From the NCBI GenBank assembly GCA_951406725.2, contig OX597830.1, forward strand, positions 14,074,001 through 14,138,000: DNA of 64,000 nt. The letters run 5' to 3'. Position numbers and translations under genes: made by a program. Positions 1-64,000 of the stretch are shown in pieces. This DNA is from Octopus vulgaris (Eukaryota). Numbering within the stretch: position 1 is the stretch's first letter; each line of letters opens with the position of its first letter. The notes below the pieces were generated by a model. The model worked only from the letters and a program-made list of their open reading frames with translations, had not been told where the DNA came from and ran no database searches.

Positions 1-142
1 AATCTTTAGAGCGTAAGATTTGCTGTATTAGTTCTAGTGGTTTGCGTTGTGAGTTCAAATTTCACTGAGACCCAAAATTTTTATACCATCCCTGGGTCGA
101 TAAAATAAAGTACCAGTCAAGTACTAAAAAATTATAATCGAC

Positions 143-582
143 CAGGAGTGGCTGTGTGATAAGTAGCTTGTTTACCAACCACATTGTTCCGGGTTCAGTC
201 CCTCTGTGTGGCACCTTGGGCAAGTGTCTTCTGCTATAGCCTTGGGCCGACCAAAGCCTTGTGAGTGGATTTGGTAGACGGAAACTGAAAGAAGCCTGTC
301 GTATATATGTATATATATGTATGCATGTGTGTGTTTGTGTGTCTGTGTTTGTCCCCCTAGCATTGCTTGACAACCGATGCTGGTGTGTTTATGTCCCCGT
401 TACTTAGCATTGCTTGACAACCGATGCTGGTGTGTTTATGTCCCCGTTACTTAGCGGTTCGGCAAAAGAGACCGATAGAATAAGTACTGGGCTTACAAAA
501 GAATAAGTCCCGGGGTCGAGTTGCTCGATTAAAGGCGGTGCTCCAGCATGGCCGCAGTCAAATGACTGAAACAAGTACAAAA
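143..582 (+). mobile_element. tRNA-headed SINE, family A (internal TA/TG microsatellite)
   Basis: A-box-like TGGCTGTGTGATAAG, B-box-like GGTTCAGTCCC, CACCTTGGGCAAG body; more than 10 related copies in the window; internal 47-bp tandem duplication. Confidence 0.9.
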
Positions 583-917
583 AAGACTGTTTCCTTCCGG
601 TTTATTTTTGATGTTGCGCCTAATTTAGGAACGCGTGTTTAATACACAGCAAATGTATTGCTTTTCTAGAAACTTTACTGTTACTCCGTGTTATTTCGTT
701 TCAGCACTGCGCAGATACGTGGTCGTGTGTAGTTATATTATTTAGACATTTTATATACTAAATGAATGACCCGGAGCTGCCCATGTTACCTCTGTTCTTA
801 TTCAGATTAATAAACAATAAATATAAAGATATATTCTGATAATTATTTCAAAATATCTATATTTTATTAAACAATATCTAAATTGTAAAGGAAATAGTAT
901 TTCGAACTGAAAATTTG

Positions 918-2820
918 TCAACGTTGAAGCACCTCAGGGTAAACAATATTTATTGTGTAATTTTTAGTTGTCAAAATGAATAAATTGTTGCTGCTTCCAA
1001 CTCACGAGCAAGCAACATATTGTAGGCCGTGGAAGAAACATGTAGTAGAGAGATCAAGTTAATTGAAATACTAAACCTTAGTTTGACTGGAAACTGAAGC
1101 GTCTTAAATTCAAATGGAGAATCTGTAAGTATGAGAGGAATTTTTGGAATAAAGACATTTTCTCATTTGTAACTACCCATTGTGATCGTTGCCTGTAGGA
1201 CATATGGATTCATGGAAGTAACAATTAAGCGAGTTCCATTACACAGGTGAGATGGGTCCAGATTCCTAGGAAACAAAATGGGAGCACCCTGTGGTGGCAC
1301 CTCAGTGGATTTAAGTGTGTTCAGAAATTCAACAGGATATTGAACAAGCTTATCTTGATCGATTGTTGTCAATTGATCGAAAAGACATTTCTAATGTATG
1401 TGTTAACTTCTGAAGAAGATCATGGTTGAGTTTATCAACCATTTCATTAGTTGAAGCTAGTATAGCTGTTTCACATAGCAAGTTTACATTAGAGAAAATT
1501 AGGAAATACTTTATCCATCAGATCCCTAAGAGAAAGTAACATTTGACCGCATGTAATTTCATATACCTGAAGCATTGAGTTGAATGTCAATGTCCCATTA
1601 CCAATCTTATATGATCCCCTTGTTGAAGTACTCTGATATTGTTTGTAAGATGAAGTTTTTTCATGTCTCCAAAGGAACGATTTTTAGAAACGTGCATTGA
1701 CCTCATCAGTGTTTGGTCCTCTGATGATAACTGGCAACATATGAGGAAAATCTTCCCCAAGAAGAGCTGTTATTCCTCCTATTGTTTTTCATGTCTTGGA
1801 GGATACGGTCAAGTACCTCTGGTGCTCCACGATGTGACATAGTGCACTGATCCCAAACAATGTGGCAAGTTTGTTGGAGAACTGTTGCCATAGCAGAGTT
1901 TTTGGAAAAGTTGCACATTTGAGGTTTTTTTCGTGCAAGGTTTAGAGAGAGCTTGAACATGGAATGAGCAGTTCTTTCCCCAGTGAAGAGGGTAGCTGCA
2001 ATACCAGAAGATGCAACACTGGAAAAAGGTTAGATTTTAATTCCTCCCCCTTAGGATTGCAGGTGAAAGGAACAAAAAACATCTGGTTTTCCGTACGTCC
2101 TGACAAATGTCATAGCATCATGCGTTCGTTCGTGCATATATCTGTTTCTTTATTACCCACAAGGGGCTAAACATAGAGGGGACAAACAAGGACAGACAAA
2201 CGGATTAAGTCGATCACATCGACTCCAGTACGCAACTGGTACTTTAATTTATCGACCCCGAAAGGATGAAAGGTAAAGTCGACCTCGGCGGAATTTGAAC
2301 TCAGAACGTAACGGCAGACGATATACGGCTACGCATTTCGCCCGGCGTGCTAACGGTTCTGCCAGCTCGCCGCCTCGAGGACCACTTGTGAATGATGATG
2401 AGAGGATTATAAGTTGCCCCTTGTTTTGAATAACACCATCTGTACACAGAGCATGCATCTTGGAGATGAACATAATTTTTGATTGTTACGAATGTAGAGG
2501 AAACACTGACTCTCAACTTTAGCATACATATCAACCAGGTATTGCTGAAAGAGATCACGATACATGCGTAATTGATTTGACTGTTCTGGTCTCAACATCA
2601 GTTGGTAAAAATAGAAGTCATTTGATGACACCTTTTTTCTTGTAATTGGCTATCCTTTTACAGGTTCAATCCGTGGAATATTGAAATGACACCCATCTTG
2701 TCCATTCCACCGAATAAAAGGATACTGGAGATCATCATAAGAGGGATGAGTCTCTGAAACACGTTTAAGGTTATCTCAAGCATGAATGAAAATATTACGA
2801 TTTTCATGGGGATCACCTAT
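918..2820 (-). pseudogene. Helitron RepHel (Rep plus PIF1-like helicase) pseudogene
   Basis: Motifs read manually: RVSETHPSYDDLQYP, LFQQYLVDMYAKVES, ILSSSFTSGPR/YMHERTHDAMTFVRTYGKPD, VASSGIAATLFTGERTAHSMFK, IVWDQCTM, YPVEFLN, RNLDPSHLCNGTRL, LQFPV, TINIVYPEVLQR*; stops, frameshifts and a SINE insertion. Confidence 0.9.
2143..2374 (-). mobile_element. tRNA-headed SINE, family B, inserted in Helitron Rep
   Basis: Head GGCGGCGAGCTGGCAGAA, B-box GAGTTCAAATTCC, tail GGGTAATAAAGAAA; splits the GPR|YMHE codons. Confidence 0.9.
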
Positions 2821-3369
2821 TTCATTAGATGTGGGCTAAGTAAAATGGAATAAAACGTACTTTACAATAGTTTACTATAGACGTAACGAGCGTGGAAACA
2901 CACACACACTCACAGACACGTAGACACTCTTAGAATTGATAATATTGAAAACGGCAAAACGTACACACACGAAGTTCAAGCAAAACTAAATGTAATCAAT
3001 ATAAGTGCGAAACATACTTTCTGTAGTAAAGTTATGCTACAAATATTTTGTAAGAAATATTTCCAAAAGAAATATTCCAGCATCGGAAAGTCACCAATTT
3101 AGCAAAAGTTATTATGCGTCACCAATATAACAAAGTACAGATAGTCAACATTTATTTAGAACATGTACTAAATTTTATAAAATTCAGAACTGAATGTCAC
3201 GGTAACGAAAGTCAAACTCCAAGAGAATTCAGAAGGCATAATTCAGTACTTTTATACAAAAATAATTTATTATTTCACAATTTTTAAATGAACGCTGAAC
3301 AAAGTGTGTACAAAGGAATGTGTTGCTACTGTGAACGTTAATTAATTTAAAATATTTGCTGAAGGATGT

Positions 3370-3673
3370 CGGGTCGGGACCCCTTTCGGTCACGACACTG
3401 ACCATGGGATTGCAACTAGAAAGTTACCCTCCTAGTCGCAAGCCTGGGTAAGGTGGTTTATGAAAGACCACCAGTGCTATCCAAGGGAAAGGCAAAGGCC
3501 GATACAGCTTGGCACCCGTGACGTCGCAACTCATTTCTACAGCTGAATTAACTGGAGCAAAGTGAAATAAAGTGTCTTGCTCAAGAACGCAACACGCGGC
3601 CCGGTCCGAGATTCGAGCTCACAACCTCACGATCGTAAGCTTGACGCTCTAACCACTGAGCTATGCGCCTTCA
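3370..3673 (-). mobile_element. tRNA-headed SINE, family C
   Basis: Head GGCGCATAGCTCAGTGGTTAGAGCG...GCTCGAATCTC; 11-bp TSD CTGAAGGATGT at 3359-3369 and 3674-3684. Confidence 0.85.
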
Positions 3674-4006
3674 CTGAAGGATGTATGTAGCAAGATATAA
3701 ATGAATTCGACATCACTTACTATATATTTTAACTGTATACGGTTATAGGCTGTAGAATAAATACTGACTGACGCAGTAAAGAGTTTGCGCAGCGTTGAAT
3801 ACGCACACTGATAAAGCAGCATAACAGGAATAAGATAAATTATTGCATACGTATTAAATATACGTTATCCTTACAGGTTTTAATGTTAAATTTATACCAG
3901 TAACTTAATAAATAATACTAAAATATCTTTATAGATATAAACTAATGAAAGAATACCTGTAATTAACAATTATTATAAAACACCTTGTAACGATTAAAGC
4001 TAAATA

Positions 4007-4470
4007 GGATCTTTTCGGTTTGACCGGCAGTTTTTTAAAATAATTTCCACGTAACTAAACACTTTTAAACTTCATATACTGGTAGAATGTGTTTATAAAA
4101 TATCTTTTTCTCTTGGCTTTATTGAGAAAATTCTATAGTTTGTAAGATATTTGTTGTTTTTTTTTTTTTCTTCAATTTCTGTAATTTTAACCAATCACTG
4201 ACGTCCATTGAGGTAAATAACATTCCGTGCCGTATGAATATGTCCCACGTTTAAGAAACAGATTGGGTTTATTTACATTTGTGAAGAAAAAAAAGTTACC
4301 CTTCTCCCCACCCCTAACCCTAATCCTAACCCTAACCCTAACTAACCCTAACTCTAACCCGAACCCTAAAACAGATTGAAATGCAATAGATCGATACTAG
4401 GGTCATAATTATGGGTGACAATTTCATATGACACCGCTAGAAAAAACTGCCGTTCAAACTGAAAACATCC
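4007..4470. mobile_element. MITE (Merlin-like) with internal (CCCTAA)n array
   Basis: About 28-bp TIRs GGATCTTTTCGGTTTGACCGGCAGTTTT; 8-bp TSD GCTAAATA (3999-4006, 4471-4478); second copy at 32380-32805. Confidence 0.9.
4312..4369 (+). repeat. Interstitial telomeric repeat (CCCTAA) about 10 units, degenerate
   Basis: Read directly; lies inside the MITE. Confidence 0.9.
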
Positions 4471-4711
4471 GCTAAATAAAAACTGTTTAAAAGATACTAT
4501 AAAATATAAATTATTATCACTAACATGTTATCAGGACACTCGAGGTGCTGTTAACTATATTTTCAAAAGACTGCCTTCATTATTGATGACGTAGCGGATA
4601 ACTTACCTGTTTCTCAATTGTCTTTAACAATTTTGGTGACGTGTGCACATATATGTCTTACACAATTTGGAAATCACGTTATTGTGAAACCGGTTGTGTG
4701 TATTAAAATTA

Positions 4712-4915
4712 GCTTCAAATTTTGGTACACAGACAATGATTTTAAGAGGGGAGTAAATTGATTACATTCATCTCATTTTTCAGCTAATACCTATTTTATC
4801 GAGCTCGAAAGCATAACGGGCGAACTCAACCACGGCAGCATTTGGACTCGGAACATAAAGCTGCAAGAAATGTCGCTAATCTTTTTGTCCGGTGCATAAA
4901 CGACTCTTCCAGCGC
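4712..4915 (-). mobile_element. Old diverged SINE family B copy
   Basis: Degenerate match to family B (TTTATCGAGCTCGAAAG...ATTTGGACTCGGAAC). Confidence 0.6.
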
Positions 4916-5689
4916 CGGACGTTTCTGAAGTTAATACTTCACCAGAAGAAAGACGGTGATGAAAAATAAAGAAGGAAACTGAACGAGAAAAATGTAGAGA
5001 AAAGAGGGTTTAGGACCGGATAGAACAACGACACTACCACTGGATCTTGTAACAGAGAGAGGAAAATATGACTCTATGCTAGTACTGTGACGGCATGGCG
5101 GGAAAATATGCGAATGCAGGTTTTGGCCAAATTCCGTTGAGCAAAACGATCCACGGCGATAAATCTAGTGTTTATAATATGAAATATATGAATGTCATGG
5201 CACAGGCAATATATACTTGATGGAATCTTAGTGACACCGTCGTGACCTACGGCGTGCCAGAGGGATTTTAAACATGGACGACCTCTGCTCGTCTCAGATC
5301 TGACCATCGCGGATCTCTTGTAGAAGAAATGAAGAGTAAAAGGCGGACAGGAAGATTTAGAATAAGTAAAGAATTAACAACTGTACAGGGTTCGTCCTTG
5401 ATGTATTTTCTTCGAAAGAATGAGAGTTAAGTTTTTCCTCGATGGGGTTTGAAATCAAAACACAGAGAGTCGGAATGTTTATCATAAACTTATTTATCCA
5501 ACGCTCTACCGACTCCAGAAATCGGCTTATACATACTCCCATGCATACACATGTACATACGAACGTACATGCAATAAAACAGATACACACACACACATGT
5601 ATATATAAATAGATGTTTGCTTTACTACAAATTCACCAGCAACGTTGAATACGCGTATACATCTAAACATTATGCATGTGTATGTATGT

Positions 5690-5793
5690 ATGAGTGTGTG
5701 TGTATGTTTATCTATGTATGTATCCATAACCAAATCTGTGTCTCTATCCATCTATATGAATGAATATATATATATACATATATATATATATAC

Positions 5794-5826
<33 letters not shown>

Positions 5827-5831
5827 CATAT

Positions 5832-5874
<43 letters not shown>

Positions 5875-5991
5875 CTTACATATATACATATATATAAATG
5901 AATATATATATACATATGTATATATGTAAATATATATATATGTATGTATATATATATATATATATTCATTTATATAGATGGATAGAGACAC

Positions 5992-6030
<39 letters not shown>

Positions 6031-6862
6031 TTACATACAAGTGCGTGTATATAGGTATTTATACAAACATATGTATTTCTGTTTGTGCATACAGATGAGT
6101 GAATACACATTCACATACATAGGCCTGTGTGTAAATACGTGCGTACATGCAACACTATCTTTACTCTGTACTTAAAAAGAAAGTGATTAGCACCCACACT
6201 TCATATTATCTTTTCATGCTTATTTTACATCTTTGACATTTTAAAAGCTTTCACCTAAATTTTAATTTTCATAAAAGTGATAAAAATACACGTATGATCA
6301 GTAAACAAATGTGATGACTGCAACTTTATTTCTGTGTAAAGAAATCACCATTTTCTATCTGTTTTTTTTCCCCTCCTTCTGTGATGGGTTTTAACATCAG
6401 TGCAATCTATTATGGATAAAGTATTCCAATATGTGAAAACCAGCCAGCAGGGAGTTGGGCAGTGTTCTAAATATTAGATTAATTCAAATTTGAGACAAGT
6501 GTGAATTTCAATGTTTTTTTTTTTCCTTTGCCTCAGTAAATATTTGTTTTTTTGAGATCAACGTATATTTTGTTTTACGTTGAATAAACTATAACACTAG
6601 TATATGTGTGTGAGTGTGTGGGTTTGTGGGTGTGTGTGTATTTGTTTTACAACAAAATGTTTGATGTGAAAATGTGTGTTGAAACTGATATTGTTATCCT
6701 TGGGGATGGCCATATACATTATAGTGCATGTCTTTAATTGGAAAAGAGCAAAAGATGACCATCCTCACGTATAAATATATATACGAATATGTATATCTAT
6801 CTATATATATATATCAATATATATATATATATATGTTTTTATACATGTATTTATATATATAC

Positions 6863-6909
<47 letters not shown>

Positions 6910-7030
6910 AATATATATATATATATATATTGTATATGCATGTATGTATGTATGTATTTATCTATCTATCTATCAATCTATCCATCTACCTATCTATCTA
7001 TATCTATCTACCTATCTATCTACCTATCTG

Positions 7031-7074
<44 letters not shown>

Positions 7075-7162
7075 CCTATCTATCTATAGTTTAATATTAG
7101 GGAGAGAATTATATTGTCAAAAATAAGGGTAAAATGATATTGTCAATAATTAATTTTACCCT

Positions 7163-7205
<43 letters not shown>

Positions 7206-7243
7206 CGCACATACATACATACATACATACATACATACATACA

Positions 7244-7272
<29 letters not shown>
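5690..7272. repeat. Cluster of (TA)n/(TACA)n/(TATC)n microsatellites
   Basis: Read directly; source of the YI/IY ORFs. Confidence 0.9.
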
Positions 7273-7274
<2 letters not shown>

Positions 7275-8359
7275 TAGAAACATCAATAAAGGGAAGAATT
7301 CGTTTGTGTAAAGTCGAGATCAACCCTTTGTTAAAACGTGTCTGCTTTAAGGAGCAGACTTATGATAAAATGATTTCTCGTCATTGGGGGCAACATTGCT
7401 CAGTTTGGCTTTCCCTTCTTTCAAGACGACATACTCTGCTTTGAGGAAGATTTGGTTGCTATATGTAGCAGTTTGACTAATCGGTTAGTCTCTCTCGAGG
7501 CCTTAATTTCATTGTGTTTGACATTTTCGTTTGTTGATTCCACCCACACAAGTAAAATATGAATAGATGTTTGCAGAATATTAGACACTTAAGTCGCCTG
7601 TTGTTAGACATTCCGACTGCCATTTTCATAACATAAAAGTAACAACTTTCAGTAATTTAGAGCGACTGGAAATAACGAAGGGTAGGGGAAATATTATTGC
7701 ATACCTTCTCGAATACATGTTGAGTTTCCGAATTGAAAAAAAACCTCTGGATTCAATTTTGTTGAAATATAAGTATGACAATATCAAACGTTGAAATAAA
7801 TTTTGAAAAATATCTGAATAGAAAAGAATAGACAACTAATAGTAGTTAGAAAAAGTAAAAATTCATTGAAGTATACAGTAGAAGAGGAAGATATCGAATA
7901 CATTTATTGGTGTAGGTGAAAGGCAGATGCAGAATTTATAATGGCAACGAGATACAAAGTCACGTGTCACTTAAAAAAGATTAACGCAGAATATTTAAAC
8001 AACTGGATTAATGCTGACTCCAATGAATTCTAATCAAAACATAAATCATTTTGTAATAAGATTGGACCGAGCCGAAATGAACTGTTATTTCACTGTAATT
8101 TTCGTCAAGATTTCTGCTGCTGCTGTAATATATCTGTTACTTAAAGAAAGCGACATAGGGAAGGTGGGCATGTCACTTTAGCTGAGTAAATTAATAAAAT
8201 GTGATATATCATCGCAAGAAGTTTGCGATAAATCAAAGTGGAGATCTACTGTAGTGTTTACAGTATCAACGATTATAAAATTTCAGCGGAATTATGGAAC
8301 TGAATTCCCAGTAAATTTTATGATTACATAAAAAGAAGTATGTATGCATAGTTTGATAT

Positions 8360-8364
<5 letters not shown>

Positions 8365-8441
<77 letters not shown>
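8365..8441. repeat. (GA)n microsatellite
   Basis: Read directly. Confidence 0.95.
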
Positions 8442-8442
<1 letters not shown>

Positions 8443-9188
8443 AGCGGAGTTTGTGTATGCGCATGTGCGTGAACGCTCTTGATCAGCAACCTAAGACAAA
8501 CAATTTTGTTGCTAATTGCGAAATATAAGTTATAATTTATTTGAAACCAAATGTAAAAGCAAAATAGGATAACTAAAGTATGTTTTTTTTTTTTATCTTT
8601 TCAGGCACTTAATATGAGTGAAATATTTTCATTTCATTTGGTTTGCCAATATTTTAATACATTTGTTTGAAGAAAAATCATAATTTGATGATTCAAAATA
8701 TTTTTATAATTTTTAGAATGAAATCCATTTCTTGTTATTTGTCAGGTTTAAGCGCTTATTTATCATTGAGTTGGACCTAGCACGATGTTTTAAGTTTTCT
8801 TCCTGAGGAGCAAATAATATGGAAGCATACAAGAAAACAAAAAAACATATTTAGGATTGCTTTCATGTATTTTATGGAAAACATAACTAGAAAGATCTTT
8901 CTTTATAATTTAAATTTGAAGTATGCGTTAATGAGTATTTATATGTATCTTTGTCTTATCTGCTCTTGGAAAGGAATTCTTCAAAAATGAGAAACAAGAA
9001 CAAGAAACCAAATCATATTTCGCTTTTCAATTCCTATAGTGGCATCCACAAAAGTACGACGGTCCATGTACTGACTTCATCACCGACCTAAGACTGGTTA
9101 AATTTGTGAGCATGTACGAGAAAAATGTGCATGAATGTGGATGTATGGAGTGTGCATGCTTGTCGAGGAACAGGTTATTATGTTAGTC

Positions 9189-9416
9189 GGCGAGCTGGCA
9201 GAATCGTTAGCACGCCGGGCGAAATGCTTAGCAGTATTTCGTCTGCCGCTACGTTCTGAGTTCAAATTCCGACGAGGTCGACTTTGCCTTTCATCCTTTC
9301 GGGGGTCGATTAAATAAGTACCGGTTACGCACTGGGGTCGATATAATCGACTTAATCCGTTTGTCTGTCCTTGCTTGTCCCGTCTGTGTTTAGCCCCTTG
9401 CGGCTAATAAAGAAAT
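9189..9416 (+). mobile_element. SINE family B, full length
   Basis: 17-bp TSD AGGTTATTATGTTAGTC at 9172-9188 and 9417-9433. Confidence 0.92.
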
Positions 9417-9494
9417 AGGTTATTATGTTAGTCATAAAAAGTGTAGAAAAAGGGGACAGCAAAGCTGGAACCTGTTTATCTTTTCGTTTTAATA

Positions 9495-9883
9495 TTTTTC
9501 AAGTGTTTCAGTCATTAGACTGCGGCCATGCTGGGGTGCCGCCTTGGAGAAATTTTAGTCAAATGAATCGACCCTAGTACTTATTTATTATTAAGCCTGA
9601 TACTTATTCTGTCGGATCGCTTTTGCTGAGCCACTAAGTTGTGGGGGTGCAAAGACACCAACACCGGTTGTCAAGCAGTGGTGGGGAACAGACACAAACA
9701 CACATAGACACACACATACATATATATACGACGGGCTTCTTCCTGTTTCCTTCTACCATATCCACTCACAGAATTTTGGTCGGACCGAGGCTATAGTAGA
9801 AAACACTTGTCCAAGGTGCTACACAGCGGCACTGAACCCGGAACCATGTGGTTGGGAAGCAAGCTTCTTACCATACAGCCACG
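9495..9883 (-). mobile_element. SINE family A, diverged copy
   Basis: Reverse-complement similarity to 143-582. Confidence 0.85.
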
Positions 9884-10043
9884 TTGTCAAAAGAGCTAGA
9901 TTTCTGTATAGGATGTTTGTGTCTACAACGGCGGAACTGTCACAAACCTGGGAGCAAAAGAAAGTCATGTTAGTATTCCTCACCAAGAAATTTCTGTCGG
10001 AATATGTATTTTACAAATTCTATACATCCGGTTTAACTGTATA

Positions 10044-10551
10044 TACTCCTTTACTCTTTTACTTGTTTCAGTCATTTGACTGTGGCCATGCTGGAGCACC
10101 GCCTTTTTTCGAGTAAATCGACCCTATGACTTATTCTTTGTAAGCATAGTACTTCTTCTATCGGTCTCTTTTGCCGAACTGCTAAGTTACGGGGATGTAA
10201 ACACACCGGCATCGGTTGTCAAGCGATGGTGGGGTTGACAAACACAGACATACAAACATACAAAAAAACACACACACACACAAAACACACACACACACGC
10301 ACACAAACACACACACACACGCACACACACACACTCACACACACACACTCACACACACATATATATATATATATACATATCATATATACGACGGGCTTCT
10401 TTCAGTTTCCGTCTACCAAATCCACTCACAAAGCTTTGGTCGGCCCGAGGCTATAGTAGAAGACACTTGCCCAAGGTGCCACGCAGTGGGACTGAACACG
10501 GAACCATGTGGTTGGTAAACAAGCTACTTACCACACAGCCACTCCTACGCC
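10044..10551 (-). mobile_element. SINE family A with expanded internal (CA)n
   Basis: Head GGCGTAGGAGTGGCTGTGTGG; repetitive AAGAGTAA-type tail. Confidence 0.9.
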
Positions 10552-10559
10552 TGTCGATA

Positions 10560-10970
10560 TTACTCTTTACTCTCTTTTTACTTGTTTCAGTCATTTGACT
10601 GCGGCCATGCTGGAGCACCGCCTTTAATCGAGCAACTCGACCCCGGGACTTATTCTTTTGTAAGCCCAGTACTTATTTTATCGGTCTCTTTTGCCGAATC
10701 GCTAAGTAACGGGGACATAAACACACCAGCATCGGTTGTCAAGCAATGCTAGGGGGACAAATACAGACACACAAACACACACACGCATATATATATATAT
10801 ACATATATACGACGGGCTTCTTTCAGTTTCCGTCTACCATCCACTCACAAGGCTTTGGTCGGCCCGAGGCTGTAGTAGAAGACACTTGCCCAAGGTGCCA
10901 CGCAGTGGGACTGAACCCGGAATCATGTGGTTGGTAGACAAGCTACTTACCACACACCCACTCCTGCGCC
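10560..10970 (-). mobile_element. SINE family A
   Basis: Near-identical to 143-582; immediately adjacent to the previous copy. Confidence 0.9.
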
Positions 10971-11384
10971 TTAATCGATCTTGGTTTTTTTCTTTCATTT
11001 TCAAAATCAGTCTGCGTAAACCATTTTTTCAGTTTACTGTAACAGAAGAAGTCAGTTCCATGAAAAAGGAAATACATCTCCTGTTCATTTTTGATTCACA
11101 GTCGAAGTTGTCAGGGTCCTTTTTATGCGGTTGATCCTCACGAAAGACAAATGCTTGGCATAAATTAGATTAACTTTCCTACCCATCTATCTATGTTTTT
11201 TTATCTTCGGTTTTTTTTTTTTTTTTTTTGCGTAAATGAAAAATCAATATTATTAAAGTCAGTATATTTCCCAAATTTTACTGATTAACATTCAATCAAA
11301 CATTGACTCGCTGTTTATCTATATTTTGAATTTTACAATAGCTGTATTGCCAAATGGAATACCAACGGTTCTTTTCTTTATCGC

Positions 11385-11700
11385 TCCTCCTCTTCCTCCT
11401 CCTCCCCCCTCCTCTTCAACCTCTTCCTCCTCCTCCTCCTCCTCCTCTTCACCCTCCTCTTCCTCCTCCTCCTCTTCAACCTCCTCTTCTTCTTCCTCCG
11501 CTTCACCCTCCTCCTCCTCCTCATCATCATCATCATCGTCGTCGTCATTATCATCATTCCCACCATAACACTTCTTCCTTCTCCTTCTTCTTCTTCTTCT
11601 TCTTCTTCTTTTTCTACTTCTTCCTCCTCCTCCTCCTCCTATTCCTCCTCCTCCTTATATACACCCTACCCACTTCCCACCGCAGCCTCCTCCTCCTCTC
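11385..11700. repeat. Compound (CCT)/(CAT)/(CTT) trinucleotide repeat
   Basis: Read directly. Confidence 0.9.
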
Positions 11701-12124
11701 AATGTCACCTTTCTCAACTTATATCTTTCCCATCTATCATTTGACTAAAGCCGAAACTAAAATATAACACGTCATCATTAATTATTTAAGTGGAGTTGCT
11801 TTTTACTTTCTCCTTTTCTTTTATGTCGTCATTGCCCTCTCCGCCCCATCAGATTCTTCGCTTTCTCCCCACTTGTGCATTCATTGTTATTTATTATTCT
11901 AATGCAGGATAGAGCGCTGTGAGACAATAAAGTCCTATCAATTCGAGACCGTGTCGTGGTTTCATTCTCAACTTCACTCCCGATGCTGTCGAATCGTGGA
12001 AATCAGGGACGCAGGGCATGCTGTTTCTTTCCTTTATAGAAGATGCATAAATATGGAATGCCTCTACTGAATATGCTACGTCTACTGTATATGAACCTAA
12101 ATATACCACACATAATTTAAATAT

Positions 12125-12496
12125 TTTAGGAAGCACTCCGTCGGTTACGACGATGAGGGTTCCGGTTGATCCGAGTCAACGGAACAGCCTGCTCGTGAAA
12201 TTAACGTGTAAGTGGCTGAGCACTCCACAGACACGTGCACCCTTAACGTAGTTCTCGGGGATATTCAGCGTGACACAGAGAGTGACAAGGCCGGCCCCTT
12301 GAAACAGGAAGTAAGAGTAAGAGAAAGTTGTGGTGAAAGAGTAGAGCAGGGATCACCACCATCCCCTGCCGGAGCCTGGTGGAGCTTTTAGGTGTTTTCG
12401 CTCAATAAACACTCACAACGCCCGGTCTGGGAATCGAAACCGCGATCCTATGACCGCAAGTCCGCTGCCCTAACCACTGGGCCATTGCGCCTCCAC
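12125..12496 (-). mobile_element. tRNA-headed SINE, family D
   Basis: Head GGCGCAATGGCCCAGTGGTTAGGGC...GGTTTCGATTCCC; 11-bp TSD AATTTAAATAT at 12114-12124 and 12497-12507. Confidence 0.85.
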
Positions 12497-13476
12497 AATT
12501 TAAATATATAACATGTGTATCGAGTGGAAAAATAAACTATCGTTACTGTGCCTATTGTTTAGCTCCAAGTCGATCCTCATTGAACAGTTCGATGATCAAA
12601 AACATTTTTATATGGCCATCCTGGTTGTTGAAGACACGAAGTACAACTTACAACGTATAGGCTTTATTCTGAAGCAGCAAACAGTACAATGGTAGAACGA
12701 TGTGTAAAGTTATGACTTAATTATCTAACGGAAAAAAATTGAAGTGTAGCCGTTACGTTCTCTTAAAATGTTCAGTGATTTGTTTCGATGCTGATAAAAA
12801 AGATTAGCTCGCACGTTGCTTTCCATCTGTTGGCACATGTAAGGTGCACATTCCTCAGGGAATGTATTTAGCTTGCCTGTGGATATTATGTTGCTATTGT
12901 AGTTGTTTTTGCTCTTGGTGCTGCTGTTATGTATCCTCAGGTCAGCTCGAGCCATTAACACCCGATTTTTCTTTACTAACATATTATAACTTTTATAACA
13001 TATTTTTCTTTTCCTAAACGGTAGTGGTGCGAAATGAGACTGATTAGTTACCTATTTGTAGCAGGTCGACCAGCTCTAAAAAATAATTGTCGCCTAAATA
13101 ATATAGAGACTGTAGGGGCAATATTTAGGGTTAAAACTAATTTTAATTTATCACCTTACATATTTTTACTTCAAGGTTGTGTGCAGAGATTGGCTTAAAC
13201 CTTGTTTGTAAAAGTAGTGTCGAGGTGTAAATATAGGGTGGAGGCCAGTTGTATGTGTAAGTTTGAGTTAGAGTGGATTTATGTGTTAGTTAAAGATGAT
13301 ATAAAAATGGACAACACACCTAGTTAAAAGATAACATTCAAAGAGGCGCTTGCTCCTTAAACAGTAGATTCATATATACGTATATATGAATACACATACG
13401 TATACATATACACGTATGTACGTATATATATATACATATACACGTATGTATGTATATATATATATATATATATGTA

Positions 13477-13705
13477 GGACGGCGAGCTGGCAGAAACGTT
13501 AGCACGCCGGGCGAAATGCGTAGCCCTATTTCGTCTGCCGTTACGTTCTGAGTTCAAATTCCGCCGAGGTCGACTTTGCCGTTCATCCTTTCAGGGTTGA
13601 TAAATTAAGTACCAGTTACGCACTGGAGTCGATGTAATCGACTTAATCCGTTTGTCTGTCCTTGTTTGTGTCCCCTCTGTGTTTGGCCCCTTGTGGGCAG
13701 TAAAG

Positions 13706-13710
<5 letters not shown>
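13477..13710 (+). mobile_element. SINE family B in a (TA)n tract
   Basis: Full-length match to 9189-9416. Confidence 0.9.
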
Positions 13711-13745
<35 letters not shown>

Positions 13746-13816
13746 GTGTGTGTGTGTGTATGTGTGTGTGCGTATGAATGTATATACACACACATACGTA
13801 CACACAAAGGCACACA

Positions 13817-13858
<42 letters not shown>

Positions 13859-14406
13859 TATGCATGTATATATGTACACGTACATAGAGATACAAGCCAA
13901 ACATAGAAAGATAAATAGATGTTAAGAGTGGTGAATTAATATATTATGATTTACACAATAATTCATAAGCTAAGCATCTTGAAGGTTGTGATACCACTGC
14001 AGCAGCTATCTATAATGAATATATCTATGAATCTTGAAAAATCTACATCTCGCTTGCATCACAGATACCCTCCCCACCTTCTCAACTTTTACAGAATATG
14101 GCTACAAACAATATGGCTGCTACGTAATTCTTCTAATTTGTTTGAAACAACTAACAAAGAAGAGAATAAGTGTGAATTTGATAATTTAATCTTTTAAATA
14201 TTGCATTAAATATTGCTGCAAAATATGTTAATATGTGGAATGTTTCGTTGGTTGATCGTGTGTGGGAACATATTATGAGCATTAAGAGTAGGATATGAAG
14301 AAGGGAGTAGGACAGTATCATCAGGAGGAGGAAATGTGGTATGGACATGCGGGTTGTGTATGTGTGTGTGTATGTATGTATGTATGTATGTACGTATGTA
14401 TGTACG

Positions 14407-14497
<91 letters not shown>

Positions 14498-14716
14498 TTA
14501 GTATGTGTATATGTGATTATGTGTGCGTGTGTATATGTGTGTGTCTGTGTATTTAATAATAATATTAATAATGATGATGATGTCTGATACATACATCCAC
14601 ACACGCACACGCACACGCATAAACACACACTTATACATATACACACAATCACTCACAAACACACACTCTCTCTCACACACACACATACATACATACATAC
14701 ATACATACATACATTC

Positions 14717-14717
<1 letters not shown>

Positions 14718-14804
<87 letters not shown>

Positions 14805-14810
14805 ATAGAT
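14718..14810. repeat. (GATA)n microsatellite
   Basis: Read directly. Confidence 0.95.
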
Positions 14811-15315
14811 TAGATGTACTGATGTATATGTACACGCATATAGATGTGTGTATGTATGTGTATGTATGTGTATATATTATATTTTTTTAATTGCTAGGAA
14901 AGGTACGTTCAGCAGAAGGATGGAATAAAAACAGTGATTATATATATATATATATATAAAGATAAAATGACAGAGAAATATGGATCACACTACGCAAAAG
15001 GCAAAAAAAAAAAAAGAGAGAGTTAGGCATGCTTATGTGGGAACAACCAGTTGGATGTTTCGGACACGTATGATGATAGGGGAGGTAATTTGGAAACGAT
15101 TCATGACCGTGTCCATGCTGAAAAGGGCACTCTTAGGAATTAATCCATGACAAAAAGCAATGAGATTTAATGAATGTTCCTGTTTTCTTGTGACTACTTC
15201 ATACTGAGATCACTGATGGCACCAATTGCAGAATGCTAGAATATCACACGGCAACTGAAACAGTTTGAAGCTTATAAATTACTCTGCACCAGTGTGTATA
15301 TATATATATATTTAC

Positions 15316-15516
15316 ATGTGACCGCGTGTGTACCGTTGGCGATTTTTTTCCTCTGTCTTCCCTTCTCTGGATCTTTCCTTCTCCTATGTTTCCGACGAAG
15401 AGCTCCGCTCGAAACGTTAAACCCTCCTTCTTTCCTTCCTTCCTGAGAGTCCAATATAACTATATTTGTTCCACGTCCTCGCTTTGTTGTGTCTTTTTGT
15501 GCTTTCTTGTTTGGAT

Positions 15517-15522
<6 letters not shown>
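15316..15522 (+). mobile_element. Dispersed repeat with hammerhead motif (Penelope pLTR/retrozyme-like), core-mutated copy
   Basis: Homologous to 48655-48864; core reads CCGACGA instead of CTGACGA; followed by (TA)n. Confidence 0.7.
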
Positions 15523-15584
<62 letters not shown>

Positions 15585-15712
15585 GTGTGTGTGCGTGTGT
15601 GTGTGTGTGTTTTATAAGCTTAAAGCTTATAAGCAATCACTGTGCATTGACCAAGGTAAATAGTCTAGTACTGGGGTATATAAGCCCTCGACAAAAAAAA
15701 ATCAGGGTTTTG

Positions 15713-15784
15713 CTGTACGCTTGGGACTTGAACCCACACCTCTATGTATTCATGACAAGTGTGTTACCATTACACTAACGTACT
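15713..15784 (-). pseudogene. tRNA-like sequence (tRNA pseudogene or tRNA-derived element)
   Basis: Acceptor GTACGT/GCGTAC, D-arm GTGT-AATGGTA-ACAC, T-arm TGGG-TTCAAGT-CCCA; anticodon arm imperfect (loop CATGAAT); T9 run just downstream. Confidence 0.55.
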
Positions 15785-15912
15785 TCCTATATAAACGAAA
15801 GCTGTAGAAGTGACTAGAGAGGTACTAACTAGCCAGATCTTGGATTAGTTATGAACAATGGTTTAGAATCATAACCACAGGATATATACATATGTACGTA
15901 TATAAATACAAT

Positions 15913-16450
15913 TATCCATCCATCCACCAATCCAATCCATCCATCCATCAATACACCCACCAATCCATCCTTCCATCTATCCATCTACCCATCCACCCAT
16001 CCATCCATCCCTCCATCCCTCCATCCCGACCTCCATCCATCCATCCATCCATCTATCCATTCCTCCTTCATCCATCCTTCCATCCATGCATCCGTTCATC
16101 CATTCGTCCATCCGACCGTCCGTCCGTCCGTCCATCGGTCTCTCCGTCCGTCTATTTGTTCTTCCGTCAATTCATCCATCCATCCGACTGTACGTCCGTT
16201 TGTCCGTCCGCCCGTCCGTCCGCCTGTCCGTCCGCCCGTCCGTCCGCCCGTCTGTCCGCCCGTCCGTCCGCCCGTCCGTCCGCCCGTCCGTCCGTCCATC
16301 CGTCCGCCCGTCCGTCCCCCCGTCCGTCCGCTCGTCCGCCCGTCCGTCCCCCCGTCCACTTGTCCGTCCCCCCGTCCGCTCGTCCGTCCCCCCCCGTCCG
16401 CCCGTCCGTCCGACCGACTGACCGTCCGACCGTCCGTCCATCCATCCAGC
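15913..16450. repeat. (CCAT)n grading into CpG-rich (CCGT/CCGC)n tetranucleotide array
   Basis: Read directly. Confidence 0.9.
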
Positions 16451-16756
16451 CATTTTCCTAGCCCACTGTTCCTGTGAAATTCATGTGAATAGAGATCGCA
16501 AACGCGCCACCAACAAATACTCTAATCAAAAGCAAATTTTCCAGTTGGATCCTCACACAAGACTATACGTCCCCTGTGTGTTCTAACCCCAGGTCTCTAT
16601 TCCTGCAGACATTGTCCCAAATGACTGAGCTGCAATTCTGTCCTTAGATATTATAACCTCTTACCCGTAGTACCTGAGCTATGACCTCTCAATATGAAAG
16701 CGTAAAAGTTCGAACCGGAATTTCTTCCCGGTCTCTGAGCTCAGAGCCATTTCGAG

Positions 16757-17252
16757 TTATGTCACTGTCCTGTCGTATACTAGCGGCCCGTCGTCGAAAC
16801 TCATTTCGTTCACTTGAGTTTGCACTCGTACTTTCCTGGTCATTACCCAGGAATCATGACGATATGTACAGCTCCGACGCGAAAATCGAACTGAAAAGTG
16901 AGCTTGGCATGTGTGTGTATGCATGTGTATGTGTGTGTGTGTGTGGTTCTTGAACTTCTAGAAATAGCAGCTAACCTACAGACTTACAGTTGCTCATCGC
17001 AAGAAAAGCATAATCCCGAAGACAAGTGGGGAAGATCGTAGCTTAAATGCTTTCATCACTCTGTGCGTGCGCTTGTGTGTGTGTGTCTATGCGTGTGTGA
17101 GTGTGCTTGCGTTTGCAGGCGTGCGTGCGTGCATGTGTATACAGACATATATTCATTTATATAATTATACATACTATCAATTAACTTCCAGCCTAAAGAT
17201 TTGACTTACCTTCCTTCGCGCCCTCTCTCCAGGGACGACCATCTGTGTACAT
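16757..17252 (-). other. Candidate spliced coding exons (17210-17242 or 17252, and 16757-16890); product unknown
   Basis: GTAAGT donor at 17209, CTTTTCAG acceptor at 16891, phase-compatible open frame; no homology recognised. Confidence 0.2.
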
Positions 17253-17304
17253 ACACTAGCTTTGACCTATATCTCATTTCAGATAGACACCCTGATTATC
17301 TCTG

Positions 17305-17834
17305 GCATCACCACCATCACCACCATCGCAATCATCATCACCACCACCACCATCATCCCCATCATTAGCTCCGTCATCATCATTGTCATCATCACCGATT
17401 GTCATCATTATCACTATTGATCATGTTATTATCACTGTCATCGTCGTCCTCGTCGTCATCGTCATCATCATCGTGGTCGTCATGATGATGATGAGGAGGA
17501 GGATCATCATCATCATTATCATCATCATTATCATCATGAATGACATCTTCGTTGTCGTCTTTGTTGTCAAAGTCATCGTCTTCATTAACATCATCACCAT
17601 CCTCCTCCTCCTCCTCCTCATCATCATCATCATCCTCATCCTCATCATCATCATCTTCATCAACATCATCATCATCGTCATCATCATCATCATCGTCATC
17701 ATCATCATCATCATCGTCATCGTCATCATCATCATCATCGTCATCATCATCATCATCGTCATCATCATCATCATCATCGTCATCATCATCATCCTCATCC
17801 TCATCATCATCATCTTCATCATCATTATCATCAC

Positions 17835-17867
<33 letters not shown>

Positions 17868-17898
17868 CATCATCATCTTCCTCATCATCATCATCGTG

Positions 17899-17937
<39 letters not shown>

Positions 17938-17979
17938 ATCCACATCCTCATCATCATCTTCATCATCATCATCATCGTG

Positions 17980-18021
<42 letters not shown>

Positions 18022-18293
18022 ATCCTCATCCTCATCATCATCACCATCATCATCACCATCATCATCATCATCATCTTCATCATTATCACCATCATCATCA
18101 CCATCATCATCACCATCATCATCATCATCATCTTCATCATTATCACCATCATCATCACCATCATCATCACCATCATCATCATCATCATCTTCATCATTAT
18201 CACCATCATCATCACCATCATCATCATCATCATCCTCATCCTCATCCTAATCCTCATCTTCATCATTATCATCATTATCACCATCATCATCAC

Positions 18294-18337
<44 letters not shown>

Positions 18338-18630
18338 GTAGCAGGAATGATTCCTTACTAGTTCCACTATCACCGCCATACTTATTCCTGTAGATATTAT
18401 CAACATTATCAATTTTCTCATCATCAACTTCATTATCTTCTTACTCTGCCTTCTGCAACTCCTCCTACCCTAACACAATTTCTCCTTCTCCTCCTCCTCC
18501 ATCTTCTCCTCACTGTACACTTCCTCATCAACAACGACATCACCAACATCATCGCCATCCTCGTTTGTGTCTATGGTAGTCACCATTGCTATCATTACCA
18601 CCACGACCACCTCACCAGCCTCATTATCAT

Positions 18631-18674
<44 letters not shown>

Positions 18675-18684
18675 ACACCACCAC

Positions 18685-18737
<53 letters not shown>

Positions 18738-18742
18738 ACACC

Positions 18743-18800
<58 letters not shown>

Positions 18801-18805
18801 ACACC

Positions 18806-18866
<61 letters not shown>

Positions 18867-18871
18867 ACACC

Positions 18872-18905
<34 letters not shown>

Positions 18906-18934
18906 TCATTATCATCATCATCATCATCAACACC

Positions 18935-18998
<64 letters not shown>

Positions 18999-19006
18999 CC
19001 ACCACC

Positions 19007-19057
<51 letters not shown>

Positions 19058-19303
19058 GTATTCTTGATCCTCATCCTTTTCTCCTCCTCCTCCTCCTCCT
19101 CCTCATCCTCCTCCTCATCTCCTCATCATCATCTTAATTCGACTCCCATCCCATCCCATACATCCCTTTCCTCCTCATCATCATATTCGTCAACATAATT
19201 ATTTGAATCACATTAACGACACCGCCGCAGAACCGCATCCACCACCAGCATCACGACCAATCCAACCGATCCACGCCCACCAGCACCCCCACCTCCCAGC
19301 ACT

Positions 19304-19359
<56 letters not shown>

Positions 19360-19910
19360 TAATCATCAGCAACCTCTTCTACCTCGTCCTCTTCTTCATA
19401 ATCATCATCAATGTCATCATCCACTTCATCTCCACCACCATCCCCATCACCATCACCATCACCACCACTACCACCAACATCACCACTACAAGCATCACCA
19501 CCACTACAACCATCACCACCACAACCACCAACATCACCACTACAAGCATCACCACCACTACAACCATCACCACCACAACCACCAACATCACCACTACAAG
19601 CATCACCACCACTACAACCATCACCACCACAACCACCAACATCACCACTACACCACACCACCACCACCATCACCACCACTACCACCAACATCACCACTAC
19701 AACCATCACCACCACTACCACCAACATCACCACTACCACCAACATCACCACTACCACCATCACCACCACCATCACCATCACCACCTCTACCACCAACATC
19801 ACCACTACAACCATCACCACCACAACCACCAACATCACCTCTACCATCACCACCACCACCACCACCACCGACAACAACGACAACAACATCATCAACATCA
19901 TCACTATCTG
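17305..19910. repeat. Long (ATC)n/(CAC)n trinucleotide arrays with 54-bp higher-order units near 19470-19650
   Basis: Read directly; gives poly-I/S/H/T pseudo-ORFs. Confidence 0.95.
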
Positions 19911-20189
19911 CATTCATCTTTTTGTTTTAGCATCTTATATTCGAAATAGAAAAATTTTTATTGGTATGTTGTTGTTTTTGTTGCTATTGTTGTTGTCGTA
20001 ATCATTATCATCAACATTATCGTCGCCCTGCTTATTTTAATTATTAATATAATTTCTATGTTACATTACTTATTTGCCTCTCGCACCAAAATGCCTCCTC
20101 CCAGCACCCAGCACCGTGCGCACGTATACGCATGCAGACAGCGGCACCGACACACACATGTGTGAACATGAAGGTAGGGACATACACAA

Positions 20190-20233
20190 TATATGTATAT
20201 GTGTATATATATGTGTGTGTATGTGTTTGTGTG

Positions 20234-20289
<56 letters not shown>

Positions 20290-20396
20290 TACACGATACA
20301 CTTATATACGGATATGGACACTAGGTATGTAGACACATACATGCGCATAAATATGTTTATGTTTCTATATATATATATATATATATATTTATGTAC

Positions 20397-20470
<74 letters not shown>

Positions 20471-20661
20471 GTATTTGCACAGATACATATACATATATGT
20501 ATATATAGTCGTAATCGTACACATATATACATGCATATATATACACACATATACATTAATATATATGTATATATATTTATATATGTATATAAACACATAA
20601 GTATATTAACTTATGTATGTATATACATACATACATATATATTATATATATATATGTATCC

Positions 20662-20733
<72 letters not shown>

Positions 20734-22381
20734 ATGTGTGCATATATATATATATGTATATATATGATATATATGTATATGCATACATATATGGACATAT
20801 TACCATATACACTCACATATATAGACACACGGCATCCCTAGCATCATCACCACCACCATCAGCATCAACAGAACCACCACTGCCTCCACTGCCGCCATTG
20901 CCACCACCATCTTCCCATTTATCATTTGTTTATTTTTACTTTATTCCATTTAGAATATTATTCTCCACCCTTTCCACAGTACTTTAAAATTATTTCTTTC
21001 GTTCTTCCTTGCTTTCTTCATATTCTTTCTCTATTCTCTCATCACAATGAAATAAAAATGTCAAATATTGAAATTTTTCTCTTTTGAGCCAAATATATTG
21101 CTTTTTATGATTCGGAAAATCGATAATTTTAAATTTAATGTAGTTTCCAGAAGGTTCCGAGGGGGTGGAGGAGGAATGCTGAGAGACGAATTGGAGGAGA
21201 AAAACATATAAATACAACTGTGAGTGAGAAATATATACATACATGCATATATACATACATGCATATATACATACATGCACACATACATATATACTCATAT
21301 ATATATATATATATACGCACAAATGCATATTATTAATATGTGCATGCGTGTGTCTACATACATACATGCATACATACATACATTAGTACATACATATGTG
21401 TCTGTATGTCTTTATGTGTCAGCATATATGCATATATGTTTAACAGGAATATATGCTAATATGTATGTATATATGTATATATGTATATGCATGTATGTAT
21501 ATGTATGTGCGTATATACGCCTGTACGTATAGATCTATATAACTAGATATATATATACATATATATATATATAGTTATATATATATATATGTATGTATGT
21601 ATATATATATATATATGTATGTATGTATGTATGCACGTATGTATGGATGATGAGATACAATGAGAGAGAGACGGAGGGGGGGGGGGGGGCAACAGGGGAA
21701 GACATAATGAAGAGTAGGGAAATAAAAGAAAGAGCTGAGAATGTAGGAAAAGGAGATAGTGTTGAGAAATTTAAAGACGGGCATACTGATAGAAAGGAGG
21801 TGACTAAGGTAGAGAGAGGGAGAGGGAGAGTGCGATAGACAGAGACAGAGAGAGAGAGAGCGGAGAAGGAAGGTGAGAGAGAGCAGAGAGAGAGAGAGAC
21901 ATAGTAAGACAGAGAGGGGGTGAGAAGGGGGGTAAGGGAGGAAAGGAGACAAGGGGGTAAAGAGTGAAGCGAAGACAAAGAGAATGTGGGCACATGAGTA
22001 ATACGTATATTATAATCATATACATGCGTATACATATATGCATATTCACATAACTACACGTATATATATACATATACATATATATATATATACACACACA
22101 CATATATCGTAGATGTACATATATATATATACAAGCATGTGTGTATATATATATACGTATATATATATCTCCCTACATACATATTATATATATATACATA
22201 CATACATACATACATACATACATGCATGTATATATATATATACATATATATACATACATATGTACATGTATATAAGGATGTTGGCTATATATTCAAAGAC
22301 ATATGTACGCAACCACACATTCTCCTAAATCTCCTTTTCTCTCCCTCTTAATATATATGTTTATGTGTGTATGTGTTCGTA

Positions 22382-22452
<71 letters not shown>

Positions 22453-23909
22453 GTATGTATGTATGTATATATATATATATGTAAGTATGTATGTATGTAT
22501 GAAAACATGTATATATATATATATACACACACACACACATATATATATATATGTATATATATTTATGAGTGTGTGTATATATGTATTTATGTAATGTTTG
22601 TATATACATATATGCAAGTATATGTGGTGCATATGTATATATTGCACGTACATGTACACAGAAACATATACATTCGTGCATACAAGCATTTGAACTACAC
22701 AAAGGAAAAAACTCTGTTGGTCCGTCCAAATATGTTAACGGACACATACGCACGAATACACTTGAAGTCACACGAATACACACGAATACATACATATCCG
22801 TACAGACATAGACTAATTTCACTACACATTTTGTTGGATATGTGTCGGGCCTTTGTTATTTAGCCCTAGGTCAGCCTCGAGGGATCAGACCTCTGATGAA
22901 AGCATTTAAACCATGGCCCTCTCGACTTGGCTTCAGAATTACGTCTTTCTGAAAACGATTGAGTATAATTTTGTGGATTAGCTGTTATTTTTAGTAGATC
23001 GAGCAGACCCGGAGAAGCTCCTTCATCAGTTATAATTATATGTATGTCTTTAAGTATAAAGCTATGCAAATATATGAACACACACACACGCACACACACA
23101 CATACACACACACACACATATATACTTCAATATATGCATGTACGTGTGTTTGTGTGTGTGTTTGTGTGTGTGTGTGTGTATGTGTGCGTGCGTGCGTGCC
23201 TGCCTGTGTCTGTGCTTGTGTGTTTGTGTGTCTGTGTCACTGTGTGTGTAAAGTGGGATGCTCGGGGAATCGCTATGATTAATCAAGAGGGTAAATGCTG
23301 TATCTGTGTGTATGTGCCTTTGTGTTAATGAGTGTGAAAGAATATGTGAGCGATAATATGAGTATGTATGAATGATTGGGTTTTTGAGGAAATAGTGCGT
23401 ATAAGATATGGTGATAAAGAGAGTATGAGTGAAGCAGAAAGACTAGCTAGACAGATAGACAAATTGTTAGATAGCTTGGAAGGCAGATAGGAGGGGAATG
23501 AGGTGGGTTGATAATTAAATAGATAGATAGATGATTTATGGAGAGATAAATGGATAACAGAAAGAAAACTCAATATAGATAATTAGATATATACAAACTG
23601 TAACAGATATATGAATAGATATATCGGTAGACAGACAGGCAATTTGGACATGCATACATTCGTATGTATATGAATATAGGAATAGCCACATGCACGAGTA
23701 TATAAAAGATAAACTGATATATGCATTGAATCGAATAGTTTTCGAAACATTAATGTGTGTGTGTGTGTGTGCGTGTGTGTGTGTGTGTGTATTTGTGTGT
23801 GTTGGGTTGAGGAGTGTGTGTGTCTGTCTGTCTGCTGACAGTTAAACAATTATAGACATTGTATTAAGATAAGTATTGTTATGAATCTTCTGATATGTGT
23901 GTGTGTGTG

Positions 23910-23950
<41 letters not shown>
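20190..23950. repeat. Dense (TA)n/(TATG)n/(CA)n/(GA)n microsatellite zone
   Basis: Read directly. Confidence 0.85.
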
Positions 23951-23952
<2 letters not shown>

Positions 23953-24251
23953 AGGAGCTGTACGTAGTGTCCGGTTAATCAGTCCTCCGAAGCACATCTT
24001 TCTGTGTATTGTCATTGATGTCCAGAGTCACCTCGAGAAAGTCATGGAGCATGGTCGCCATTAGCTCTAAACGTAATACAATGTTTTATCTTCCGCCGGA
24101 CGTTATTACAAAGAACAGTGATCGCCTTTGTCTTTCATCCTTTCGGGGTCGAAAAATAAGTACAATTTGACCATGATGGTCAATGTATCAACTGACCCAC
24201 TCCCCTAAAATTGCTGGCCTTTTGCCTAAAATTTGAAATCAATTAAATCTT

Positions 24252-24375
24252 TACATTTACGAATTACCCTTTTTTCGGTGACAAACTATTTACTTTTTTT
24301 CTCATTGTTCTGACCATTTATCATCTTCGTTCTAAGTGCCACTTTATGTCCTATATTTCCTCAACGAAAACTCTC
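24252..24375 (-). mobile_element. Displaced fragment of Gypsy gag zinc-knuckle region
   Basis: Sequence similar to 27967-28109. Confidence 0.75.
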
Positions 24376-24989
24376 AAAAAGACAAACTGCGTGAAAATGT
24401 ATCGGGGAAACGGCGACCTCTTTATACGCACAAATACATTTCTGTGTCCTAAGTTGCAGCTTACTCAGCCTTCCGTGGGGGTGTTGTCAGTAGACGTTTA
24501 TAATCTGACCGTTTATCATCTTCGTTCCGTGGGGGTGCTGTCAGTAGACGAAACTTCTGGCCAGCTGAAGCAAAGAGGCGGATACTTTAAGTTTGTCAAA
24601 TAAAAAAACTGGAGCAAGGCATGAGGTTCACACCATAATAGCTATCCGACATTTCAGCAATAGCTTCCTCTAAATCTATTTCTGTGAATTCTTATTGAAA
24701 CCCCGTTCTAGTTCCTACTCATCTGCAGATATGGATCAAACCAGACCTCAACAACTATATCGCGACCGGTTAAGCAGCCGACAAAGCTATTATTGCTGGT
24801 CTGCGTGGATTGCCTCACTTGTTACACACTGATTTCTCTTGGTGCTATTGTTACGTCTTCATATTCTTTCAGTATCGTAACAACACCTTAGCACCAGCAT
24901 CCCATTTCGACATTCTTAGTTTCTCAAAAATCTGATGTATAGTTTCTCAAAAGCCTGATGTATAAGGGCGGTAAAACAGAACCGAAACT

Positions 24990-25400
24990 ACGATTCAGAG
25001 CAACGTATATGGGTTGCTATATATTCCGACCACCGAGGACTTGAAAGCAATTCAGTCTCTGAAAACTCTACCGCAAGCAGCTAAGCTTAGCGATGGTCGA
25101 CCATGTCAAAAACATTAGAATTATCTAAACTAGTCACAATAATTCCGTCCTCATTACGGTGTATCGCTTAGAGAAGTGGTTGTCAAAAATACATCTTCGA
25201 GTAATAATACCTATTTTTGTGTTTCTGAGTATCTTTCAAGAGTATCTTTGCCGAAGTACTCAATTCTACATGGAGCAGCTATAAAACGAAACCTATCAAC
25301 GATGTCCTTGGTTCGCATCTTTTCTCATCAACTTCACCGTTTCTTGGCCAACACAACTGAGAATATTCCACGAATTTTGTTGCCAGTTGCTTCTGCATTT
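24990..25400 (+). pseudogene. Highly degenerate RTE-like LINE RT C-terminal fragment
   Basis: Weak motifs TYMGC (YLGS-like), SILHGAA (TLLYG-like), HQLHRF...IPRIL. Confidence 0.3.
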
Positions 25401-25559
25401 TTGTTCACATGATTTCTTTTTATCATGCCCAATGGTCCAATTACTATTGGCACTGTTTTTGCCTTCATGACCCACATTTTGAATACTTCAATTTTGATGT
25501 CTTTGTACTTTCAATTTCGAAGTCTTTGTACTTCCAGTTTCGCGGTCTTCGTATTTCTT

Positions 25560-25581
25560 CTTGTTATTGCTATTGTTGTGG

Positions 25582-25619
<38 letters not shown>

Positions 25620-25654
25620 CTTCTTCTTCTTCTTCTTCTTCTTCTTCTTCTATC

Positions 25655-25727
<73 letters not shown>

Positions 25728-25760
25728 CATTACCATTACTGTTGCTGTTGTTGTCGTTAT
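25560..25760. repeat. Compound (TTG)n(TTC)n(TTA)n microsatellite
   Basis: Read directly. Confidence 0.95.
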
Positions 25761-25879
25761 TTCCTTTCGTGTGTTACTGTTCTTCGGGAGATTATCTGCC
25801 AGTTCAGTGATCAAGGGTTAGTATAAGAGGCTACCAGCTGCCCGTGCAATAGGTCTCCCCTCTCTGCACTACTGATGCC

Positions 25880-26640
25880 ATTCAAGAGAATGGTAAGGGC
25901 TAATGCAACTTGGCTTCAATTTTATCGCAGAAGTTATGAGAATCGTGTTAAAAACACCATTAACTTGATAAATGCCTACGCTCCGATCCTCTGTACAAGG
26001 TACAAAAAAGGAAATTCTATGAAGGATTATCAAGAAAATCTCACGAAACTCTAATCCGGGAACAGCTACTGCTGCTTGGCGACTCCAACAGCGGAGGGGT
26101 TGCTGAGGTAGTACGCGATTGGTAACGTGAATGATTACAGAACACGACTCCGAGCCTTTTGTACACAAAACCCGGGGCAGTACAAACATTGATATCAACC
26201 AGACTTGATACTCACATGACGCTATTACTTGAATAATATGCTCGGGATTTGATCCTTCCAGAACGCTGAGGGTGGTATGGATCAGTCATTAGTTAGCTCT
26301 AAGGTTTATGTCTTCAACCAAAGAAGATTCACTGGGAGACAGATTATTACTTTGAAAGAAATTCAAGCAAGCTCACTGCTCTTATTCAGGCAGTGAACTG
26401 AACGATTCGAACATAAACGTCGTTCTATTCGAAACAGGATCTCCCTTAGAGAAAATGCAAAGAACATCTAGAAAATGTGAAGGACACAATAAACCGCTCT
26501 ACATAACTTTCTTCAACCTACAAATGCCTTATACCTTGCGAGTAGAGCGTGCCTTCATTAAACACTTAATATTTGTAGTGGAGTAAAACGGAGTGTGAAT
26601 TGGATTCCACCATGACTAGCATATTCGCTGTCAAGCTTAA
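25880..26640 (+). pseudogene. Degenerate RTE-like LINE APE endonuclease fragment
   Basis: Motifs TINLINAYAP, EFYEGL, LLGDSN (LGDFN-like), YAIGNVND, QPDLILT across frameshifts. Confidence 0.5.
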
Positions 26641-26656
26641 GCACATCTCTAAAACT

Positions 26657-29200
26657 GTTATAAAACGGTCTTTTGCCACTGTTGTATCTGTTATATTTTT
26701 TTCCTCTTGGCATCTATTTTCAGGAACTCTGTATGTTTTCTTTTCTTTTCACTTGTACGCCTGGGTTCAATCACCTGTAGTGAAGTTGGGTCTTGGAACA
26801 TATCGTACAACCATTCCATGGGTTCCTCCAACTTCTTGGGTTCGCTTTCCACGAATCTCTTTTCCAGTTGGTTCCTGTGTCTCTCTTGTATGCCTTTTCT
26901 ACTTTTCATCCAATACACCATTTTACCTATGCATCTGGTAATTGCACCATCTTCCTAACACTGCTTTTCGTTCTCGTATGTCCTCATATACACCTTTTAA
27001 CCAACTTTAAAGAATCTTGCTATGTCTTCCCTGGAACTTTTTATTTTCTTGCCAGGTAGCAATTTATCAAAACCTGACTTTACTTTCCTTGTAAATATCA
27101 GCTCCGCTGGTATTTTCGGATTTGCTGTAACACGGTACACTCTTAAAAATTGTTGAAGAGCTATCTCATCCGTGCTTTCCTTAAAGTTCTTCTGAAGGTA
27201 TCAACAAAGCGTTTTGCCTGTGCATTAAATCTTGGATGTTTTGGCACCGTAGTTATATGTTCAACTGCGAACATATCAAAATTTGTTTTCAATTTGTTAG
27301 ACACGGGTTGCATTCCATTGACAGACACTTTCTTGTCGGGAATGCCAAATCTTGCAAACAATTCGTGTAAAAGCTCGATCACAGTTGAGGAGGTTGGTTT
27401 TTAATACTTACAAATTCCAGACCATTTTGAAAAACTATCAATTACCACTTAAAGAACCGTTTAAAGGACTAACGAAATCGATGTGTAGTCTCGACCACGG
27501 AACGTTTACTTTTGAACAATATTTACTTCTTATCGTGGACAATTTTTTCGCCAATGGTACATTTCAATTTGATTTAAATATATGTATGCCACTTTACTTT
27601 ACTGCGCTGTTTTTTTGTTTTTCTTATGTTTCAGTCCATCAACCGCATTTGGGCCTTCGACTGCGGCGACTATATTTCTACACAAAACAATTATGGACTA
27701 ATTCCATAAATTGAATAGTTCTATCCACTCTGTGCCAAATAAATTAAGTGAATGTTTTAATACATAAAACTTAGCTTTCTTTCGTTTGATCTTGAAATGG
27801 TACGTTACATACGCATTCACCGATAAAATATGATCTTTTTCCCGTAACACCATGTGCTACCTTTTTAGATTTAATTAATTTCGGCTTACCGACATATTTC
27901 CACGTGTTTTCGTTATGTCACTACCTGAGTCGAACTTCAATTTTACACATCTATTTTTAATTTTTTTACATTTACGAATTTTCTGTTCGTTGTATTACCC
28001 TTTTTTCGATGACAAACTATTTACATTTTTCTCATTGTTCTGACCGTTTAATCATCTTCGTTCTACAGTGCGCCATTTTATGTCCTATATTTCCACAATG
28101 AAAACTCTCCGCTTTTTAAATGGATACTTTTTTTCTTAGGTGCATACCACCACATGCAAAACGTAGGATTATATCTTGATGTTTGTCGTCATTTTTGAAA
28201 ACAGACTATTCTGTACTGGTTTTACTTGGAAACAATCTTTACGTTCAATTTCCTTTGTGTCGTATCTTAATTTAAATATCCTTTCACATTCTTCAGACAC
28301 TTTTTGCAGAGTTAAATGTTGGTTTTACTCTAGCTTTGCAAAATTCTAGTTCTGACTTCTGCGTTATATTCGGCAGCCAGTCCCTGTATAAAAATCAAGC
28401 ATTTGAACATATCTGGCTTTAATTCGTCCAACTTAAACTTTTCGCATTCCCTGTTAACTCTACCAGCATATGTGATGCAGTCCTCGTCGTTGTTTCTCTC
28501 TATGTTCAGACACTTCCAACGTGTGTTGAACAATGAGCTTTTTTCACTGAACAATTTACACAATATATCAATGTGTCATTAAAATTTACGTTCGAAGGTT
28601 TTCTAGGGAGTGCAAAATTACTGTATCGTTCATGTTCTGTTGGAGCCAGTTTTCTCATGGTTAAGCGAGTTTTCGTTTCGTTGTTCCAATCTTTACATTC
28701 TTTCTCGAAAATTTGCTCGTATCTTCTGTAGTATGATTCGAAGGTAACTATTTCGTCAGGTTCATATTTAAATTCAGTTACTGAAATCGCAACATAGTCT
28801 GGCGGGAACGGCCTTTCTGGCTTTCTTGATGACTTCAGCAATTGCAGCAGTTATTGCTGTAATATTATCTATTGTTGTTGCTTCTCTTGTTGCTCTTGCA
28901 GTTGTATCTGATGTTGTTGTTGTTGTTGTTCTTTCAGTTTCTGTTGCTGATTTTGCAGCTCAAGAAAACCGTCCAGCAAATTTTCCATAATTTTACGATT
29001 TTTCATAAAATTTACACAACAAAATCTGTGTGAGTTAGTTAACTCCTCTACGAGTTTCTATTAACTCCACGTGAATCGGTTAATCCTCGTCAAGTTTATC
29101 AATTTCTCTTCGATTTTCTATCAACTCCGCATGAATTGGTTTATCCTCGTCGCCACTGTTACAAAGCGGTCTTTTGCCACTGTTATAGCTGTCTTTGTAC
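26657..29200 (-). mobile_element. Gypsy-type LTR retrotransposon remnant lacking RT/RNase H
   Basis: PBS-like TGGCGACGAG after ...AACA near 29157; Q-rich gag start at 28988; gag TFESYYRRYEQIF, SLFNTRWKCL, FKCLIFIQGL; Zn knuckles; protease FDSGSD; integrase PWSRLHIDF, FARFGIP, HPRFNAQAKRFV; LTR-end motif TGTTA..AA.CGGTCTTTTGCCACTGTT at 26657 and 29157. Confidence 0.85.
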
Positions 29201-29557
29201 AACGGTTGTCTCTCTGACAGATATTGTGATATTCCAAAGTCCTCGATAGGATGTTTCGATCTGGCACTGCACGACCCCCCAGTCGTAGAGTCTTATTATC
29301 CTCAAAAGGTTGGATCGTTATAATGCTCATAACCTCAACTAGCCCTCTATAGAAACCTTGAGTTGTTTCCTTACTAACGGGTTTGTGCAGCTGGTACGAT
29401 GCAGTGAGCTCCTGGCAACATTCTAGATACCAAATGCCCAACATTGGTCGATGTTTGACCCAGGATTGCAGCTCCCTGAATGAGATGAGCTGCGGAAAGA
29501 CGCGTCGCACGAAGGACGCCTACATCAGGCACAAGACCAGCAAGTCCAGAGAAGAGA

Positions 29558-29895
29558 GTAAGTCGATTACATTGATCCCAGTACGCAACTGGTACTTAAT
29601 TTATCGGTGAGCTGGCGAGCTGGCAGAAACGTTAGCACGCCGGGCGAAATGCTTTGTGGTATTTCGTCCGCCGCAGCGTTCTGAGTTCAAATTTCGCCGA
29701 GGTCGACTTTGCCTTTCGGGGTCGATAAATTAAGTACCAGTTGCGCACTGGGGTCGATGTAATCGACTTAATACCTATGTCTGTCCTTGTTTGTCCCCTC
29801 TATGTTTAGCCCCTTGTGGGTAATAAAGAAATAAGTACTTAATTTATCGATCCCGGAAGGATGAAAAGCAAAGTCAACCTCGGTGGCACTTGAAT
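29558..29895. mobile_element. Nested SINE family B: plus-strand copy (29607-29834) inside an older minus-strand copy
   Basis: 15-bp TSD GTACTTAATTTATCG at 29592-29606 and 29835-29849. Confidence 0.85.
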
Positions 29896-30362
29896 TTGAA
29901 GAGGAAGATGAGAGTACAGAAGGAGGTGCTACCTTCTAGCCTGTTTATCAAAAGATGATCGACAGTGGCAAGACTGGTGGGATTGAATGGGGCGATTCTG
30001 AGTATCTTTTTCTAAGCAGGAGGAAACAAACTGGAAGAGGGTACTTTCCATGCCTAGGGGATGGTAGAGTAATCCAGAATTTTTGCTCGGGGTTTAACTC
30101 AGATTACTCTCAATGGGCTACCCCGCTATTGGGGATTTTATTTACTTATTTATTTATTTATTTATTTATTATTCATTTCTTTGATTTCTATTAGAAACCC
30201 TCTGTTATATCCTTTAATGTGGTAGTATCTCCTTTTGATCGGAGTAAACCCCACCGGTTTTGTATACTTTGTTTTCGTTGTTGTTTTTCGTGTGTGTGTA
30301 CTGTAACACGTCCTCCGATATGGTCCACCATGTTTTGGGTTCCTGTAACCAATAAAGGAAAT
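29892..30362 (+). mobile_element. Probable 3' end of an L1/Tx1-like LINE
   Basis: LKRKMRVQKEVL...FIKR*STVA resembles ORF2 C-terminus; T-rich 3' UTR ending AATAAAGGAAAT before a (TTA)n tract. Confidence 0.4.
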
Positions 30363-30435
30363 CATTATTATTACTATTATTATTATTATTTTTATTATTG
30401 TTATTATTATTATTGTTGTTGTTGTTGTTGTTGTT

Positions 30436-30625
30436 GTTAACACGTCGGGCAAAATGCTTAACAGCATTTCGTCCGTCTTTACGTTCTGAATTCAAATGCC
30501 GCCAAGGTAGACTTGGCCTTTCATCCTTTCGAGGTCAATAAAATAAGTACCAGTAGAAGACTGGGGTCGATGAGATCTACTTACCGATCTTCCTAAATTT
30601 CAGGCCTTGTGCCTATAGCAGAAAG

Positions 30626-30626
<1 letters not shown>
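30436..30626 (+). mobile_element. SINE family B, older subfamily tail
   Basis: Body match; tail AAATTTCAGGCCTTGTGCCTATAGCAGAAAG. Confidence 0.8.
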
Positions 30627-31790
<1,164 letters not shown>

Positions 31791-32327
31791 CTATTTATTG
31801 CCGATGTTACTGATAAGCCGGTTAAACCACCTTCAGGAACGAATATTGCGAATAAGGCAAAATATTAACGATCACCTGTACATCTGTACATAAACGTTCT
31901 TCTTCTTCAAGAGATGAAATAATATCTTTCTGCTGATGCAAATTATACGAATTCAGCAAAAAAAAAAAAAAAACTAAACTGAATATCCGCTGAAAGCCAC
32001 TTTAAAAATCGTCAAATGAATTCGCTTATAACAGTGTTAGACTTATCATAATAAGTTTATTTAAGTACACACGTAAAAGAACGATATATGAATAAAAGAG
32101 AACACCCATAGAAATACTTATGAGTGGAGGGAAGAGGTGGTGAAATTCAGCAAATAGAAAAGAGTTGAAAGTGTACAAGCACTGCTTTTCTACTTGTAAT
32201 CTCCAGCATTTAGACACTGCAAGTAATTACATTAATTAAGACATTGAAGAACTTATATGGATGGCAAAATCAGAAATTTTGAGAGCTGATAATACCTGTG
32301 CAATATTACTATCACACATACAAAATC

Positions 32328-33112
32328 GTTACCAGTTCGAATATGCTTGTGGCATATTCGAACCCGCAAGAAATCTGTTGGATCTTTTCGGTTTGAACGG
32401 CAGTTTTTAAAAATAATTTCCACGTAACTAAACACTTTTAAACTTCGTACACTGGTAGAAAGTGTTTATAAAACATCTTTTTGTCTTAGCTTTATTGAGA
32501 AAATTCTATAGTTTGTAAGGTATTTGTTGTTTCTTTTCTTCAATTTCTGCAATTACAACCAATCAATGACGTCTATAGAGATAAAAAAAACATTCTGTGC
32601 CGTATGAATATTCCCCCGTTTAAGAAACAGATTGGGTTTATTTACATTTGTAAAAAAAAAAAAGATACCCTTCCCCCCACCCCTAACCCTAACCCTAACC
32701 CTAAAACAGATTGAAATGCAATAGATCGATACTAAGGTCATAATTATGGGTGACAATTCCATATGACACCGCTAGAGAAAACTGCCGTTCAAACCGAAAA
32801 GATCCAATCTGTTCACTGTATTTTGTCACGGAAAAAATTTCTCACTGCAGACAGATAGGTCTAAACACATCAAGTCAGCCCGCAGCTTCTCCCTAACCAA
32901 ACTGGTTGGTGCATGCATTTCGGAATGGCTATCTCCCCTTCAACACCAGAGACCAGAAAGGGATACTCTGTGGAAATGCATAAATTCACCGATATGGTTA
33001 GGGTTGCTACGAACTGACTTGGTGTGTCTACACCCGTTTGTCTACAGCGAGAAATTTTCTCCATGACAAAATACGGGTTCGAATATGCCTTAAGCATATT
33101 TGAACTGGTAAC
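32328..33112. mobile_element. Old foldback-type element with long imperfect TIRs, interrupted by the MITE
   Basis: After removing the MITE, the left arm (GTTACCAGTTCGAATATGC...TATTTTGTCACGG...CATCAAGTCAG...ATGCATTTC) is the reverse complement of the right arm at about 32970-33112. Confidence 0.7.
32380..32805. mobile_element. MITE (Merlin-like), second copy, 4 CCCTAA units
   Basis: Perfect 28-bp TIRs; 8-bp TSD AATCTGTT (32372-32379, 32806-32813); CCCTAA x4 at 32681-32704. Confidence 0.92.
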
Positions 33113-33287
33113 AAGTTCGTATTTATACACATCACTGCCCAGCGCTTTCATCCTGTACAACATACACCTCTCCAAACTGTACGTAATACTTGGCCTGAAA
33201 TTTTTCTAGGGGTTTAATGGACATCTCTTATTTACACATATCTTATTAATATGTCTTTGTTGTTCTCGCCAGATATGTGCAGAAATA

Positions 33288-34570
33288 TTGGGTTGTCCGG
33301 AAAGTTCGTGCCGATTTATAGCAGCTTACGTTTCGACTTATTTTAGAACATGGTTGAGTCCATAAAATAAGATTTGACTACACCTCCATTTAGAACACAA
33401 TTTAAGATATCTTTTCGTGGAATAAGGTTTATGTTCCTATAACCTGTGTTAATTCTGTAAGCCTTTAAAATGGAAGATAAGAAAGTTCATTTTCAGCACT
33501 TGATGCTTTTCTTTTTCCGTAAAGGGAAAAATGCTTCACAAGCAACCAAAGAAATATGCGCAGTTTACGGTGATGTTTCTTTATCCGAAAGAACTGTACG
33601 GAAGTGGTTCGCAAGATTCCGAGCTGGAGATTGTAGCCTTATTGATAAAGAGCGATCAGGCAGACCATCCACTAAAGATGATGACCAAATCAAGTCATCA
33701 ATTGAGAATAACCTACATTGCACAACCCGAGAATTGGCAGAAAGCCTCAACCTATCAAAATCCGTTGGTCATGAGCACCTGGTAAAGCTTGGGTACACAA
33801 ATCGCTACGATGTTTGGGTACCACGTGAGTTGAGTGAGAAGAACCTTTTACATCGCATTTCCATCTGTGATTCGCTTTATAAACGGAATGAAAACGCGCC
33901 TTTTTTTAAGCAAATTGGGACAGGTGATGAGAAATGATTTATCTACCGAAATGTTCAGAAAAAGAGATACTGGAGTAAGCGAGATGAGCCACCCTTAGCC
34001 ACCCCAAAAGCGGGTCTTCACCCTAAAAATGTCTTTCTTTGTGTTTGGTGGGATTAGAAAGGAATTCTGTACTATGAGCTTCTCCCAAGTAACCAGACAA
34101 CTAATTCTGAGAAATATTGCATACAACTGGACGAGTTAAAAGCAGCAATTCAAGAGAAACGTCCAGAATTGGCCAACAGGAAGAGTGTGGTTTTCCAACA
34201 TGATAATGCAAGACCGCACATTTGTTTGGGGACCAGACAAAAATTGCTGCAGCTCGGCTGGGATGTGTGACCCCACCCTCCATATTCACCAGATACTGCT
34301 CCTTCGGATTTCCACTTATTCAGGTCTCTGCAGAATAGTCTTAATGGTAAAAATGTCAATTCCTTGGATGACGTAAAATGATACCTTGATAAATTCTTTG
34401 CCATGAAAGCACCTCAATTCTAGGAAGAGAGTATTTTCAAGTTAAAGGAAAGATGGAGACGCATTGTGCAACAAAATGGTTCATATTTGGTTGATTAAAA
34501 ATGTAATGGCAAGTATTTATTGACCTTCTTTTTCCTTTAAAAATCGGCACGAACTTTCCGGACAACCCAA
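33288..34570 (+). mobile_element. Full-length mariner transposon (1283 bp)
   Basis: Perfect 30-bp TIRs TTGGGTTGTCCGGAAAGTTCGTGCCGATTT; TA TSD on both sides. Confidence 0.97.
33470..34498 (+). pseudogene. Mariner D,D34D transposase pseudogene (mellifera-like)
   Basis: HTH, WVPREL, TGDEK, HDNARPH, YSPDTAPSDFHLF; 343 codons in one frame with stops at 33935, 34055, 34268, 34379 and 34421. Confidence 0.95.
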
Positions 34571-36232
34571 TATTTATGATTTCTATTAACCTATGATAGA
34601 ATAATGTGACATTTTGCTAATGATGTTGTCAAAAGGAGCACGATACTAAGAATCCAGATACCACGTCCAAATTGTGAGTTTGAGATTTTCTATTCAGCTT
34701 TAGAGATAACTTTCCTCATAACATTACGCTTGAATTTTTTCATTCATTTTGAAGATCTATGGGCCTCACCATAATTTACTTATTAAACTGTCATGTCATC
34801 AGAAAAACAATATTTGACACCAAGCAACAAAAATTATATATTGATTACTGAAATGTTATTATTGAATATTAATCACGGCAATAATAATCTATGAAACACA
34901 AGTATTACTATCCTAATCTCTTTGAAGAAGCGCTTCCGAAAAGGTTAAACAGAGAATTAATTTGTATTATTTAGATGATAAAGTATCTGAATGACATCGT
35001 TCGTGGAAGCGGAGATCATTCGCCTGGGTCTCAACAAAATTTCCGTTACAAATTTGAGAACCAATTTGACTCGAGAGTATTCAAATTGAGAACCAATTTA
35101 AAATGAGAATTGGTCGCTACATTAATTACAGAAAAGTTGTTCTAAAAACGAATTTGATGTCCGAAGGATATAATAAGTTAAATCCTTTGAACTGGTGTAA
35201 ACTAATTCGAATTCTCCTGAAATGAATATTTGATCAGCCCATTGGAAGCCCTGCTGTCTGATAGGAAAGACATAGGGAATTTTATGTAACACCATAGCTC
35301 TGTCACTCGAGGCCAGCCGATGACGTTCAAGTCATCATAATGCGATTATTTAGTGTTACCATATTAATCATAGCTATATAGTTACACCTGTGTTCTTACG
35401 TAATTTTGCTATCAAAGGGCCATTCCATCATGTCCGACGTGCAATGAGTGCTATAGGAGACATGATTCCCTGATTACGTAAATTCAAACTGACCATCCGT
35501 TCTTTATCAGTTTTCAAGTAAGTGCCTATCTGACAACTGCAATTATATTCATATATTCCAAAGATTTTTTTCACAAATTTACACTTCGATGCATTTCTGT
35601 AATGTGGATCACGCATTTGTCTTTATAATTCATTGGCGTTGTTGTTGTTGTTGTTGTTATCAGTGGTGGTGGTGGTTGTGGTGGTGGTGGTTCTGCTTGT
35701 TGATATCCTTATGGAGTGATTGTTGCTAATGTACTGCTTTCTTTACCATAATTGCAGTATAGGATTACAATTTCTACAGTTGTCTTATTGTTGTAGTGCC
35801 CCCATAATACTATGCAGATATATACAGGCATAAACATATATCTAATAAACACAAACACACTCTCACGTCAGCACACACACACACACACATACACACACAC
35901 ACAGACACACACACACACACACAGACACACACACACACACATGCACACACGCACACCCTCTGGCCTAAACAGCTGCTGTTGCTTTAATTTCGTTATTGCG
36001 TTTCTAATTTTGTCTCCCTTGCAACTACGGGGGGCTTTCGAATGTTATCGGCACCGCACCTTCCTGCAGACCAATGAAACAATCTAAATGAAGAGAATAT
36101 ACGAAAATGAAACAAAAAAGAATCACAATTCCTTCCGACTTCAATTTACAAATGCAGGAACTAAGTAATTCTCCATGTTTCTAAAAACAACAGCAGCAGC
36201 AACAACAACAAGAAGAACAACAACACTAATAA

Positions 36233-36432
36233 TGGTTTCAAAGTCTGTCACAAAGGCAGCTCTTTTGGGGATGTATCGATTACATCGATCCCAGTGTTCA
36301 ACTTGTACTTAATTTATCAACCCCAAAAGGCTGAAAAGCAAAGTCGGCCTCGGTGATTTTGAATTCAGAACGGGAAGACATACGAAACACCGCTGATCAT
36401 TTCTTCCGGCGTGCTATCGATTCTGCCAGCTC
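36233..36432 (-). mobile_element. Diverged SINE family B
   Basis: Reverse match to family B body and head. Confidence 0.75.
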
Positions 36433-36447
36433 AGTGCCTTAGGAATG

Positions 36448-36524
<77 letters not shown>

Positions 36525-36526
<2 letters not shown>

Positions 36527-38135
36527 TGCGCAGTATGGGTATAAAATGTTTGATAAAAATATAAATCATCTCATTTACATGGATGATTTAAAGCTTTTTG
36601 CAAAAAATGACCAACAACTCAGGGGCTTACTAGCGATAGTCAAACAATTCAGTGACGACATCAGAATGCAATTCAGCCTCGATAAATGTGCAAAAGCTAC
36701 CTTTATCAAAGGAAAATGACAGAAACATCTAACGTTAACCTTGACCAGCAGAATGTCATAAAAGAACTAGACCCAGCGGAGAGCTACAAGTACCTAGGGG
36801 TAATTGAAGGGAACGGAATAAGGCATTCAGAAATGAAGGAAAGGATCAGGAGAGAATGCTATCGAAGAGTGAGAGCAATACTCAAGACAGAGCTGAATGC
36901 AAGAAACAGGATCGAAGCGATCAATGCATTAGCTATACCAGTCGTGACTTACAGTTTCAATATTGTTAACTGGTCAATCACTGAAATATGTCAGCTCGAC
37001 AGAAAAATAAGGAAACTGTTGACAATGCATAGAATGCACCACCCTAAGGTAGATACAGAACGACTCTATCTGCCAAGAAAAAAGAGGAGGCCGTGGTCTT
37101 TTACAACTGGCAATAACAATGAAGATTGCTACAATTGGCCTAGACACCTACCTGAAAAACTCTGAGGACTGGATGTTAAAACTTGTCTCAAAACATGAAA
37201 ACAAGAAAGCATCATACTCAGTCACAAAACAGGCAAAGCAATATCTAAGTGAATTCCGAATACAACCAATTTCGGAATTAGAGATAGACATACAAGAAAC
37301 AAGCACAGAAAAAGCTAAGCGCATGAAAACCCGTGCCAAAACTGCGGCCTTAGATATTCTGAATAATAAATGGCAAGAAAAACCTCTCTATGGCAAATAC
37401 CCAAAGAGAGCGAATAATGCAGATATTGACAAAGCCCTGACCCATCAATGGCTAATGGCCTCTGGCTTAAAATCTGAAACAGAGGGGTTTATCATAGCAG
37501 CTCAAGATCAATACCTACCAACAAGAAACTACCAGGCCAACATATTAAAGAACGGCAGTAGCCCAACATGTCGTGTATGCCGACAACAAAATGAAACCAT
37601 TGATCATGTTGTCTCCAAATGCAGTCTTCTAGCGCCTACAGAGTACCTCAACAGACATGATAGAGCTGCACAATATATTCACTGGGTAATTTGCAAAAAC
37701 CTGGATTTGCCCCATGAAAAAAACTGGTGGGAACACAATCCACCTCCAGTGCTTGAAAATGACAACATCTCACTCCTCTGGAACTTCACCATTCAAACTG
37801 ACAGGAAGATAGATGCAAATAGGCCAGACATCATATTGAAAGACTTCAGACAAAGAACATGCTTCCTCATTGATATGACTGTCCCAATCGATATAAACGT
37901 ATCTGTCAAGACCTACCAAAAACTGAGCAAATATAAAGATCTTGAAATAGAAATCAGCAAAATGTGGAAGCTGAAGACTAAAACAATACCTGTTGTCATA
38001 GGTGCCCTGGGAATGATAGCGAAAGGGACTGATTGCTACCTAACTCAGATACCAGGAAACCCCAAAATGGCAGAAATTCAAAAGATAGTGCTCATGGGAA
38101 CTGCTCATATCCTACGCAAAATACTCTCTATATAA
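36525..38135 (+). pseudogene. RT plus CCHC plus restriction-like endonuclease ORF remnant (two frameshifts)
   Basis: HLIYMDDLKL, YKYLG, RLYLPRK, CRVC..ETIDHVVSKC, RHD, ANRPDI, KLSKYKDL; frameshifts near 36715 and 37082. Confidence 0.92.
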
Positions 38136-38364
38136 TCCCAAGGTTTAAAACAAACTTTTTTATAATTTATTTATTTATTTTATTGTATTTTTTTTGTTTT
38201 ATTTTGTTTATTTTTTTTTATTTTTATGTATTAGACATTCACTAGTACAACACAAAACAACCCCCCAAATATATGGCACAGAACTTCCAACCTGTTGTCT
38301 CTTGAGGTCTCTGGGTGAGACTTGGAGCCAACTTGTACAGACATAAAGCAAAAGTCAAACATAG
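36525..38364 (+). mobile_element. 5'-truncated R4/Dong-clade non-LTR retrotransposon in (TAA)n
   Basis: (TAA)n on both sides; RT and RLE coding remnant plus 3' UTR. Confidence 0.92.
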
Positions 38365-38389
38365 AATAATAATAATAATAATAATAATA

Positions 38390-38439
<50 letters not shown>

Positions 38440-38823
38440 AATAATAATAATAATAATAATAATGATGATGATGATGATGATGATGATGATAATAATAATA
38501 ATAATGATAATAATAATAATAATAATAATTAATAATAATAATAAAAATGAAAATAAAAATAATAATAATAATGATAATAATAATAATAATAATAACAATA
38601 ATAATAATAATAATAGTGATAATAATAATAATTAATAATAATAATAATAATAATAGTGATATTAATAATAATTCATAATAATAATAATAATAATAATAAT
38701 AGTGATAATAAAATAATTAATAATAATAATAATAATAAAAATAATAATAATGATAATAATAATAATTAATAATGATAATAATATTTAATAATAATAATAA
38801 TAATAAAAATAAAAATAATAATC

Positions 38824-38903
<80 letters not shown>

Positions 38904-38948
38904 AAGAAGAAGAATGAAGAAGAAGAAAAACAACAACGACAACAACAA
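38365..38948. repeat. (TAA/TGA)n(GAA)n(CAA)n array
   Basis: Read directly. Confidence 0.95.
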
Positions 38949-38989
38949 CATTTGATAATACCACACAGTAATTGGAGCAAAGATAGCAT

Positions 38990-39360
38990 CATAAGACGGT
39001 TACAATACCAGTGATTGTAGGACCACTTGAAATGATCAGTAAAGAAACTGAAAATTATTTGAGAATGATCCCTGGATTACCATCCATACAGGAATAGCAA
39101 AAGATTGTGTTAACTTAGTACGTCACACGTATTGAGAAGAGTATCGTTGCTGTGAATCTGCTTTTCTTTATTTTCCTTGTTTAATTTTATATTTTATTTT
39201 TTATTTTTTCTCTGACGTTCTTCTTTTTTCTATCACATGACTTTGGAAATGAACAATCTGGTGTGATTATTTTAATGGCCTACAAATGTATACAGTGCGT
39301 GTCTCTGCCCCGGATGTCAGGAAGGCACTTGGCAAGAAAACGAAACAGAATTGAAAGAAA
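38990..39360 (+). mobile_element. 3' fragment of a second R4/Dong family
   Basis: TIPVIVGPLEMI...IPGLPSIQE*QKIVL parallels the C-terminus of the 37119-38135 ORF; ends at (TAA)n. Confidence 0.7.
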
Positions 39361-39372
39361 ATAATAATAGTG

Positions 39373-39440
<68 letters not shown>

Positions 39441-39859
39441 TAATAATTAACAGAATCTGTAACACAACCGAGCAAAAGAATGGCGGACGGATAATAATAA
39501 ATACTATAAAATAGATGGTTTAAGAGTTGCACCTACATACACACGCTACTCTGCAACACCCCTCCAAAAACATACTAGAATAAACTCATACTGTAAATAC
39601 TCAACAAGATGAACGAAACCCACATGTGCCATAGAAGGCTTATACTCGGCAGAAGAACCCGACCTGCGCTACACAATCAACACACTATAAAAACTAATAC
39701 AACCGAAGTCTCAAACAAAACCCCTTAACAAAGCGTACTGATAAAATACAATACCCCCCACACACAAAAAAAAATGCAGCACACACCACCTCGCCAGAAC
39801 AAAGGAGCAACAAATGATGCAATAGAAAGCTGCTTGAAACTTTCAGATGTCGAGAAATA

Positions 39860-41552
<1,693 letters not shown>

Positions 41553-41681
41553 GGGGGAGGAACAACAATGACAACATGTGTTTATGGGTTTGCATTTGTG
41601 AGCTTCATTGCATTAGTTAAGGTATTTCACTGAGTGTGCTGAGTGAGGTGAAAAGTTCCTATCTTTAGGTAAAAGAAAATA

Positions 41682-42005
41682 CGAGAAGATCAGTTACTTA
41701 TGAATTTATTCAATATATTCCCTTCTCAGATTCGCACTCTTATTGCAACTGTCTTTCAGTTTTTTCTAAGCCCAGTATAAACAACTCGGAAGGTTGGGTT
41801 TCCAACCAGGCCTCTGGAACAGTGATCACTTCCAAATGGGTGTGATATTTTGTTCCCTTGAGATGTTTCTTCGGTTGTGGAAAGAGATGACAGTCGGAGG
41901 GAGACAAGTCTGGAGAGAAAGATGTGTGATCTACCAATTCAAAGCCAAAGTCGCGTATTTTCCAAAGAGTATCGTGTACTTTGTGTCCTGGTGCATTGTT
42001 CAATA
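41682..42005 (-). mobile_element. 3' fragment of a second mariner family
   Basis: NNAPGH, FSPDLSPSDCHLF, KKHLKG; TA|CGAG TIR remnant at 41680. Confidence 0.8.
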
Positions 42006-42519
42006 AAAACAGGACTCACGACTCGTGGGAATGATTATTTATTAGTTGTTCTGTTTATCATTATGTCAGGAGTGGGGGAGAAGAGGAAAGCTTTTATTTT
42101 GGATGATGACAATAGGATCAGGTCATGTACATAAAAAGAAACTAGACTTCTGGAATCGATTGTCTGTTGGCCATAGTAAGTGGAATATTCAAAATCTATT
42201 TGTATGAGAGGTAACTGTTAGTAGTAGCTGTGATAGTTTGAATCATGGCTGAAGATTAACAAGTGAAGTATGCAAAAAAAAAAAATAAATATAAATATTT
42301 AAATAAATTTAAATTTTATTTAGAAATAGATTAATAGAAATATAATACGTGCAAAATCTAAAAACAGGAGAAAAATATAACTAATAAAAATAAATGTGGG
42401 AGTAAAAATCTGGGTAAGCAAAGCTAAAAAGTTATAAAAATGTAAAAACAAATTAATAGCGACATCAACAACGAAAGTATTAAAAAAACAACAAAAGCAA
42501 TAAGAACAAAAACAACAAC

Positions 42520-44086
<1,567 letters not shown>

Positions 44087-44301
44087 AAATACATATGGTT
44101 ATCAAAAGTGCAGTGATGGTAGTAATAAGACTTTTGCTACGGAAGTAGTTTTCTATATATTTTGGGGTTTTGTTCTTTTTTTGGGGAGGGGTGGGGGTCT
44201 AAAAGACGAAGATGCTGATTGGGCAAATATCAGAGGATCCTGTTTTCAAAACATGTATGTGCCCGTCATTCAAGGCGCTTCACATTGTCACAGTCTCAAG
44301 C

Positions 44302-44500
44302 AGTGAGCTGGCAGAATCGTTACCGTATTGGACCAAATGCTTAGCAGCATTTTGTTCGTCTTTACGTTACGAGTTCGAATTTCGTCGAGATCGCCTTTGC
44401 CTTTAATCCTTTCGGAATCGATAAAGAAGTAGCAGCTGAGCACAGGGAACGATGTAATTGACTTACTACCCCTGAAATTGCTGGCTTCGCGCCAAAATTT
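44302..44500 (+). mobile_element. Diverged SINE family B
   Basis: Head GTGAGCTGGCAGAATCGTTA, B-box GAGTTCGAATTTC. Confidence 0.75.
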
Positions 44501-44679
44501 AAGAGGTTGTGTAGTGGGCGAAGCAGAAAGGATTAAAGAAAGACGAATACCTCTTCGGTAATGTTCCACTTGAAAAGGAAAGTGATGGTGGAGAGGGAAG
44601 AGCTACTTCCCAGTGAATTTGTGAAAAAAATGGGTGATTCTATCAAAAATTGTTAGAGTGGAAACTGCGAGAAACCCTA

Positions 44680-45250
44680 GTTGGAGTCTCTCCCGTAACA
44701 GGAGGACTGCATTATTCATATTACCACACACTTTGTATTCTGTATATATTTTTATCGCATTTCACTATCTTTCCCATTTCTCTCTCGCCATCCTTTATGC
44801 ATCCCCCTCCCAAATCAAATTGTCCTCTATCCTGATGTCCAGTTTAAGTAGGCTTGTACAGTATTAGATTTATTTGTGGGGAAATATATGACATAATAGA
44901 AGGCCTTAAGAACTTCTTCATTATCTCCTCTAGTCCATTTTTCATTCTTTTTCTCTTGGTTATTTGATGACGAGCATAGATGGCCATCTGTTGGAAATTC
45001 CGGTTGTGGGGTATTTCTAGCTCCTGTGTTATTTCGGGAAGATTTGAACTAGTACATGATTTCTCGTACCCTATCTGGTTCATTGTTCGAATATGCGGTC
45101 CTTGGTGATCCGGGTGATGGCAGATTCGGTTTGTATTTTGCTTTGTTATCATTGAAGCATGACGAGCTTGGACGTTGACATCAGGGAGCGGATCTGTCAG
45201 TTTAGGGTTAATTTTTTGAGACAACACAACCTCCGAGTTCTCTGAATGAA
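44680..45250 (-). mobile_element. Probable N-terminal fragment of an R4/Dong element
   Basis: RMK/WTRGDNEEVLKAFYY across a frameshift near 44940 resembles the KWT..EN motif near 40055. Confidence 0.4.
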
Positions 45251-45862
45251 AACCGTGCTCGTAACGTAACTTCCTAAGGCTAATAGATCTGTATTTATTT
45301 TGTTGATAGATTTATCTTCGGTATAGTTTTTTGTGGTGCTTTAAAATTATGAATTGTTCACTCTGTTTGTAATAGTTCGAAAAATAAAAAAAATTGTTTT
45401 GCTTTGTTTATTTTCGTTTTTTTTTTGCTTTGTTTGTGACACGTGTCTTCATATGCATGTATGTGCGTCCTATAAATTTCACGTAGTTGTGTGAACATTG
45501 GGACGTATGTGTAGTTCTATGGGTATTAAAATGTATATATGGTTCAGCAGACATTCGAGTGTATGTGTAAGAAATCAATTTATGTATTTACAGTTTTGTC
45601 CCATTTATATTTTATAATTAGTAAGCTTTCCGATGTTGATTTCATGAGTGTGTTTCGCATATGATTCACTGAGACATCATGTTTAGGAGAAACTCTGGCA
45701 GTAAAATTTCGTTTTGGGGATTATTTTCTTTAAAATGCCGCTTCCTTCAAGTCTTCCACAGGTTCCTTTATCCCATTCCACCGATGTTATTTGATTAGAT
45801 TAGTTTTTGAATAGAGAGCCCGGTTTAATACATCCATGTTGTTATTCAGCACAGAGCTGTGT

Positions 45863-46029
45863 CTTCTTCTTCTTCTTCTTCTTCTTCTTCTTCTTCTTCT
45901 TCTTCTTCTTCTTCTTCTTCTTCTTCTTCTTCTTCTTCTTCTTCTTCTTCTTCTTCTTCTTCTTCTTCTTCTTCTCCTCCTCCTCCTCCTCCTCCTCCTT
46001 CTTCTTCTTCTTCTTCTTCTTCTTCTTCT
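45863..46029. repeat. (TTC)n/(TCC)n microsatellite
   Basis: Read directly. Confidence 0.95.
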
Positions 46030-47327
46030 ACCCCTTCTTGTCTTTGCACAGATTCTAACGCTAGAGATGTACTAAGGTGCCAGCTGTTCACTACCAGTGT
46101 AATAATGTAACACACCTTATTTTTCGAGCACCATCCGGAGTATTCGAATGGTTTCCAGTAGTGATGCTTTCTGCAAGTGCTCCACCCTTATTGCAGCCCC
46201 TATTTGTTCCATATACTTTTCAAGATTTTTACTCACTGTTCCCAGAACTCCGACAAGTATTGGTTCTACTAACACCTTATTCAGCGACCGCAACTGCTTA
46301 ACTTCCCAAGCTAACCTGTTATATCTATCGAATTTTCTTTCTTCCTTATCATATACCTTGTTGTCAGCTGGGCATGCTATATCTATGATCCAGTATTGTT
46401 TGCTTTCTTTCTCAATTAATAGCATGTCTGGCTTCATATTCTGTATCTCATGGTCGCACTGTATCACAAAATCCCATAGGAGCTTTACATTATTTTTTTT
46501 GATATGCATCAAATGATGCAAAAGAAGGCATAATTATGATGTTTTCGACATTATGTTCGTACCACTGTTTTGCTCTATCAAGTCCACATTTGTTGCAAAG
46601 TGTCCAATGGAGAATCCTTGCTATTTTGTCATGACGTCATTTATGTTCTTTCTGGACTAGTGGCATACATTGACTGGTAATATGCCATACGGTTTCACCA
46701 TTTTCTCCACAAATTCTGCACTTATCACTTTCTGTATTTGATGTAATTAGTTCTTAATGCTTGCTCTTGGGCAGCGCAGATCAGAGCTTTCGTTTCCGGT
46801 TTTAAATCACTTTTAGTCATCCCATGCCATCGTTTTTCTCTGGCTTATCTTCAACATCCCCATGATATTGTCCATGCATTCCTTTCTTTATTCACCTATT
46901 TTCAGTTTCATTGATTCTGCAGTCCTTGTACAGTGCTTTTTGTTTGCAATCTTCCATCCTACACAAGCCTGACTTTCTTGCTTCCAAGAATAGTGGCCCT
47001 GTGGAATGTTTTTATATACCAGGCTATGTTGTTTTCTTCTGCTCTAATGCTGTGTTTGCATCCGATCAGTTCGCTTCCCCTCTTTTTCTTGGTACATACA
47101 GTCTGTCTGTGTTACGTTTTGGGTTGCGTATCCCATATCTAGCCTGCAACTTCCTTGTTTTTCTATCTAAGCTGTTTAGTACATCTACTTTCCATGCGAT
47201 TAACCCTGCACCATATTAAGGAGTGAAACCGCCCAGATGTTGATAGCATCGACCTTATTCCGTCCGTTTAATTTCGACTTAAGGATCAGTCTCAGTCTGC
47301 GCAAGTACTCCACCTTAAACGTTTCTG

Positions 47328-47330
<3 letters not shown>
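46030..47330 (-). mobile_element. 3' half of an R4/Dong element, degenerate
   Basis: EYLRRLRLILKSKLNGRNKVDAIN, CRIC, LLWDFVIQCD, KPDM, IIDIACP; bounded by (TTA)n and (TTC)n. Confidence 0.88.
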
Positions 47331-47368
<38 letters not shown>

Positions 47369-48165
47369 GTTATTATTATTATTACCATCATCATACTGTA
47401 TCATACTTTTAGCAGCACAATTCTGAAATTTCACTAATGGAGGCTTATAGAAATATTTTGATGAAAATTTGAAGTCACTATGAACAAAGTTATATTAAAT
47501 ATTCGACTCATATATGCATGGAAAAAAGGTTGTGTTATAATACTATTCCACAACCATACCAACATCCACTAATACTAATCCACAAAAATAAAAACAGCCA
47601 TACCAACAACCTAACAGACCCCCATCCTCAGCTGTCCCACAGATATCATCATGGTTTCGACACCTGGGCAGAACCATTCAATCCGGCAGTGTCAACAGCT
47701 CTAGCATAAGTGTTGTTTGGGAACAAACAAACCCAAAAAACCACAACTTTCAAACACATTAACCAATGTACAACCGTATCGATAAATAATTTCAATAAAT
47801 AAATTACAACCCCTCATAACTACGTAACTAGACAGCGACAACTCTATTAAGTCAGTCATAAAAAATTATAATCCCTACCGTCTTCCGTAGTGTAAAGCTT
47901 AATTAATAACCACATTATTTCATTCAATCAATATATAGGCAGGACTAAACACGAACCTTACTAAAACTACTACAAAAGTCATTTAAACCAATATACATTA
48001 TATCGGTATCAATAATAAACTGCAATAATTATTGTGGTGTTCAGTTATAATTAAAACTATTTTACAGTATGTTCTTGACAGTGACTTCGAAGTTCTGGGC
48101 AGCCATCGTCGGCTGTTCGAACATCGAACATCGAACTCATTGTCAACAACATTCTCCTATAAGAA

Positions 48166-48232
<67 letters not shown>

Positions 48233-48234
<2 letters not shown>

Positions 48235-48644
48235 CGCAGAAGTGGCTGTGTGGTAAATAGCTTACTAACCAACCACATGGTTCCGGGTTCAGTCCCACTG
48301 CGTGGCATCTTGGGCAAGTGTCTTCTGCTATAGCCCCGGGCGGACCAATGCCTTGTGAGTGGATTTGGTAGACGGAAACTGAAAGAAGCCTGTCGTATAT
48401 ATGTATATATATATGTGTGTGTGTATGTGTGTGTGTGTATGTCTGTGTTTGTTCCCCTAGCATTGCTTGACAACCGATGCTGATGTGTTTACGTCCCCGT
48501 CACTTAGCGGTTCGGCAAAGAGACCGATAGAATAAGTACTGGGCTTACAAGGAATAAGTTCTGGGGTCGATTTGCTCGACTAAAGGCGGTACTCCAGCAT
48601 GGCCGCAGTCAAATGACTGAAACAAGTAAAAGAATAAAAGAATA
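48233..48644 (+). mobile_element. SINE family A
   Basis: Full-length match to 143-582. Confidence 0.9.
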
Positions 48645-48654
48645 TACATTCAAA

Positions 48655-48864
48655 ATGTGACCGCGTGTGTACCGTTGGCGATTTTTTTCCTCCGTCTTCC
48701 CTTCTTTGGGTCTTTCCTTTTCCTATGTTTCTGACGAAGAGCTCCGCTCGAAACGTTAAACCCTCCTTTTTTCCTTCTTACCTGAGCGTCCAACAAGACT
48801 ATACTTGTTCCACGTCCTCACGCTGTTGTGTTTTCTCTTTGTGTTTTCATGTTTGGATTAACTA
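48655..48864 (+). mobile_element. Dispersed repeat with intact hammerhead motif (Penelope pLTR/retrozyme-like)
   Basis: Homologous to 15316-15522; followed by (TA)n. Confidence 0.72.
48727..48761 (+). ncRNA. Minimal type I hammerhead ribozyme (predicted)
   Basis: GUUU-CUGACGA-A-GAGC-UCC-GCUC-GAAA-CG-UU-AAAC: stem I GUUU/AAAC, stem II GAGC/GCUC, palindromic ACGU stem III; predicted cleavage after 48757. Confidence 0.7.
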
Positions 48865-48867
48865 ACT

Positions 48868-48936
<69 letters not shown>

Positions 48937-49517
48937 CATACATACACACATATATGTATATATATATATATAATATTAATATAATATCAATATAATAAAA
49001 ATATATATCTATATATACATATATGTGTGTATGTATATATATATATATATATATACGCAGGTATAAATGTATGCATATATACATATAAATACATATAAAA
49101 GTATATATGTTCAACACAATTACATATACATACATATACATAGATATATATATATATATGTATATATAAGCACGTACGCTTGCAGACACACACACGCATT
49201 AGTGTGCGCGCACACACACACATACACACACACGCACACACACACATGTTTCTGTATACGTGTCTCTGTTCGTTTCAATACGGCCGCATGTTTACATAAA
49301 TGCAGTAATCAGTGTGCACAGGTAAAAGACTACGATTCCCTCCAATCAATTCACAATTAAATATAGACATATACACCTCTGTGTCTGTGTGTTCTATGTT
49401 CCCGTGTACGCCTGTCTACGCGGATTGCTGTGTGTGCCTGTGCTACCTTGATGTGTAATGCTTCGGTTAATACGTCTCTTTTGTATGTGTGTCTGTGTTG
49501 AAGTATCTATAAATATT

Positions 49518-49561
<44 letters not shown>

Positions 49562-49721
49562 TGTGTGTGTGTGTGTGTGAATGTGTTTGTGTGTATGCTT
49601 TGTTATAAATTTGGATGTGTGAGAGTAAAATTACATGCGTCTTTGTTCGTGAGTTCGACGTTTCGTGCATATGTGTGTAGGTTTATAGGTGGTGTTTTTA
49701 TATATATATATATATATATAC

Positions 49722-49762
<41 letters not shown>

Positions 49763-50097
49763 TGTGTGAGTGCATGTGTGTCTATGTGTTGTGTATTTAT
49801 TTGTTATAGGAGGAACATTTCATTTCATCAAACATTAAATATACTAAAATAAGCGGTAAGGACTAAAATGCGAATTAATTATATAGTAGTATTTTATGAA
49901 GCTAAAGAGGAATATAAAGGAATTAACAAAGACTTCCACAGACACATAAGCAAACGCACACACCTGCATTACTGAGCAGGTGTATGCATCTTACACGTAC
50001 ATGCATACACACAGAAACACAATGACGTACAATATGTACAGAAGCTCGGAGATACACATAGAGATATTTCTCCGTATGAATAAGTACGATATGAGAC

Positions 50098-50128
<31 letters not shown>

Positions 50129-50228
50129 ACACATATACATATATATATAGAAGCATAGGTAAACAGTATTTAATGATTATTTATTACGAAATACAGTTAA
50201 TATAACAAGGTTGTGCAGATACATGCAA

Positions 50229-50270
<42 letters not shown>

Positions 50271-50296
50271 CTGTATATATATTTCTGTATATATAT

Positions 50297-50370
<74 letters not shown>

Positions 50371-50548
50371 ACATACATACATAGAGACAGACAGATACAT
50401 ACAAATACAAATATATATATGGATTTATGTAAAATTAAGCATGTATGTATTCCATGTATATAATATAGTATAAGATGTATGTACATATTTATAGATATAC
50501 ATATAGATAGACATATATATATATATATATATACACATGTATACATAT

Positions 50549-50597
<49 letters not shown>

Positions 50598-50671
50598 TAT
50601 ATACATAGACACACATATATATGTGTACATATATATACATATATATATGCATATATAGATATATGTATATG

Positions 50672-50707
<36 letters not shown>

Positions 50708-50743
50708 TATATATACATATACATATATATTTATATATACATT

Positions 50744-50809
<66 letters not shown>

Positions 50810-51108
50810 ATACTATATGACAAAATATGTGCGTGTACAAATGCGCGTGTATGCATGGCAAATGTGTATGTGCACACACTCACGCTTATATATACACATA
50901 CATAGATATGTGTGTGTGTATATGTGTGTGGATGCGTGAGTGTGTGTTTGTGTTTATATATATACACAGTATATATGCCGGCATGCATGCATAGCTATCA
51001 ACGCGGGCATAGCGATGTAGTTAGAGTAGTTAAGCTCTGCTGGCAACCACGTGGTTTCGCCTACAATACAACAGCACGCACCTTGGGCGTCTTCAACTCT
51101 CTTTGCCG

Positions 51109-51152
<44 letters not shown>

Positions 51153-51568
51153 TTCTCTCTTTCTTTCCCACATTCTCCCTCTCTCCTTCTCTTTCCCTCA
51201 GTTTGCACACCCTCATACACACACACACAAACACACACACACTCGCTCACATACACACACATAGTAATATATAATAAAAATATATGTGTATGCGTCTAGT
51301 CACATGGTCGATTTGTTTATAGGTACTAAGCATGGGTGAGTGTGCATAAACACTTTTGCATGGTTTCTAATTATTCAGAAAACGCCCATGCTGGGACACA
51401 ACGTTCAGGTGTTTTTCCGAATGTTAAATATCTTCAGTTAAGTGTGATATTTTCTGGAAGTGTATGCCCAGCACAAAATGGCCATTTCCTAATCAGCCAG
51501 GTTCAATACTAAGGATATAACTCACACATGCGCTCACTCTGTAACTCACATATCTACGGAATCAATCA

Positions 51569-51670
<102 letters not shown>

Positions 51671-51780
51671 GAATATCTCTCTCTCTCTCTCTGATTCTCT
51701 CTTTCTCTCCCTCGTTCCATACATACATTCATACATAAATATATAAACACACACACGAAATTAATTATATTCCACCCTTT

Positions 51781-51828
<48 letters not shown>

Positions 51829-51830
51829 TG

Positions 51831-51862
<32 letters not shown>

Positions 51863-51986
51863 GAATATATATATATATATATACATACATATACATACAT
51901 ATACATATATGAATATATATATATATATATACATATATACATACATATACATACATATGCATATATGTATATATACATATACATAC

Positions 51987-52048
<62 letters not shown>

Positions 52049-52237
52049 ATATATATAACACATGTACCCCCATACATAAATGCACACACAAAGTGGTCTT
52101 ACATTCATAAACTCACACAGATACTAACACATCCTGGCGCTTGGAAAGCTTCATTATTTAAATCTTTTATTAGTTTCCAATACCCGCCTCACAATACTGG
52201 AGAAATGATGATCACAAATATCATATATAAATTATAG

Positions 52238-52935
<698 letters not shown>

Positions 52936-53284
52936 ATAACATATAGTGCAATAGCCACCGAAAGCACTATCTTGCTGATCAGTGTCCTTTGTCGCGTTAT
53001 TAACTTAATTTTCAGCCTTTACGTTGCAAAATTGTGAATTAGACACCCATATTATTTCTATACATATATATATATATATTATAGTATACGTGTATATATA
53101 TTATTGTCTATCTACCTATCATATGCATATATATGTATATATATATAAATCTATATGCATACATACATACATTGCACACACGCAAAGGTAGATTGATAAT
53201 ACATAGTTGCACATGCATATATTCATATACATACATGCCTGTATATATGTGTGTATATACATAAATACATACATTTATATATAA

Positions 53285-53345
<61 letters not shown>

Positions 53346-53819
53346 AATGTTTGTGTGTGTGTGTGTACGTATTTATACATGTTCAGGCATGTAGATAAAT
53401 ATACATACACGAATCTACATACATCTCCAGCTTGCTATTCAGGATGCTAAGATGAGGTGTTTATATGGTTAGCCGAGCCCCACCCATGCATTTCCCTCCT
53501 GTGTTTCAAAGCTGTGTTAATCTAGTTCTCAACTGGAAATCGAAGGGCGGAGCTGCTGTTGATGAGGTCCTCTACAAAGTTCCTTTTCCCCTTTGAAACA
53601 TAAGTTTTAGACTGAAAAATTGGGGTTGGAAGTCAATGAAGGGTGCATAGCAGAAAATCTAACACACTTGATATATAAAATCTAACACACACATATATGC
53701 ATGTGGGTGTGCGTGTGTCTGTGAAAGAGATTGTGTGGTTGGGAGCCGGATTTCTTACATGCATATATTAAAACCTGTGCTCCTGTAGATCCCATATATA
53801 TATATATATATATATATGT

Positions 53820-54092
53820 TCTATTCTTTTAAAGTCATTTGATTCTTACCATGCTAGAGTACAGTCTTTGGACGAAGAAATTGGCCACAGGACTTATTCT
53901 TTGTAAGCCTAGTACTTATTCTATCGGACTTTTTTTTTTACCGAACCACTAAGTTTCGGGGACGTAAACACACCAACATCGCTGGTCAAACGATGGTGGT
54001 GGTGGGGGGGGGGGGCAGACAGCCACAGACACGCACACACACAAACACACACATAAATATATATACATACATATACACACACGCACACACTA

Positions 54093-54131
<39 letters not shown>

Positions 54132-54292
54132 GGCGCAGGCGTTAAGTAGCTTGCTTACCAACAACAAGGTTCCAGGTTCAGTCCCACTGCGTGGCACCTT
54201 GGGTATTTTTGTTCTACTATAGCCTCAGGCCAACCGTAGCCTTGTGAGTATATTTGATAGACGGAAACTGAAAGAAGCCCGTCGTATATATG

Positions 54293-54389
<97 letters not shown>

Positions 54390-54625
54390 GGCAAGTGTGT
54401 GTGTTATTATGTCTGCATTTGCTCACCCCCACCCCCAACATCGCTTGATAACCGATGGTGGCGCGTTTGAGCCCCCGTAACTTATCGGTTCAGCAAAAGA
54501 TTGCGATAGAATAAGTACTAGGTTTACAAAGTGTAAGTCCTGGGGTCGATTTGCTCGACTAAAGGCGGTGCTCCCGCATGGCCGCAGTCAAATGACTGAA
54601 ACAAGCAAAAAGAAAAGAATATATA

Positions 54626-54671
<46 letters not shown>

Positions 54672-54844
54672 AATATAAATATATACGTCGGGCTTCTTTC
54701 AGTTTCCGTCTACCAAATCTACTCACAAGTCTTTGGTTGGCCCAAGGCTACAGTAGAAGACACTTGCCCAAGGTGCCATGCAGTGGGACTGAACCTGGAA
54801 CCATGTGGTTGGTAAGCAAGCTACTTACCACACAGCTACACCTG
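53820..54844. mobile_element. Cluster of SINE family A: minus 3' half (53820-54035), plus copy (54132-54620), minus 5' half (54684-54844)
   Basis: Matches to family A in both orientations; may be one minus copy split by a plus copy in its internal microsatellite. Confidence 0.8.
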
Positions 54845-54846
54845 AC

Positions 54847-55072
<226 letters not shown>

Positions 55073-55142
55073 ATAAATTAATTTTACTCTGCTATGTATT
55101 GTACCTTACTTACTGTGGTTAACCCCGAATCAACCCGGGACC

Positions 55143-55185
<43 letters not shown>

Positions 55186-55192
55186 GTGTATG

Positions 55193-55249
<57 letters not shown>

Positions 55250-55378
55250 ATTCATATATATATATAAAAGATCATGTTGAACCAGTCGACGATTGCAGGC
55301 TACAGTCAGGAACTCTTTATACCATGAGACAGAACAAAGTTGGTGAAACATCTATTCCAAAACTCTCAGAGTTTTTCC

Positions 55379-55609
55379 TATTTCTTTTCTGCCCGTAATG
55401 AGCTAAACAAAAAGTGGACAAACGAGGACAGACAAACGGATTAAGTCGATTATATCGACCCCCGTGCGTAACTGGTACTTATTAAATCTACCCCAAATCG
55501 ATGACAGGCAAAGTCGAGCTCGGCTGAATTTGAACTCAGAACGTAACGGCAGGCGAAATACGGCTACGCATTTCGCTCGGCGTGCTAACGATACTGCCAA
55601 CTCACCGCC
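55379..55609 (-). mobile_element. SINE family B with snap-back 5' junction
   Basis: 20-bp TSD AAAACTCTCAGAGT(T/A)TTTCC at 55359-55378 and 55632-55651. Confidence 0.85.
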
Positions 55610-55899
55610 TTTTTCTCAGCTCACCGCTGAGAAAACTCTCAGAGTATTTCCATTCATTGAACGTCCTAAAATGATCCTTTATTTTAATGAAACTTAAAAG
55701 AATGGAAAGACAATTTGACCTTGCTGGAATTGAAACAGAGAGCAAATAGAAACGAATTATTCATCACAAATCTTATCCCTTTCTCTCTTTTGCCAAATTT
55801 ATGGCGTGTATACATACATCTAATCACACATGTGTGTGTGTTTATGTATGTATATTTGTATGCATGTGTTTATATAAGTATGTATGTGTATATATATGC

Positions 55900-55977
<78 letters not shown>

Positions 55978-56107
55978 GCATAAGCATATATATATATATA
56001 TATATAAATATATATATAAATATACATATACAGGTACATATATAGATATATTCTTTTATTCTTTTACTTGTTTCAGTCATTTGACTGTGGCCATGCTGGA
56101 GCACCGT

Positions 56108-56177
<70 letters not shown>

Positions 56178-56228
56178 ATATATATATATAACAAAGTGAA
56201 GTTGTAAGGTACCACACGAGTGGAAATA

Positions 56229-56341
56229 TATATGAAAGAAGGTTTGAAAATGCAATTTTAAAATATGTTTATTCACTTAAATATCTTTTAATAAATAATA
56301 AATATCTTTTAAAATTGCATTTTAAAACCTTCTTTCATATA
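56229..56341. repeat. AT-rich inverted repeat of about 45 bp
   Basis: TATGAAAGAAGGTTTGAAAATGCAATTTTAAAA pairs with TTTTAAAATTGCATTTTAAAACCTTCTTTCATA (1 mismatch). Confidence 0.85.
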
Positions 56342-56430
56342 CATATATATATATATATATATATGCATGTATATGTATGTATATATAGACGCTATATGCA
56401 TAATAGTTATGATCTGATATGATATGATAT

Positions 56431-56506
<76 letters not shown>

Positions 56507-56754
56507 TGTGTGAGTGTGTGTGTGTGTGTGTGTCTATGAATGAACAAATTCCAAAGAAACCGGTGTTGGTTTAACACTGCAAAACTTGTATTACTATGTA
56601 AAATCGTTAAAATGCATTCAGTGGTTTCGCTGTTGACAGACGTTGATCAAACGATTTGAACAGCGTCTTCTCCTCGGAAATATTGATAGGAAAATAATTA
56701 GTGAGACATAGTTGTACTTTAAGTCCTTTGTAAATGATGTGTACGTACGTACTC

Positions 56755-57331
56755 TTTTCTACTCTAGGCACAAGGCCCGAATTTTTGGGGAGTGGGGGCA
56801 GTCGATTAGATCAAAACCAATATGCAACTGGTATTTAATTTATCGACCCCGAAAGGATGAAAGGCAAAGTCGGCCTCGGCGGAATTTGAACTCAGAACGT
56901 AACGGCAGCCGAAATACCTATTTCTTTACTACCCACAAGGGGCTAAACACAGAGAGGACAAACAAGGACAGACAAACGGATTAAGTCGGTTATATCGACC
57001 CCAGTACGTAACTGGTACTTATTTATCGAGCCCGAAAGGATGAAAGGCAATGTCGACTTCGGCGGAACTTAAACTCAGAACATGAAGACGACCGAAATAC
57101 CTATTTCGTTACTACCCACAAGGGGCTAAACACAGAGAGGACAAACAAGGACAGACAAACGGATTAAGTCGATTATATCGACCCCAGTGCGTAACTGGTA
57201 CTTATTTAATCGACCTCGAACGGATGAAATGTAGAGTCGACCTCGACAGAATTTGAACTCAGAACGTAGCGCCAGACGAAATACCTCTAAGCATTTCGCC
57301 CGGCGTGCTAACGATTCTGCCAGCTCGCCGC
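56755..57331 (-). mobile_element. Head-to-tail trimer of SINE family B
   Basis: One head; junctions GAAATA|GGTATTTCGG at 57101/57102 and 56918/56919; last unit has the older tail. Confidence 0.88.
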
Positions 57332-57351
57332 TTTATGTATATACTAACAAC

Positions 57352-57752
57352 ACTCTTTCATTTGTTTCAGTCATTTGACTGTGGCCATGCTGGAGCACCA
57401 CCTTTTAGTCGATCAAATCGACCCCAGGACTTATTCTTCGTAAGCCTAGTACTTATTCTATCGGTCTCTTTTGCCGAACCGCTAAGTCACGGGGACGTAA
57501 ACACACTAGAATCGGTTGTCAAGCGATGTTGGCGGGGACAAACACAGACACACAAACACACACGCATATATATGTATATTACATATATACGACGGGCTTC
57601 TTTCAGTTTCCGTCTACCAAATCCACTCACAAGGCTTTGGTCGGCCCATGGCTATAGTAGAAGACACTTGTCCAAGGTGCCACGCAGTGGGACTGAACCC
57701 GGAACCATGTGGTTGGTAAGCAAGCTACTTACCACACAGCCACTCCTACGCC
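57352..57752 (-). mobile_element. SINE family A
   Basis: Full-length reverse match. Confidence 0.9.
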
Positions 57753-58636
57753 TTACCTAAAAAACAATGCACGATAGCTTCAAACAATAAATTCTCTTAT
57801 GAAGACACTAATCGAGTTTTAAGTGAGTTCACAAATACTGATTCACTGAGCAAACCAGAGGCTGGTTCAACCTGAGCGGGGAGATTTTAAAAAATGTGTA
57901 CTAATTTGTGTAATCATCCGTTTGCAGATCAATACAAACGAATATTTTCCAAAATCACAACTTTTTCCAAAACTGCAACTTTTTTCCAAAATTGGAACTT
58001 TTCCCAAGGTCTACTGCACTTTTTGCCATGTACAATATTCTTTGTTTTCATAGAATTTAAAAGTATTTTAACTGTTGTTTACATATTGAACACTGTTCTC
58101 TTACAAATAAACAAAAAAAAAATCCGGAGACCAGGTTCTAAACTTGTGTTCTACGGCCTGGAACATACACATATATACATGCATGCACATGTACATGTAT
58201 AAGTCGGCATTAGTATTAAGATGGATATATTAGAGGAAGGGCACACACATTAGCTCATGCATAAACATATTCAAAATAAAAGTAGATAACTACACACAGA
58301 AAGTCACCTGGTCACGTGCAGAGTTACATAAGAACAGGTGCTTACACAGAAACAAAGGGAAAGACATGCAAACAATACACATATAATTAATACATTAATA
58401 ATAGCACACACACACACATAAACACACTCACTCTCACAGACATGCATATACATACATATATATATATATATGTATATATATAATTACACATAGAGGGGTA
58501 GATACAGGTGTACATATACCTAGAGAAAGAGACACATGCACGTACAGAAACTTATATATTCACATGTACAGGAAACACCCTTTATATGTATGTATAAATA
58601 TATGCAATATATATATACATACATATCTGCACATAC

Positions 58637-58713
<77 letters not shown>

Positions 58714-58732
58714 TACATATATGCATACATAC

Positions 58733-58775
<43 letters not shown>

Positions 58776-59537
58776 TAGATAGATAGATAGATATATACAC
58801 ATATATTAAAACTTCCTATGCAACTATGCATGCTTATGTATGTATGTATGCATATATGTATACATATGTGTGTATGTATGTATATAAACGTATGTATATG
58901 TATATGTAGTGCTGAATTTCTCTTGTATTGCATATAACATTTTGGATGATGATTATGATGATGATCACATTAATAATGATCACCATGCAAATGAGCAAAT
59001 ATATATTTATATTTAAATAAACACATTCCACACACACAGATATATTTGAGTGCGCGAACATGTATACATACATACAAACATACATACATATATATATGCA
59101 TATGATTATGTATACATTTGTGTGTATGTATATAATGAAGAACAAATTTTGTAAAATTTTATGAAAATCATAATTTAGAAAGTACAAACATCATAACGTT
59201 ACATGGTTTAGCCTTGATTGGTTTGAATAAGGTGAGCAGAGATGTTTGATGAACAAAGAGACAACCTGGTCATGAGTTCGAAACAGGGGCCGGCTTGTTA
59301 ACCACTGACGTGAAGATGGGGTCGAGAATGGCTTTGGAAAATTCTGACACTCATTTGTTGTATAAATATATCCATACATACAAAGATACACACACATAAA
59401 TACAAACATACACACACACACACACACACACATTCACAAACACACACATACACCTGTAAGTATATGGATATATATATATATATATACGTACGTATATATA
59501 TGTAAACGTATATGTGCATACATATACATATAAATTA

Positions 59538-59600
<63 letters not shown>

Positions 59601-60162
59601 TACCTGTAATATCGGTGTGTATATGTATATAAATATATATATATATATAAATCTATATAAATATATATAAATCTATATGTTTGTGTATATATGTATATAT
59701 ATAAATGTACATATATGTGTGTATAGATATTGCTATAGATATTTATAAATTGAGATATATAGATATATATATATATAGGCTATAATAGTATATAGGTTTA
59801 TACATATATATACTTATGTGGCTGTAATTGTATATATGTTTATATATATATATGTATATATATATATATGTTTAGATATTATATATATGTATATATGTGT
59901 GTGTGTGTGTATGTGTGTGTGTGTGAGTGTGTGTCTATAATGTGTGAAAATATATTTGTGTATAAATATATATATATCTATATTTAAATATGTATGTGTA
60001 TATGTATGTATATACATATGTATATACGTATACATACACACATATACATATATATGTACGTTTATATGCATATACATATGTATGTACATATACATACACA
60101 CAGGCATACGTCTATCTATCTATCTATCTATCTCTCTATCTATCTATCTATCTGTATATATA

Positions 60163-60216
<54 letters not shown>

Positions 60217-60263
60217 CATATATATACATAAAGATATATATACATGCGTGTATATAATCCTGC

Positions 60264-60312
<49 letters not shown>

Positions 60313-60562
60313 ATATATATATATATATGCATACACACACAAACATATATATATACATATATACTTTTATTTTCCTGTAATGAATTGCTCTACGGCCAGG
60401 TTATAGCACGGCCTTCATATTTTGAGCCGATTTGATCGCCCTAACGAGTTATTTAAGTCTAATCTGTTTTTTCTTTATTAATCTCTGCTAGGTCTACAGA
60501 ACATATGGGAGCTCAGCTTCCTGAATACCGGTTATACCACTGGTATAATGTTTTAGGTGTAT

Positions 60563-61153
60563 GCATAGGAGTGGCTGTGTGATAAGTAGCTTGCTAACCA
60601 ACCACATGGTTCCGGGTTCAGTCCCACTGCGTGGCATCTTGGGCAAGTGTCTTCTGCTATAGCCCCGGGCCGACCAATGCCTTGTGAGTGGATTTGGTAG
60701 ACGGAAACTGAAAGAAGCCCGTCGTATATATGTATATATATATATGTGTGTTTGTTTGTGTGTCTGTGTTTGTTCCCCCTAGCATTGCTTGACAACCGAT
60801 GCTGGTGTGTTTACGTCCCCGTCAATTAGCGGTTCGGCAAAAAAGAGACCGATAGAATAAGTACTGGGCTTACAAGAAGAATAAGTCCCGGGGTCGAATT
60901 GCTCGATTAAAGGCGGTGCTCCAGCATGGCCGCAGTCAAACGACTGAAACAAGTAAAAGAGAAAGAGAAAGAGAATACATAAAGGCACTGTCGCGGCTGT
61001 GTGGTAAGAAGCTTTGTTTCCCGGCCACATGGTTTAGGGTTCAGTCCCACGACGTTGCACCCGTGAGACCAAAGCCTTGTGAGTGGGTTTGCTGAAAGGA
61101 GCCTGTTGTGGTATGTGTGCTGTACGTGCTTATATATATATATACAGGCGACA

Positions 61154-61195
<42 letters not shown>

Positions 61196-61212
61196 ACAGG
61201 TTTATATATACA

Positions 61213-61265
<53 letters not shown>

Positions 61266-61500
61266 GTATGTATGTATACGTATGTATGTCAGCGTCTTTG
61301 TGTCTGTGTTTGTCTCCCACCACTGCTTGACAACCGACGTTGGTGTGTTTATACCCTCCGCAAGCTAGTGGTTCGTCAAAAGTGTCCGATAGAATAAGTA
61401 CTAGACTTAAAAATATCTGTCTTGGGGTCAACTTTTCGGCCAAAACCCTTGAAGGTTGTGCCCCAGCATGGCAGCAAAGAAATGACTAAAACAAGAGAAA
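60563..61500 (+). mobile_element. Two tandem SINE family A copies (young 60563-60976, old 60990-61500)
   Basis: Matches to family A. Confidence 0.85.
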
Positions 61501-61510
61501 GATGTGTTTG

Positions 61511-61553
<43 letters not shown>

Positions 61554-61598
61554 GTATAGATGTATACTTATATATATAAATAGATAGATAGATATATA

Positions 61599-61655
<57 letters not shown>

Positions 61656-61688
61656 TTGTGTATGTATAGATAGATACATATATACATA

Positions 61689-61729
<41 letters not shown>

Positions 61730-62404
61730 ATATATCCATATTTACACACAGCTATATGTTCACACACACACACATACACACTGATACACACGCAAACACT
61801 CACACGTAAGTCACTACGGCGTCCCGGTTTCAATACTTGGGAAATCAAAATATCACTGCCATTGCATGGTGTCGTCGAACCGTTTTAAGTAAAATAGTGA
61901 ATGGGGTGACAATGTAGACGACTGGTGGATGGAACTAATTCAAATGTGCAGGCCCACCCTGTGTGTTCACTGATTCCTTAGGGTAAGAGTAAATGTCTCT
62001 TTCGAATACTCTCACCCATTTTAATAAAGTGACCCGATTGTTCAGGTTCTTGAGTTGTCCATTCACTAACACAAATTACACAGACATACGTTTGTGTGTA
62101 TGCATATGTGTGTGTATATATATATATTTTTGTGTGTGGGGGTGTATGTATGTATGTATATGTGGATATATAAATATATATATATATATAGAGAGAGAGA
62201 GATGTATATATATATATATACATACATGACGATATTTATATATATATATGTACACGTACACACATACACACATATATATGAATACATGCATATATATAAA
62301 TGTATATATATATATACACATGTAAATACATATTCATATCTATCTATCTATCTACGTTTGTTTGTATGTCTCTGTATGTGTGTGTCTGTCTGTCTCTCTC
62401 TCTC

Positions 62405-62440
<36 letters not shown>

Positions 62441-62574
62441 CATACACGTATTCATGCATACTTGTATGTATGTCTGTATGTCTGTATGTATGTATGTATG
62501 TACGTATGTATGTATGTATGTATGTATGTATGTATGTATGTATGTATGTATGTATGTATGTATGTATGCGTTAG

Positions 62575-62827
62575 CTTTTATATTTTTTAGTCATGCTGTG
62601 GTTATGCCCTGTCGGATTCAGTCGAACAAGCCGACCTCGTTATTATTTTATCCAGGGCCCGAAACTTTTTCCTACCGGTGTGCTTGGCCGAAAATGCTAA
62701 TTTAAGGGGCCATTGAGAAGCAGCCACGGTTTGTCAAGGGTCAAACACACGTATTCCTGCATATATTCGCACTTGTATAAATACACACATAAATTCATAC
62801 TCAAACACACACACACACATACATACA

Positions 62828-62886
<59 letters not shown>

Positions 62887-63047
62887 GACAGGCTTCTTTC
62901 AGTTTCCTGTCTACCAAATCTACTCACAAGGCATTGGTCGGCCCGAGGCTATAGTAGAAGACACTTGCCCAAGATGCCACGCAGTGGGACTGAACCCAGA
63001 ATCATGTGGTTGGTTAGCAAGCTACTTACCACACAGCCACTCCTGCG

Positions 63048-63141
<94 letters not shown>

Positions 63142-63570
63142 CGTGTGTGTGTATGTGTCGAATATATAGATCATACGTTTACAATACATAGGCATGGGTG
63201 CGAGGTAAGTAGTTTGTTCGCCTACCACCTGCTTCCGTGTTCAGTCCCACTGCGTAGACGTCTTCTATTGTAGCCTCGGGTCCTCTAGAACTTTGTTAGT
63301 AGAGATAAGTATGTAAATCTGTGTGTGTGTGTGTGTTCGTGAATGTGTATGTGTGTTTGTCAGCGTGTGTGTGTGTTTATGACAGCTTGTCTTCGTCTTT
63401 CCCCAATCAGTGCTTGACAACCGGTGTTGGTGTGTACACGTCCTCCGAACCCCTAGCGGATCAGCGTAAACGACCGATAGAAAAAGTACCATGCTTGAAA
63501 AGATAAGCTCTGAGATCGATGCATTCGATCACAATACTCCAAGGTGGTGCCCAAACATGACTACAGTCTA
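62575..63570. mobile_element. SINE family A copies (minus 62575-63049, degenerate plus 63190-63570)
   Basis: Matches to family A head and tail. Confidence 0.7.
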
Positions 63571-63584
63571 AATATTTAAATTTA

Positions 63585-63639
<55 letters not shown>

Positions 63640-63649
63640 CATAGATATA

Positions 63650-63686
<37 letters not shown>

Positions 63687-63750
63687 ATGCGTGTTTGTGT
63701 GAGTGTGTTTGTATGCATGTATTGGCGATCCGCGCACACACACACCACAC

Positions 63751-63808
<58 letters not shown>

Positions 63809-64000
63809 AGACAATCACTCACTGCGGAAGAGAATTTGAAAAAGTTAAAGTACCAAGACTTAGGATTTTGGAAAATTTTGATAAAAGCCTTGAACAAAAT
63901 ATCCTGGCCCCAGAATAAACTTTTGAAGCATTTCCACTACTACAACGCGATCTTCGTCTCACTTTTGTTCCATCTAATCTCACTTTCTATCTCTATGTAT

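Follow-up and report, generated by a model that had tools for sequence, protein, structure and literature searches.

A non-coding repeat of about 210 bp with a hammerhead-like motif lies at 48.7 kb of the window, the 64,000-nucleotide stretch of Octopus vulgaris DNA analysed in this study. The locus raises the questions of which element the repeat comes from, how its copies came to adjoin TA microsatellites, and what its ribozyme motif does. The first question has a direct answer. The repeat is the solo pLTR end of an EN+ Penelope-like element (PLE) that carries a minimal hammerhead as described in PMC4209133.

Repeat copies and hammerhead anatomy in the window

The alignment against the window showed that copy 1 (48655-48864) and copy 2 (15316-15522) share 188 of 210 positions (90% identity, E 1e-77), which confirmed the second copy given in the preliminary description. 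No third copy was found when the repeat was searched against the window, and the remaining matches were at most 26 nt long (E ≥ 0.46). Matching to long copies moved the 5′ start of copy 1 about 8 nt upstream of the position first noted, to 48647 (CATTCAAAATG). The 3′ end of copy 1 reads GGATTAAC-TAAC-TAAC and is followed by (TA)n.

A full hammerhead core had been claimed for the repeat. Copy 1 has this core (CUGACGA, 48731-48737) and shows the minimal-hammerhead pattern CUGANGA...GAAA...UH over 48731-48757, whereas the core of copy 2, at 15392, reads CCGACGA (U4C); the canonical full core is thus confined to copy 1. The remaining anatomy was read in copy 1 as first reported, with stem II GAGC/GCUC, stem I GUUU/AAAC, a loopless palindromic ACGU, and a GUU triplet. 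The stem I strands GUUU and AAAC occupy 48727-48730 and 48758-48761, and an additional A (48738) follows the core. Stem II (GAGC/UCC/GCUC) spans 48739-48749 and is followed by GAA (48750-48752), the palindromic ACGU (48753-48756), and U17 (48757). This layout places the predicted cut between 48757 and 48758. T and C were both present at 48732 in contigs of four runs that we guessed to be RNA. The features are collected in Table 1.

Table 1. Position of the repeat copies, their predicted parts, and the adjoining TA runs in the window.
Feature	Position	Strand	Basis
Terminal pLTR segment (solo) from a Neptune/Nematis-type PLE, U4/GUU subfamily, with TAAC-reiterated end	48647..48870	+	unit also in L306
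Usual 5′ edge of solo copies (TCA...ATG), putative pLTR-promoter transcription start	48647..48666	+	74/100 5′ ends
Predicted minimal type I hammerhead, cut 48757/48758	48727..48761	+	motif anatomy
3′ end GGATTAAC with two additional TAAC units, putative priming site	48855..48870	+	
(TA)n-rich microsatellite target 3′ of copy 1	48872..49168	.	
Copy 2, a solo of the U4C subfamily (CCGACGA core at 15392), TA runs on both sides	15316..15522	+	
(TA)n 3′ of copy 2	15521..15584	.	

Repeat finding across the window was dominated by simple repeats. A SINE-like repeat (48233-48640), abundant in the window, has copy 1 at its 3′ end, and a 183-bp unit is repeated in tandem 2.7 times at 56800-57286. A mariner-type transposase fragment lies at 33461-33937 (+) (HTH_48, E 2e-22). 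A 5′-truncated non-LTR retrotransposon remnant with a weak zf-RVT match lies beside (AAT)n at 36540-38135 (+), and similar remnants lie near 40300-41290 (+) and 46117-46533 (-), also beside (AAT)n runs. We take these remnants to resemble restriction-like-endonuclease LINEs.

Parent element

A PLE ORF gave no match in the window. Elsewhere, sequence upstream of the unit was shared by 2 of the 30 loci from a 25-mer search, and it led to a long CA-rich stretch. L093 has a unit with 89.7% identity to copy 1 and, approximately 2 kb upstream of it, RT and GIY-YIG frames; Pfam gave no match on these frameshifted frames. At L306, a GIY-YIG end and a 3′ UTR are joined to a window-type U4 unit, and at L323 two window-type units (84.5% and 88.8%), 5,368 nt apart, flank a decayed ORF. 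A protein search found many open frames of 880–1,060 codons among the 135 scored of 5,667 candidates. Of the 20 long loci fetched, 15 had two matching cores 5.9–6.2 kb apart around the ORF and 9 had an open frame of 1,008–1,009 codons. Intact copies are approximately 6.2 kb long, with a hammerhead unit at each end and a single ORF encoding RT, Zn-linker, and GIY-YIG. The ORF-linked parents (L093, L306, L323, and the intact long loci) bear out the earlier proposal that the repeat is a solo pLTR of a PLE.

The parent protein has 949 aa from the first Met. It contains KGLRF, DKG, RT motifs, YIDD, a CX4CxxC linker (CSRSRCNTC at 817), and a GIY-YIG domain with CxxC and H..H, which together give the CCHH of the endonuclease. 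Pfam similarity was weak, with E 0.002 for RVT_1 (8e-8 in the sister family) and E 0.015 for GIY-YIG, under the curated cut-off. A total of 842 homologues were found at E ≤ 1e-20, with named sources in molluscs and cnidarians as well as in one echinoderm and one shark. The 120 homologues listed included no named Neptune or Nematis protein, and the element was assigned to the Neptune/Nematis type by the features given in the cited sections of Craig et al. 2021 (PMC8557442). It resembles these EN+ PLEs in GIY-YIG CCHH, CX2-5CxxC, DKG, and pLTRs, as well as in microsatellite bias and in tandem (L135/L136 and L140/L141) and inverted (pieces in L092 and L139) insertions. It differs from them in its very long CA-rich 3′ UTR (2–2.9 kb) and in the location of its hammerhead in non-coding sequence approximately 450 nt before the ATG. 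Two GC-rich islands (L126:6070-6260 and 7780-7930, element orientation) were seen in the CA-rich 2.9-kb 3′ UTR of the young family.

Abundance and sister families

The repeat occurs in more than ten thousand copies genome-wide, mostly adjoining TA microsatellites. A 25-mer of the motif had 8,620 exact matches in the 2.8 Gb genome, and the reversed control had 0. Exact 28-mers were found 7,786 times for C4 and 2,928 times for U4, making C4 the commoner state; these k-mer counts are lower bounds. The best 30 loci (29 besides copy 1) were 93–97% identical and mostly flanked by microsatellites, and no upstream extension was common to them.

The intact young family represents a sister subfamily, and its hammerhead part shares 71–87% identity with copy 1, the value varying with the aligned stretch. 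A 37-mer specific to the young family had 887 exact matches. A more distant sister family has approximately 67% amino-acid identity, and its 28-mer with the core CUGUNGA (A6U) had 16,703 exact matches. The A6U family has stem I CUUU/AAAG and long open ORFs (e.g., L313:7953(-), L145:1776(+), and L326-L355). Its N7 was free among 30 copies (T 11, A 8, G 6, C 5) retrieved with a pattern that fixes the other positions. A single copy at L317:1312 (- strand) has U4C and A6U together. The family adds at least 10,700 + 16,700 hammerhead-like motifs. The words "hammerhead" and "ribozyme" do not occur in one annotation of octopus repeats (PMC13282606, main text).

Conservation of the hammerhead

The Rfam hammerhead model, proposed as a check in the preliminary description, did not score the motif in any of four main-family copies. 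The region 48645-48870 with copy 1 gave no hammerhead even at E ≤ 10, and three other main-family copies gave none at the gathering score. RF00163 had six matches in the genome, none at this repeat, with 73 of about 263,000 candidates scored. The six above-cut-off places, such as C5:6546758-6546804, are more canonical hammerheads of other families. The 150 Rfam matches listed for the whole window were microsatellite noise. The 49-nt motif alone folded no better than shuffled sequences (z -1.6, 16 of 200 shuffles as good). The case for the hammerhead therefore comes from motif anatomy, cross-lineage conservation, and the PLE context, not from Rfam or folding energy.

Among 10 lineage representatives (L307, L317b, and old copies left out), 21 of 35 hammerhead columns and 8 of 11 core columns were invariant, against 31 of 173 flank columns. 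Among solo copies, non-CpG changes were 1.8% in the motif and 3.3% in the flanks (p 0.03), a weak difference with composition unmatched. The motif was thus more conserved than its flanks across lineages and only weakly so among solos. In 13 representatives, 86.7% of the stem cells were paired. Stem I showed one compensatory event (G-C in 7/13, C-G in 5/13), whereas stem II was nearly invariant and showed none; the covariation that had been proposed as a check in stems I and II was found in stem I only. G10.1-C11.1 was a G-C pair in 13/13 and the C-G palindrome was present in 11/13, with a helix I of 4 bp. L318 was kept in both sets of representatives as a unit only; according to the tree, its hammerhead is likely an unrelated sister-family insert adjoining a main-family ORF.

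Position 4 was C in 60, T in 35, and A in 1 of the 96 sampled copies, and a U4 core with an intact Watson-Crick stem II was found in only 18 of the 91 copies spanning the motif. The young-family loci L126-L142 had C4 in 16 of 17 cases, with U4 in L127 alone, and pair 2.2-1.2 is broken in this family. According to the cited part of PMC3088659, U4C lowers activity considerably in vitro, yet leaves enough for a viroid, and A6C is slow. The intact families have non-canonical cores (U4C or A6U) with an otherwise conserved fold; a motif of this kind is predicted to cut itself only as a dimer. In dimer folding, the predicted active form had -7.3 kcal/mol and the alternative -22.5 kcal/mol, i.e., the alternative was 15 kcal/mol more stable. 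The block TCCTGAGCG (48779-48788), 25–35 nt 3′ of the cut, is kept where other flanks diverge. Base pairing between its GAGC(G) and the stem II 3′ strand could produce an alternative, inhibitory fold.

Copy ends and TA targets

The 5′ ends of 100 copies were mapped against a long real copy. These were the first 100 of 6,746 places listed for a pattern 3′ of the hammerhead, all on contig C1. Seventy-four ends fell within 22 nt, at -10 to +11 of the ATG at 48655, and 4 were upstream and 22 downstream. No pile-up of 5′ ends was found at the predicted cut site, where 1 of the 100 ends fell within 2 nt. Among 30 young-family copies, 24 reached far upstream, 3 ended at the homologous edge, and 3 were shorter. 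The distant sister family, with 30 copies inspected by eye, is a weaker replicate of the pile-up: approximately 9 start at the homologous TCA/CGCC..ATG edge and approximately 11 extend further.

The young-family homologue of the -10 to -4 edge (about 48645-48651 in the window) is TCACCATG. Most lineages retain the edge ATG (48655-48660), and the frame that starts there is very short: ATG TGA in window-type copies and a few codons elsewhere. In most lineages, the ATG is preceded by a TCA that resembles an initiator, and we take the sister-family edge CGCCATG to resemble a YY1 site.

A sharp edge might also appear if the solos were ordinary 5′-truncated TPRT products from the 3′ pLTR, with the edge as an RT pause or a microhomology hotspot. 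Many 5′ junctions join (TA)n to ATGT or (TG)n to TGAC, (TA)3 was present within 20 nt upstream in 63 of 99 copies, and truncation is the norm among PLE copies. However, only 4 of the 78 copies reaching +11 pass -10, though TA-rich points exist further upstream. Many ends also lie at -10 to -4 (TTCAAA), upstream of the ATGT match, and the homologous edge recurs in diverged lineages. We consider ordinary truncation quite improbable.

At the other end, (TA)4 was found within 24 nt of the 3′ end in 72 of 100 copies, in line with the preference for TA microsatellites noted at the outset. In full elements, the sequence past GGATTAAC continues as TTTATATA into the 5′ UTR, and this read-through opens with TATA-rich sequence in three lineages. 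The two main 3′ junction types (38 and 23 of 100, with 19 unclassified) are two registers of (TA)n pairing with the read-through TTTATATA. Reiterated TAAC occurred in 3 of 162 ends (48855-48870 of the window, L006, and L180) and suggests slippage at RT initiation.

Origin of the solo copies

We propose that a solo copy is the last ~210 bases of the PLE, made when RT, primed at a nicked (TA)n, copies an uncleaved transcript to its very start and runs off. We give this reading a probability of approximately 0.62. The GIY-YIG endonuclease would nick the (TA)n target. The RT would prime on UAUA just past the 5′ pLTR, approximately 105 nt 3′ of the cut site, through its match to (TA)n. The RT would then run off uncleaved RNA at the transcript start and leave the 210-bp solo, and the 5′ edge would correspond to the transcription start. 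Internal RT initiation on uncleaved RNA (PMC11167929) and an association of the CX2-5CxxC linker with microsatellite targeting (PMC8557442) are described in the cited sections of these papers. The promoter of D. virilis Penelope is internal to the pLTR, and transcription begins 46 nt ahead of an intron of 75 nt (PMC2377424); the end of that intron has been placed at helix I (PMC4209133). The D. virilis start lies approximately 120 nt before the hammerhead, whereas the edge here lies 80–90 nt before it. An intron ending at helix I was also considered in the octopus unit and rejected; a pyrimidine tract is present, but there is no AG before stem I. A point against the run-off model is that ATGT/TTCAAA lies at the 5′ edge, where microhomology can join it to (TA)n or (TG)n.

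The main rival is that the solos form an independent SINE-like family: an internal promoter of their own would drive transcription through to the (TA)n tail, and the PLE protein would copy the RNA in trans. The solo keeps the putative promoter and the (UA)n tail, and non-autonomous PLE derivatives have been described (PMC8557442; bioRxiv 10.64898/2026.07.22.740005, cited parts). Long copies made up 4/100 in the GUU (window-type) family and 24/30 in the GUC (young) family (Fisher p 1e-16), as expected if solos multiply by themselves. On the other side, the U4 and C4 solo types both have long or ORF-linked members (L306, L323, and 135 exact upstream-junction matches). The PAc protein, according to the cited part of PMC11167929, requires RNA 3′ of the initiation site, and the solos have no such RNA. 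SINE-like amplification is unlikely as the whole explanation, and it can be partly true together with the run-off model.

A spread as small circular RNA from tandem arrays, as in animal non-LTR retrozymes, is very hard to reconcile with the data, and we give it hardly any weight. The unit resembles retrozymes (PMC7229834; Li et al. 2026, bioRxiv 10.64898/2026.07.22.740005, cited parts) as a short, non-coding, pLTR-related unit with a type I hammerhead, its ~210 bp fall inside their 150–450 bp range (PMC7229834), and one head-to-tail pair was found (L027). Unlike retrozymes, however, it formed no homogeneous arrays among 100 loci, its motif is minimal rather than canonical, its ends are fixed on both sides of the cut site, and the long copies join it to the ORF and UTR of an autonomous element. 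A second unit was nearby in 3 of the 100 loci, and it was of another subfamily, on the other strand, or separated by a TA run; the L027 pair combines two different subfamilies. The retrozyme-like family considered in the preliminary description thus failed on the missing tandem arrays. The self-cleaved or circular RNAs that had been thought possible from solos are also unlikely. The single minimal hammerhead of a solo copy lacks a partner, so such copies are likely inert; in addition, the copies span the cut site and most are U4C or decayed.

Full-length elements and the role of the hammerhead

The 5′ pLTR of the 14 young full elements reached from 354 to more than 2,233 nt upstream of the core, and in none of them did it end at the solo edge. 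A simple jump from the run-off point therefore fails to explain full elements. Over ~420 nt, pLTR substitutions averaged 0.36 within an element and 3.13 between elements; since L135/L136 and L140/L141 are adjacent tandem units, the 14 pairs are not all independent. Private variants were found at both ends of L127, L134, and L137, and C3U in both pLTR hammerheads of L323. This near-identity indicates that one pLTR is copied twice per generation or that the two are homogenised later. The template of pLTR copying would then extend beyond the 5′ edge. A double-cleavage circle fits the pLTR identity, and template jumps or tandem-array read-through fit as well; gene conversion between pLTRs may also contribute. 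The cited part of PMC2377424 offers no obvious mechanism for pLTR regeneration.

Cleavage and circles are plausible for full-length elements, which have two hammerheads approximately 6 kb apart. In the full-length RNA, the ACGU palindromes may bring the two hammerheads together as a pair that cuts slowly, possibly assisted by protein. The resulting unit-length RNA, circular or template-jumped, would give the long partial-tandem copies. We speculate, as a tentative and rather doubtful extension, that the hammerhead acts as a switch: uncleaved RNA would give the 210-nt run-offs that mark the promoter, and dimer-cleaved RNA, once circularised, would give the long copies, with both pLTRs drawn from a single template. 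The lineages would have attenuated the ribozyme (U4C, A6U) while keeping its fold, with N7 free, and the ratio of long copies to solos would follow ribozyme strength. If this were true, the genome would document the PLE replication cycle at the scale of a population.

Comparison with known systems

A hammerhead in a PLE pLTR is ordinary, and the value of this family lies in the means it offers to test two questions raised in the cited papers, the function of the PLE hammerhead and pLTR regeneration. One genome combines intact young elements, natural U4/C4/U6 variants, GUU/GUC triplets, and mappable ends in the tens of thousands. With the fixed core changes of the intact families and the mapped ends, the part played by the PLE hammerhead can be put to the test; for PAc, cleavage is dispensable in vitro according to the cited part of PMC11167929. 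Neither this PLE family nor the run-off model was found described in the literature searched, and Repbase, Dfam, or bioRxiv supplements may hold the family. The core 19–20-mers had no match in the supplement text of Craig et al. (PMC8557442). Lunse et al. (2016/2017), who treated variant PLE hammerheads, may already describe U4C or A6U.

In the PAc Poseidon of Anolis (Frangieh et al. 2024, PMC11167929, cited part), RT starts 85–92 nt 3′ of the cut (initiation 111–118 nt into the ORF, cut at 26), compared with a proposed ~105 nt here. AT-rich targets are common to both systems, as is uncleaved RNA as the chief template in the reading proposed here. Unlike PAc, the octopus element shows TATA microhomology of the read-through point with (TA)n, its hammerhead is off the ORF start, and it belongs to another clade.

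The closest likeness is to the PLE minimal hammerheads, which in pLTRs are mostly single motifs (Cervera & De la Pena 2014, PMC4209133, cited part). The short helix I, the extra nucleotide 9/10.1, G10.1-C11.1, the palindromic 15.2-16.2, and the lack of loop 3 are shared, as are the thousands of single dispersed motifs and the few flanking full PLEs. The octopus hammerheads differ from them in a lineage-fixed U4C (main intact family) or A6U (sister family) and in a stem II of just 4 bp. The core variant given in the cited part of PMC4209133 is a C3U-G8A covariation. Two near-identical truncated C3U copies were seen on opposite strands approximately 240 nt apart (L153/L154, C1:3973694-3973965).
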